Virus record (IMG/VR): IMGVR_UViG_2545824708_000017
Source of the DNA: a virus
Lineage: Duplodnaviria > Heunggongvirae > Uroviricota > Caudoviricetes
Strand: one strand, 5' to 3'
Length of the DNA: 24,201 nucleotides
Shown: positions 1 to 24,201 of the stretch, in pieces
Layout of the letters: each line of letters begins with the position of its first letter
How positions within the stretch are numbered: position 1 is the stretch's first letter
Translations under genes and position numbers: made by a program
Notes under the pieces: model-generated
Told to the model about the DNA's origin: nothing
Database searches by the model: none
The model's input: the letters and a program-made list of their open reading frames with translations, nothing else

Positions 1-625
1 CGGCTGCACTTTCTGCCGTCTTTCTTGACAATTCAGCTTCTGCTGCACTTTGTGATGACTCACTGGCTTTTTGAGCGGCCGCAGAAGCCGAGGACGAGGA
101 CGCATCCTCTGACTGCTTTGCTGAGGCTGCACTTTCTGCCGCCTGCCGGGCTGACTCCGATGCCTCCCCTGCTGAAGTGTCAGCATTTGCAGCGCTCTCT
201 TCTGCCTGACTGGCTGATATGCCGGCATTCCTCGCTGACGTCTCCGCCTCTCCGGCATTCTTCTTCGCCTCCTCAGCGTGACGCGCCACCTCTTCCACCA
301 TCTGTTCAAAACGGCGCAGTGCCTCCGGCCGGGCATCCTCCTCCGTCATGGCACCGAGAAAATCATTCAGCGTACCCGGCTGAGAATCTTCATACACGGT
401 GATGGTCCCGGCATGTGACGGCGGGACCCCTTCCACCAACAGAATAACGCTGTACTGACCGTACTCAACGTCCATGCTGTAACGCCCGGTTTCATCCGGA
501 TTTTCTGAGGCCAGCGTGTTCACCACCACCGTGGTGCTGTTACGTTTTGCTTTCAGCTGGATTGTGCAGTTCTGTACCGGTTTTCCTGTGCCGTCTTTCA
601 GTACACCTGAAATCTTTACTGCCAT
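1..625 (-). CDS. stf: Side tail fiber protein Stf, N-terminal part (partial; continues past window start)
   Basis: Not in ORF track because it runs off the edge. My translation from ATG at 625-623 gives MAVKISGVLKDGTGKPVQNCTIQLKAKRNSTTVVVN...YSMDVEYGQYSVIL...TVYEDSQPGTLNDFL, which matches the lambda Stf N-terminus as I recall it, followed by Ala/Ser/Glu-rich repeats. GGGGTGA Shine-Dalgarno upstream. Position after lom matches lambda order. Confidence 0.8.
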   Translation of the reverse strand, partial: MAVKISGVLKDGTGKPVQNCTIQLKAKRNSTTVVVNTLASENPDETGRYSMDVEYGQYSVILLVEGVPPSHAGTITVYEDSQPGTLNDFLGAMTEEDARPEALRRFEQMVEEVARHAEEAKKNAGEAETSARNAGISASQAEESAANADTSAGEASESARQAAESAASAKQSEDASSSSASAAAQKASESSQSAAEAELSRKTAESAA

Positions 626-634
626 ATTCACCCC

Positions 635-664
635 ACAAAAAAGCCCGCCTGAACCGGCGGGCTG
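635..664 (-). terminator. Rho-independent terminator downstream of lom
   Basis: Inverted repeat agcccgcc(643-650)/ggcgggct(657-664) with 6-nt loop; A-run 635-642 on plus strand gives a U-tract on the minus-strand transcript. Confidence 0.55.
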
Positions 665-689
665 TCATAACACTGTGTTACCTGGCTAA

Positions 690-1313
690 TCAGAATTTAT
701 AGCCGACACCCACGATGAAACCGTCAGTGCGCCAGTCGCCACTGCCGGAACCTTCATAAGCAAGGTCAATAACCACCGTCTCTACGGGACTGAACTGAAT
801 CCCGGCATTCCAGGCCGGCGACAGATGACGCGCAGTATGACCATCACTGGCGGTGGTGGTCTCCTTCACATACCCCGGTTTCACTTCATCACGCCGGTAA
901 TCCTGAACACTGTCAGACCAGCGGGTGTACGCCATCCCGGCCATGCCATAGAGACTGACCCGCTCACTGAGCTGCCAGACAGGGCCGGCCATCAGACTGA
1001 CATAACGACCGCGCAGGCTTTCATAATGGAAGGTATTTTCACCCGTCTTCATCGTGTCACTTTTCTTCACCGATGCATAACTCAGCGCGACAATGCCGCC
1101 CAGGTGATCCGTGAACTCATAACGGTATTTCACATTAATCCCTTTTAAATCACCTGCACGCGCACCGGTACCGGACAATGCCGGTACGCCGCCCGGGTGA
1201 ACCTGAGCATATCCCACGGAAAATGCACCGTGTCCGCTTTCAGCCTGTGCAGGAAGGGAAATGCCTGTCAGCAGTGCGGTCCAGAATAAAATGGCTCCGT
1301 ATAAATGTCGCAT
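690..1313 (-). CDS. lom: Outer membrane protein Lom (Ail/Lom/PagC family beta-barrel)
   Basis: 207-aa ORF with signal peptide; motifs GINVKYRYEFTD and C-terminal DLAYEGSGSGDWRTDGFIVGVGYKF match lambda Lom as recalled. Sits between J and stf as in lambda. GAGAGG Shine-Dalgarno 5 nt upstream. Confidence 0.9.
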   Translation of the reverse strand: MRHLYGAILFWTALLTGISLPAQAESGHGAFSVGYAQVHPGGVPALSGTGARAGDLKGINVKYRYEFTDHLGGIVALSYASVKKSDTMKTGENTFHYESLRGRYVSLMAGPVWQLSERVSLYGMAGMAYTRWSDSVQDYRRDEVKPGYVKETTTASDGHTARHLSPAWNAGIQFSPVETVVIDLAYEGSGSGDWRTDGFIVGVGYKF

Positions 1314-1337
1314 GATGACCTCTCGTTTTCAGTCAAT

Positions 1338-1361
1338 AAAAAAGGCACCTCCTGAGGTGCC
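1338..1361 (-). terminator. Hairpin terminator between J and lom
   Basis: ggcacctc(1344-1351)/gaggtgcc(1354-1361) perfect inverted repeat; aaaaaa at 1338-1343 on plus strand gives a U-run after the hairpin on the minus-strand RNA. Confidence 0.5.
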
Positions 1362-1380
1362 CGTCCGGGTTAATAAACCG

Positions 1381-4300
1381 TCAGCTGATACTGATCCCTG
1401 CCGTGGATTTTTTCATGACCACAACCAGTAAATCACTGATGTACGTTGTCGGCGTCCAGTTGTTCGCACCGGCCGACGACACATTAAACGTCAGGGTGAC
1501 ATGACCCCGCCCTGCCGGCATATCTATCACCGATGAGAACACCCGGCTGACATCCGTTGCCGGTTCATGGAAAATCTCAACCCCGTTCTTCAGCACCTGC
1601 AGCTTACAGGTGGAATACCAGTACGACTGCTGATTCGGGCTGTTGAAATTCTGGTGTTTCGTCCCGTGAAACAGCACCGGGGGAATGATAATCTGCCGGT
1701 CGAATCCCTGGTCATCGTAAACTGTGACGGTTACCGTCCCGCTGGCATAACTGTTATTCCGGGGAAAGGCTTTCCCCACCGTCTTCACCAGGTCGCCTTC
1801 AATCTGGTTTGCAGACAGTTTCCCTCTGATGACACAGTTCTCGTTAATGGTGACATTATTGAGCGTGCCGGTATTCGCGGTAATTGCTCCGCTGATATCC
1901 GCGTTCCTGGCTGTCAGCTTCCCTTCCGGCGTCAGGGAAAACGTCGGGGGGTTGCCGGATGACGTGATACTCGCCGCAAACAGACGCTTCAGGAACACGT
2001 CGTTCATGAACAGCTGATTCCCCTGCGCCACAAATAACGGAGTGCTGTTGCCGCTCTCCGGATTTATCATCGCGATACGGTCAGCCAGCAGCAGTATGTT
2101 GCTCAGTGGCTGGCCATCAGTATCCTCAATCCCTGCACCAATCCCGGCCACATAGGGAATGCCGTCTTTCGTTTTTTGAACCTTCAGCATGTACAGCGCA
2201 GCCAGGTCATCATTTGTGTCCTTCTGCACGCGCTGTATCTGCTGAATGGTGGCGCTCTGGTCTTCCAGCGTTTTACTGACCGTCTGTGTGATTTCATTGC
2301 GGGTTTCGGTGATGGTGGTCTTCATCTCCGCCATCTCATCCGCAAGCTGGCTGTTGTCTATCAGCTCCCATAGCCCCTGAGCCAGATGCAGTTTTCCTAT
2401 TTTTTCCCGGAAAAATTCCAGATACCCTTCACCATCATTGCTGGGCTGCCCGCTGACTTCCACAAACGCAGATTTCCCCACCAGGTTGACGCTGCGCACG
2501 TAAAACCAGAAATCCTTCCCGGGCTTAATGTGCGGGCCGGATACACTCCACTGACTGCCGGTCCCCAGATAACGGGCAGAGGTTTCCACCTGAGATGTGT
2601 CTGCGATTTTTGCCTCCGAAAACCAGAACTCAAACTGTACCGTCGGGTCATACACCGCAAGACGCGGGACCGCCGTTATCTGAAAATACCCCGGCGTCAG
2701 TTCAATGGTGGCGGGTTTTGCTGGCGCGTTAATCTGGAAGGTGGTGGTGGCCGGTTCGCCCTGCTGGCCATAACTGTTAATTGCCCGGACGGTCAGGGTG
2801 TATTCCCCGAGCGGCAGACCACTGAAACGATGCTCTGTATCCGCAGTGATGGCGGTGGTCACCAGACGGCTGTCTTCTCCGCTTCCGTTGGTCAGGCGCA
2901 GACTGAAGCGCACACCCTTCACCACCCGCGGCGTGTCCCATTTCGCCTGTGCCAGATACTGACCGTCAGCCGCGCTCACCTCCACCGTCAGGTGCTGCAC
3001 AGCCGGCGGGATGACGCTGTTCAGCGAACCGGACAGTGGCTCAAAGCTGGCCCCGTTATCCACAATGGCTTCTTTTTCCGGTACGTGCTGCACCGCCGTG
3101 ATGGCAAAGGTGCCGTCCGTGTTTTCCCGGATGGAGACACAGCGGAACAGGCGACGACGCAGTGACGGCAGGGAGAGTCCCCATACACCGTATGTCTCCA
3201 CACCATCAGGCAGGGTGCTGACCTGTATCCGGTCCGGCGCGGGGTGTGCAGTGATGGCCACGCTCACCGGCTTACCGCTGCCGTTAATCAGGTTCACCGT
3301 GGCGGCACCTGTCTCCGGCAGGGTCACCTCACGGTCCAGTGTCAGGGTGCGGCTGGCGGCATCGATGGACAGGATACGTCCGCCGGTCATGGTCCCGGCA
3401 TAGTCGTTATCACAGATTTCAATAATGTCACCGGGTGTGTGACGCAGCCCCTGTGACCCGAGCGTGAAATCCACCGTCTGCGTTTCCAGCAGTCCGGTCT
3501 TTATCACCCACAGCCCGGCACGGTGGGCCTGACCGCGACTGGTGCAACCGAACGCATCCATCTTCAGCAGGTTGCGCCCGTAGCGCAGTATGGCTTCCGG
3601 GTCTTCCACCAGTTCCGTGGAGGTCTGCCAGCCGTTCTGCGGGTCGGTGTAATTCACCTCCACCGCCGTGTGACGGTCCTTCAGGGCGCTGAAGCTGTAG
3701 CGAAACCCCACGCCGTTATCATCCACCACCACATCGCAGTTGGTGTACGGCCACACCACATCCGACGGGCGGTCCTGAACGAACGTCAGCGTCTGGCCGT
3801 TCCATACCGGCATACAGCGCATCGCCGAGCAGAAATCACTGAGCACATCCCATGCCTTACGCTGTTGTGACAGGTACGCATTAAAGGTCATCCGCGGCTC
3901 TGTGCCCCCGAAACCATCCGGGACCGTCTGGTCGCAGTACTGCCCGATGGCATACAGCGCCCACTTGTCCACATCCGCCGCCCCCAGACGTTTTCCCATG
4001 CCGTAACGCGGGTGAGTCAGCATGTCCCACAGGCACCAGGCCGGGTTGTTGCTGTATGCCGGTTTCAGGCTGCCGTCCCAGATACCACTGTACGTGCGTT
4101 TTTCCGGGTCATAGTTTGACGGCACCTGAATAATGCGACCGCGGATATGGTAGTTCACCGTCATCTGCTGACCGCCAAACTGCTCCGCATCCACCTGCAG
4201 CCCCACAATCGCCGTGTTCGGGTAGCACTGTTTCACATCGATGATTTCGGTGTATGACGACCAGAGCGTCTTATTCTGCAGCTGGTCCGAGGTGCTGTCC

Positions 4301-4857
4301 GCTGTCTCCCGGACCATCCGGATGTTAAAGGGCCGCTCAGGCAGATTCTCCAGAATCACCGACGCCAGGTACTGTGAGGTGGTCTTGCCGTTAATGGTGA
4401 CATCCTTTTCCGTCACCCAGTTACCGTTACGCTGCAACTGAATCAGCAGTCGGACAGAAGAGGGATTACGGTCGCCCTTTGAGGTGGTCTCCAACAGTGA
4501 CTGCACCCCGAAGGTGACCCGCAGGCGGTCAATGTTCGCGGATGTAATGGTGCGCGTTACCGGCTTTGCCTTCGTCACTTCCACGCCCAGTCCGGTTTCA
4601 GCTCCGGAGGACTCAAAGCCTTCCGGTGGTGTCTGCTCCTGCTCCCCGGCGCGCCAGACCGCGGTCACACCGTGTATCACAGGATTGCCGTCCGTGTCCG
4701 TCAGCGGGGTTTTGTTCACCAGGATACTCTGCAGCCCCTTCACCGGGCCTTCTATCGGTCCCTCACCAATCGCATCAATCACACTCATCATCTGCGTGGA
4801 TTTGAGATTATCCTTCGCCTCTCGAGGCGTGTGCGCCCTGCCGCCACCTTTGCCCAT
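1381..4857 (-). CDS. J: Tail tip / host specificity protein J (central tail fiber)
   Basis: 1158-aa ORF. N-terminus [39 protein letters not shown] and long internal stretches (e.g. [37 protein letters not shown]) match lambda gpJ (about 1132 aa) from memory. The C-terminal ~150 aa diverge from lambda. Confidence 0.93.
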
Positions 4858-4990
4858 AATGTTCCTCTCAATTGGTATTATTAATCGCAGTGATAGGATA
4901 TTGCACAGCTATTGCGCGATATCATCAGAACGCTGTTTGTTACCCTGTAACCAGCAAGCTCAGTCTGTTAACGGAATTAATGAGGGTTTT

Positions 4991-5518
4991 ATGAAATGTA
5001 AAATCATTGCTGCCATTGCCATGCTGACAGCAGCATCATGCGGATACGCAGCAGAACAGGAAGTCCCAATGAACCTTGTCAGTGCTGACGGAAAAGAAGT
5101 CAGCATTGGAAAAATAACCATTCAGGAGACCCCCTACGGTCTGCTGTTCACACCAGCCCTTCACTCTCTGTCTGAAGGCATTCATGGTTTTCATGTGCAC
5201 GAAAAAGGAAATTGCGCCCCGGCACTGAAAGACGGAAAACCGGTCGCAGCATTATCGGCTGGGGGTCACTTTGACCCGAAAAACACCGGCAAACATCTTG
5301 GCCCCTGGTCTCCGGATGGACACCTGGGCGACCTCCCTGCGCTGTTCGTGACGCATGACGGAAAAGCGAACTACCCGGTCCTGGCCCCGAGACTGAACTC
5401 ATTAAAAGAGATTAAAGGGCGTTCTCTCATGCTTCATGCTGGCGGTGATAACCATCATGACCATCCGGAGCCCCTGGGCGGTGGTGGTGCGAGAATGGCC
5501 TGCGGCATCATTCAATAA
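4991..5518 (+). CDS. sodC: Periplasmic Cu/Zn superoxide dismutase (SodC), prophage-borne
   Basis: 175-aa ORF from ATG 4991 (GAGGG Shine-Dalgarno at 4982-4986); N-terminal signal peptide [20 protein letters not shown]; Cu/Zn-SOD motifs [39 protein letters not shown]. The track ORF 4484..5518 includes a spurious 5' extension antisense to J. Lower GC than flanking tail genes. Confidence 0.9.
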
Positions 5519-5526
5519 TCAGTCAG

Positions 5527-5556
5527 GTAAGGGGCGGGCCCCTTACCTTTATTCCT
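5527..5556 (+). terminator. Rho-independent terminator after sodC
   Basis: ggtaaggggc(5527-5536)/gccccttacc(5539-5548) inverted repeat followed by tttattcct. Confidence 0.55.
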
Positions 5557-5666
5557 CAGGACGATAAATCCTTTCTCCCTGAAAAGAACGGCACATCCTC
5601 CCTCTCTGAGTTAATGTTTTTGTCGTGACATAAGAATAATTCCTTACACTCAATCTTCGTAACGCT

Positions 5667-5710
5667 CCCGCAGTTCCTGTCCGTGAGCACTGCGGGATTT
5701 TTTCGCTTTT
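5667..5710 (+). terminator. Second hairpin with T-run at I/sodC boundary (possible backup terminator)
   Basis: cccgcagt(5667-5674)/actgcggg(5689-5696) stem with 14-nt loop, followed by attttttcgctttt. Plus-strand orientation; overlaps the 3' end of I. Confidence 0.3.
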
Positions 5711-6389
5711 ATGCCTGCCGCCCGATAACCACGACCTTTCCGCCCCCGCCTTCATCACGGGTACTGATGTCCTGGGATATACGGCGGGAGCCAACCAGCA
5801 TTTCCCCGTAAGGCACCGGCATCGGGTTACCCTGGGCAATCATGTTGTCCAGTGACGAAAAATACGTGTTCTGTCTGCCGTTATCCGTGCTTTTGTACTC
5901 CGGTACTTTAGCCTTCGGGGCCAGCATCTGAGCCACACCACCCAGAATCATGCTGGCCCCCAGAGAAAACAGCATCGTGGTGGCAGAAAAACCACCGGCT
6001 GCCAGGGCTGAACCCCATAACGCCATTGATGCCCCGGCAGTGAAGAAAGAGCCCACGATGGCTGCCGCCCCCAGCACAATCTGCAGTCCACCCTTTCCGG
6101 CCCCGGCCAGTCGCGGCACAATGTGGATGACCGTTCCCTCACCCAGCTGTTCGTGAAGACGGGCGTACACCGCCTCCGGTGCCGTGTCCTCACCGCGAAT
6201 ACGTATCTGGTACCAGCCTTCGTTCATCTGACGGCGGAATCCCGGCATCTGCATCGACAGGGCACGGATGGCTTCCGCTGCCGTGTTCACATACAGGCTG
6301 AGGCGGCGGCCAAATCGTTGTAAATCCCCGTGAAGGCAGATGCGTGCCAGTGGCGGTGACGCCAGACAGAATGCGTTCGTCGTTGCCAT
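5709..6389 (-). CDS. I: Tail tip assembly protein I
   Basis: 226-aa ORF; MATTNAFCLASPPLARICLHGDLQRFGRR and NTYFSSLDNMIAQGN...YGEMLVGSR match lambda gpI (223 aa) as recalled. Overlaps the 3' end of K by about 100 nt. Confidence 0.85.
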   Translation of the reverse strand: MATTNAFCLASPPLARICLHGDLQRFGRRLSLYVNTAAEAIRALSMQMPGFRRQMNEGWYQIRIRGEDTAPEAVYARLHEQLGEGTVIHIVPRLAGAGKGGLQIVLGAAAIVGSFFTAGASMALWGSALAAGGFSATTMLFSLGASMILGGVAQMLAPKAKVPEYKSTDNGRQNTYFSSLDNMIAQGNPMPVPYGEMLVGSRRISQDISTRDEGGGGKVVVIGRQA

Positions 6390-7030
6390 TTTTCGGAATA
6401 CCTCTCCCGTTTACTCAGTTGTTCAGGCAGATGGTGAAGCAGTTCACCGTTGCCGCAGTAAATGGCGGCATGATTGGCCACCGATGCGCCAAAGCAGCAC
6501 AGCAGGATATCGCCCGCCTGTGCAGAGGACAGGGGCACCCGGTAAAAGCCGGTGACCGCCATATTGTCCAGGTAAAGGTTCTGACCGTTGCGCCACCAGT
6601 CATCCTCACGCTCAAAATCCGGCATATCAATTCCCGCCAGATGGTATGCATCCCGGAACAGCGTGTAACAGTCCGTCACCCCGTGCTCAAAGCGCCGTCC
6701 TGTCAGATGTGGCACACAGCGGAATTTGTGAATGTCACCCCGGCAGACCAGCCACCAGGGCAGTGCGCTTTTTATCTGCAGCCGCCGGTCAGCCTCGCTC
6801 AGCCAGGGCAGTCCACCGGGATGACTGTGGACCAGTGCCACAATCTCCCCCTGCATCTCTGCCCGCAGCCAGTCTTCCGGTGCGATACGAAAATACGCCT
6901 CCGGCTCTGCAGAGATATTCACACAAGGGATATACCGTTCCCCCTCCGGCGTGCTTATCACGAAGCCGCACGACTCCGCAGGCGCACACCGCCGGGCATG
7001 CGCCAGAATCGCTGATTCTGTCTGTGTCAT
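6287..7030 (-). CDS. K: Tail tip assembly protein K (JAB/MPN-like N-terminal and NlpC/P60-like C-terminal domains)
   Basis: 247-aa ORF; HARRCAPAESCGFV, EIVALVHSHPGG (MPN-like HxH), and Cys/His region GVTDCYTLFRDAYH...NHAAIY. Lies between L and I as in lambda. Exact start uncertain. Confidence 0.85.
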   Translation of the reverse strand: MTQTESAILAHARRCAPAESCGFVISTPEGERYIPCVNISAEPEAYFRIAPEDWLRAEMQGEIVALVHSHPGGLPWLSEADRRLQIKSALPWWLVCRGDIHKFRCVPHLTGRRFEHGVTDCYTLFRDAYHLAGIDMPDFEREDDWWRNGQNLYLDNMAVTGFYRVPLSSAQAGDILLCCFGASVANHAAIYCGNGELLHHLPEQLSKRERYSEKWQRRTHSVWRHRHWHASAFTGIYNDLAAASACM

Positions 7031-7035
7031 TGGAT

Positions 7036-7734
7036 TTACTGCGAAAGTTTGTTAATGGAAAGGAAACCGCCAAAATTAGCCACCATGCCGCGCATCTCAC
7101 ACCCGCGCATGCACTTGCTGCATCTGTCCTTACGGATATCCGTGGTGGGGTTGTCGAACTCATCCGCCACCGCAGGACCGTTATACCCGCATTCATCTCC
7201 CCGGTAATCCCACATACAGGTGTTCGCCAGCATGATGCGACCGGGAAACAGCGCTCCGTCCGTCTCCGTCGGTGTTGCCAGCACAAACGAGGCTGTCATG
7301 GCCGTCAGCTCTGACATCTGCTCCACCACCCAGCGGTCGCTCAGCTCCTGCTCCGGGTCCGCTTCCGGATTGCCCGCCACAAAATTCACCGCATCCAGAA
7401 AACGGGCATACACCCGGCGGCGGACCACCGTGGCCCCCACCAGGCTCTGCAGGTCCTCCGCCATTCCGGTGACCAGACCGAACAGATTGGACACCGTCAG
7501 CGACGGGCGGGCACTGCTGCCCTTCCCGTTCATCTCAAAGCCACTGCCGTCAATCGGGTATGCCTGATATTGCCGCCCCTGCCAGGTAACCGCCTCCCCT
7601 TTTTCATTCAGCTCATTGCAGAAAAAATACCGCTCACCACCCTGTACCGTCAGGTCGATTTCCCAGAGTACCACCCGCGGTGACTGCTCTGATTTAACCG
7701 ACTCGTTCAGACTTTCTTCGTGAATATCCTGCAT
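7036..7734 (-). CDS. L: Minor tail protein L
   Basis: 232-aa ORF, same length as lambda gpL; Cys-rich C-terminus (CSKCMRGCEMRG). Follows M. Confidence 0.88.
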   Translation of the reverse strand: MQDIHEESLNESVKSEQSPRVVLWEIDLTVQGGERYFFCNELNEKGEAVTWQGRQYQAYPIDGSGFEMNGKGSSARPSLTVSNLFGLVTGMAEDLQSLVGATVVRRRVYARFLDAVNFVAGNPEADPEQELSDRWVVEQMSELTAMTASFVLATPTETDGALFPGRIMLANTCMWDYRGDECGYNGPAVADEFDNPTTDIRKDRCSKCMRGCEMRGMVANFGGFLSINKLSQ

Positions 7735-8063
7735 CAGTTCACCACCTGCTTAAACTCCGCGCTGAATTCAACCCGCAGCATGCGAACCCGTGATGACCAG
7801 GCGGCACAGGTCACCTTTATCTGCCGCCAGGCATAAGGCGGTGTCCACAGAAACGCCTTCCAGCCACCGTGCTCTGCCAGGAATGCCTCCAGATGTCGGG
7901 CCTCCTCCCGGGTCACGGAAAGCGTCACACGGTATGTTTTCAGGTCAGCATTCAGCCCCGCCGCCATACGCTGCGAATACCCGTCACCAAAACGCACTTC
8001 ACGCACCGATGGCTGCGAGTTCACCTCCATATCCGGCTTCACTTTCCAGCGAAATGTTTTCAT
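7734..8063 (-). CDS. M: Minor tail protein M
   Basis: 109-aa ORF, same length as lambda gpM; sits between H and L with 4-nt overlaps typical of translational coupling. Confidence 0.88.
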   Translation of the reverse strand: MKTFRWKVKPDMEVNSQPSVREVRFGDGYSQRMAAGLNADLKTYRVTLSVTREEARHLEAFLAEHGGWKAFLWTPPYAWRQIKVTCAAWSSRVRMLRVEFSAEFKQVVN

Positions 8064-10639
8064 CGCCTGCCTCCGGAAAAGACGCCGCCATCACGCATCT
8101 GCGCCTGAATCTCATCCTGCGCCCCCTTGCGGGCCATGTCATACACCGCCTTCATCAGCTGCGGCCCCGCCTGTCCGTTGGTGCCGTCGTTCTGAATCAC
8201 CACGTGATTGTTCTGATTAAAACTAATGCCTTCCGCCCGCCGCATCTGCGCCGGACTTCCGGCACCGCCCACATAACCACCTTCCGCATACCCGCGCATC
8301 AGACGATACAGGTTGCCGACGCCAATCCGGCTGGTTGCCTCCTTCGTGAAGACAAACTCCCCGCGGTGGACAATACCGGCAGGTTCGTATTTGCCACCGG
8401 TTCCCGTAAATCCTCCGGTCGCGAAATGGAAGTTCGCCGCCGCAGCCTGAATGGCCGTCCCCGTGGAGGCAGACGCCCCACCACCGAAAGCACCACCCAT
8501 GGCGCTGCCAATACTCCCGACAATCCCCACCATGGCCTGCTTCAGAAAAATCTCTGTCAGCATGGAGAGCACAGAACGGGTGAAACCACGCCAGCTCTGT
8601 TCGCTGCCGGTCAGCATCGCTGCCATATTCTGTGCAATACCGTCAAAGGTCTGCGTGGCCACGCTTTTAACCTGCGAAAAACTGTCCGTCGCACTTTCTG
8701 CCCACTCGCCCCAGCCGGACTTCAGACCGGCCATCCAGCTTCCACGAAGCTGCTCCTCCGCAGACCAGGTGTTCTTCAGTGCAGATGTGGCCTTCGCCAG
8801 CGCATCCGGATTATCACCGTACACGTCACGAAGGCGCTGCTCTTCCGACTCCCGCTGCGCCTGACGGTCGGTGAGTCCGCGGGCTTTTGCGCTGATTGCC
8901 GCCTGCTTCGCACTCTGCTGCTGTTCAAACCGCGCAGCCTGCTGTGCCAGCTCATTCAGCCGTTTCTGGTGTTCAACTTTGTCTCCCAGCTCAGCCAGCT
9001 GGCGTTTGTACTCCAGCGTCTCTTTCTCATGGGTCAGCAGGGATTTTTCCTGCTCAGATAACTGCCGTTTCGTGGCTGCCTCTTTCAGGACCGCATACTG
9101 ATTTTCCGCTTTCCATAAATCGCGACGCTGCTGGCTGATTTTCTCATTCGCACCGCTGTGTTTTTCCAGCGTCCGGAGCTCGGTTTCAAGCGCCAGCAGG
9201 GCAGCATGCGCCTGGTCTTCCTGACGCTCACCGGCTGACACTTTGACTCCTGACGACTTCGGCTTTTTCAGCGTCGATTCATAATCCTTTTTCGCCGCCG
9301 CCATCAGCGTGTTGTAATCCGCCTGCAGGATTTTCCCGTCTTTCAGGGCCTTATTCAGTTCTTCCTGACGGGCGGTATATTTCTCCAGCGGCGTCAGCAG
9401 ACGCTCATACCCCTTCTGCGCCTCTCCGGTATACTTCAGCTGTGATGCGTCCCGTTCGGCCCGGTCCCTGGCGGCCAGTTCACCGGCTTTTTCCATATCC
9501 GACTGCAGCGTGGCCGCTGCCAGCCCCAGCCGGGCATTTTCCCGGTCATTCCATGCGCCCTGAAGGTTGGCCCGGAAAGAAGAGGTTTTACCGCGGCGCT
9601 GGCTCCGGCTCTGGTACCACTGCCATTTTTTATCCGCCTCATCAAATGCCTTCTGCGCACTGGCGAGCATATCCGCTGAGGACTCAGGACGACCGATATC
9701 CAGAATGGCATCCCACATCGATTTGAATGCCTTCCCGGTTTTATCCGCCCAGGTCTCCAGTGTCCCCATGTTTTCTTTCAGGCGACGGGTCTGCTCATCA
9801 AAGCCTTTCGTGGCGATATCGTTCGCCGCCTGTAAGGCCCCGGCCTCATCACCGGAACGCTGCAGCTGCGCAACATACGCAATCTGCTCTGCCGTCACGT
9901 TACGGAACTGGCGCGCCATCGCAATCAGCCCCGACGTAGAGTCGGTGGTCAGTTTTCCGAAAGCCTCTGCAACCTTGTCCACCTCCACACCGGATGCAGA
10001 AGCAAAACGCGCGACACTCTGGTTGATGGCATCAAACTGTTCACCACCACGCACACCGGCATTCACCAGGGCTGCCAGTGACTCACTCGCCTGGTTAAAC
10101 GTCAGCCCTGCGGCCTGTCCGGCTCTGGAGAGCGTCAGCATGCGATCGGCAGTCAGTCCGGACTGATTACCGGAAAGAACCAGGGTTTTATTAAACGCTG
10201 AAAGCGTGGAATCCCCCTGGTACCAGGCGTACGCCAGCGCACCTGTCGCCACCGCCAGCGAGGTGACCCCGACCATCGGCAGGGTGATCGCACCGGCAAG
10301 CCCCCTGAACATGGGGATCATCCCGCCGAAGGAGTCCTTCACCTGACCGCCCTGTTGCAGCAGGATCAGCCAGGGATTCTGACCACCGGCAAGCTGCGTG
10401 GCGATATCCGTAAACTGTGCGGGCAGGGTTCGCATGGCCGCTTTATACTGCCCGACGGAAATCCCGGCTTTTTGTGCAGCCAGCGCCTGGCGGCTCAGGC
10501 CCTGTTCAACAGCACTGGCGGTTTTTCTGGCGTCGGTATCCAGACCTGAAAAATGACGCCTTACCCGGCTCATCTGCTCATCGAAACGGACCGCATCCAG
10601 ACTAAGGTCAATAACAAGATCACCAACCGGCTGGGACAT
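8060..10639 (-). CDS. H: Tail tape measure protein H
   Basis: 859-aa ORF (lambda gpH is 853 aa) with long coiled-coil/Ala-Gln-rich centre and Gly-rich C-terminal region; follows G/T. Confidence 0.9.
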   Translation of the reverse strand: MSQPVGDLVIDLSLDAVRFDEQMSRVRRHFSGLDTDARKTASAVEQGLSRQALAAQKAGISVGQYKAAMRTLPAQFTDIATQLAGGQNPWLILLQQGGQVKDSFGGMIPMFRGLAGAITLPMVGVTSLAVATGALAYAWYQGDSTLSAFNKTLVLSGNQSGLTADRMLTLSRAGQAAGLTFNQASESLAALVNAGVRGGEQFDAINQSVARFASASGVEVDKVAEAFGKLTTDSTSGLIAMARQFRNVTAEQIAYVAQLQRSGDEAGALQAANDIATKGFDEQTRRLKENMGTLETWADKTGKAFKSMWDAILDIGRPESSADMLASAQKAFDEADKKWQWYQSRSQRRGKTSSFRANLQGAWNDRENARLGLAAATLQSDMEKAGELAARDRAERDASQLKYTGEAQKGYERLLTPLEKYTARQEELNKALKDGKILQADYNTLMAAAKKDYESTLKKPKSSGVKVSAGERQEDQAHAALLALETELRTLEKHSGANEKISQQRRDLWKAENQYAVLKEAATKRQLSEQEKSLLTHEKETLEYKRQLAELGDKVEHQKRLNELAQQAARFEQQQSAKQAAISAKARGLTDRQAQRESEEQRLRDVYGDNPDALAKATSALKNTWSAEEQLRGSWMAGLKSGWGEWAESATDSFSQVKSVATQTFDGIAQNMAAMLTGSEQSWRGFTRSVLSMLTEIFLKQAMVGIVGSIGSAMGGAFGGGASASTGTAIQAAAANFHFATGGFTGTGGKYEPAGIVHRGEFVFTKEATSRIGVGNLYRLMRGYAEGGYVGGAGSPAQMRRAEGISFNQNNHVVIQNDGTNGQAGPQLMKAVYDMARKGAQDEIQAQMRDGGVFSGGRR

Positions 10640-11084
10640 ATCTCACACCTCCGGAAATCCCCGCTGAAGCCATCATTAATGCGGCATCATCCACCATGAC
10701 ATCCGCCACATCCGCAGACGATAAAATATCGCGCCCTCCGTCCCCACCGAACCGGACGCCTCCGGCAAGTCCTGCCGCTTTCTGCATCAGCATTTTGTCC
10801 TCATCCGGCCTCTCCACCTGCTCTTCCTCATGCCGGGGGACAAGCAGACTGAAATCAGAGGGATGCATATCCGGATCGCAAAAAAACAGGCTGAGTACAG
10901 CGTACGTCAGCCCGGAAAAATGCATATCCAGCTGGGTATCGTGAAAATAATGCATGCGGTAAAAATGTCGCCAGTCGGCATATTCGGTGGATGTCATCCC
11001 GGCAAGCATGGCGCGCCAGTCAGGCCTCCCCATCTCACGCGCCAGTCTGAGGGCAAAATTCAGCTCGCCGTCGAAGACTTTCCC
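10620..11084 (-). CDS. T: Tail assembly chaperone T segment, expressed as G-T fusion by -1 programmed frameshift
   Basis: The -1 frame is open from the slippery site at 11084 to the stop at 10620-10622; post-shift translation is GKVFDGELNFALRLAREMGRPDW..., joining the track ORF 10620..11033. Confidence 0.8.
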   Translation of the reverse strand, partial: GKVFDGELNFALRLAREMGRPDWRAMLAGMTSTEYADWRHFYRMHYFHDTQLDMHFSGLTYAVLSLFFCDPDMHPSDFSLLVPRHEEEQVERPDEDKMLMQKAAGLAGGVRFGGDGGRDILSSADVADVMVDDAALMMASAGISGGVRYVPAGW

Positions 11085-11491
11085 GCAGAAAAATCATCAT
11101 CAGTCAGCGCGTTATTTTTCGCCACTTCGGTAATATCCGTATCCACATGAACAGGCCCGCTCATCCCGGACAGACGCAACACCACATCTTCCGCCCGGGC
11201 AATGGCATCAGCAGGCCAGGTGGTCAGGACTTCCTGCTCAATCTGCATCACGGCCTCATTCATTGACGGTGACCCCGTTTTCTGCGGATGGTTATGCCAC
11301 AGGGACATCGCCACCAGAAACGCGCCGGTTCTGACGAGATCTTCCACGCTTACCTGCAGGTTGCCGCTGGATTCTGCCTGTTCTGCACGCCGTTTCAGGA
11401 GGGCAAGATGCTCAATACGCTGCAGCGCAGACAATTCGGAAAGCGTGACAGACACACCGTTATATTCAAATTGTTCTGTTTTCAGAAACAT
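11060..11491 (-). CDS. G: Tail assembly chaperone G
   Basis: 143-aa ORF (lambda gpG 140 aa) immediately after V; contains the frameshift site near its 3' end. Confidence 0.85.
   Translation of the reverse strand: MFLKTEQFEYNGVSVTLSELSALQRIEHLALLKRRAEQAESSGNLQVSVEDLVRTGAFLVAMSLWHNHPQKTGSPSMNEAVMQIEQEVLTTWPADAIARAEDVVLRLSGMSGPVHVDTDITEVAKNNALTDDDFSAGKSSTAS
11078..11084 (-). promoter_or_regulatory. Programmed -1 ribosomal frameshift slippery heptamer G GGA AAG (G-T)
   Basis: Plus strand ctttccc at 11078-11084 is GGGAAAG on the minus strand, in the G zero frame (G GGA AAG), 6 codons before the G stop; identical to the lambda G-T slip site. Confidence 0.8.
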
Positions 11492-11504
11492 GTATGACCT
11501 CCGT

Positions 11505-12257
11505 TTACCCTGCAGCGCCCGCTTCAGTAACGGTGACTTCAGCTACCGTGGCAAACTGACCATTACCGGAAATCACGGGGATACTCACTTTTCCAGCCTT
11601 AACCCCCGTCACAGTGATCACCATATCTTTCACAGCAATGGTTCCCGTTGACGGATCGGCGGAAACCGCTCTGAACGTCTTGTCGGTTGCACTTTCCGGC
11701 TCAAAAGAAACAGTCAGGGTGGTTGTTTTTCCTTTTTCCACGGTACCGGATGTCGGTGTCACCTTAATTGCAGTGGCCGGCGTAATTTCGCTGCGTTCTT
11801 CCGCCACGGAAGGTTTGCCCACGTTGGTCACTTTCACTGTTCGGGTGATCACTTCTTTCGCCGTCACTGCCTTACCGATACTGCTGATCCAGCCACGAAA
11901 CACATCCACCGTGCCATTCGGAAAACGGATTTTATAGGCCCGCACATCCCCGCTTTCAAACCAGCCTATAAGCCCTTTCTGACCTTCTTCTCCCGGTTTC
12001 CAGGCCAGTGTAAAACTGGTATCACCTGCAGATTTCTGTCCCTGCCCGGTCGCGCTCCAGTCCGCGTCTTCATCATCCAGGTAGTTATCATCGTAGGATT
12101 CTGCCGTCATCTCGCCCGGCGTCAGATCCTTCACCTTAGCCAGTCGCTGCCAGTCATCATCTGACAACGGGTTTGCATAAGCATCACCCTTGCCGGTGTA
12201 AACCCACAGAGTGGTACCGGCACCTTTTACCGGCGCCAGGGGATTTGGTGTTGGCAT
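11505..12257 (-). CDS. V: Major tail tube protein V (with C-terminal Ig-like domain)
   Basis: 250-aa ORF (lambda gpV 246 aa); N-terminus [20 protein letters not shown]; Thr/Val-rich C-terminal beta-sandwich-like region. Confidence 0.9.
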
Positions 12258-12264
12258 ATCGTCC

Positions 12265-12660
12265 TCACATCTCGTATGTAATGGAATAAGTCAAATCTGC
12301 AGAGCTCCATAACGCCATATCGTCATCACGACGATAGTCATAGCCCTGCTGAACCATCGTGGTAATCATCCCTGCCAGTGCAGGGATCGCGGACATCGCC
12401 GGATAAATCCGGGACTCCATCCACGAATCCAGCTCTGAATCCGGCACCTGAGCAGGCAGGAAAACTTCAATATGCAGTGTGGCCCGCCAGGTATCCGCAT
12501 CCAGCTCTTCACCGGTATACTCTGCATCCGTCAGATAAACCGCGACCGCGGGAAAATCCTCTTCGTCAAAAACAACGGGGCGACCATCAAACAGCGTCGC
12601 CCCGTGTTCATGCAGCTCCAGTGCATCCAGCACTGCAGCACGGATATCAGTATGTTTCAT
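12265..12660 (-). CDS. U: Tail terminator protein U
   Basis: 131-aa ORF, same length as lambda gpU; between Z and V. Confidence 0.88.
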
Positions 12661-13232
12661 CGTTTTATCGCAATCCTCAGTTGTTGTTTCAGCGCATATG
12701 CCAGTTCTCCGGGCAGGCGTTCACGCCGGATACGGTCAACGTTTTCATCAAACGCCTGTTTCAGTGGGGCCGCCATCGGAATTTTAACCACCTGAATGGG
12801 AAGACGATTACGCTTTTTCCTTCCTTTATCGTCATTGCCCTTCGCATACCGGGCTTCTGGCAAACGTTGCATAACATGCCAGCGCCCATTATTTAATCGC
12901 TGGATGAATGCCCGCTGATAACGATGCTGACCGGCTTTAAGTATGCTGTTCGGACGATGACCAAGCATCCTGATCCCCAGCTTAATAGCAGGGAGATCAC
13001 CGCGGTTAACGATAATTCTGGCATTCGGATTTCTGACCGTCGCCCGTTTCAGTCTGGACCGTTCCTTTACCAGTTTCCGGCTCACCCTGGTCTCCCGGGC
13101 AACCTGTGATGAAGACTGATTAATCGCCGTTGTAGCCACGCGGTTAATAGCCATTGCTGAAGCCGACGGAATGGCGTTTTTACGAACCCGGCTCAGATTT
13201 TCAATCGCCTGATCAAGCCCTTTTATCGCCAT
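12657..13232 (-). CDS. Z: Tail completion protein Z
   Basis: 191-aa ORF (lambda gpZ 192 aa); 4-nt overlap with U start. Confidence 0.85.
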   Translation of the reverse strand: MAIKGLDQAIENLSRVRKNAIPSASAMAINRVATTAINQSSSQVARETRVSRKLVKERSRLKRATVRNPNARIIVNRGDLPAIKLGIRMLGHRPNSILKAGQHRYQRAFIQRLNNGRWHVMQRLPEARYAKGNDDKGRKKRNRLPIQVVKIPMAAPLKQAFDENVDRIRRERLPGELAYALKQQLRIAIKR

Positions 13233-13246
13233 AATTCACCCTGCGT

Positions 13247-13600
13247 TTATCGTCGCCGGTTAACTGCGGGTGGTTGCCCACGGTTCAGCCAGAGATAACA
13301 ACTGCCCCCGTCATCCGGAGAAACACGATCCACCCAGAACGTCTCACCATTAATGGTCAACGTGTCACCACGCCGCACGGCACGAACCGTATCCGTCCGC
13401 ACAAATAATGACGGGCTGCTTCCTTCAATACGGATCCCACTACTGGCAAACCCCAGCGACTCCGGATCGTCAAAAACCCCCTGAACTTCGCCGCCACGCT
13501 GTGCACCGGAGGTGAACTGCGCACTGATGCCCATCACTTCAACAATCGTACTGTCCACCCCGGCAAGGGCGGCATCAAAGGCATTCTGAAAATCACGCAT
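13247..13600 (-). CDS. FII: Head-tail joining protein FII
   Basis: C-terminus TLTI.GE.FWVDRVSPDDGGSCYLWL.RG.PPAVNRRR closely matches lambda gpFII. I place the start at the internal Met (MRDFQNAFDAA..., 117 aa, as in lambda) rather than the track start at 13636. Confidence 0.85.
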   Translation of the reverse strand: MRDFQNAFDAALAGVDSTIVEVMGISAQFTSGAQRGGEVQGVFDDPESLGFASSGIRIEGSSPSLFVRTDTVRAVRRGDTLTINGETFWVDRVSPDDGGSCYLWLNRGQPPAVNRRR

Positions 13601-13967
13601 AAACAGCCATTCCACCATCAACGTGTGTTTTTGCATCTGAGGACATAATCAGAATCACCCGACCAACATCCGCAAGCTCAACGGATTCCCCCGTTTCACC
13701 ATCAACGCCACAGAGATGGAGGCAGGTCAGAACTCTGATGCGCGTTAACGCGCCGGATGTTTCCTCACGAACATCATGAGCCGCGTTTTCCCTCTCCCGG
13801 ATATCCATATTCATAACCTGTACATCATCGCCGGATGACTGCATTTCCTCTTCCCATTCTGCCACCCGCTGCGCTATCTCTGCGGCACTCCCGGATATAT
13901 CCGGCTCACGCCCCAGAATCAGGGCCAGTTCATCAAGCCGTTTCAGATTTTGCTCTTTCGTTGCCAT
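13593..13967 (-). CDS. FI: DNA packaging protein FI
   Basis: Acidic protein in the lambda FI position. Start placed at MATKEQNLKRLDEL (ATG 13967-13965) because it has a GGGGGA Shine-Dalgarno and lies downstream of the E terminator hairpin; the track start at 14015 is less likely. Confidence 0.7.
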   Translation of the reverse strand: MATKEQNLKRLDELALILGREPDISGSAAEIAQRVAEWEEEMQSSGDDVQVMNMDIRERENAAHDVREETSGALTRIRVLTCLHLCGVDGETGESVELADVGRVILIMSSDAKTHVDGGMAVYA

Positions 13968-13981
13968 ATCATCCCCCTGTG

Positions 13982-14010
13982 AAAAAAGACACGGGGGCAT
14001 TTCGCCCCCG
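13982..14010 (-). terminator. Hairpin with U-tract after major capsid gene E (probable attenuator)
   Basis: cgggggc(13992-13998)/gcccccg(14004-14010) with 5-nt loop; minus-strand RNA then reads UGUCUUUUUUCAC. Confidence 0.45.
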
Positions 14011-14018
14011 CTCACGGA

Positions 14019-15047
14019 TTATTTCACCTGTACCACCACAAACTCATCCGGGTCCGGCAACACCATCAGCGGCGCGGACTGCGTCATGGTAAATTCACGG
14101 GCGGGATCCCCCACCGTCAGCCAGTGTTTCGGATAACGGGAAGAGGCCACCACACCTTCGGACAACGCCTGCGCATCCTGAATGGCACCATAGCAACGAA
14201 TGCCCTCTGCTGCCGTATTCCCCAGGACCAGCGAGCCCTCAGGCAGATAACGTTTTTCGGTACCGTCCTCTGCCACATAAGACGTTTTTGCCACCACAAT
14301 GGCCAGATCGCCGTAATACCCTTTGAAGGACACCACCGCGCCCAGGTCTTTCACCGCTGTTTCGAGTTGAGAATTTGAACCGCGACGGGTATCCAGTTTT
14401 TCGCGGAACAATTTAAAGCCATTCAGCAGACGCCAGACGGTACCGTCCATAATGGCAATATTCACAAGACCGCTGGCCTGGTCGCAGTAGAGGTCAAGAT
14501 CATGTGTAGGATCGAACGTGTCACGATCCTGTTTTGACCACTCCTTACCACTACCCTGAGTGATGTTATTCTTCGTCGACCTGCCAAAATCGACCTCAAT
14601 TTTCTCGAACTGGTCTCCTTCCATCGTGTATTTGCCATACAGCACGGCATTCACCGCCTGCATTTCTTCCACCTGGACAATGGCGTGCTCTTCCTGTTTG
14701 AGGTTATCAGTGATGATACGCAGACGACGGTAGGCCGGGTCGTTCAGCTGAGCCGGATCTTCACCGGGAAGACGCTCAACCGCCTGCTGGTAATTAAATT
14801 CGTGTTTCGGCTTGACGTAGCCCGGACGTAACACGCGGGTTTCACCACCACGATGACGCAGCACTTTTCCTTCAACAACCGGGGAAACATAGGCCGCCAC
14901 CGGCGTTTTTCCGGTAATTTTGTCCAGCATCACCTCTTCGGTATGGAAATTCACCGTACGGCGGAAAAACAGCTCCAGAAACAGCGCACGAAATTTCACT
15001 TTTTGTTCGGTATAACCGAGTAACTGGCGGGTCGTAAACAATCCCAT
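14019..15047 (-). CDS. E: Major capsid protein E
   Basis: 342-aa ORF (lambda gpE 341 aa); strong similarity along the whole length to recalled lambda E (e.g. PGYVKPKHE, EEMQAVNAVLYGKYTM, LDTRRGSNS.LETAVKDLG, TVGDPAREFTM.QSAPLM). Confidence 0.93.
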   Translation of the reverse strand: MGLFTTRQLLGYTEQKVKFRALFLELFFRRTVNFHTEEVMLDKITGKTPVAAYVSPVVEGKVLRHRGGETRVLRPGYVKPKHEFNYQQAVERLPGEDPAQLNDPAYRRLRIITDNLKQEEHAIVQVEEMQAVNAVLYGKYTMEGDQFEKIEVDFGRSTKNNITQGSGKEWSKQDRDTFDPTHDLDLYCDQASGLVNIAIMDGTVWRLLNGFKLFREKLDTRRGSNSQLETAVKDLGAVVSFKGYYGDLAIVVAKTSYVAEDGTEKRYLPEGSLVLGNTAAEGIRCYGAIQDAQALSEGVVASSRYPKHWLTVGDPAREFTMTQSAPLMVLPDPDEFVVVQVK

Positions 15048-15104
15048 AAATCAGTTCCTTTCATTCAGAAATCAGTCAGGCCACCGCGGTGGCCTGATAA
15101 CGTG

Positions 15105-15452
15105 TTACGGCAGCGCCGCGTGACTCAGGGCACTGCCGGCAAAGGCATTTGCCTTTTTGTGTTCATCCACACTGTCAGGCCAGCGGATTGCCTCCGTCGC
15201 AAAGGTCCCCGACTTGTAATACGTCAGTACCGTCTCTGTGCCTTCAAGCGGCAGTACCAGTATGCCAACCGCACTACCGGCTTTCTGTCCGTCCCAGACC
15301 ACCAGTTTCCCGGTAGCTTCATCCAGCATCAGGGGCGTCAGTGCCGGTGTTGCCGAGGAAATCCCGCTGCTGCCTGTGGCGGTATGAGCCGGATCATTAC
15401 CGGCAAAAATACGTACTTCCGCACGCTGTTCAGTGATGGTTTTCGTTACCAT
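15105..15452 (-). CDS. D: Head decoration protein D
   Basis: 115-aa ORF; DPAHTATG, TPLMLDEATGKLVVWDG, YYKSGTFA and C-terminal KKANAFAG match lambda gpD (110 aa). Confidence 0.9.
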   Translation of the reverse strand: MVTKTITEQRAEVRIFAGNDPAHTATGSSGISSATPALTPLMLDEATGKLVVWDGQKAGSAVGILVLPLEGTETVLTYYKSGTFATEAIRWPDSVDEHKKANAFAGSALSHAALP

Positions 15453-15488
15453 ATTGTAAAAACCTCCTGTTGATGGTCAGCACTGACT

Positions 15489-16994
15489 TCATGGCATAGC
15501 CATGAGCATTTTCACGTCCGCATCACCGTCTGCTGACGTCTGTGGCACGCCACCCTGTACCGCTGCCGGTGAATGGTTCGCCATGATGCGTTCAAACAGG
15601 GCGGTTGTGGATGCAGAGACCGGTTCTGCCTTACCTGATCCCGCAGCCAGCACAGCCCGGGCGCTCTCCACAGTTATTCCCGGGCAGGCAGCCAGCTGTT
15701 CAGCCTGCGCCTCAGCCCCTTTTGCCTCATCCAGTGCCATGATCTGATCACGGAGTGAGGGTCCGGCATCCGCCTGCGGTGAAGCAGCCAGGATCGGGCG
15801 GGCTTTTTCCACCGTCATCTCCGGCATCGCCGCCAGCGTTGCCGCCAGTTGTTCACGACCTTTCGCTTCTTCACACGCCATAATGCGATCGGCTTCACTC
15901 TGCGCGGATGCCACCGGCTGCTGTGGTGCCGCCGCGGCCAGAATCGCCCGGGCCTGTTCAACGCTCATGCCCTGTTGTCCTGCCAGCATCGTGGCAAGCT
16001 GTTCACGTCCTTTCGCTTCCTGGCATGTCAGGATCCCCATCACTCGCTGGTTCTCCTGCGCGGCGGCTTCCGTTGCAGTTAATTGCGGCATAGTGCCTCC
16101 TCTGACATTACTGTTCAGCGCCGTGGCCATCACACTGATGGCATCCGACGCATTGATTAATTCATCCGCCAGCCCGGCCTCAATGCCGGACTGACCTTCA
16201 AAAACGGCGGCCTCTGTTCCCGTGACAGCATCAACAGACAGACCGGTATACATCGCTACTTTTTCAGCAAACATCCGGCGCGCCGCATCAATGCGCTGTT
16301 GCATGTCCTGGCGAACCTCTGCCGGCAACGCTTCAAACTGATTGCCATCCACCTTGTGCGCCCCTGAGTAAATCAGCGTGATATCAACACCGGCCTGCGC
16401 CAGATGACCGGCATAGCTGACATGGCTCATCATCACGCCAATGGAGCCGATACGGGATGTCTGGGTAACCAGCCGTCGGGAGCAGGCCGACGCCAGCAGC
16501 ATGGCTGCAGAGCAGGCCGTGTCATTGCACAGTGCCCAGACCGGCTTCTGCTGACGGAGGCGGTAAATCATGTCAGCGCAGTCAAACGCGCCGGCGGCCT
16601 GCCCGCCCGGACTGTCAATGTCCAGCAGTACGCCCCGCACCTGGCTATCCGCCATTGCCTGCTGAAGACAGGCGACAATGCCGTCATAGCCTGTCATTCC
16701 GGAAAATGGCCGCATACCCCCCAGCCGGTGCACCAGCGTGCCGGTCACCGGCAGTACAGCAATACCGTTCACCACCCGGTAAACACGGGCCGGTCGTTTA
16801 CCTCCGGCCATGTACTCGTCCGTTTCAGCCAGCATTCCGGGAGCATCAAACTGTACCTGCTGTTGTGGTACCGAAAGACTTGATGCCCCCATCTCGCGCC
16901 CGAGCGCGCAAAAGAAAACCCGCGCATAGGCGGGCTCCAGAAGCAGCGGTTCATTGAATGCTGCGGCAATAATGTGTGAAAGATTACGTCTCAC
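15489..16994 (-). CDS. C: Head maturation protease C (S49/ClpP-like) with nested in-frame scaffold (Nu3) region
   Basis: 501-aa ORF from a GTG start (lambda C also starts GTG); N-terminus IAAAFNEPLLLEPAYARVFFCAL matches lambda gpC; protease core SIGVMMSH. About 60 aa longer than lambda C because of tandem repeats in the C-terminal scaffold region. Confidence 0.88.
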   Translation of the reverse strand: MRRNLSHIIAAAFNEPLLLEPAYARVFFCALGREMGASSLSVPQQQVQFDAPGMLAETDEYMAGGKRPARVYRVVNGIAVLPVTGTLVHRLGGMRPFSGMTGYDGIVACLQQAMADSQVRGVLLDIDSPGGQAAGAFDCADMIYRLRQQKPVWALCNDTACSAAMLLASACSRRLVTQTSRIGSIGVMMSHVSYAGHLAQAGVDITLIYSGAHKVDGNQFEALPAEVRQDMQQRIDAARRMFAEKVAMYTGLSVDAVTGTEAAVFEGQSGIEAGLADELINASDAISVMATALNSNVRGGTMPQLTATEAAAQENQRVMGILTCQEAKGREQLATMLAGQQGMSVEQARAILAAAAPQQPVASAQSEADRIMACEEAKGREQLAATLAAMPEMTVEKARPILAASPQADAGPSLRDQIMALDEAKGAEAQAEQLAACPGITVESARAVLAAGSGKAEPVSASTTALFERIMANHSPAAVQGGVPQTSADGDADVKMLMAMP

Positions 16995-18576
16995 GTGGTG
17001 TTGTCTCCTCTTCCGGCCTGCGACTCTCCGCTATCTGCTGCTCATACGCCTGCGCTATCCACACCGGACGTGAGAGTCCGGCTTTTTGTCGCTCAGCAGA
17101 TTCCCTGACCTGCTGGCGGAAAATGTCCTGATAATCCTCGCCCATCAGCGCCAGCTCTTTCTCATACGTGCTCAGTCCGGCCTCAATGCGCATCACTGAT
17201 TCCTGGACTTCCTTGAGCCCGTCAATGGCCATTCTTCCGGCTCCAATCCACTCAGCCCGTGACCAGGCTGATCGCGCCTGATAAAAATCAAAACGCGCCC
17301 GTGGCGGACGAATAATCCCCCGAAGAAGTGCCTCTTCCAGCCAGCAGGAAAACATCTGCGTGGCCAGCCGGGACGCAATAAATTTTCGTCGTCCCATAAA
17401 ATAGCGCCACGACTCATTGGCGGAGGCGCGGGCACTTGAATAACTGACCTTCGAGTAATCCCGGGACAACTGTTCGTAGGAAACGCCAAGACCGGCGGCG
17501 ATATACCGCAGCAGCGCCTGTTCAAGCGCCGAAAATCCATTGTCTGAATCCTGCGCAGTCTGCAGTTTCAGATCATCACCGGGGAAAAGGTGCGGAATTT
17601 TGACACCGCCCAGCGTCACGTTATTCGTGTCATACCAGGTGGAGAACTTATCCAGAATATTAATAAGCGGATTATCCTTCTGCCCCTGCGGCGCACCGGC
17701 GATATATTCAAAGGCCTTTTCGGTATCAAGTTCACTTTCAATCGTCGCTGCATACATGGCTTTCACAATGGCCGACTGAAGCTGTGTTGCCTGCAGGGAA
17801 TCCAGCATCTTCAGCCGTTCCATGACGCTGTAAAACTGATTAGCCCCACGGGTCTGCCCGTCCTCCACCGGCTCGAAAATATGCAGCATGGCCGGACGCC
17901 CGGTGGGTAGTTCACGCGGGATCCGTTCCCATCGTCCACTACCAGAGAACGGAAAATCATCCTCACAGATATGGTACGCAACGGCACGGCCATATCGATC
18001 GACCTCCACCCCGGCCCGCAGAAAACGGTTCCCCATACCGTGTCCTGGCGTGTCCACCCGTTTCGGACTCACGGCTTTAAAACGCGTACGAAACAGTTGC
18101 GTGCTCTCCGTATCCCAGACCGGCTGCACAAAGATTTCGCCGTTAAACGCATGAACGCCCACACCTTCACGAATAAATTCCGTAAACGTGCGTTTCTCTT
18201 CCACGTCGATCTCGCCAGACATCCCTTCGGCGTATTCCGACCAGGCCGCCTCCACCTCATCGACAAAACTTTTTGCCGCAGTCTCCCGCATCCCCAGCCA
18301 GCGCCAGTTCGGACGGTAGCTGATCAGAAACATATGCCCGACAATATGATCCTTATGCAGGGCCACCGCATTGGCCGCTATCCCGTTATTGCGCACCAGA
18401 TCATCTGCCCGGGCATTCCCCAGACGCAACGCAGGCAGCAGGGCTGCATCGGCACTCTGCGCCGGTGGCAACCACTCCGCCATTTGCCCGCCAAATCCTG
18501 CGCCGCCCCCGTTGTAGCTGAGACTCTCACGAAGCGGAACGCCGTTCACATCAATCAGGACAGGCGTTCGTTTCAT
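16984..18576 (-). CDS. B: Portal protein B
   Basis: 530-aa ORF (lambda gpB 533 aa); between W and C; motifs HIFEPVEDGQTRGAN and DSLQ.TQLQSAIVKAMYAATIESELDT match lambda portal. Confidence 0.93.
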   Translation of the reverse strand: MKRTPVLIDVNGVPLRESLSYNGGGAGFGGQMAEWLPPAQSADAALLPALRLGNARADDLVRNNGIAANAVALHKDHIVGHMFLISYRPNWRWLGMRETAAKSFVDEVEAAWSEYAEGMSGEIDVEEKRTFTEFIREGVGVHAFNGEIFVQPVWDTESTQLFRTRFKAVSPKRVDTPGHGMGNRFLRAGVEVDRYGRAVAYHICEDDFPFSGSGRWERIPRELPTGRPAMLHIFEPVEDGQTRGANQFYSVMERLKMLDSLQATQLQSAIVKAMYAATIESELDTEKAFEYIAGAPQGQKDNPLINILDKFSTWYDTNNVTLGGVKIPHLFPGDDLKLQTAQDSDNGFSALEQALLRYIAAGLGVSYEQLSRDYSKVSYSSARASANESWRYFMGRRKFIASRLATQMFSCWLEEALLRGIIRPPRARFDFYQARSAWSRAEWIGAGRMAIDGLKEVQESVMRIEAGLSTYEKELALMGEDYQDIFRQQVRESAERQKAGLSRPVWIAQAYEQQIAESRRPEEETTPRET

Positions 18577-18779
18577 AACCTCACTCCCAGCGGACGACGG
18601 CGACGTCGGGTTGTCCCCAGTACCGACTCCGCATCATTGATCGCCCGGTTAAGCTCATCCAGAGAAGCCGCCGTATATTCAATTCTGCGACCATCTTTCT
18701 GGACAGACACCACCCGTTTACCGGTTAATAAATCAAGGCGCGCCTGACGTAGCGCCTGTAGTTCAGCGACTGTAACCAT
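18573..18779 (-). CDS. W: Head-tail connector / head completion protein W
   Basis: 68-aa ORF; LLTGKRVVSVQKDGRRIEYTA...RRRRRP matches lambda gpW (68 aa). Confidence 0.9.
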   Translation of the reverse strand: MVTVAELQALRQARLDLLTGKRVVSVQKDGRRIEYTAASLDELNRAINDAESVLGTTRRRRRPLGVRL

Positions 18780-20691
18780 TCACTCCTCCGGACAGCTTCG
18801 CTGCCAGTTCTTTCAGGGTTGGCCGGGTCGTCTCTTCTTCCCGGGATTTTGCCAGTACAGCCAGATCAAGCTGCCAGCGTTGCACGGACACACGTAATGC
18901 CGCGTAGGCATACACCAGGCAGTCCAGCGCTTCGTTACGCCGCTTTTTGTTATCCCACAGCAGACGCATCTTTCCTTTTTCCCACTTCTCCACAAGCTCT
19001 TCCGCGACCAGTTGCTGCGCCTCTGTCTGCGAAAAAATCTCCGGATCATCAGGAAAACGGATGGCATACGACGTGGCTTCATCCGCAGGAGGGGGATCGG
19101 CTTTCATACGGGCATAGAGAATTTCTTTTGCGGTGTCCGTCCCCACTTCACACAGATACACGCCCCGCTGATTGCGGGTTTTCGGCATGGTGATCACCGG
19201 CTTGCCATAGACAGATGCGCCTTTTACCGGCAGCACCCGGAAAACACCGTGTTTTTTTGACCTCTGATAGACAATTTCACCATCGATCCCCCCGGTGTCC
19301 CAGCAGACACGGGAAATGGTCATTTCGGTTCCGTCTGCATGGCAGTATTTTTTGTTGATCGCCGCATCCACACGTAACAGCGTCTCTTCCTCATCGGGAC
19401 GGCCCATAATGATGATTTTATCCACCAGAAAGGCTTCCTCTCCCTGTGCCCATCCCCAGACATACATCTCAAAACGGTTTCGCTGCGAGTCAATGCCCGC
19501 CGTCAGATAAACCACCCGGGCAGGCACCGCCGCCGTGTAACGCACCACCTTATCCATCAGTACCTGGTGATCGAGTTTTTCGCCCACGGCCTCTTCCCAG
19601 GTCTCGCCCAGCGTGGTGTTCACAAAGGTTTTCAGGCCGTTGGGATCTTTCAGTGCATCCAGCCAGTCATAGACTATCTGTATCCAGGTGGTGAACGGAC
19701 TGTACGCCGTCCAGATATGGAACGTGATGGAGCGCGGCGGCGGAATTTCATCCCCCCGGGCGCTGAAAAACATCAGGCCGTCACGGGTCCACATACCCGT
19801 GTTTTCACAGATCCAGCGCCCGTTACTCTGGTCAAGCTCAGACTGATGGATCACGCAGCCATGATGTTCACAGAGGTAGAAAACGCTTTCGGGGCTGTCC
19901 TTCTCCCATTTAAGGCCAAAAGGCGTGGATTCATCGCCAAATTTCAGATACTGCGCCTCCCCACAGTGCGGGCAGGGCACATAGAAACGCATGAAATGCG
20001 CCGACTCGTTGGCCGCTTTTTCGATCTGGCAGGTACCTTTGATTTTAGGCGTCGAGCCGCGAATGGATTTTGGCCATACAGAGCCCTCAATACGCTTATC
20101 CCCCAGCAGGGTTGGCGAGCCCTCTTTTTCGACATCCGGCTCGAACGAGGAAAGTTCGTCATAGCAGACCACGTCCACGGATTTTTCACGGTAGTTTTTG
20201 GCGGCAGCGCCGCCCAGGCACCAGAAACCGACGCCCGATGAAAAGCGTTTCAGCGTGAGAGTATTGTCACGATGTTTACGACCCAGCCATGGGGAAAGGT
20301 CTTTCAGGCATGGCACGTTCCGAATCGTCGCCTCCACGTGAGACTTCATAAAATCTTCAGCGGCAGAATCCGTGGGCTGAAAAAGCAGACTGTTTCGGGA
20401 TTTATGCTCAATAAAATACCCGACCACCCCCAGCAACATCTTTGTATAGCCAACACGGGCAGATTTAATCAGGTTAACCGTGCGAACCTGGTCGTTACCC
20501 ATACAGTTCATAATGGCGATCTGGAATGGCAGCGTTTTCCATTCGCCCTCACCATATGAAGATTCTTTAGGCAGATAATAATTTTGATCAGCCCATTCAA
20601 CTGCCGTCATTGGTACAACCCTGACCAGAGGCTGCAGCGCAACCGAAACGGCAGCCATCATATTATTCAGTTGTTGCTCTGATATATTCAT
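18763..20691 (-). CDS. A: Terminase large subunit A
   Basis: High similarity to lambda gpA throughout (TAVEWADQNYYLPKES, KSARVGYTKMLLGV, Walker-like region, FHIWTAYSPFTTW, CWDTGGID, RRNEALDC). Start placed at MNISEQQLNN (642 aa; lambda 641 aa, starts MNIS...) rather than the track start at 20748; overlaps the Nu1 3' end by about 29 nt, as in lambda. Confidence 0.93.
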   Translation of the reverse strand: MNISEQQLNNMMAAVSVALQPLVRVVPMTAVEWADQNYYLPKESSYGEGEWKTLPFQIAIMNCMGNDQVRTVNLIKSARVGYTKMLLGVVGYFIEHKSRNSLLFQPTDSAAEDFMKSHVEATIRNVPCLKDLSPWLGRKHRDNTLTLKRFSSGVGFWCLGGAAAKNYREKSVDVVCYDELSSFEPDVEKEGSPTLLGDKRIEGSVWPKSIRGSTPKIKGTCQIEKAANESAHFMRFYVPCPHCGEAQYLKFGDESTPFGLKWEKDSPESVFYLCEHHGCVIHQSELDQSNGRWICENTGMWTRDGLMFFSARGDEIPPPRSITFHIWTAYSPFTTWIQIVYDWLDALKDPNGLKTFVNTTLGETWEEAVGEKLDHQVLMDKVVRYTAAVPARVVYLTAGIDSQRNRFEMYVWGWAQGEEAFLVDKIIIMGRPDEEETLLRVDAAINKKYCHADGTEMTISRVCWDTGGIDGEIVYQRSKKHGVFRVLPVKGASVYGKPVITMPKTRNQRGVYLCEVGTDTAKEILYARMKADPPPADEATSYAIRFPDDPEIFSQTEAQQLVAEELVEKWEKGKMRLLWDNKKRRNEALDCLVYAYAALRVSVQRWQLDLAVLAKSREEETTRPTLKELAAKLSGGVNGYSR

Positions 20692-21172
20692 CGAGTAAAT
20701 CCGGTAATTTATCCCCTGCCCGCGCACACTGATTTGCCCCCTTAGCAATAAGGGTTTTCAGATGGTCAAGATGGCGCGGTGTTAAATCAGGAAACTGTCG
20801 CTGCATGGATAAAGGGATGGAATCAAGCGTACTGGATAACGCCATTGCCAGCTTACTGAGGGCAAAAATACAGAACCCGGTGTCAATAAGTTTTCCTTTT
20901 GACACCTCATTTTTTAACTGCTGTGTAACAGCCTGTTCTGCTGTCAGTTCCCATCTGGCAATAAGCAATTTCTCCTCATAGTCGTCTTCGCTATCGCCAT
21001 CAGGCACATCGTTTTTACTTCTCCTCAGATACGATATGTAAAAATCGCGCCAGGCATCCAGATCCAGTTGCCCTCGCTTATTCGATATCGGGGCACCCGG
21101 CAATTTCTGCAATCTGCGAAGCTGGCGATCGGTCAGACTTAAATGCCTGGCAACTTCAGTCTGCGTAGCCAC
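20663..21172 (-). CDS. Nu1: Terminase small subunit Nu1
   Basis: 169-aa ORF from a GTG start; C-terminal half (DTGFCIFALSKLA...LSMQRQFPDL..RHLD.LK) matches lambda Nu1; N-terminal helix-turn-helix (TQTEVARHLSLTDRQLRRL) differs from lambda. First gene after cos. Confidence 0.8.
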   Translation of the reverse strand: MATQTEVARHLSLTDRQLRRLQKLPGAPISNKRGQLDLDAWRDFYISYLRRSKNDVPDGDSEDDYEEKLLIARWELTAEQAVTQQLKNEVSKGKLIDTGFCIFALSKLAMALSSTLDSIPLSMQRQFPDLTPRHLDHLKTLIAKGANQCARAGDKLPDLLDEYIRATTE

Positions 21173-21219
21173 TCCTCACCTCGCAAAAACTCTCACCTCA
21201 CAATCACAACAAAACCGGT

Positions 21220-21230
21220 CATGTCCGGTT
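21220..21230 (+). repeat. cosB-like R repeat 1 (catgtccggtt)
   Basis: Exact 11-mer catgtccggtt; one of three copies between Nu1 start and cosN. Confidence 0.5.
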
Positions 21231-21249
21231 TACATGTCTGTTTTTTGTT

Positions 21250-21260
21250 CATGTCCGGTT
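21250..21260 (+). repeat. cosB-like R repeat 2 (catgtccggtt)
   Basis: Exact direct repeat of the 11-mer, 30 bp from repeat 1. Confidence 0.5.
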
Positions 21261-21307
21261 CACAGAAGACCTGTTTTTATATTTTTCATATAGTTAACTT
21301 GAAGAGA

Positions 21308-21318
21308 AACCGGACATG
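21308..21318 (-). repeat. cosB-like R repeat 3 (inverted copy, aaccggacatg on plus strand)
   Basis: Exact reverse complement of the 11-mer, 38 bp from cosN; separated from repeat 2 by an AT-rich spacer. Confidence 0.5.
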
Positions 21319-21355
21319 GATCCCGGAAAATTTTCATAAATAGCGAAAACCCGCG

Positions 21356-21367
21356 AGGTCGCCGCCC
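21356..21367 (-). other. cosN: 12-nt cohesive-end sequence (GGGCGGCGACCT on minus strand)
   Basis: Minus strand 21367-21330 reads GGGCGGCGACCTCGCGGGTTTTCGCTATTTATGAAAATTTTCCGG, identical to the lambda left end as recalled; flanking cgacaggttacgg matches the lambda right end. Confidence 0.85.
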
Positions 21368-21404
21368 CGTAACCTGTCGGATCGCCGGAAAGGACCCACG
21401 AAAA

Positions 21405-21419
21405 TGATAATAATTATCA
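21405..21419. promoter_or_regulatory. Fur-box-like 7-1-7 palindrome TGATAAT-A-ATTATCA
   Basis: Perfect inverted repeat matching the Fur box core (tGATAATnATTATCa); 14 of 19 matches to the classical GATAATGATAATCATTATC. Lies about 40 bp outside cosN and about 155 bp upstream of the YlcI-like gene. Confidence 0.4.
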
Positions 21420-21574
21420 TCTACATGAGGTTTATCACGACATGTGTGTACGCCATCAAACCACGAGAAATAATCAATTATTACGCAGGTATCGTATTAA
21501 TTGATCTGCATCAAATTAGCGTAAAAGCAACTTCAGATAATACAAATCAGCAACACTGAATACGGGGCAACATT

Positions 21575-21799
21575 ATGTCATCAAAGAACAGAACCCGCAG
21601 AACAACAACCCGCAACATCCGATTTCCAAACCAGATAATTGAACAAATTAACATCGCTCTTGACCTGAAAGGTTCAGGTAATTTTTCAGCGTGGGTTATT
21701 GAAGCCTGCAGAAGAAGATTAATTAATGAAAAATATTCTCAATTTGTACCCAACAAAGACAAACACGACCAGAGCACCTGTTCAGACAGGTTTACTTAA
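21575..21799 (+). CDS. YlcI/YnfO-family small protein (DUF3950-like), prophage-encoded
   Basis: 74-aa ORF; N-terminus MSSKNRTRRTTTRNIRFPNQIIEQINIAL...GSGNFSAWVIEACRRRL closely matches E. coli prophage YlcI/YnfO as recalled; these lie next to cos/terminase in lambdoid prophages. Confidence 0.6.
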   Translation: MSSKNRTRRTTTRNIRFPNQIIEQINIALDLKGSGNFSAWVIEACRRRLINEKYSQFVPNKDKHDQSTCSDRFT

Positions 21800-21817
21800 A
21801 CGACTTATATATGACAC

Positions 21818-21848
21818 AAAAAGCGACCACTAAAGTCGCTTTTTCTTA
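21818..21848. terminator. Bidirectional rho-independent terminator between convergent genes
   Basis: aaaaagcgac(21818-21827)/gtcgcttttt(21835-21844) with 7-nt loop; A-run on one side and T-run on the other. Confidence 0.6.
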
Positions 21849-21880
21849 TGGTAACAGGCAATAACTCTCTCAGATATTTT

Positions 21881-22195
21881 TTAGCATTTTTTTGACCGCG
21901 CGTTTCCGGACGTATTCTGTTCTCCTGTCCCTTTATATCGTCGGAATACCCGCCGCTCTTCAAATCCCATTCCCAACTCAGAATGTAGTCTGTTGACCGC
22001 TTGTTTTATTTCGGTCAGGTTCACCGGTGAAACCGGAGTCCGGCGCGCCTTACGCAAACACTCTGCTCGTTTCTGTGCCGCCACTTTTCTTTTCTGGTCA
22101 TCACTTAGCTGTACCATCACTTTTGCCCATCGTTCAGCTGCTCTCCGGTACAGTCCTTTTTTCTCCAGACATTCTGCCACGTGATCATGTAGCAT
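21881..22195 (-). CDS. PerC-family transcriptional regulator homolog (Pch-like)
   Basis: 104-aa basic ORF with strong GGAGGT Shine-Dalgarno 5 nt upstream; N-terminal AECLEKKGLYRRAAERWAKVM resembles the conserved PerC/Pch N-terminal motif (recall only). Occupies the position where lambda carries bor. Confidence 0.5.
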   Translation of the reverse strand: MLHDHVAECLEKKGLYRRAAERWAKVMVQLSDDQKRKVAAQKRAECLRKARRTPVSPVNLTEIKQAVNRLHSELGMGFEERRVFRRYKGTGEQNTSGNARSKKC

Positions 22196-22240
22196 AAGTG
22201 ACCTCCGATTATCTACAGACTGCCATCCTGAATTTACCTT

Positions 22241-22318
22241 CCCTTAATGAAATAACAATAAAAAACAAACCACGCAAAAACAATAAAACAACACACAAAA
22301 AAACTAAATAATAAACAA
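22241..22318 (+). repeat. Low-complexity A/C-only tract (about 78 nt, almost no G or T) in an AT-rich ORF-free spacer
   Basis: aataacaataaaaaacaaaccacgcaaaaacaataaaacaacacacaaaaaaactaaataataaacaaaaataatcacc; strong strand compositional skew; followed by a T-rich run. Confidence 0.6.
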
Positions 22319-22659
22319 AAATAATCACCTTATTTTATTATTTTTTGAGGGAGCAATTACTGAACAAAAAACGCTGACTATATACTCAAAACCAAACAAC
22401 TATTCTGCCAATCAGGTATCATGGCAACACACGGAATTACCGTGTTTTTGCCTTCTCTGCCCATACAATACGGGCATATACTTCATTCTCTATTGTAATA
22501 TTTCTATCCATGTGCCCCACTCCATTTACCTGTAAATAATATTCAAAATATTTATCACAGAAATCGTTTTTGGCCATGAACTGAGCACACTATAAAGTCC
22601 GGAACTGACTCTTTGTTAAATTACCTTAACGTTACCAGTAACACCTTCATAACAAAACA

Positions 22660-23127
22660 TCACGGTATACACTGGGTACGGATATATTCCTGTGCTCCTT
22701 CCAGTTGCTTCTGCATTGCCATCAGCCGTTCTCTGAGGATGAAATAATCCCGTTCAGCGGTGTCTGCCAGTCGGGGGCCGGTTGCATTATCCACGCCGGA
22801 GGTGCCGGTGGCTTCACGCACGGTACCGGAGCAGGTGGCGTTGATCCGCAGGCGCTTACGACCAGCGGCAACATCAGCACGCAGAGTTTCATTTTCAGCT
22901 CTCGCATCGGCTAATTCCCTCGAGTATCTGGCATCAAGTGCAGCGACATCACGCTGGCGTATCTGCATATCAGTAATTGTCGCGTTCGCCAGCTCCAGCT
23001 CACTGGCTTTTTTATCGCGCTGCTCTTTGTAGATGATGGCGTGATCACGGTAATGATTCAGCCCCAGACTAAGCGCACCACAGGCCACCAGCAGGACAAT
23101 GATAACCACGCACAGAACACGGTTCAT
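22660..23127 (-). CDS. Rz: Inner-membrane spanin Rz
   Basis: NHYRD..I.YK.QRDK, ITDMQ.RQRDVAALDA, LRERL.AMQKQLEG match lambda Rz. Start placed at MNRVL (155 aa; GGTGGTGA Shine-Dalgarno) rather than the track start at 23184. Confidence 0.85.
   Translation of the reverse strand: MNRVLCVVIIVLLVACGALSLGLNHYRDHAIIYKEQRDKKASELELANATITDMQIRQRDVAALDARYSRELADARAENETLRADVAAGRKRLRINATCSGTVREATGTSGVDNATGPRLADTAERDYFILRERLMAMQKQLEGAQEYIRTQCIP
22722..22907 (-). CDS. Rz1: Outer-membrane spanin Rz1 (lipoprotein, embedded in +1 frame of Rz)
   Basis: 61-aa ORF wholly inside Rz; lipobox LVVSAC; Pro-rich CVKPPAPPAWIMQPAPDWQTPLNGIISSSE matches lambda Rz1. Confidence 0.75.
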   Translation of the reverse strand: MRELKMKLCVLMLPLVVSACGSTPPAPVPCVKPPAPPAWIMQPAPDWQTPLNGIISSSENG

Positions 23128-23128
23128 A

Positions 23129-23242
23129 TCACCACCAACGGATTGCCCAGACCAGAACAGCAATGGCCACAATACGAATGGCAAAAGCTGCCGCTCTTGT
23201 TAAATCCAGACTGGCTGGCGTCTCCACTTCAATGCCTTTCAT
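23129..23242 (-). CDS. Hypothetical 37-aa membrane peptide, translationally coupled to Rz (speculative)
   Basis: My translation gives MKGIEVETPASLDLTRAAAFAIRIVAIAVLVWAIRWW with one predicted transmembrane helix; GAGG Shine-Dalgarno about 9 nt upstream; TGA stop 1 nt before the Rz ATG. Below the track's length cutoff. Confidence 0.2.
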   Translation of the reverse strand: MKGIEVETPASLDLTRAAAFAIRIVAIAVLVWAIRWW

Positions 23243-23344
23243 AATGGACAACCTCAGAAAGAATCTTTTATACTTCCTCACAGGGAAAGTACCTCCCTAC
23301 CCATAATTTCTCCCTTGCCTTACTCAAGGTCAGAAAACACAAAA

Positions 23345-23374
23345 CCCCGCTTGCTGCCAACAAACGGGGTTTTT
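23345..23374. terminator. Hairpin with flanking A/T runs in the R-Rz intergenic gap
   Basis: ccccgcttg(23345-23353)/caaacgggg(23361-23369), 8 of 9 bp paired, followed by ttttt and preceded by aaaa. Confidence 0.35.
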
Positions 23375-23462
23375 ACTTTTATTCACTTAGGTTTTACCAG
23401 TTTTCAGGATTTCGTGTTATCCACCCGCGTTGGCCAACGTCATTTTTCAGGAAAATATTCTG

Positions 23463-23957
23463 CTATCTGTCGATGTCCCAGCACGCCAGCGCGCTCTCCT
23501 GGTCACGCCGTGAGACCTGACCGTAGCAATTATTTGAACGGATACGGCAGTCTCTGCCACCGTCCTTAATCCACCAGCGAATCGCCTCACAGGCACCTTT
23601 TCGATCGCCTGCATTAATTCGTTTATAAAACGTCGACGGGAAGCACTTACCGGGGCCAATGTTGTACGGACAGAATGACGCGATCCCCGCTTTCTGGGGT
23701 TCGGTCAGCGGCACCCGGATGTTTTTCTCCACCCATGCCAGCGCCTTGTCACGTTCGATGGCATTAACCCGGTCGCATTTTTCCTTTGACAGCTTCATGC
23801 CAGGAATAACAGGCTTACCATCCACCAGAATGGCACCACGGCAGATGGTCCAGATCCCCGCACCATCACGGTATGCCGTGGTGTGGTTACCTTCCTTTTC
23901 ATCCAGAAACTGGTCGAGGATTTCAGGCGCAGAAGCACCTGCACCAATCAGCGCCAG
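23463..23957 (-). pseudogene. R: Phage endolysin R (lysozyme family), 5' end truncated by IS1 insertion
   Basis: Reading frame is open from the IS1 boundary (...LALIGAGASAPEILDQFLDEKEGNHTTAYRDGAGIWTICRG...) to the stop at 23463, with no start codon for the hydrophobic N-terminus; the in-frame stop just upstream is IS1's own. C-terminus CYGQVSRRDQESALACWDIDR resembles endolysins of 933W-like prophages. Confidence 0.75.
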
Positions 23958-24201
23958 GGTAATGACTCCAACTTACTGATAGTGTTTTATGTTCAGATAA
24001 TGCCCGATGACCTTGTCATGCAGCTCCGCCGATTTTGAGAACGACAGTGACTTCCGTCCCAGCCTTGCCAGATGTTGTCTCAGATTCAGATTATGTCGCT
24101 CAATGCGCTGAGTGTAACGCTTGCTGATAACGTGCAGCTTTCCCTTCAGGCATGATTCATACAGCGGCCAGCCATCCGTCATCCATACCACGACCTCAAA
24201 G
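23958..24201 (-). mobile_element. IS1 insertion sequence, one terminus plus insB 3' end (partial; continues past window end)
   Basis: ggtaatgactccaacttactgatagtgttttatgttcagataatgcccgatgac is the reverse complement of the IS1 terminal inverted repeat; the adjacent ORF encodes the InsB C-terminus. Confidence 0.9.
23973..24201 (-). CDS. insB: IS1 transposase InsB, C-terminal part (partial)
   Basis: [72 protein letters not shown] matches IS1 InsB C-terminus from memory. Confidence 0.9.

Follow-up and report, generated by a model that had tools for sequence, protein, structure and literature searches.

We found that the spacer between the tail genes I and J of this prophage very probably (we put it at about 90%) consists of two units that lie on the plus strand, antisense to the late operon: a sodC gene carried as a moron and a resident small RNA (sRNA) gene of the PasB family. 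The sodC gene is already known: it has been annotated and biochemically characterised as an accessory gene in prophages of the EHEC/EPEC type. What is new is confined to one detail, namely that a hairpin previously taken for a second sodC terminator appears, from alignment with relatives, to belong to the neighbouring PasB-family sRNA gene, whose promoter is missing here. The features are collected in Table 1, with positions counted in the window, that is, the whole 24,201-nt stretch of DNA that was analysed.

Table 1. Features of the I-J region in the window, with the basis on which each was called
Feature	Position	Strand	Basis
Tail tip/host-specificity gene J, 1158 aa	1381-4857	-	ORF, translation, Pfam
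sodC upstream region, 39.8% GC; J RBS on the minus strand, sodC promoter region on the plus strand	4858-4990	+	sequence, PWM scan
sodC (SodC-F type), 175 aa; coordinates include the stop codon	4991-5518	+	ORF, Pfam, PDB, alignment
Predicted intrinsic terminator of the sodC cassette	5525-5554	+	fold, terminator scan, both sodC alleles
3′ spacer of the sodC cassette and junction with the backbone	5555-5602	+	six-way alignment, PWM
Putative resident PasB-family sRNA module, ~105 bp, antisense to the tail operon	5603-5705	+	sodC-less relatives, PasB/EcOnc22-24 slot, fold
Tail assembly gene I	5709-6389	-	Pfam Lambda_tail_I 6.4e-16

The product of J contains seven GpJ-type Pfam domains (E values from 1e-23 to 1e-41, several of them 1e-38 to 1e-41). 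The gap between I and J measures 851 bp (4858-5708), compared with 60 bp in lambda (I end 15444, J start 15505), in agreement with the original prediction that about 850 bp separate two genes that are adjacent in lambda. The left edge of this variable spacer is the J start codon, and on its right side the I stop codon (5709-5711) adjoins the U-tract of the second hairpin, the sRNA terminator. GC content is 49.6% over the whole gap, 57.7% in J and 59.6% in I. The lower GC content noted earlier is therefore real, but it is found mostly in the 5′ half of sodC and in the non-coding parts: the sodC coding sequence has 52.8% GC, with 48.5% in its first half and 57.2% in its second. GC3 is 0.51 for sodC, 0.71 for J and 0.66 for I. 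Between positions 4600 and 6000 we counted six terminator-like sites, compared with 1.3 ± 1.2 in shuffled sequences. Neither of the two hairpins described below has a U-tract on the minus strand, and late transcription from I to J should therefore pass through the spacer. At the right end of the window the endolysin gene is truncated by IS1, and the prophage looks defective.

Two hairpins follow sodC on the plus strand. The first has a GC-rich stem of 10-11 bp with 11-nt perfect arms (5525-5548) followed by TTTATT (-18.3 kcal/mol, z -2.27), and its U-tract is short and interrupted (UUUAUUCC); the immediate terminator predicted at 5527-5556 was thus essentially right. Its stem is kept with a different loop in a second sodC allele (GGTAAGGGG-AGCTGC-CCCCTTACC). 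The second hairpin has its arms at 5666-5674 and 5689-5697, followed by six T residues at 5698-5703 (-16.1 kcal/mol, z -2.58). The original prediction placed it at 5667-5710 and counted both hairpins as terminators of sodC itself. Both structures are found, and the first travels with sodC in the two alleles, but the second (5666-5703) is also present in relatives without sodC and would belong to the sRNA module and not to the sodC cassette.

The segment 5603-5705, which includes this hairpin, occurs without sodC in 21 IMG/VR loci and in PhiR5_1, with 96% conservation, and it matches about 740 further E. coli genomes without the sodC cassette. Comparison of the I-J junction with relatives lacking the insert, as the original prediction had proposed, shows that the module and its promoter remain there while sodC is absent. 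In these sodC-less relatives the module is preceded by a near-consensus sigma-70 promoter, TTCACA-16-TATAAT, which has a PWM score of 13.5 in PhiR5_1. The corresponding place in the window is the junction stretch 5555-5602. We aligned this spot in the window, Sakai Sp4, L061, PhiR5_1, E2348/69 and Sp15/14/11, and found that in the window the -35 element is absent and the -10 element reads ATCCTCCCT instead of TTATAATTT, which is also the case in Sakai Sp4; the PWM maximum at this spot is 6.35, compared with 13.5 for the intact promoter. In the rare second sodC allele (L061, L068), an intact PasB-type promoter is found downstream of that allele's own sodC terminator. Because L061 and L068 keep both units, the sodC cassette and the sRNA module are separable.

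The I-J slot is occupied by validated RNAs in other prophages. PasB of E2348/69 is an expressed Hfq-dependent RNA of the 83-85 nt size class (PMC8550237), and so is EcOnc22 (PMC4104026 Table S2). PasB (1466261-1466343, minus strand) lies in prophage PP6 between I (end 1466255) and J (start 1466496). EcOnc22-24 map to the I-J slot of Sakai Sp15/14/11 after correction for an offset of about +130-146 nt between versions of the Sakai genome, calibrated at 1.94 and 3.49 Mb only. The window module shares its slot, its orientation and the 83-85 nt size class with PasB of EPEC E2348/69 (Pearl Mizrahi et al. 2021, PMC8550237; Zhu, Shabalina and Storz 2026 bioRxiv), and the I-J slot, the antisense orientation and the size class with EcOnc22/23/24 of EHEC Sakai (Tree et al. 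2014, PMC4104026). In all of them the module lies in the I-J spacer, antisense to the tail genes, with an intrinsic terminator beside the I stop; the terminator CTGCGGGATTTTTT that adjoins the I stop is common to them, as are the cores AAnAAnAAnTCC and ATCTTC. The window module also has an A-R-N-type repeat, ATAAGAATAAT (~5630-5640), next to its conserved ATCTTC core, and the PasB northern probe matches PhiR5_1 at 20 of 23 nt. Synteny, orientation, promoter position, core motifs and terminator together suggest that the module belongs to the PasB/EcOnc22-24 family. It differs from these RNAs in that the window copy has no promoter and its body is about 65-70% identical: against E2348/69 PasB, this identity outside the terminator comes from a multiple alignment, while a strict local alignment spans just the 24-nt terminator arm.

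Rfam returned no match for the window at the gathering threshold or for the sodC-less locus L002 at E<=1, and it has no PasB model; hits to AgvB, AsxR and STnc100 were confined to the Sakai calibration loci. An RNAalifold consensus of four variants of the family contained just the terminator and showed no covariation. An sRNA of the AgvB/AsxR type was ruled out, as those sit downstream of Q/PR′ and not in the tail region. PasB, EcOnc22-24 and the window module may, as a side observation, form one family in a single conserved prophage slot. We found no statement linking PasB and EcOnc22-24 as one family in PMC8550237, PMC4104026 or Zhu, Shabalina and Storz 2026 bioRxiv, and sodC beside PasB or EcOnc22 is unmentioned in the same three sources; the source table for PasB gives no EHEC homologue. 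The I-J spacer in these phages is a small mosaic hot-spot that is normally home to an antisense Hfq-dependent sRNA (PasB/EcOnc22-24).

In the window allele the place of the resident sRNA promoter has been taken by the sodC cassette, and the sRNA copy is predicted either to be silent or to arise only when transcription reads through from sodC. Extended to the species, a tentative proposal is that the arrival of sodC displaced the PasB-family promoter, and that in about 10% of E. coli genomes the sRNA may be off or may exist only as a sodC read-through or 3′-UTR product. Whether the module could still be a working sRNA, expressed via sodC read-through, as a 3′-UTR product or from an unrecognised promoter, with its expression now coupled to sodC, is a possibility we regard as rather doubtful. 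The short, interrupted U-tract of the sodC terminator is compatible with such expression, the module shows the same degree of conservation as the flanking genes and keeps its terminator and A-R-N/ATCTTC core intact, and more than 500 genomes have the identical, fixed junction. This conservation, however, may just mirror recent spread, and the stem of the first terminator is strong (10-11 bp, GC-rich, -18 kcal/mol). Furthermore, the published Hfq-CRAC peak list holds no peak by sodC in Sakai Sp4/Sp10 while the sodC-less copies of Sp11, Sp14 and Sp15 are listed, although this list was filtered for distance from coding sequences and the missing sodC-side peak is therefore weak evidence. In either case, the second terminator would serve at least as a back-up stop that keeps plus-strand transcription out of I.

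The alternative proposed originally, that a single sodC cassette with two terminators of its own makes up all of the ~850 bp, is very improbable. Both hairpins do have the same orientation and lie 3′ of sodC, and they always accompany it in 540 or more genomes at >=99% identity. This reading does not sit with the last ~105 bp, hairpin 2 included, being 96% conserved in loci that have no sodC and carry a strong promoter of their own, with the match of the module to ~740 further genomes that lack the cassette, or with the occupation of the I-J slot by an experimentally validated sRNA.

With the spacer read as two units, the true insert is estimated from the alignments at ~735-745 bp (4858 to ~5590-5602); it would have replaced ~135 bp of a 240-bp resident spacer, for a net gain of 611 bp. 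Direct or inverted repeats flanking the cassette, which would hint at transposition or site-specific insertion, were looked for and not found. The cassette shows the features of a moron, namely presence or absence between I and J, a terminator of its own and a deviant composition, and we consider it to be a moron with its own predicted promoter region, RBS and intrinsic terminator. A Shine-Dalgarno sequence, GAGGG, precedes sodC at 4982-4986. A strict consensus promoter scan of 4600-6000 gave no sites; the best sigma-70-like candidate 5′ of sodC is TTGGTA-16-TAGGAT at 4872-4899 (PWM 7.6, above the 99.9th percentile of the window), which the second sodC allele preserves only in part. A 32-nt upstream block, CTATTGCGCGATATCATCAGAACGCTGTTTGT, is identical in the second allele L061. 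A PhoP-box-like repeat was sought by eye in the conserved block TGTTTG-N5-CTGTAA and rejected, its second half-site being poor and unconserved. Previous work has shown that a 299-bp fragment upstream of sodC-F drives lacZ independently of RpoS, and that sodC-F is expressed in log phase and in anaerobiosis (PMC2569942). A 19-nt stretch of 84% pairing was also seen between sodC codons ~30-36 (5080-5098) and the terminator loop of the module (5674-5692), and both sodC-linked loop substitutions raise this pairing; we treated it as chance, because the duplex energy of the whole molecules was reached by 156 of 300 shuffled modules and the pairing is not conserved in the second allele.

The gene itself can be identified, by its sequence, as the already known and characterised phage-borne SodC-F gene of pathogenic E. 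coli. Its product matches Pfam Sod_Cu (PF00080) over profile positions 3-133 of 133 with an E value of 3.9e-32 (111.9 bits, cut-off 28.9), and in the PDB it matches bacterial SodCs, among them Salmonella SodCI (1eqw) and E. coli SodC (1eso), with E values of 1e-56 to 1e-63. In an alignment with human SOD1, SodCI and SodCIII, the Cu ligands H68, H70, H93 and H149, the Zn ligands H93, H102, H111 and D114 and the active-site R168 are invariant. Residues H68, H70, H93, H102, H111, D114, H149, R168 and C171 correspond to human H46, H48, H63, H71, H80, D83, H120, R143 and C146. The disulfide cysteine C171 is invariant, and C76 is present in all four bacterial sequences, its equivalence resting on position in the bacterial motif G(N/S)C since MAFFT shifts human C57 by a loop gap. 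The protein begins with a predicted signal peptide (aa 1-20) with a basic n-region, a hydrophobic core and a G-Y-A cleavage motif at the signal peptidase I site GYA|AE, and its leader contains a lipobox, AASC (aa 14-17, nt 5030-5041). The original prediction of an intact plus-strand Cu/Zn superoxide dismutase with a signal peptide is borne out by the Pfam match, the full set of ligands and the near-identity to SodC-F: the 175-aa product clearly resembles Cu/Zn SODs, the metal-binding histidines and disulfide cysteines whose loss would have pointed to decay are all kept, and decay was not seen.

Export, the lipobox and partial lipidation with membrane association have been demonstrated experimentally for SodC-F with an identical leader (PMC2569942). 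SodC-F is dimeric, very stable and partly lipid-anchored and contributes to H2O2 resistance (D'Orazio et al. 2008, PMC2569942), with a specific activity of 19380 U/mg for SodC-F1 (PMC2569942). Since the sequence is intact and a 99-100% identical protein was tested there, the steps of expression, localisation and enzyme activity are taken from that study. In a lysogen the late operon would be silent and sodC would rely on a promoter of its own, which does not depend on RpoS. The pre-protein would be exported by Sec, after which part would be cleaved by signal peptidase I to give a soluble periplasmic form and part would be lipidated at Cys17 and anchored in the membrane. The enzyme would bind Cu and Zn, dimerise and dismutate superoxide in the periplasm, and in this way shield the host from exogenous oxidative attack. 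That sodC is instead a decaying passenger, a pseudogene or an inactive enzyme, is the least credible of the alternatives: the IS1 insertion in the endolysin gene and the L112P change within the conserved GHLGDLP motif of the Sakai Sp4 copy speak for it, but the window gene is full-length with its RBS, metal ligands, Arg and Cys kept, has the consensus L112, encodes the same protein (100% identity) as the records of complete Stx2a-phage genomes, and lies in a cassette that is >=99% identical over 540 records.

The closest known system is ECs_1120 of Sakai Sp4 (SodC-F, O157:H7), which is identical at 174 of 175 aa, with L112 in the window and P112 in Sakai sodC_1. There, sodC likewise lies between I and J on the opposite strand and encodes the AASC lipobox, and the upstream region, the terminator and the junction are identical to the window. 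Across O157:H7 strains including EDL933 (SodC-F1/SodC-F2, lambdoid prophages), the cassette DNA is 99.8-99.9% identical; unlike the O157:H7 source of SodC-F, the host of the window is not necessarily O157. SodCIII of Salmonella Fels-1 (STM0924) sits in the same slot, with a gpI and a gpJ homologue on either side, on the opposite strand, with ~175 aa and 60% identity, but its DNA is unrelated, its stop lies 53 bp from the I stop, no PasB-like module is present, a lambda-type hairpin is kept beside J, and its signal peptide has no Cys. SodCI of Salmonella Gifsy-2 (STM1044), the classical SOD of prophage-borne virulence, is also a prophage moron of the tail cluster on the opposite strand (59% identity, dimeric type, with a Cys in the signal peptide), but its slot is between a gpL homologue and a Lom-like gene that follows gpM, and not I-J. 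Gifsy-2 SodCI is regulated by PhoPQ. Like lambda-type morons such as lom and bor, the window sodC is a gene added between conserved neighbours, has a terminator of its own and an atypical composition and is probably expressed in the lysogen, and it differs from them in facing against the late operon and in lying within the tail-assembly block instead of at its end. The moron concept goes back to Juhala/Hendrix, as cited in PMC4104026.

The sodC cassette was found in 547 of 5426 complete E. coli genomes at >=80% coverage, with 540 records at least 99% identical, and in two Stx2a phages whose SodC protein is 100% identical. Among phage records, 145 have matches to the flanking I and J sequences alone, and sodC is present in 2. 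The I-J junctions in IMG/VR fall into classes of 764 nt and of 150-160 nt, and the relatives are otherwise collinear, differing just in the presence or absence of the cassette. The best matches to the whole window are non-O157 isolates at 98-99%. A search of genome contigs with the SodC protein, with one genome per species, found only chromosomal SodCs of other genera (Serratia, Pseudomonas and others) at up to 69% identity and no further prophage copies.

Prophage-borne SodC had been called an established virulence factor in both Salmonella and E. coli O157. For Salmonella prophage SodC a role in virulence is supported (review PMC4712152), but for E. coli O157 the claim is overstated: sodC-F mutants are H2O2-sensitive, and the gene is differentially regulated and of greater relative abundance inside Caco-2 cells (PMC2569942), while no animal virulence data for O157 were found in PMC2569942 or PMC4712152. 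The sodC of the window is accordingly mainly a marker of its prophage lineage.

The useful outcome of this analysis is a corrected anatomy, in which the common sodC allele sits directly on the PasB-type promoter. This physical linkage matters for work on the regulation of the PasB family and on the regulation and 3′ end of sodC-F, and the rare L061-type allele, in which both units are intact, provides a natural comparison. If read-through from sodC does produce the sRNA, production of a regulatory RNA of the phage would be tied to the expression of a gene for defence against oxidative stress.

The late region of a lambdoid prophage makes up the window and reads on the minus strand; all of the elements that the original prediction had placed between tail genes I and J are present, essentially at the positions it had given them. 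The two genes are separated by 851 bp, compared with 60 bp in lambda, and an ORF of 175 aa (sodC) lies in this gap with GAGGG four bases 5′ of its ATG. A first, GC-rich hairpin (terminator 1) followed by TTTATT is found 3′ of sodC, while a second hairpin is followed by T6 and its end abuts the I stop codon. Terminator-like sites are enriched around the gap (6 versus 1.3 ± 1.2 in shuffles). GC content is below that of the flanking genes, as had been noted, both for the whole gap (49.6%) and upstream of the ORF (39.8%), and GC3 is 0.51 for sodC versus 0.71 for J and 0.66 for I, though the 3′ half of sodC (57% GC) is close to its neighbours.

Coordinates of features in the window
Feature	Position	Strand	Remark
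Lom	690-1313		
J	1381-4857	-	
J-I gap	4858-5708		
sodC	4991-5518	+	
First hairpin (terminator 1)	5525-5548	+	stem
Module (backbone unit)	5603-5705	+	
Second hairpin	5666-5674 / 5689-5697	+	arms
I	5709-6389	-	
K	6287-7030		
L	7036-7734		
Tape measure	8060-10639		
Terminase	~18763-21172		
DUF3950 ORF	21575-21799	+	YlcI/YnfO-like
PerC-family gene	21881-22195	-	Pfam PerC 3.8e-44
Rz	22660-23184		
Phage lysozyme ORF	23463-23825		Pfam profile positions 27-125 only; at right end of window, apparently cut by IS1
IS1 transposase fragment	23973-24191		

The PerC-family gene, for a Pch-like transcriptional activator, sits between Rz and the small terminase gene and, together with the DUF3950 ORF on the opposite strand, represents more cargo typical of EHEC/EPEC prophages; in strain B19374, the closest relative, nleB2 follows the tail fibre genes. 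The likeness of the lysozyme ORF to relatives ends at ~23957, where the IS1 fragment starts. IS1 appears to have cut short the endolysin gene, and therefore the prophage may be lysis-defective.

The sodC ORF covers the whole Pfam Sod_Cu profile (3.9e-32) and hits bacterial SodCs of known structure, Salmonella SodCI and E. coli SodC among them, at 1e-56 to 1e-63, which bears out the predicted Cu/Zn superoxide dismutase. Its N-terminus is a signal peptide, also as predicted, with an SPase I site (GYA/AE) overlapping a lipobox (AASC). In an alignment with human SOD1, Gifsy-2 SodCI, Fels-1 SodCIII and a second prophage allele, all catalytic residues are invariant, namely the Cu ligands (H68, H70, H93, H149), the Zn ligands (H93, H102, H111, D114), R168 and C171, whose disulfide partner in the bacterial proteins is C76; no ligand has been lost. 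No residue differs from the annotated SodC of the Stx2a-converting phages Stx2_EH2201 and Stx2_EH1846 (100% identity), and 174/175 residues are shared with sodC_1 (ECs_1120), which has the same two tail genes on either side in Sakai prophage Sp4. The Sp4 protein (L073 42681-43205) carries P112, where the window and every other aligned SodC carry L112. Residue 112 is part of the conserved GHLGDLP motif and falls between the Zn ligands H111 and D114; presumably this substitution is the one by which F1 and F2 differ according to D'Orazio et al. The 853-bp segment is found at a coverage of at least 80% in 547 of 5426 complete E. coli genomes (540 records at least 99% identical), with serotypes including O157:H7, O111, O103 and O145. 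In Salmonella, Fels-1 sodCIII (60% identity) has the same I-J slot and orientation, whereas Gifsy-2 sodCI (59%) has its place elsewhere among the tail genes, with the L homologue on one side and a Lom-like gene on the other. Besides these prophages, the nearest homologues in a one-genome-per-species collection are SodCs encoded on the chromosomes of Serratia and other genera (at most 69%).

Judged by its sequence, the product is the SodC-F of D'Orazio et al. 2008 (PMC2569942), who described two near-identical prophage copies in O157:H7, one residue apart. A 299-bp upstream fragment gives RpoS-independent expression, and SodC-F is detectable anaerobically and in log phase, whereas chromosomal SodC is not; the SodC-F to SodC ratio goes up inside Caco-2 cells. 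The AASC lipobox splits the protein between membrane and periplasm. SodC-F is dimeric, about three times as active as SodC and far more stable to heat, protease and chelators, and sodC-F deletion mutants are more sensitive to H2O2 (PMC2569942). A review presents it as a textbook example (PMC4712152). Thus neither the gene nor its product nor its location in a prophage is new, and the core of the original prediction is correct; calling it an established virulence factor for E. coli exceeds what these two papers show.

Next, we examined the junction. We found 145 phage records that match the I and J flanks only and have no sodC, and compared one such relative, PhiR5_1, in detail. A 28-mer taken from towards the right end of the gap also retrieved 65 IMG/VR loci, which we classed by the distance of this 28-mer from the J start: 764-765 nt in 37 loci (sodC as in the window), 150-160 nt in 21 (no sodC), and, in one locus each, 813 nt (L061, second sodC allele), 254 nt (L018, different filler), 1515 nt (L009, L018-type filler plus an IS-like insertion) and 1643 nt (L062, apparent mis-assembly). 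Sequences with and without sodC part right after the J start codon and rejoin at ~5598-5603 of the window, which corrects the boundary of the insert and indicates that the second hairpin, together with the rest of the last ~105 bp of the gap, is backbone. Of the two terminators that had been assigned to sodC, only the first goes with it, its stem being also present in the second sodC allele; the second is present without sodC. From the J start, the sodC-less spacer (240 bp) contains a hairpin with a minus-strand U-tract resembling that of lambda's I-J spacer, a plus-strand promoter (TTCACA-16 nt-TATAAT or AATAAT; PWM score 13.5, far above other nearby sites), ~95 nt with the terminator at their end, and the I stop.

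Immediately upstream of J, lambda (L005 1446-1505), Fels-1 (L004 4850-4900) and sodC-less E. coli phages all retain a hairpin that has its U-tract on the late strand; the window sodC allele has lost this hairpin. The L018 filler, a third kind, has a plus-strand hairpin and U-tract (AAACCCCGGTATCAGCAGATACCGGGGTTTTCTTTC) upstream of an intact PasB-type promoter; in L009 this filler is split by a ~1.26 kb insertion, IS-like in appearance, and in locus L043 an IS-end-like sequence abuts CACATCCTCCC, just right of the expected position of sodC. The I-J spacer is a small mosaic hot-spot. In the L062 contig, the sodC 3′ end, module and I gene occur twice and the two copies are joined via an N, which looks like an assembly artefact, not a true duplication.

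PasB is an 83-nt Hfq-dependent sRNA, northern-validated in EPEC E2348/69 and annotated at NC_011601.1 1466343..1466261, minus strand (PMC8550237, Table S6). With the end of I at 1466255 and the start of J at 1466496 in E2348/69, PasB falls in exactly the slot of the module and has its orientation. PasB has the same upstream promoter sequence and terminator arm as the sodC-less backbone unit, and its northern probe matches PhiR5_1 at 20/23 positions. Sakai prophages Sp15, Sp14 and Sp11 have sodC-less I-J spacers of 240 bp, for which EcOnc22/23/24 are listed on the plus strand; these RNAs are ~85 nt on northern and destabilised in a delta-hfq strain (Tree et al. 2014, PMC4104026). Their peaks, at +22 to +84 from the J start in old Sakai coordinates, move to ~+155 to +225, over the body of the predicted RNA, with a shift of ~+137 nt that was calibrated at two places only (AgvB1, +137 ± 9, at 1.94 Mb; STnc100/EcOnc06, consistent, at 3.49 Mb). 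The STnc100 and AgvB pairs, back to back and convergent in Sp10 and Sp17 (L076 728-982, L158 887-1139; Rfam 145 and 96 bits), served solely as calibrators. The window module, PasB and the Sp15-type RNA have in common AAnAAnAAnTCC (an A-R-N-type repeat), ATCTTC and the terminator; outside these cores they are only ~65-70% identical, no Rfam model matches any of the three, and no covariation was found among four family sequences. On synteny, architecture and partial sequence similarity, we call the window module a putative PasB-family member.

In the window and identically in Sp4, the segment with the -35 element is absent, ATCCTCCCT replaces TTATAATTT at the -10 position, and a PWM scan of the window found no alternative promoter with a good score for the module. 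In the second sodC allele (L061, L068; 81% aa identity, lipobox ATSC), terminator 1 has the same stem and another loop, and ~50 nt on there is an intact TTCACA-16-TATAAT promoter with the module. It is a rare allele, with about 6 records at an identity of 99% or more; the whole module matches 1281/5426 genomes. Together, the intact promoter behind the second allele and the missing -35 in the common one show that the sodC and sRNA units are separable and that the sRNA promoter has been lost from the common allele. Next to sodC, neither Sp4 nor Sp10 has a listed Hfq-CRAC peak, a weak negative owing to the filters of that study.

A 19-nt stretch of sodC coding sequence (5080-5098) is complementary at 16/19 positions to the loop and 3′ arm of the PasB-like terminator (5674-5692), and the two loop substitutions separating sodC-linked from sodC-less modules both raise this pairing. 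Shuffles gave whole-molecule duplexes just as good, and the pairing is not conserved in the second sodC allele; it is probably due to chance.

No flanking repeats of the sodC cassette were found, and illegitimate or homologous recombination probably brought it in, as with other morons. On the minus strand neither hairpin is followed by a U-tract, which would let late transcription run on into J, and both plus-strand terminators would keep antisense transcripts from entering I and K. Terminator 1 has a short U-tract (UUUAUUCC), and the PasB-like RNA would be either silent or produced by transcription that reads through this terminator.

Taken together, the sequence shows an intact sodC, and published work on SodC-F indicates transcription independent of the late genes and a dimeric Cu,Zn-SOD that is exported, is in part anchored by lipid, and shields from exogenous oxidants. 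This study corrects the boundary of the insert and links the gap to the PasB/EcOnc22-24 sRNA slot.

What the first reader, a model, noticed from the sequence alone, without database searches (positions are those of the whole stretch)
21217..21420. Lambda-identical cosN combined with non-lambda cosB repeats and a divergent Nu1 DNA-binding domain
The 12-nt cohesive end and about 40 bp around it are lambda-like, but the region between cosN and Nu1 lacks lambda's R-site sequence. It instead carries three exact copies of catgtccggtt (two direct at 21220 and 21250, one inverted at 21308) around an AT-rich spacer, which mimics the R3-I1-R2-R1 layout. The Nu1 N-terminal helix-turn-helix is correspondingly different from lambda's while its C-terminal half is lambda-like. 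This suggests a distinct packaging specificity, as in the lambda versus phage 21 precedent.
Basis: partly seen in the sequence, partly recalled or inferred. Interest (0 to 1): 0.55.

Follow-up and report, generated by a model that had tools for sequence, protein, structure and literature searches.

The report
Prophage cos site with distinct specificity
This is the DNA-packaging start site (cos) of a lambda-like E. coli prophage whose cutting site is lambda's, but whose recognition boxes and the matching DNA-binding head of the small terminase belong to a different, widespread and apparently undescribed specificity class.

Summary
cosN (GGGCGGCGACCT) lies at 21367-21356 on the minus strand. Counting from the nick, bp 1-45 are identical to lambda and bp 46-195 are unrelated. 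CATGTCCGGTT occurs three times exactly (0.05 expected), at bp 50-60, 108-118 (inverted) and 138-148. A fourth copy with one mismatch forms a palindrome.

Nu1 matches lambda and phage 21 only from about residue 64-73 onward. Its N-terminus is still predicted to be a MerR-like winged helix-turn-helix, like the lambda TerS DNA-binding domain.

In prophages from six enterobacterial genera with this 'MATQxEVAxHL' head, a TCCGGTT-core box sits at bp 50-51. An inverted copy lies exactly 54 bp away, across an IHF-like site, and the flanks diverge. Distant relatives in Aeromonas and Pseudomonas phages keep the box. Nu1 homologues with other heads lack it.

Helix residue 20 covaries with box position 4 (Arg with G, Asp/Asn/Thr/Ser/Lys with T). 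Two prospective checks passed.

The same Nu1 and cos occur in O157 Sakai Sp4/Sp14 and about a fifth of complete E. coli genomes. I rate it a new member of a known kind, of moderate interest.

The parts
21391..21397 (-). cosQ (GGGTCCT), 30 bp upstream of the left cohesive end
   Evidence: Same sequence and same -30 position as in lambda, phage 21 and every related cos examined.
21356..21367 (-). cosN: 12-nt cohesive-end sequence GGGCGGCGACCT, identical to lambda and phage 21
   Evidence: Single exact match in the window. bp 1-45 are 45/45 identical to lambda.
21324..21338 (-). I2-like segment TATGAAAATTTTCCG (bp 30-44), identical to lambda
   Evidence: Lies within the 45-bp lambda-identical run. 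The same positions are annotated as the I2 IHF site in phage 21 record M81255 and labelled IHF in Sakai Fig S8.
21308..21318 (-). R3-equivalent box CATGTCCGGTT, bp 50-60 from the nick
   Evidence: Exact copy. It occupies the position of lambda and phage 21 R3, bp 50-65. It is invariant in 22 distinct close relatives. Its TCCGGTT core lies 82-84 bp from cosQ in 12 diverse cos sites.
21284..21296 (-). I1-equivalent IHF-like site TAACTATATGAAA (bp 72-84) in the AT-rich spacer
   Evidence: Matches YAANNNNTTGATW with 2 mismatches. Relatives carry 0-2-mismatch matches at bp 72-73, and lambda and phage 21 at bp 74. Binding was not tested.
21250..21260 (+). R2-equivalent box, inverted relative to R3, bp 108-118
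   Evidence: Exact copy. The R3-core to R2-core spacing is exactly 54 bp in all 12 diverse relatives, although the spacer sequence diverges.
21220..21230 (+). Third box (R1-equivalent by position, but in R2 orientation), bp 138-148
   Evidence: Exact copy. It is present in E. coli and Enterobacter relatives, displaced in Klebsiella, and absent in Salmonella and Citrobacter. One natural variant has lost 30 bp between R2 and this box.
21213..21223 (-). Fourth, overlapping box CATGACCGGTT (one mismatch) in R3 orientation, bp 145-155; forms a palindrome with the third box
   Evidence: It is conserved in PhiR12 phages.
21008..21172 (-). Nu1/TerS N-terminal DNA-binding domain (about residues 1-55), 'MATQ' type; predicted recognition helix residues 15-22 (DRQLRRLQ)
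20663..21007 (-). Nu1/TerS core and C-terminal TerL-binding part, lambda-like
   Evidence: Pfam Phage_Nu1 scores 67.9 bits over residues 49-150. 46% identity to lambda Nu1 over residues 73-164.
18763..20691 (-). TerL (gpA homologue, 642 aa counted from the ATG at 20691), overlapping the end of Nu1 by 29 nt
   Evidence: 66% identity to lambda gpA over 639 aa. Pfam GpA_ATPase and GpA_nuclease match. RefSeq annotates the same coordinates in strain RM14723.

Best explanation
The region is a complete lambda-type cos site (cosQ, cosN, cosB) of a lambdoid prophage. It is of the same type as O157 Sakai Sp4/Sp14 and the viable PhiR12 phages.

Proposed mechanism:
1. The CATGTCCGGTT boxes are the R sequences of its cosB.
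2. The winged helix-turn-helix at the N-terminus of this Nu1/TerS binds the box at bp 50-60 (R3) and the inverted box 54 bp away (R2).
3. The two boxes are brought together by an IHF-induced bend at the AT-rich site between them.
4. The lambda-like C-terminal part of TerS holds TerL (66% identical to gpA) in register to nick the lambda-identical cosN.
5. The third and fourth boxes form an accessory, evolutionarily labile R1 region.

Because both the boxes and the recognition helix differ from those of lambda, phage 21 and N15, this terminase should select its own DNA and discriminate against lambda-type cos, and lambda terminase should do the reverse.

The family has at least two sub-specificities. 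Arg at helix residue 20 goes with G at box position 4 (..G-TCCGGTT, as in this window). Asp, Asn, Thr, Ser or Lys at residue 20 goes with T (..T-TCCGGTT).

Shown here: the anatomy, the conservation, the covariation and the predicted fold. Inferred: binding, IHF bending and the specificity phenotype.
For: 1. Three exact 11-mers against 0.05 expected.

2. They sit at the R3 and R2 positions of lambda and phage 21 (bp 50-60 and 108-118, against 50-65 and 107-122).

3. Among 22 distinct close relatives, R3 and cosN are invariant. The R2-R1 spacer varies at 0.21 differences per site per sequence.

4. Across Klebsiella, Salmonella, Citrobacter, Enterobacter and other E. coli prophages (Nu1 60-80% identical), the TCCGGTT core is 82-84 bp from cosQ. 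The inverted core is exactly 54 bp further in 12 of 12 sites. The spacer sequence, cosN itself and the distance to the start codon (94-142 bp) all vary.

5. Distant members (33-45% identical) keep TTCCGGTT(CCGGTT) just upstream of the gene. Aeromonas phage phiARM81ld's record starts GGGCG..., and its box is at bp 52-62, which is a simple, N15-like cosB.

6. None of about 25 distinct Nu1 homologues with other N-termini carries the core. L102 and L103 instead carry GGTGGTTGTTGT boxes at the same positions.

7. Members whose helix lacks the (D/E)R..R pattern lack the box.

8. The residue 20 / box position 4 covariation has no exception in any R3 or R2 box, includes an independent distant lineage (L113), and was confirmed prospectively on two loci fetched afterwards.

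9. The N-terminal domain is predicted to be a MerR-like winged helix-turn-helix, closest to RppC and to TerS DNA-binding domains.

10. The system works in vivo. PhiR12 phages with 99.4%-identical Nu1 and the same boxes are deposited as phages propagated on K-12 or E. coli C. Sakai Sp4 has this cos but a disrupted nu1, and its DNA is packaged. The authors attribute this to the terminase of Sp14, whose cos is nearly identical (PMC2669165).
Against: - No binding or packaging experiment exists for this box.
- The sequences compared are related, so the counts are not independent events. I can document at least two independent origins of the Arg-G pairing, not many.
- The third exact box is in R2 orientation, unlike lambda R1.
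- The IHF-like site in this window has 2 mismatches to the consensus.
- The box core lies 3 bp closer to cosN than the homologous part of the lambda and phage 21 R3, although lambda tolerates even 3-bp spacing changes poorly (PMC9026076).
- Lambda genetics assigns bp 56 (box position 4) to residue 24, not to the residue that aligns with residue 20 here. The proposed contact is therefore only a correlation.
Confidence: 0.85

Rival explanations
1. The boxes are TerS sites, but the specificity is not really distinct. This terminase cross-recognises phage 21-type (or lambda-type) cosB, or the reverse, in the way that N15 terminase packages lambda DNA at about half efficiency.
For: The 5' half of the box (CATGTC) is identical to that of phage 21 R1 and R2. 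hhalign places the helix in the same register as lambda and phage 21, and window Arg20 aligns with phage 21 Arg21. An asymmetric shared specificity has a precedent in N15 and lambda (PMC4669245).
Against: The 3' half differs (CCGGTT against GGnCC). The box lies 3 bp closer to cosN. The R3-R2 spacing is 54 bp against 59-61 bp. The DNA-binding domains share no BLASTP-detectable similarity. Lambda and phage 21, which are far more alike, already discriminate more than 1000-fold.
Confidence: 0.12
2. This particular copy is an inert relic. The prophage is defective, so the cos site and terminase no longer act, although the sequence class is as described.
For: An IS1 transposase fragment abuts an N-terminally truncated lysozyme ORF about 2.6 kb away.
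Against: Nu1, TerL and all cos subsites are intact. The cosN-to-Nu1 stretch is identical to the commonest of 22 IMG/VR variants, and the 301-bp cos query is 100% identical to one complete genome, RM14723. A cos site acts in cis and can be used by a terminase supplied in trans, as reported for Sakai Sp4.
Confidence: 0.1
3. The repeats serve something other than terminase. They could be operators for a transcription factor, or an RNA hairpin or terminator ahead of the head operon.
For: The terminator scan flags the R1 palindrome and the R3 region on the Nu1 strand.
Against: The hairpin is unexceptional (-11.5 kcal/mol, z -1.74, 9 of 200 shuffles fold as well). The palindrome is absent in most relatives, whereas the boxes are kept. 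There is no promoter-like site and no Rfam match. Box presence tracks the TerS DNA-binding-domain type and a residue in its helix.
Confidence: 0.03

Closest known systems
Phage lambda cos (cosQ-cosN-cosB with R3-I1-R2-R1) and gpNu1/gpA terminase
   Same: cosQ is identical, cosN is identical and bp 1-45 are identical. An R3-position box, an IHF-like site and an inverted R2-position box are present. Nu1 starts at bp 196, against 191 in lambda. TerS has the same core and C-terminal part, and TerL is 66% identical. The DNA-binding domain has the same predicted fold.
   Different: The box is CATGTCCGGTT, against lambda's CGTTTCC(G/T)TTCT. The aligned part lies 3 bp closer to cosN. R3-R2 spacing is 54 bp against 61 bp. 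The third box is in R2 orientation and has an overlapping palindromic partner. The DNA-binding domain has no BLASTP or Pfam-level similarity and a shorter wing.
Phage 21 cosB and gp1 (the classic alternative specificity)
   Same: cosN and cosQ are identical to lambda's while the R boxes differ. The box shares the 5' half CATGTC, with G at position 4. Arg aligns at the helix position that is Asn in lambda.
   Different: Phage 21 boxes continue GGnCC rather than CGGTT. Phage 21 gp1 is clearly lambda-like through its whole length, whereas this Nu1 aligns to it only over residues 64-166.
N15 (simple cosB with a single R3) and Monarch-type prophages (complex cosB, same helix)
   Same: One DNA-binding-domain and box family exists in both a complex form (enterobacterial prophages, including this window) and a simple form (Aeromonas phiARM81ld, Pseudomonas LPPA33 and metagenomic relatives). 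A natural 30-bp deletion between repeated boxes mirrors the unequal-crossover origin proposed for N15.
   Different: The box sequence and helix differ. The window itself has the complex form.
O157:H7 Sakai prophages Sp4 and Sp14 (Asadulghani et al. 2009, PMC2669165, Fig S8)
   Same: The Nu1 protein in their figure is essentially the same (MATQTEVARHLSLTDRQLRRLQK...), allowing for machine-read errors in the held text. The cos sequence is the same through ...TTTTCCGGGATCCATGT. A PerC/Pch-type gene also lies next to cos in the window.
   Different: That paper marked only cosQ, cosN and an IHF site and stopped at the first bases of R3. It did not describe the cosB boxes or a specificity class.
PICI cos sites and Rpp proteins (Fillol-Salom et al. 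2019; Murialdo & Feiss 2022)
   Different: Here the new DNA-binding domain is part of TerS itself, in a complete phage with its own TerL. There is no hijacking partner.

Membership tests
lambda-like cos site | 12-nt cohesive-end sequence (cosN) with flanking symmetry | tested here: met
   GGGCGGCGACCT occurs once, at 21356-21367 (-). bp 1-45 are identical to lambda.
lambda-like cos site | cosQ GGGTCCT about 30 bp upstream of the nick | tested here: met
   At -30 in the window, lambda, phage 21 and all relatives examined.
lambda-like cos site | TerS-binding R3 box about 50-65 bp from the nick | tested here: met
   The box is at bp 50-60. The cosQ-to-core distance is 82-84 bp in 12 diverse relatives. 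Binding itself was not tested.
lambda-like cos site | IHF site I1 between R3 and R2 | tested here: inconclusive
   TAACTATATGAAA at bp 72-84 has 2 mismatches to YAANNNNTTGATW. Relatives have 0-2 mismatches at the same place, and lambda's own site has 2. This is a consensus match only.
lambda-like cos site | R2 inverted relative to R3, at a fixed distance | tested here: met
   An inverted exact copy lies at bp 108-118. The core-to-core spacing is invariant at 54 bp in 12 of 12 relatives.
lambda-like cos site | R1 in the same orientation as R3 | tested here: inconclusive
   The exact third copy (bp 138-148) is in R2 orientation. Only the overlapping one-mismatch copy (bp 145-155) is in R3 orientation. 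The third box is absent or differently placed in several genera.
lambda-like cos site | Cleavage producing 12-nt 5' cohesive ends in virion DNA | not testable with these tools
   This needs end-sequencing of virion DNA from PhiR12 or Sp14-type phages.
lambda-type small terminase (gpNu1, Pfam PF07471) | Profile match above the curated threshold | tested here: met
   67.9 bits against a cut-off of 30, but only residues 49-150 match profile positions 62-163.
lambda-type small terminase (gpNu1, Pfam PF07471) | N-terminal MerR-like winged helix-turn-helix DNA-binding domain | tested here: met
lambda-type small terminase (gpNu1, Pfam PF07471) | Gene directly upstream of, and overlapping, a gpA-type TerL gene | tested here: met
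   29-nt overlap. TerL is 66% identical to gpA.
lambda packaging specificity | R boxes CGTTTCC(G/T)TTCT and recognition helix RTIQNWQE | tested here: not met
   No such boxes are present. The helix is DRQLRRLQK, and there is no BLASTP alignment before residue 73.
phage 21 packaging specificity | R boxes C(A/G)TGTCGGnCC and gp1 helix RTIERWQS | tested here: not met
   Only CATGTC is shared. There is no BLASTP alignment before residue 64.
N15-type simple cosB | Single R3, with no IHF site, R2 or R1 | tested here: not met
   The window has three or four boxes plus an IHF-like site. Distant relatives of the same DNA-binding-domain family do have the simple form.

The most novel reading that the evidence does not exclude
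The 'MATQ' TerS heads and their TCCGGTT boxes form a large, previously uncharted packaging-specificity family running from Enterobacteriaceae to Aeromonas, Pseudomonas and an Azospirillum MAG. Within it, one helix residue sets a sub-specificity: Arg20 reads G at box position 4, and Asp/Asn/Thr/Ser/Lys goes with T. The same T/G difference at the aligned base, together with Asn against Arg at the aligned residue, also separates lambda from phage 21. That would point to one shared and predictable recognition rule. If so, the packaging compatibility of prophages, for example within the O157 prophage pool, could be read from sequence and re-engineered by single substitutions.
Probability: 0.35. Interest if true: 0.55.

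Novelty: new member of a known kind. Interest (0 to 1): 0.4.

Why it matters
Cos-site specificity decides which DNA a terminase will package when several lambdoid prophages, satellites or infecting phages share a cell. That in turn decides which virulence-bearing defective prophages can be mobilised in trans.

Up to 2015 only three specificities had been documented among lambda-like phages: lambda, phage 21 and N15. The specialists noted that diversity had barely been sampled (PMC4669245).

This class is common. It occurs in 1139 of 5426 complete E. coli genomes, including O157:H7. It is carried by Sakai Sp4/Sp14-type prophages that hold PerC/Pch-type regulators next to cos.

The natural covariation gives concrete single-residue and single-base predictions, which make the recognition rule directly testable.

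Tried and rejected
- The genome-contig scan with the Nu1 alignment returned only one distant locus, an Azospirillum MAG. The pattern was too narrow, so diversity had to come from the look-up of encoding contigs and IMG/VR.
- The first IMG/VR scan returned only 99%-identical loci. These were useful for micro-variation but not for diversity.
- A PDB sequence search with Nu1 found nothing meaningful.
- Pfam on the DNA-binding domain alone gave only a sub-threshold Sigma70_r3 hit (E 0.044).
- A literature search for the 11-mer returned unrelated primer sequences. A search for the PhiR12 phage names returned nothing relevant. The held library lacks the subscription papers of the Feiss laboratory (Sippy 2015 and Feiss 2015, both in Virology), so prior description there cannot be excluded.
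- HK225 and mEp237 matched the query beyond cosN at about 80% identity. They turned out to have lambda-type boxes and a lambda-type Nu1.
- The degenerate copy CATGTCTGTTT at 21233-21243 was rejected as a site because it is not conserved in PhiR12.
- The terminator or hairpin reading of the palindrome was rejected.
- There is no Rfam family anywhere in the window.

Full report
**What is there**

The window is part of a lambdoid E. coli prophage whose late genes run on the minus strand.
- TerL lies at 18763-20691. It is 642 aa and 66% identical to lambda gpA.
- It is preceded by Nu1/TerS at 20663-21172, which has a GTG start. RefSeq uses the same start in strain RM14723.
- About 195 bp upstream of Nu1 is the single copy of GGGCGGCGACCT, at 21367-21356 on the minus strand.

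I number from the left cohesive end (bp 1 = 21367) toward Nu1.
- bp 1-45 are 45/45 identical to lambda.
- cosQ GGGTCCT is at -30, as in lambda and phage 21.
- bp 46-195 are at random-level identity to lambda, 42/150.

CATGTCCGGTT occurs three times exactly in 24.2 kb, against 0.05 expected from shuffles.
- bp 50-60: window 21318-21308, forward in Nu1 orientation.
- bp 108-118: window 21260-21250, inverted.
- bp 138-148: window 21230-21220, inverted.
- A one-mismatch forward copy at bp 145-155 overlaps the third box and makes the palindrome AAACCGGaCATGaCCGGTTT.
- A two-mismatch copy at 21233-21243 is not conserved in relatives, and I do not count it as a site.

**Position relative to known cos sites**

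- Phage 21's own record annotates R3, I1, R2 and R1 at bp 50-65, 72-86, 107-122 and 150-165.
- Lambda R3 is bp 50-65, with the NMR-defined contacts at bp 55-63 (PMC9026076).
- The first two boxes here fall in the R3 and R2 positions. They have the R3-forward, R2-inverted arrangement.
- An IHF-consensus-like sequence, TAACTATATGAAA with 2 mismatches, lies at bp 72-84. This is where lambda and phage 21 have I1.
- The third exact box is in R2 orientation, unlike lambda R1. Only its overlapping partner is in R3 orientation.

**The protein**

- Pfam Phage_Nu1 matches only residues 49-150.
- BLASTP aligns lambda Nu1 only over residues 73-164 (46%) and phage 21 gp1 only over 64-166 (40%).
- tblastn against 50,697 phage records shows the same pattern for N15 and phi80.
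- The N-terminal 58 residues have no Pfam or PDB sequence match.
- An AlphaFold model of residues 1-58 has pLDDT 81.6. Its topology is strand, helix 4-10, helix 15-22, wing, helix 38-54.
- A domain-only profile comparison with the lambda/21 domain gives a weak but consistent signal (probability 66%, E 5.5e-5). Its register is window residue n = lambda residue n+1.

So the head has the same fold as gpNu1's and is probably a very distant homologue of it. It is a separate sequence family, which I call the 'MATQ' type after its invariant start.

**Comparative test: are the boxes kept where this head is kept?**

*Close relatives.* Seventy-seven IMG/VR loci with 99%-identical Nu1 give 22 distinct cosN-to-Nu1 sequences.
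- cosN and R3 never vary.
- R2 and R1 vary little.
- The R2-R1 spacer varies at 0.21 differences per site per sequence.
- One variant has lost exactly the 30 bp between R2 and R1, as expected from recombination between the repeats.

*PhiR12 phages.* These five deposited phages are the only ones with this Nu1 (99.4% identical). They keep all boxes while the spacers differ.

*Other genera.* I examined prophages whose Nu1 is 60-80% identical, from Klebsiella, Salmonella (two types), Citrobacter and Enterobacter, plus other E. coli and metagenomic contigs.
- All carry a TCCGGTT-core box 82-84 bp from cosQ.
- All carry an inverted copy exactly 54 bp further on, in 12 of 12 sites.
- The spacer sequence, the cohesive-end sequence itself and the distance to the start codon (94-142 bp) all vary.
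- The third box is present, moved, reoriented or absent.

*Distant members (33-45% identity).* These include Aeromonas phage phiARM81ld, Pseudomonas phage LPPA33, many metagenomic phages and an Azospirillum MAG.
- They have TTCCGGTT, often as the overlapping tandem TTCCGGTTCCGGTT, just upstream of the gene.
- In phiARM81ld the record starts GGGCG... and the box is at bp 52-62. This is a simple cosB like that of N15.

*Controls.*
- About 25 distinct Nu1 homologues share the C-terminal part but have other N-termini. None carries the core.
- Two of them (L102, L103) carry GGTGGTTGTTGT boxes at the same R3, R2 and R1 positions.
- MATQ-type members whose helix lacks the (D/E)R..R pattern also lack the box.
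- Lambda itself contains TTCCGGTT at bp 40-47, in the I2 region. That is out of register with R3 and is presumably coincidental.

**Covariation inside the family**

- Every member with Arg at helix residue 20 has G immediately 5' of TCCGGTT. These members are from E. coli, Salmonella L092, Citrobacter L096, Enterobacter L098 and the distant L113.
- Every member with Asp, Asn, Thr, Ser or Lys at residue 20 has T at that position.
- I then fetched two loci I had not yet seen and predicted their boxes from the protein. P0014 (Asn20) should have T and P0038 (Arg20) should have G. Both predictions were right, and both boxes sit at bp 50-60.
- By the hhalign register, residue 20 aligns with lambda Asn21 and phage 21 Arg21. 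The aligned base is T in lambda boxes (CGTTTCC) and G in phage 21 boxes (CATGTCGG).

This parallel is suggestive only. Published genetics links bp 56 to lambda residue 24. The sequences are also related by descent, so the counts overstate the number of independent events.

**Mechanism**

The best reading is the lambda paradigm with different letters.
1. A TerS dimer binds R3 and R2 across an IHF bend.
2. This positions a lambda-like TerL on a lambda-identical cosN.
3. The third and fourth boxes are accessory.

The invariant 54-bp spacing across diverged spacers fits a geometric constraint of this kind. That this packaging system works in vivo follows from two observations.
- The PhiR12 phages are viable.
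- In O157 Sakai, Sp4 has this cos but an IS-disrupted nu1, yet its DNA is packaged. The authors attributed this to the terminase of Sp14, which has a nearly identical cos (PMC2669165).

A distinct specificity is inferred, not measured.

**Rivals**

- Partial cross-recognition with phage 21, because of the shared CATGTC half-box.
- Inertness of this particular copy, because an IS1 fragment abuts a truncated lysozyme gene.
- A non-terminase role. This is unlikely: no promoter-like site is present, the palindrome hairpin is unexceptional (-11.5 kcal/mol, z -1.74), there is no Rfam match, and box presence tracks the TerS head.

**Novelty**

- The element itself is not new as sequence. It is the Sp4/Sp14 type, and at least 80% of the 301-bp cos query is found in 1139 of 5426 complete E. 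coli genomes.
- The 2009 Sakai supplement aligned its cosQ, cosN and Nu1 with lambda, but stopped at the first bases of R3 and named no cosB boxes.
- The packaging literature I could read lists lambda, phage 21 and N15 as the documented specificities, and mentions phi80 and Gifsy-1 as having three R sequences.
- I found no description of this box. Key subscription papers are not in the library.

I therefore rate it a new member of a known kind, a further cosB/TerS specificity class. It comes with a testable residue-base rule and is of moderate interest.

Noticed in passing
window 23463-24191: An IS1 transposase fragment (ORF 23973-24191, minus strand; Pfam DDE_Tnp_IS1 profile positions 61-131) lies next to a lysozyme ORF of only 120 aa that matches Phage_lysozyme from profile position 27. 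In strain RM14723 the corresponding lysozyme gene is 534 bp. The lysis cassette of this prophage copy may be disrupted.
   Followed up: partly
window 21575-22195: Two cargo genes lie between cos and the Rz gene: a YlcI/YnfO (DUF3950) protein on the plus strand (21575-21799) and a 104-aa PerC-family activator on the minus strand (21881-22195; 149 bits). From memory, this is the size of the Pch regulators of EHEC, which fits the Sakai Sp4/Sp14 relationship.
   Followed up: partly
window 21175-21203: A direct repeat CTCACCTCGCAA / CTCACCTCACAA, which reads GAGGTGAG twice in Nu1 orientation, lies just upstream of the GTG start. The proximal copy is the likely Shine-Dalgarno sequence. The whole bp 138-198 stretch is identical in PhiR12.
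   Followed up: no
window 21124-21136 and 21374-21386: A 13-nt inverted repeat, 85% complementary. One arm lies between cosQ and cosN (GGCGATCCGACAG, the conserved lambda cos sequence). The other lies inside Nu1 codons 13-17, which encode the start of the recognition helix. It recalls N15's remote rR2 site inside gene 1 but may be chance.
   Followed up: no
L102 and L103 (Klebsiella and Salmonella prophages), about 250 bp upstream of Nu1: A further Nu1 head type (MA(F/V)LLNKSDMASSIGISVQAF...) has its own boxes, GGTGGTTGTTGT, at R3 (forward), R2 (inverted) and R1 (forward) positions, with an IHF-like site at bp 74. Several cosB/TerS-head classes therefore share one cos scaffold.
   Followed up: partly
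L092, L094, L096, L176; HK225 (L002): The cohesive-end sequence itself varies among relatives (GGGCGACGCGCT, GGGCGGCAGCGT, GGGCGGCGTCCG, GGGCGGAAACCA), while cosQ, the spacing and the box positions are kept. HK225 and the Citrobacter prophage share GGGCGGCGTCCG although their Nu1 heads differ, so cosN and cosB assort independently.
   Followed up: partly
L084 (IMG/VR), bp 108-137 of its cos: A natural variant lacks exactly the 30 bp from R2 to R1, leaving a two-box cosB like that of the Salmonella and Citrobacter relatives. This is the kind of unequal crossover between R boxes that has been proposed for the origin of N15's simple cosB.
   Followed up: partly
lambda J02459 bp 40-47 (L005): Lambda's own cos contains TTCCGGTT, the T-type box core of this family. 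It lies in the I2 region, 14 bp nearer to cosN than the R3-position core, and is probably coincidental.
   Followed up: no
window 21397-21427: A near-palindrome, CACGAAAATGATAAT / ATTATCATCTACATG, centred on GATAATTATTATC, lies just upstream of cosQ. Lambda has a similar GATGATAATCATTATCAC at the same place.
   Followed up: no

What the first reader, a model, noticed from the sequence alone, without database searches (positions are those of the whole stretch)
21405..21419. Perfect Fur-box-like palindrome next to cos, upstream of the YlcI-like gene
TGATAAT-A-ATTATCA is a perfect 7-1-7 inverted repeat matching the Fur operator core. It sits in the accessory segment between cos and the YlcI/PerC-like gene pair. 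If functional, it would place this cargo (or transcription reading into cos) under iron control, which has precedent for prophage virulence genes.
Basis: seen in the sequence. Interest (0 to 1): 0.5.

Follow-up and report, generated by a model that had tools for sequence, protein, structure and literature searches.

The report
Conserved Fur box beside phage cos
The palindrome is a real, very strong binding site for the iron-sensing repressor Fur that almost all lambda-type phages, lambda included, keep a few bases outside their DNA-packaging site; it was already described in E. coli K-12 as the 'nohA/nohB' Fur site, and what it controls is still not settled.

Summary
Observation confirmed. TGATAATAATTATCA lies at 21405-21419; about 3e-5 exact matches are expected by chance. 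It also matches the 19-bp Fur consensus at 17 of 19 positions.

The site is already known. The same 27 bp occur in the K-12 prophage DLP12, the published 'nohB' Fur site (25.3 bits, third strongest cluster in K-12). The Qin/lambda version differs only at the central base and was shifted by Fur in a gel assay. The phage-21 version in CFT073 lies under a Fur ChIP-exo peak, with flanking genes derepressed in a fur mutant.

New here: the box goes with cos, not with the YlcI/PerC cargo.
- It lies 3-8 bp beyond cosQ in 120 of 126 lambda-type cos sites, next to at least 15 unrelated neighbouring sequences.
- Conservation stops abruptly about 21 bp after its start.
- It is missing from functional PICI cos sites and from the plaque-forming phage Lambda_2B8, so packaging does not need it.
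- The YlcI-like gene appears to have its own FNR-type promoter about 90 bp further on.

Fur binding is well supported. The regulatory target is unresolved. This is another copy of a known site, and its function is an unexplained small puzzle.

The parts
21405..21419 (.). Perfect 7-1-7 palindrome TGATAATAATTATCA, the core Fur recognition unit
   Evidence: Identical 15-mer in DLP12 and phi80; lambda and Qin differ only at the central base.
21400..21418 (+). 19-bp Fur box GAAAATGATAATAATTATC, 17 of 19 matches to the consensus
   Evidence: no match with up to 3 mismatches in 100 shuffles.
21397..21427 (.). Extended imperfect palindrome, the likely full Fur-protected array. Positions 21401-21427 are identical to the DLP12 'nohB' cluster.
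   Evidence: inverted repeat I3: 15-nt arms, 80% complementary; for the identity; (nohB cluster: 4 sites over 28 bp, 25.3 bits).
21391..21397 (-). cosQ (GGGTCCT on the phage + strand), the packaging termination element
   Evidence: Same 7-mer at the same distance from cosN as in lambda, 21, phi80 and N15. Annotated as cosQ in the phage 21 record.
21356..21367 (-). cosN, the 12-base cohesive-end sequence (GGGCGGCGACCT on the phage + strand)
   Evidence: identical to the left end of lambda, as seen in the DLP12 and Qin cos regions.
21212..21318 (.). cosB-like repeats CATGTCCGGTT (two direct copies at 21220 and 21250, one inverted at 21308), presumed small-terminase binding sites
   Evidence: repeat families D1, I2, I4. 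The position between cosN and the Nu1-like gene matches the layout of lambda cosB (inference).
20663..21172 (-). Small terminase subunit (Nu1 family)
   Evidence: PF07471, E = 1e-18.
18763..20748 (-). Large terminase subunit (lambda gpA-like)
   Evidence: translation. A near-identical 661-aa ORF follows the Nu1-like gene in L065, and the 641-aa ORF after lambda-type Nu1 in L051 is of the same family. RefSeq annotates the flanking gene as terminase small subunit.
21501..21514 (.). Perfect FNR-type box TTGATCTGCATCAA, the predicted activator site of the YlcI-like gene's own promoter
   Evidence: single hit, 0.06 expected. The homologous K-12 site binds FNR in ChIP-chip and gel shift.
21536..21541 (+). 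GATAAT, a candidate -10 hexamer that would put the FNR box at about -41.5 (class II geometry). Inference only.
   Evidence: Read from the sequence. The stricter sigma-70 scan reported nothing in 21100-22300.
21575..21799 (+). YlcI/YnfO-family (DUF3950) gene, transcribed away from cos
   Evidence: PF13132, E = 1e-17; RefSeq annotation.
21818..21845 (.). Bidirectional terminator-like hairpin between the YlcI-like and PerC-like genes
   Evidence: -12.3 and -15.1 kcal/mol, z = -2.8 and -2.6, U runs on both strands.
21881..22195 (-). PerC-family regulator gene, transcribed towards cos
   Evidence: PF06069, E = 4e-44.

Best explanation
The palindrome is a genuine high-affinity operator for the host ferric uptake regulator Fur. 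It is one copy of a site that lambda-type phages carry as a fixed part of the cos flank, 3-8 bp outside cosQ and about 40-50 bp from the right end of virion DNA.

Shown by sequence identity to experimentally tested sites: in iron-replete cells Fe2+-Fur dimers should occupy the core at 21403-21421. Probably a second dimer sits on the overlapping half-matches across 21397-27.

Shown comparatively:
- The site is not tied to the YlcI/PerC cargo.
- It is not an essential part of the packaging signal.

Inferred: it acts as a local iron-responsive repressor or insulator site at the junction between the late-region accessory ('moron') slot and cos/terminase. It would keep weak transcription that starts at or crosses this junction low when iron is plentiful and release it when iron is scarce or Fur is absent.

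In this window no promoter can be seen under the box. The direct target here, if there is one, is unidentified.
For: (1) Motif. 14 of 14 specified positions of the 7-1-7 unit and 17 of 19 of the classical box match; 3e-5 exact hits are expected.

(2) Identity to tested sites.
- Window 21401-21427 equals DLP12. Chen et al. 2007 list that site as 'nohB': 25.3 bits, third strongest Fur cluster in K-12, citing the Fur titration paper of Stojiljkovic 1994.
- The Qin/lambda variant TGATAATGATTATCA is their 'nohA' site: 22.3 bits, 233 bp upstream of nohA. It was shifted by 150 nM Fur and lay on a fragment recovered in an in vivo Fur selection.
- The coordinate mapping was checked: the site centre lies exactly 233 bp from the nohA start.

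(3) Chromosomal occupancy. Fur ChIP-exo peak P53 in CFT073 (1424699-1424711) falls on the phage-21-type variant at 1424694-1424708, next to cosQ. Three genes of the two flanking transcription units rise 2.1-2.9 log2 in the fur mutant. recN is not induced in that strain, which argues against an SOS artefact.

(4) Selection on the site itself.
- 120 of 126 cos regions carry it with at most 3 mismatches.
- Across 15 unrelated downstream contexts, information content is high from -3 to +21 and then falls to noise. The spacer to cosQ varies in length and sequence.
- The family consensus, GATAAT-G-ATTATC followed by AwTTrC (IUPAC codes), follows the asymmetric 19-bp Fur box and not merely a palindrome.

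(5) It is not an RNA hairpin: -4 kcal/mol, z = -1.1.
Against: - No sigma-70 promoter was predicted over or next to the box on either strand (and manual inspection).
- In MG1655 the fur mutant does not change nohD or nohQ. In W3110, ylcI and ynfO go down, not up, on a handful of reads.
- The MG1655 ChIP-exo list has no peak at either K-12 copy.
- A nohA-directed lacZ fusion covering this region was nearly silent.
- Some viable relatives have lost the site, so any benefit is conditional.
- No binding or expression experiment was done on this exact prophage.
Confidence: 0.75

Rival explanations
1. The palindrome is part of the packaging signal, an outward extension of cosQ (the 'R4 region'). Terminase or an accessory host protein would read it when packaging terminates at the downstream cos.
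For: It keeps a near-fixed place next to cosQ in 120 of 126 cos sites, whatever the neighbouring genes. The phi80 record draws 'cosQ; aka R4 region' over a 55-bp stretch that includes it. Standard cos test fragments begin at lambda bp 48446 and so include it.
Against: Both cos sites of the satellite EcCICFT073 have cosQ and cosN but no such palindrome, yet each supports transfer by lambda and phi80. Plaque-forming Lambda_2B8 lacks it, as do the sequenced phage 4A7 and an Enterobacter N15-like phage. The spacer to cosQ varies from 3 to 8 bp, which is hard to reconcile with one composite recognition site. Conservation follows the asymmetric Fur consensus. From memory only, since the paper is not held: saturation mutagenesis by Wieczorek and Feiss 2001 defined cosQ as just the 7 bp.
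Confidence: 0.08
2. The box is the operator of the divergent cargo gene (here the YlcI-like gene, and through it the accessory segment). Fur would repress that gene directly in iron-replete cells.
For: The box is upstream of the YlcI-like gene and that gene reads away from it. In the phage-21-type arrangement a TTACAG / 18 nt / TATTAT promoter-like pair starts 2 bp after the box (read). In CFT073 the unit flanking the peak on the side away from the terminase genes is derepressed 5- to 8-fold in the fur mutant.
Against: The box centre is about 137 bp upstream of the predicted YlcI-like start, which has a perfect FNR box in class II position. No -10 element follows the box in the lambda-type sequence. 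ylcI and ynfO are not derepressed in W3110 fur. In at least 9 contexts (phi80, N15, L120, L121, L086 and others) the neighbouring gene points towards cos and there is no divergent gene, yet the box is kept.
Confidence: 0.15
3. The site binds Fur but does nothing useful. It is a high-affinity decoy carried along with the essential cosQ 7 bp away and spread by recombination among E. coli phages.
For: There is no expression change or ChIP-exo peak in MG1655. The site has been lost in several viable phages and in satellites. The phages sampled are nearly all from Escherichia, so their shared ancestry is recent.
Against: Mosaic junctions are bimodal. They fall either within about 8 bp after cosQ or about 21 bp after the start of the box, not in between. 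The intervening spacer drifts in length and sequence while the box does not. Pure hitch-hiking predicts scattered junctions and equal drift. Lambda, phi80, 21 and N15 differ widely elsewhere in cos.
Confidence: 0.12

Closest known systems
'nohB' (nohD) Fur site of the E. coli K-12 cryptic prophage DLP12 (Stojiljkovic 1994; Chen et al. 2007)
   Same: An identical 27-bp block, including the whole 15-bp palindrome and the 19-bp 9-1-9 core. Same position beyond cosQ, same YlcI-family gene on one side and Nu1-family gene on the other.
   Different: It sits in a different prophage. The spacer to cosQ is 6 bp there and 7 bp here. The small terminase and cosB repeats are of another specificity type, and here a PerC-family gene follows.
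'nohA' Fur site of prophage Qin, equal to bacteriophage lambda bp 48452-48466
   Same: Same element at the same place. Fur binding was shown by gel shift and by in vivo selection of the fragment.
   Different: The central base is G instead of A, and there is one flank difference. It scores 22.3 rather than 25.3 bits in the published model.
Fur ChIP-exo peak P53 at the phage-21-type cos of a CFT073 prophage (Gao et al. 2023)
   Same: Same position next to cosQ. This is the only copy with documented chromosomal occupancy and fur-dependent expression of neighbours.
   Different: Its left arm is degenerate (CGAGAAT). The neighbour on the side away from the terminase genes is a different small ORF in a region that also encodes a TonB-family protein, not YlcI.
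Fur boxes in front of prophage cargo operons, such as sitABCD on gut lambda phages (Mathieu et al. 2020) and the iron-regulated stx1 promoter (the latter from memory)
   Same: Host Fur is used to bring phage-borne genes into the iron regulon.
   Different: Those boxes overlap the promoter of a specific cargo operon and travel with it. This one travels with cos and has no recognisable promoter under it.

Membership tests
E. coli Fur operator (Fur box) | Sequence match to the 19-bp consensus, the 7-1-7 unit or the 9-1-9 unit | tested here: met
   14 of 14 specified positions and 17 of 19. The 19-mer 21403-21421 is identical to the DLP12 site scored at 25.3 bits by the published information model.
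E. coli Fur operator (Fur box) | Metal-dependent binding of purified Fur (gel shift or footprint) | not testable with these tools
   Shown for the nohA oligonucleotide, which differs at the central base. Not done for this copy.
E. coli Fur operator (Fur box) | Occupancy in vivo (titration assay or ChIP) | not testable with these tools
   Homologues: the nohA fragment was selected in vivo, and nohB is listed with a citation to the titration paper. There is a ChIP-exo peak on the CFT073 variant. No peak is listed for the two K-12 copies in MG1655.
E. coli Fur operator (Fur box) | Overlap with a promoter, and Fur- or iron-dependent expression of the adjacent gene | tested here: inconclusive
   No promoter was predicted at the box. 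Neighbours are derepressed in CFT073 fur but not in MG1655 or W3110.
Lambda cos packaging signal (as an extension of cosQ) | Present in every functional lambda-type cos | tested here: not met
   Absent from both EcCICFT073 cos sites, which are functional in transfer assays, and from Lambda_2B8, 4A7 and an Enterobacter Ravinvirus.
Lambda cos packaging signal (as an extension of cosQ) | Fixed spacing to the other cos subsites | tested here: not met
   The spacer from cosQ to the box ranges from 3 to 8 bp. The cosQ-cosN spacing was fixed by the search pattern in all matched cos sites.
Lambda cos packaging signal (as an extension of cosQ) | Mutations impair cos cleavage or termination | not testable with these tools
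   The mutagenesis papers (Cue and Feiss 1993; Wieczorek and Feiss 2001) are not held.

The most novel reading that the evidence does not exclude
Lambda-type phages keep one of the strongest Fur sites known 40-50 bp from the DNA end that is packaged last. From general knowledge of lambda, that end also enters the cell first. The site might therefore be kept for a phage-specific, non-promoter purpose. Examples: Fur loading on the incoming or newly cut cosQ end (protection or handling of that end, which terminase does not cover); iron-dependent modulation of late read-through or termination at cos; or titration of Fur by hundreds of replicating genomes to derepress host iron uptake during lytic growth. 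Satellites that merely borrow the packaging machinery do not need the site, which would fit its absence from PICI cos sites.
Probability: 0.12. Interest if true: 0.7.

Novelty: already known. Interest (0 to 1): 0.3.

Why it matters
The finding itself is a rediscovery. The site has been in the E. coli Fur literature since the 1990s under the names of the neighbouring genes nohA and nohB.

The comparison run here adds three things:
- The site is not a quirk of two cryptic prophages. It is a conserved feature of the lambda-type cos flank, present in lambda itself.
- It is separable from the packaging signal.
- It is not attached to any particular cargo gene.

Related copies of this cos segment are found in 5189 of 5426 complete E. 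coli genomes, with a median of 3 places per genome. These sites may therefore be a sizeable, strain-variable part of the high-affinity Fur-binding load. They may also be a possible route by which iron status touches prophage behaviour. Why the phages keep the site is an open question that can be tested cheaply.

Tried and rejected
- **RNA structure.** The palindrome folds weakly as RNA (-4 kcal/mol, z = -1.1), and Rfam finds nothing in the window. Rejected.
- **Promoter overlapping the box.** The consensus scan found none in 21100-22300. Manual trials of -35/-10 pairs on both strands gave nothing convincing for the lambda-type sequence; only the phage-21-type context has a plausible pair.
- **The 51-aa ORF 21404-21559 that starts inside the palindrome.** It has no Pfam hit and is not kept as an ORF in DLP12-type relatives. 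Treated as spurious.
- **YlcI as the protein that reads the palindrome.** Rejected, because phi80, N15 and 21 keep the box without a YlcI gene.
- **An independent Fur weight matrix.** I could not build one: the supplement of Chen 2007 is not held. I relied on their published score for the identical sequence.
- **Widening the taxonomic range.** The genome-contig scan returned only 19 hits. Most were Escherichia or Shigella; several hits in unrelated genera look like lambda contamination, for example a 48,542-bp 'Shewanella' contig.
- **Papers not held.** The cosQ mutagenesis papers and Seo 2014.
- **Other literature checks.** Supplement searches for Sakai pch-region tags and for MG1655 peak coordinates found nothing. 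No held paper links Fur to lambda cos.
- **Compensatory symmetry.** The outer pair T..A changes to C..G in N15, but this does not generalise: most C1 variants keep A15.

Full report
**Observation.** Window 21405-21419 reads TGATAATAATTATCA, a perfect 7-1-7 inverted repeat. It is the only exact match to TGATAATNATTATCA in the 24.2-kb window. A perfect palindrome with 7-nt arms is not remarkable in itself, since the window contains five. A match to this specific motif is remarkable: about 3e-5 exact hits are expected from base composition. The classical 19-bp Fur consensus is matched at 17 of 19 positions at 21400-21418, and no match with up to 3 mismatches appeared in 100 shuffles. The symmetry continues imperfectly over 21397-21427.

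**Context.** The window is a lambdoid prophage read in reverse. From left to right it holds:
- the large terminase (18763-20748, minus strand) and a Nu1-family small terminase (20663-21172, minus strand);
- three CATGTCCGGTT repeats in the place of cosB;
- the 12-base cohesive-end sequence (21356-21367) and cosQ (21391-21397);
- the palindrome;
- a DUF3950 YlcI/YnfO-family gene (21575-21799, plus strand);
- a terminator-like hairpin and a convergent PerC-family gene (21881-22195, minus strand);
- Rz/Rz1, a lysozyme and an IS1 fragment.

The same 2.7 kb occurs at 99.9-100% identity in many E. coli chromosomes. Related segments are present in 5189 of 5426 complete genomes, with a median of three places each.

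**The site is not particular to this prophage.** The right end of lambda reads ...GGACCC gtaaag TGATAATGATTATCA tctacat..., which places the palindrome at lambda bp 48452-48466, six bases outside cosQ (48473-48479).
- Phi80 has TGATAATAATTATCA.
- Phage 21 has cGAGAATAATTATCA.
- N15 has CGATAATAGTTATCG.

In these three phages the sequence beyond the element is unrelated to the window. The K-12 cryptic prophages carry it too. DLP12 is identical to the window over 21401-21427, and Qin is identical to lambda.

**Published evidence on the K-12 copies.** Chen et al. 2007 (PMC2189734) list 'nohB' (25.3 bits, four overlapping sites over 28 bp, the third strongest Fur cluster in the genome) and 'nohA' (22.3 bits, 233 bp upstream of nohA). 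The nohA oligonucleotide was shifted by 150 nM Fur. The nohA fragment was one of five recovered by Vassinova and Kozyrev's in vivo selection. The nohB entry cites the Fur titration paper of Stojiljkovic et al. 1994.

I checked the mapping of their older coordinates. The Qin palindrome centre lies exactly 233 bp upstream of the nohA start in the current record. The offsets of 777 and 1976 bp between old and current coordinates are also reproduced by an independent FNR site in the same region.

**Chromosomal evidence from CFT073.** Gao et al. 2023 (PMC10164565) report Fur ChIP-exo peak P53 at 1424699-1424711 in CFT073. That interval overlaps the phage-21-type variant TGATAATTATTCTCg at 1424694-1424708, immediately beside cosQ of a resident prophage. 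The authors assign the peak to the two flanking transcription units. Three genes of those units are in their fur-derepressed set, at +2.33, +2.95 and +2.13 log2; in that table positive values mean up in the mutant, as for fepA. recN is not induced in CFT073 fur, so general prophage induction through SOS is an unlikely cause.

Evidence pointing the other way:
- The MG1655 peak list has nothing at either K-12 copy.
- nohD and nohQ are unchanged in MG1655 fur.
- ylcI and ynfO go down in W3110 fur, on very few reads.

**What the site goes with.** I scanned IMG/VR for the cosN-cosQ core and looked at what follows cosQ.
- Of 126 cos regions, 89 have a perfect 7-1-7 motif, 31 have one to three mismatches, and six lack it. 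The spacer to cosQ is 3-8 bp.
- I collapsed the set to 15 representatives whose downstream sequences are unrelated. In these, information content is high from three bases before the element to about base 21, then drops to noise.
- The spacer between cosQ and the element varies in length and sequence.
- The family consensus is GATAAT-G-ATTATC followed by AwTTrC (IUPAC codes). This follows the asymmetric 19-bp Fur box (a preferred central G and a partial third hexamer) and not merely a palindrome.
- The neighbouring gene differs. It is YlcI-like and divergent in lambda-type contexts, and a small ORF in the 21 type. In at least nine contexts (phi80, N15 and others) a gene points towards cos and its 3' end abuts or overlaps the element.

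The element therefore belongs to the cos flank and not to the YlcI/PerC cargo.

**It is not needed for packaging.**
- The satellite EcCICFT073 has two cos sites with cosQ and cosN but no Fur-like element. One has a terminator hairpin ending two bases before cosQ. Both cloned sites support plasmid transfer by lambda and phi80 (Fillol-Salom 2018).
- The coliphage Lambda_2B8, named among the phages isolated in Mathieu 2020, the sequenced phage 4A7 and an Enterobacter N15-like phage keep cosQ and lose the element within about 8 bp after it. The 2B8 record ends inside cosN, as expected for virion DNA.
- The same junction class recurs in IMG/VR loci that carry ordinary lambda terminase genes.

Mosaic junctions are thus bimodal. 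They fall within about 8 bp after cosQ or just after the Fur block, which argues for two separate functional units.

**The YlcI-like gene appears to have its own control.** TTGATCTGCATCAA at 21501-21514 is a perfect FNR-type box. The homologous K-12 sequence binds FNR in ChIP-chip and gel shift (Grainger et al. 2007). With GATAAT at 21536-21541 as the -10 element, the box would be centred near -41.5, which is the class II activation geometry. This part is my inference. It puts the Fur box near -137, too far for ordinary promoter occlusion. The PerC-like gene is convergent and lies behind a hairpin. No sigma-70 promoter is predicted over the Fur box on either strand. In the phage-21-type sequence a TTACAG / 18 nt / TATTAT pair starts two bases after the box (read), which may explain the CFT073 derepression.

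**Conclusion.** Fur binding at this site is well supported, by identity with tested sites. The site is already known, so this is not a new kind of element.

My best reading is a cos-flank Fur operator that damps local transcription at the junction between the accessory-gene slot and cos/terminase when iron is replete. This functional part is inferred and rests mainly on one strain. Rivals, in my order of likelihood:
- a cargo-gene operator (possible in some contexts, unlikely here);
- a functionless decoy carried with cosQ;
- an extension of the packaging signal (least likely).

A more unusual possibility is a phage-specific role near the end of the DNA, or titration of Fur by replicating genomes. 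The data do not exclude it, and it would be the interesting outcome.

**Limits.**
- The sampled phages are almost all from Escherichia, so conservation covers limited evolutionary depth.
- The strand of CFT073 transcription unit TU53 could not be established from the current annotation.
- The cosQ mutagenesis papers could not be read.

Noticed in passing
window 21501-21514 (with 21536-21541): A perfect FNR/CRP-type box TTGATCTGCATCAA lies 61 nt upstream of the YlcI-like ATG, with a GATAAT placed as a class II -10 element. The homologous K-12 site binds FNR in vivo and in vitro (Grainger 2007), but only the nohA-directed fusion was tested there, and ynfO/ylcI are not mentioned in that paper. 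The YlcI/YnfO genes may be anaerobically induced.
   Followed up: partly
L148 7931-18700 (CFT073 satellite EcCICFT073): The satellite carries a YlcI/YnfO-family gene and a PerC-family gene, the same pair that sits next to cos in the window. Its two cos sites lack the Fur box, and one has a terminator hairpin ending 2 nt before cosQ.
   Followed up: partly
L149 (phage 4A7), L150 (Lambda_2B8), L051, L085, L111: Cos regions without the Fur box share another conserved segment directly after cosQ (..GTTCTGGT..CTTCGTAATGGGATTTAATAGC.., then CAGACCTGAATACACGTCCTGTTTCTTCCACCCCCGCACAGGACTGGCGAG). Parts of it recur near cos in other contexts as a pseudo-ORF ('CIVFDYPRTLAQ...'). It has no Rfam match, and its nature is unknown.
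   Followed up: partly
L003 764-1090 (phage 21), L007 1155-1481 (CFT073 prophage), L002 961-1191 (phi80): Iron-themed cargo lies within about 1 kb of cos in relatives: a TonB C-terminal-domain / TonB-family protein in phage 21 and the CFT073 prophage, and a gene annotated 'putative Fur-regulated protein' in phi80.
   Followed up: no
window 23973-24191 (minus strand): An IS1 transposase fragment (PF03400) lies at the right edge of the window, about 150 bp past the lysozyme ORF. It may interrupt the lysis/late region of this prophage.
   Followed up: no
window 20663-21172 and 21212-21318: The small terminase matches the Nu1 family only over its C-terminal part (residues 49-150). The cosB repeats (CATGTCCGGTT) differ from those of lambda. 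In L065 a related terS has yet another N-terminus joined to the same C-terminus and the same large terminase. This looks like modular swapping of packaging specificity.
   Followed up: no
lambda (L001 locus coordinates about 2210-2403, minus strand; roughly lambda bp 48110-48302): The reference lambda record annotates nothing after lambdap79, yet the sequence holds an intact YlcI/YnfO-family ORF reading away from cos, as in DLP12 and Qin.
   Followed up: partly
L128-L146 (genome-contig hits): Several hits in unrelated genera (Oceanobacillus, Shewanella with a 48,542-bp contig, Neobacillus, Leeuwenhoekiella and others) look like lambda control-DNA contamination of assemblies, not real prophages.
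   Followed up: no

Follow-up and report, generated by a model that had tools for sequence, protein, structure and literature searches.

An exact pchA allele between the lysis genes and cos of a lambdoid prophage, and a probable relationship between the PerC and ANR families

Introduction

The closest described relatives of the gene considered here are PerC of EPEC and the Pch proteins of EHEC. EPEC PerC, the founding member of the Pfam family PF06069, is a plasmid-borne protein of 89 aa encoded by the third gene of the pEAF perABC operon, which is headed by the AraC-family gene perA (PMC4332760). EHEC carries five perC homologues, among which the group 1 genes pchA, pchB, and pchC are needed for full expression of ler and espA and for adherence, whereas pchD and pchE are not; the transcripts of the group 1 genes increase upon SOS or prophage induction (PMC6265319). 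PerC and PchA share an N-terminal motif, LE.KG.YRRAA.RWA..MV, and a target promoter, LEE1 (PMC4332760). Unlike PerC, PchA is 104 aa long, carries an extra basic tail (residues 89-104), and is the product of a prophage-borne, monocistronic gene, and the dependence of EHEC on Pch is stricter than that of EPEC on PerC (PMC4764244).

Activation of LEE1 by Pch is seen only if the promoter is silenced by H-NS/StpA/Hha/YdgT, and the occupancy of H-NS is lowered by Pch both in vivo and in a reconstituted complex (Fukui et al., PMC4764244). Pch and Ler co-operate at other LEE promoters, and Pch has been described as having no homologue among the known DNA-binding proteins (PMC4764244). [quoted passage not shown] PchD and PchE (PerC2/PerC3), as well as the PerC-like proteins of PICIs, have their Pfam family and database name in common with PchA but, unlike it, activate the LEE weakly or not at all; curli and flagella are subject to repression by PchE, and LEE1 to repression by the PICI homologue of EcCIMP1 (PMC6265319, PMC11773190).

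The ANR proteins (Aar, Rnr, and Cnr) are three-helix anti-activators of approximately 7-9 kDa that bind AraC-family regulators (PMC4983702, PMC5570504, PMC10148876). Their published signature comprises A10, E14, A22, W26, A29, W43, and R47, distributed over three helices (PMC4983702). Aar also binds H-NS directly and modulates H-NS silencing (PMC5570504). Modulation of the H-NS silencing of virulence genes is common to the ANR and PerC families (PMC5570504, PMC4764244); ANRs are described as anti-activators and PerC/Pch proteins as activators. A link between the two families is only hinted at in the searchable literature, in a study of a PICI PerC-like LEE1 repressor for which ANR matches appeared low in BLAST lists (PMC11773190).

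Here, we analyzed a stretch of 24,201 nucleotides of lambdoid prophage DNA (IMG/VR record IMGVR_UViG_2545824708_000017), referred to below as the window. A reading made earlier from the sequence alone had drawn attention to a putative PerC-family gene in it, and we describe the identity, genomic setting, and translation signals of this gene, together with a comparison of the PerC and ANR families that arose alongside but is independent of the window.

Results

The open reading frame at positions 21881-22195 lies on the minus strand, runs from ATG to TAA, and encodes a basic protein of 104 aa and 12 kDa (pI 10.33; 25 K+R versus 12 D+E). Its extent, length, and basic character were as the sequence-only reading had described them, with the strand, left unstated there, now added. 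The check proposed in that reading, an HMM search against the PerC family, was positive: the protein matched PF06069 (Pfam PerC) with 149.3 bits (E 3.8e-44) over model positions 1-89 of 90, against a gathering cut-off of 22.6 bits, and PerC was the only Pfam family matched. In PHROGs, it was matched by several phage families annotated as transcriptional activators. Comparison with PchA of E. coli O157:H7 Sakai (ECs_1091, prophage Sp4) revealed identity at 104 of 104 residues, which makes the gene a pchA-type, group 1 pch gene of the PerC family. Its product is named "PerC family transcriptional regulator" in RefSeq (WP_001303878.1) and "PchABC family transcriptional regulator" in UniRef.

The gene is widespread in a defined set of hosts. 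The exact protein sequence was found on more than 1000 contigs in a large protein collection, and many strains, O26:H11 strain 11368 among them, have WP_001303878.1 annotated in the corresponding position. Of 5426 complete E. coli genomes, 673 contained the 315-bp gene, in a median of 3 and a maximum of 5 copies, and the carriers were typically O157, O26, O111, O145, and O103 strains. At the DNA level, identity was at least 99% in all but one of the 688 matching E. coli records. A chance open reading frame was rejected on the basis of the Pfam E-value of 3.8e-44 and of this DNA conservation in 687 E. coli records.

The PerC family is small: when 1.84 billion representatives were searched exhaustively with HMMER, only 82 clusters were recovered at E <= 1e-3. 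Among 47 PerC-family representatives, R17, A19, A20, and W23 were invariant and A7, L10, E11, G14, R18, R22, and C46 were at least 90% conserved, and all of these residues are present in the window protein. The PerC/Pch-like N-terminal motif that the sequence-only reading had called is thus real: the protein contains A..LE..G.YRRAA.RW followed by the Cys near residue 46. It also fits the family in size (about 90-105 aa) and in being carried by a mobile element, in this case a lambdoid prophage. The EPEC PerC sequence used for comparison, taken from an IncFIB plasmid on which it follows perA- and perB-like open reading frames, was 46% identical to PchA over 87 residues.

The late genes of the phage all lie on the minus strand, and pchA is co-oriented with them. 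Read along that strand, the order is endolysin, Rz with Rz1, a 46-aa open reading frame, pchA, a ylcI/ynfO-like gene on the opposite strand, cosN, nu1, and the terminase A gene. The endolysin gene (Pfam Phage_lysozyme) occupies 23463 to approximately 23957. The Rz spanin gene (22660-23184; Pfam Phage_lysis, 1.2e-48) contains the embedded Rz1 gene (22722-22907); the annotations here in relatives read "Rz1 family lipoprotein" and "lysis protein". The AT-rich interval between Rz and pchA, which includes the pchA leader (22207-22659, minus strand), is nearly identical to the sequence upstream of pchA in Sakai Sp4. On the far side of pchA, cosN (21356-21367, minus strand) was represented by the exact lambda 12-mer GGGCGGCGACCT, the sole exact match in the window, just upstream of nu1 (20663-21172; Pfam Phage_Nu1) and the terminase A gene (18763-20748), both also on the minus strand. 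The earlier placement of the gene between the lysis genes and cos was therefore confirmed, with Rz/Rz1 on one side and an exact cosN on the other.

The 46-aa open reading frame in the interval (22437-22577, minus strand) is conserved, matching phrog_2157, a family of unknown function, over its full length (2.7e-37); the identical frame occurs in Sakai Sp4 and was unannotated in the RefSeq records that we looked at. Convergent with pchA, an intact YlcI/YnfO-family (DUF3950) gene occupies 21575-21799 on the plus strand (Pfam DUF3950, 1.3e-17; NCBIfam YlcI_YnfO_N, 1.6e-08) and is also annotated in relatives. Between the two convergent genes lies a terminator-like hairpin (21818-21844), the stem of which is flanked by A and T runs. 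Its folding energy was -14.7 kcal/mol for the minus strand (z -3.6) and -11.2 kcal/mol for the plus strand (z -3.2), no shuffled sequence out of 200 folded equally well, and the structure looks like a bidirectional terminator. A scan for promoters upstream of pchA returned promoter-like sites no more often than in shuffled sequence and did not locate a pchA promoter; the same scan also missed the 3' hairpin, which was found by folding instead. When 20500-24201 was compared with Rfam at E <= 1, the only match was a chance-level rimP leader, and no known small RNA or leader family was detected.

At the edge of the window, positions 23958-24201 are filled by IS1, with the C-terminus of InsB encoded at 23973-24191 and the terminal repeat abutting position 23957. 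In relatives, the endolysin gene continues at this point with its first ~41 bp and its start codon, which are displaced here by the element. The endolysin gene is consequently truncated at its 5' end or cut off from its start, and a lysis defect of the prophage is probable.

Over the stretch that starts at the Rz stop codon and takes in the leader, the pchA coding sequence, and the hairpin at its 3' side, the window differed from Sakai Sp4 by one mismatch and one T indel in a homopolymer run, and in both prophages pchA lies beside Rz/Rz1. The surroundings of this segment differ. In the window, the lysis genes, pch, the ylcI-like gene, cos, nu1, and A are collinear with the late genes, whereas the lysis-pchA segment of Sp4 has an orientation opposite to that of the terminase genes. 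In Sp4, IS629 follows directly after pchA and interrupts the ylcI/ynfO-like gene, while in the window this gene is spared and it is the endolysin gene that is cut, by IS1. Homology between the two prophages breaks at approximately position 21718 of the window, inside the ylcI/ynfO-like gene, at the IS629 insertion. The Sp4 segment from holin through endolysin and Rz to pchA (23366-26376 of the Sp4 locus) lies on the strand opposite to the terminase and head genes (29840 onward) and is flanked by IS629 and ISEc8. This layout points to an IS-mediated inversion in Sp4, and the collinear arrangement of the window is presumably ancestral.

The lambda gene bor occupies the same niche between Rz/Rz1 and cos, and like pchA it is an accessory gene that acts on host phenotype. 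The sequence-only reading, which had set the PerC homologue where lambda carries bor, was therefore right about the position, the Rz-to-cos interval, but the parallel does not extend to orientation: bor is a lipoprotein gene transcribed opposite to the late genes, whereas pchA encodes a cytoplasmic regulator and runs in the late-gene direction. A bor homologue was rejected for the window gene, given that there was no sequence relationship, that only PerC was matched, and that the orientation differs; the two genes are positional analogues only.

The start codon of pchA is preceded at a distance of 5 nt by a Shine-Dalgarno (SD) sequence, GGAGGT (22201-22206, minus strand), within the context AATCGGAGGTCACTT-ATG. 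The earlier description of this ribosome-binding site as very strong holds for the sequence itself but has to be qualified, as the site is reported to be masked by an anti-SD (PMC7769764, PMC7873438). In predicted folds of various fragments comprising the leader and coding sequence, the SD guanines were mostly base-paired. A candidate anti-SD, AAGUGAUGACC, at nt 90-100 of the coding sequence (22096-22106), paired in silico with the region of the SD and start codon at -16.4 kcal/mol. When nucleotides 1-25 of DicF (K-12 sequence) were used, the best duplex anywhere on the pchA mRNA fell at approximately nt 79-108 of the coding sequence (-25.1 kcal/mol), overlapping the candidate anti-SD, and included an 8-nt perfect complement of the DicF 5' end, ACCAGAAA, at nt 98-105. 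The anti-SD candidate and the overlapping DicF complement together cover 22091-22106 on the minus strand in these in-silico duplexes. The duplex that resulted from an unrestricted RNAduplex calculation with full-length DicF and the whole mRNA was unrealistically long, and the calculation was disregarded. Both the predicted SD pairing and the DicF duplex agree with the published anti-SD/DicF model, and on that model the strong ribosome-binding site is best regarded as one of the two halves of a switch controlling translation.

We also compared the PerC and ANR families. Against the NCBIfam model ANR_neg_reg (NF033650), PchA scored 13.6 bits (E 0.046), below the curated cut-off of 32 bits. Sub-threshold matches to the same model were obtained with 44 of the 47 PerC-family representatives, all in one consistent register and with a best E-value of 5e-07. 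Homologue searches started with PchA and with Aar returned close relatives only, and the sequence diversity for the profiles was drawn from the representative search for PerC and from plasmid tblastn matches for ANR. Alignment of the PerC profile with hhalign against Aar alone, or against a shallow alignment of four sequences from the Aar clade, gave no signal. With a diverse ANR alignment of 11 members, annotated plasmid genes of E. coli, Serratia, Yersinia, Vibrio, and Salmonella, hhalign reported a probability of 88.8%, an E-value of 2.5e-06, and a score of 36.2 over 60 columns, spanning residues 1-58 of PchA and nearly all of Aar. The controls scored far lower: the reversed ANR alignment reached 14.8, 200 column-shuffled ANR alignments had a mean of 9.0 +/- 2.0 and a maximum of 15.1, and 100 column-shuffled PerC alignments reached at most 14.5. 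In the reciprocal search, one of the 11 ANRs matched Pfam PerC (E 0.0018).

The register of this alignment places the signature residues A10, E14, A22, and W26 of the ANRs at exactly the spacing of A7, E11, A19, and W23 in PerC, and R47 and the following Cys of the ANRs align with the PerC consensus residues R42 and C46, the former being K42 in PchA. Four of the seven signature residues (A, E, A, and W26) are thus conserved with identical spacing, while A29 and W43 are not conserved in PerC. Three of the shared positions have as their equivalents A14, E18, and A26 of Aar, mutation of which abolishes Aar activity (PMC4983702). An AlphaFold model of PchA built from the single sequence was unusable (pLDDT 51); when an alignment of 47 sequences was supplied, the AF2 model (pLDDT 84) displayed three confident N-terminal helices and no HTH. 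PchA and the ANR family accordingly have in common a predicted three-helix N-terminal domain of approximately 55 residues and the pattern A-x3-E-x7-A-x3-W ... R-x3-C in register, and PerC proteins have in addition a conserved C-terminal region (a helix at 60-74 and an MG..FR motif). We conclude from these similarities that the N-terminal domain of PerC is probably homologous to the ANRs. With a score below the cut-off and two signature residues missing, PchA does not belong to the ANR family in its curated form.

Discussion

With high confidence, we assign the open reading frame to the group 1 pch genes: it represents an exact pchA allele that sits as a "moron" between Rz and cos in a lambdoid prophage, and according to experiments published on the identical protein, its product acts on H-NS-silenced host DNA, above all LEE1/ler. 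The identity and family of the protein, the position of its gene, the motif, the SD, the predicted pairing of the SD, and the complementarity to DicF are our own observations on the window. Activation of LEE1 and displacement of H-NS by PchA are taken from the literature on the identical protein. That the same action takes place in the host of the window prophage is our inference, and it would require LEE or other Pch targets there. The suggestion that PerC-family proteins encoded on prophages activate the LEE had been published for this very protein (PMC4764244, PMC6265319, PMC4332760), and the further idea of a phage-borne regulator acting on the host chromosome is supported by the 100% identity to Sakai PchA. 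The gene itself is already known: it is routinely annotated, is named automatically by RefSeq, and has been studied since 2004, with two decades of experiments behind it.

In the mechanism described for the identical protein and expected for the window prophage, PchA would associate with AT-rich DNA of horizontal origin that is silenced by H-NS, chiefly the LEE1/ler promoter, and reduce the occupancy of H-NS/StpA/Hha at LEE1, so that ler is de-repressed. Ler and Pch together would then activate the remainder of the LEE, a type III secretion island, along with non-LEE effector genes. Synthesis of PchA may be controlled at several levels, comprising transcription in the direction of the late operon, a rise in transcripts upon SOS or induction, and masking of the SD, which DicF would unmask under low oxygen. 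With pchA, the window prophage possesses a genuine master activator of this island and constitutes a virulence-regulatory element typical of EHEC and aEPEC lineages, which is useful for its annotation.

The preservation of an intact pchA in this probably lysis-defective prophage is in line with selection through the host. An alternative is that pch primarily serves the phage, for example by countering H-NS silencing of AT-rich prophage DNA or by tuning late or packaging genes, with LEE activation as a secondary co-option. Such a role would accord with the SOS-enhanced expression of pch (PMC6265319) and its co-orientation with the late operon between the lysis genes and cos, with the matches to several phage families in PHROGs, and with the occurrence of PerC-family genes in PICIs and plasmids of LEE-less Salmonella, Klebsiella, and Pantoea (PMC11773190). 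We nevertheless consider it unlikely. The identical protein has been demonstrated to act strongly on LEE and effector genes, and EHEC needs it for adherence (PMC4764244, PMC6265319); no phage phenotype of pch was reported in the literature that we searched, and pch persists at high identity in degraded prophages, including the window prophage with its IS1-disrupted endolysin gene, which argues for host selection. Far less probable still is that the gene represents an inactive paralogue of the PchD/PchE (PerC2/PerC3) type without LEE activation. Paralogues of this type do exist in the same genomes under the same database name (PMC6265319, PMC4332760), but the window protein matches PchA, a group 1 Pch of demonstrated activity, at 104 of 104 residues, and the PchD/PchE-type assignment was rejected on this ground.

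A different question is how PchA might act on H-NS-silenced DNA. One tentative answer is that the PerC/Pch family forms a divergent branch of the ANRs, consisting of the three-helix domain, a C-terminal helix, and a basic tail. Instead of working as a conventional sequence-specific, classical DNA-binding activator, PchA would counter H-NS silencing through ANR-like direct contacts of its N-terminal domain with H-NS-family and/or AraC-family proteins, and the C-terminal helix and basic tail would serve for association with DNA or the nucleoid. The sub-threshold matches of 44 of the 47 representatives to the ANR model, the hhalign result with its clean controls, the reciprocal match of one ANR to Pfam PerC, and the shared A/E/A/W spacing, three positions of which have mutationally essential counterparts in Aar (PMC4983702), all speak for a divergent ANR-type protein. 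So do the three N-terminal helices of the AF2 model without an HTH, the direct binding of Aar to H-NS and its modulation of H-NS silencing (PMC5570504), and the operon partnership of perC with the AraC-family gene perA (PMC4332760).

Several observations weigh against an ANR-type PchA, and we regard this mechanism as possible rather than probable. PchA itself reached only 13.6 bits against a cut-off of 32, the shallow Aar-clade alignment gave no signal, and A29 and W43 are not conserved in PerC. Moreover, direct binding to H-NS, demonstrated for Aar, is reported to be absent for PchA, which failed to co-precipitate with H-NS and likewise shows no binding to Ler (Fukui et al., unpublished observations, PMC4764244), and Pch was located at many DNA sites by ChIP (PMC4764244). 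Homology between small helical domains is also no proof that the same partners are bound. If the ANR branch were real, "virulence activators" and "antivirulence anti-activators", which are now treated as opposites, would belong to one lineage, and the repression of LEE by some PerC-like proteins would find an explanation. Confirmation of the PerC-ANR link would provide a concrete and testable mechanism for the displacement of H-NS by Pch/PerC. This relationship is a separate lead, independent of the window, and the only point of the present analysis that has research value.

Additional accessory genes of the prophage were observed in its tail region, where they were identified by their positions in the prophage of strain B19374 and in Sakai Sp4. 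A sodC moron encoding a Cu/Zn superoxide dismutase (approximately 4990-5518, plus strand) lies opposite to the strand of the tail genes, just upstream of the J gene in the direction of phage transcription, and a gene for an Ail/Lom-family outer-membrane protein (lom; 690-1313, minus strand) constitutes a second tail-region moron. An exact match to the whole window was absent from the complete genomes searched, and its closest relative was strain B19374 (NZ_CP142915.1), with 99.1% identity over 1-23957. In that strain, the type III secretion effector gene nleB2 adjoins the prophage directly beyond the tail-fibre genes (positions 1-364 of the locus taken from NZ_CP142915.1), in a region whose counterpart lies outside the window; this neighborhood is suggestive of an "exchangeable effector locus" prophage, one that carries effectors, in a strain of the attaching-and-effacing type.

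Follow-up and report, generated by a model that had tools for sequence, protein, structure and literature searches.

A probable IS1 insertion near the 5′ end of the putative SAR endolysin gene R in a lambda-like prophage of Escherichia coli

The late region and the remnant of R

The DNA analysed here, referred to as the window, is a stretch of 24,201 nucleotides corresponding to the complete draft contig APZJ01000162.1 (GCA_000356905.1). Its content is the late region of a lambda-like prophage, read from the minus strand. Reading away from the remnant of R, the order of genes is a small ORF, Rz/Rz1, a perC-like gene, Nu1, A, W, portal, protease, D, E, FI, FII and Z, followed by U, V, G, T, H, M, L, K, I, sodC (on the plus strand), J, Lom and the start of a tail fibre gene. 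None of the 22 late genes checked, from lom to Rz, contains an internal stop, and most of their products match those of intact relatives without a difference; the spanin, terminase, head and tail genes are uninterrupted, with Pfam support for Rz, Rz1 and Lom. An earlier note on this DNA had described the late operon as otherwise intact, a description that holds for Rz/Rz1, Nu1 and A through to J and Lom. A spacer of 220 nt (23243-23462) separates R from the small ORF and contains a terminator-like hairpin (Table 1).

The accessory genes of the window are sodC, lom and the perC-like regulator gene; sodC, a classic moron, runs counter to the late operon. The same note had spoken of retained virulence cargo. 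Inside the window this cargo amounts to these three genes, with no toxin genes, and genes for T3SS effectors occur only in relatives, past the position of the window's left end.

Table 1. Features of the window that bear on the R/IS1 junction and its surroundings (positions are those of the whole window)
Feature	Position	Strand	Basis or remark
lom	690-1313	-	Pfam
sodC, periplasmic Cu/Zn superoxide dismutase, between tail genes I and J	4991-5518	+	Pfam Sod_Cu, E=4e-32
Large terminase subunit gene, rare variant known from a single public contig	18763-20691	-	
perC-like regulator gene	21881-22195	-	accessory gene
Rz i-spanin, intact	22660-23127	-	Pfam PF03245, E=8e-49; no internal stops
Rz1 o-spanin, embedded in Rz	22722-22907	-	Pfam PF06085, E=2e-21
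Conserved 37-aa ORF, 'hypothetical' in relatives (WP_000675931.1)	23129-23242	-	after the hairpin
Terminator-like hairpin and T-run, in the spacer between R and the small ORF/Rz	23341-23373	-	15-pair stem, then GTGTTTTCTG
3′ 495 nt of the 933W-type putative SAR endolysin gene R (164 codons and stop)	23463-23957	-	100% identity to intact allele WP_001003118.1; Pfam PF00959
Predicted 9-bp IS1 target CAGCGCCAG	23949-23957		inferred from the 8-9 bp duplication habit of IS1
IS1 terminal part (insB end), 244 nt, transposase reading in the same direction as R	23958-24201	-	244/244 identity to positions 901-1144 of a locus with a full IS1 copy (L026)
IS1 23-nt terminal inverted repeat GGTAATGACTCCAACTTACTGAT, first base at the junction	23958-23980		repeat pair in the full copy
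ATT codon within the IS1 inverted repeat, annotated start of the 166-aa 'lysozyme' WP_032305183.1	23961-23963	-	deposited gene call
insB C-terminal 75 codons and TAA stop (23975-23973)	23973-24200	-	Pfam PF03400

The lysozyme reading frame ends at a stop codon at 23465-23463 on the minus strand and is open upstream as far as a TAA at 23975-23973. Its translation from 23957 downward reads LALIGAGASAPEILDQFLDEKEGNHTTAYRDGAGIWT...ACWDIDR, and at all 495 nt of 23463-23957 the window agrees with the intact lysozyme gene for WP_001003118.1, 534 nt long, of which this segment is the 3′ part. The reference was E. coli O157:H7 TR01 (positions 3264-3797 of the locus L001), and intact alleles have 177 codons. 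What the remnant lacks is exactly 39 nt, or 13 codons, MNEKIKYGLSAAV, which include the start codon, and the ribosome-binding site has gone as well. The missing 39 nt were sought across the rest of the window, where no second copy was found. The alignment to intact 933W-type endolysins that the earlier note had proposed thus gives 100% nucleotide identity to an intact 177-codon allele and falls 39 nt short of it, and beside the IS1 end there is no intact start codon and N-terminus of R, all 13 codons being absent. That the lysozyme frame runs without a start codon up to the IS1 repeat at 23958, as had been observed, is borne out by both the frame scan and this alignment.

The catalytic part of the protein is preserved. 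The phage lysozyme domain PF00959 (GH24, T4-lysozyme-like) is recognised in the remnant with E=6.3e-24 and spans residues 33-167 of the intact protein, so that the domain is complete, and the catalytic E-x8-D-x5-T triad is kept as EGNHTTAYRDGAGIWT, residues 35-50 in the numbering of the intact protein. The losses fall in the N-terminal region. SAR endolysins begin with basic residues and continue with a weakly hydrophobic, charge-free segment, about 18-20 residues long and rich in Gly, Ala and Ser; in the intact allele the uncharged stretch after the basic head has 18 residues. The basic head MNEKIK and the first seven of the 18 uncharged residues are gone, while LALIGAGASAP is still encoded, and the remnant no longer shows the SAR feature that the intact allele has. 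The statement that the N-terminal signal-anchor region is missing should therefore be narrowed to the basic head and seven of the 18 uncharged residues, since the rest of the stretch remains.

Between the upstream stop and a GTG at 23825 there is no ATG, GTG or TTG in the R frame, only the non-canonical ATT, CTG and ATC. The GTG at 23825 corresponds to Val57 of intact R and lies downstream of the catalytic E35-x8-D44-x5-T50 (Glu-Asp-Thr) motif. For the 120-aa ORF that would start there, the database matches are only contig-edge fragments and one IS1203-disrupted copy, in unrelated contexts. The deposited gene call places the start at an ATT that belongs to the IS1 repeat. A GGAG contributed by the IS1 end lies 2 nt upstream of this ATT (23963-23961) and 8 nt upstream of the CTG at 23957, and trace translation from either codon may occur. 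The deposited protein WP_032305183.1 (23463-23963, minus strand) is probably an annotation artefact that masks a pseudogene.

The IS1 end and its junction with R

IS1 elements carry an insA/insB′ frameshift transposase and make a target duplication of 8-9 bp. The 244 nt at the right-hand end of the window are fully identical to part of a complete annotated copy of 768 bp (L026, 901-1668, annotated as 'IS1 family transposase'), a segment that takes in one inverted repeat and the last third of insB. In that copy the 23-nt inverted repeats at 901-923 and 1646-1668 pair with each other, and positions 23958-23980 of the window correspond to 901-923; this is the only copy of the IS1 inverted repeat in the window, where none would be expected by chance. 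The 75 insB residues match Pfam PF03400 (DDE_Tnp_IS1) with E=1.6e-38 over positions 57-131 of the 131-position profile. Two features of an IS1 element are thus present, namely a terminal repeat of about 23 bp starting with GGT, of which the window holds one end, and an IS1-type DDE transposase. Among the complete-genome matches listed, this exact IS1 variant (244/244) occurs in one record, plasmid pE602687_136 (NZ_CP189658.1), the next-best listed match being 99.2% identical. The matching copy on this ETEC plasmid adjoins eltAB, which encodes the heat-labile enterotoxin.

The Pfam match, together with the reading frame, confirms the earlier attribution of the in-frame stop at 23973-23975 to insB. 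This TAA is in the R frame and precedes the R remnant by five codons, and an InsB-R fusion protein, which was considered, is therefore ruled out.

The switch from R to IS1 is exact to the base at 23957/23958, and no sequence is common to R and IS1 at the join. Because the switch coincides with base 1 of the IS1 repeat and no sequence is shared, the junction bears the signature of transposition and not of a k-mer-mediated misjoin. The contig stops 244 nt inside IS1, a multi-copy repeat, and its left end likewise lies in a repeat, a tail-fibre N-terminal gene (1-625, minus strand) that recurs among lambdoid prophages; a repeat at either end is a common break pattern in short-read assemblies.

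Intact relatives and the lysis cassette

A megablast search against complete E. coli genomes returned best matches that stop at 23957 without exception, and in the relatives inspected an intact R of 177 aa lies where the match to the window breaks off. Over positions 1-23957 the window is 99.1% identical to a prophage of E. coli B19374, and over the terminase-to-R segment (18700-23957) it is 99.8-99.9% identical to several genomes with intact prophages. In the 5426 complete E. coli genomes there is no place that covers at least 80% of a query spanning the R/IS1 junction, and the exact 34-nt junction is absent from GTDB species representatives, JGI metagenome contigs and IMG/VR. A look through 153 billion gene positions places the disrupted 166-aa product on a single contig.

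In the intact relatives with this R allele, the region upstream of R comprises, in order, some 160 nt, an ORF of 90 aa on the opposite strand and a holin of 68-71 aa, and then a SASA-family esterase and the Q antiterminator. The holin lies about 690 nt upstream of R and matches Pfam PF04971, 'Bacteriophage P21 holin S', with E=1.9e-32; this is the prototype family of the pinholins. This arrangement agrees with the earlier expectation that the holin of the window's prophage would lie beyond the IS1, outside the window. The 90-aa ORF between holin and R (WP_000138558.1; L002, 30158-30430, plus strand, with equivalents in L009-L018) is conserved and has no Pfam match, and other variants of the lysis cassette have a DUF1327 gene between holin and R as well.

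Several lines of comparison suggest that R encodes a SAR endolysin. At the protein level the intact allele shares 94.4% identity with R of the Stx2 phage VT2-Sakai, from which likeness we regard it as 933W-type, and a '933W SAR endolysin' is among the constructs of a published study (PMC9239132). It also aligns with the SAR endolysin R21 of phage 21 (3hde; E=1.6e-16) from residue 9 onward, including the N-terminal membrane segment, and with RrrD of DLP12 (4zpu). The N-terminus of intact R has lysines at positions 4 and 6 and then 18 uncharged residues, YGLSAAVLALIGAGASAP, among which Ala, Gly and Ser are frequent, and it fits the description of a SAR domain given in PMC9239132. SAR endolysins are exported by Sec, and as long as the membrane is energised, the SAR segment keeps them inactive within it. 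Collapse of the proton motive force by the holin sets them free, and their refolding involves the SAR segment (PMC6116005, PMC9239132). The pinholes made by S21 are about 2 nm wide, too narrow for a soluble endolysin (PMC6116005). On the basis of homology and of the relatives, R is thus a putative SAR endolysin paired with a P21-type pinholin. The triad, the basic head and the Gly/Ala/Ser-rich stretch are shared between the intact allele and VT2-Sakai/933W-type R, R21 (3HDE/3HDF) and RrrD (4ZPU). In contrast to members of the 933W-type R family, the copy in the window is without codons 1-13, start codon and ribosome-binding site, and is a remnant and not a functional member.

Insertion sequences have also entered related prophages elsewhere. 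A second, independent knock-out of the same R allele is present on another contig (L003; GCA_000462465.2, AVRG01000029.1), in which a 1310-bp element (1762-3071) follows codon 42 and is flanked by a 3-bp TAC duplication. This element is of the IS1203/IS629 type and 100% identical to an 'IS3-like IS1203 family' element at the TR01 locus, and the same contig has a further IS3-family copy, with an orfA/orfB pair, downstream of perC. In strain HCP5S3_I4 (H145, NZ_CM149869.1) an IS1A interrupts the large terminase gene of a prophage of the same family, in the region matching 18700-23957. At the O157:H7 TR01 locus R is intact; the class II holin CDS (4485-4649) is just 165 nt long there, compared with 207-216 nt elsewhere, and an IS1203 (4719-5932) begins about 70 nt beyond the 5′ (start-codon) end of this short CDS, with another IS1203 downstream of perC. 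Outside this family, the IS-disrupted nu1 of Sp4 in O157 Sakai (PMC2669165) is a like case, in which a lambdoid prophage that is otherwise conserved has an insertion sequence in an essential late gene. The insertion sequence and the site differ from those described here, and since the Sakai lambdoid prophages have all kept complete lysis sets (PMC2669165), R is a less commonly described target.

Origin of the junction and its consequence for lysis

We consider it highly likely that IS1 transposed into codon 13/14 of R in a lambda-like prophage of one E. coli strain, and that R thereby became a null allele in cis. The proposal in the earlier note that IS1 had inserted into the 5′ end of R is upheld as far as an IS1 end abuts R at codon 13/14, although the word 'inserted' rests on a single junction. 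A simple insertion makes definite predictions for the sequence beyond the contig. The far end of the element would read ...AAGTTGGCAGCAGTACC and be followed by CAGCGCCAG and AACGGCAGCCGACAGGCCGTATTTTATTTTTTCGTTCAT, that is, by the 9-bp duplication and the 5′ stub of R; the far flank of the 768-bp IS1 would likewise be CAGCGCCAG and AACGGCAGCCGAC..., the 5′ end of R, with the holin after it.

In mechanistic terms, the IS1 would cut the body of R off from its ribosome-binding site, its ATG, the basic head MNEKIK and the first seven SAR residues. An R protein in a pinholin cassette would need Sec export by way of its SAR domain, and then release and activation upon depolarisation by a P21-type pinholin. 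A product initiated in traces at ATT or CTG would be expected to have no working export signal and to remain stuck in the cytoplasm. Since SAR-dependent export is required and the pinholes are too small for a cytoplasmic enzyme, R is very probably null in cis.

The remainder of the late operon need not be affected in the same way. The IS1, which has the same orientation as the morphogenetic genes, would stand between all of these and pR′, so late transcription should have to cross it. RNA polymerase modified by Q ignores terminators, and because of this resistance late transcription is expected to pass through the IS1. If the prophage is otherwise working and the cell has no other endolysin, induction would kill the cell at the time of holin triggering, with no clearing of the culture and with the virions remaining cell-bound.

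That last proviso is of some weight. The earlier note had held that the prophage is probably lysis-defective, of which the defect of R in cis is well founded, but the phenotype of the cell depends also on endolysin supplied in trans. Co-resident lambdoid prophages might provide an endolysin, and a holin, so that the prophage would not be lysis-defective even though its own R is broken; we hold this to be a serious contender, at somewhat less than an even chance. R-type lysozyme genes are found in 2199 of the 5426 complete E. coli genomes, with a median of 2 and a maximum of 13 copies in those that carry them. Packaging and transfer of defective lambdoid prophages occur in O157 Sakai, and the authors of that study credit them to co-resident prophages that complement the morphogenetic defects (PMC2669165); complementation among lambdoid prophages is to this extent documented. 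However, the complementation described there concerns morphogenesis and packaging, in a strain whose lambdoid lysis sets are all complete, so that the supply of an endolysin in trans is an extrapolation from it.

The second alternative concerns the event itself. The junction could be the endpoint of an IS1-mediated adjacent deletion, of an inversion or of a recombination between two IS1 copies, in which case the 5′ end of R, the holin and possibly Q and pR′ would have been deleted or relocated and the late operon cut from its promoter. IS1 is known to generate adjacent deletions. The contig stops inside the IS1 and offers one junction only, the missing 39 nt are nowhere else in the window, and there is heavy traffic of insertion sequences in and near the lysis cassette of related prophages, all of which would suit such a rearrangement. 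Simple insertion is nevertheless the commonest outcome of IS1 transposition, and the 99.8-99.9% identity of 18700-23957 to intact prophages suggests a very recent single event; we regard the rearrangement as unlikely.

The age of the event is also relevant to a further claim of the earlier note, that an intact late operon next to a broken lysis gene is the typical state of a domesticated prophage. This is not indicated: the junction is in one assembly only, R as far as it survives agrees at 100% with intact alleles, and no late gene that was checked is broken, a pattern that fits a recent, strain-specific hit by IS1 better than a long domestication. It could also be imagined that the insertion is a selected 'lysis-off' allele and not neutral decay, whereby an inducible, assembly-competent prophage with its sodC, lom and perC-like genes is kept while the cell is spared a burst, lysis being restorable by rare precise excision of the IS1 or by the endolysin of another prophage, with a latent cytoplasmic SAR-less lysozyme as a possible addition; we think this very improbable.

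Still a little less credible is that the remnant is a working gene, started at the ATT or at the CTG at 23957 with the help of the GGAG of IS1, whose product of 164-166 aa would lyse cells. The RefSeq call of 166 aa from ATT 23963, the GGAG 8 nt before CTG 23957 and the completeness of the catalytic domain might be read in this way. Against this, no more than 2 nt separate the GGAG from the ATT, and ATT and CTG are very poor initiators in E. coli. With the basic head and seven of 18 SAR residues gone, Sec targeting and anchoring should fail; moreover, a P21-type pinhole excludes a soluble endolysin, and the SAR segment takes part in the refolding to the active form (PMC6116005). An assembly artefact at the R-IS1 join is the least probable reading. 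The contig is a short-read draft with its end in a multi-copy repeat, and the junction was found in no other public genome searched, but the change to IS1 comes precisely with base 1 of the repeat, with nothing shared that could lead to a graph-based misjoin, and 244 nt of IS1 continue beyond it.

Simple transposition of IS1 into R thus remains the preferred reading, even though a contig that ends in an insertion sequence cannot by itself decide between insertion and deletion. Insertional inactivation by IS1 is textbook, R and IS1 are both known sequences, and the case as a whole is one of ordinary prophage decay. Its main practical value lies in flagging a public annotation that shows the remnant of R as an intact lysozyme; given the RefSeq label 'lysozyme', predictors of prophage completeness would score the lysis module as intact. 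That the target is a putative SAR endolysin gives the predicted phenotype, death without lysis and with trapped virions, a specific and easily testable form. For the lambdoid prophages of E. coli, the R/IS1 junction adds one more example of their erosion by insertion sequences, and would be a clean case in a SAR endolysin gene.
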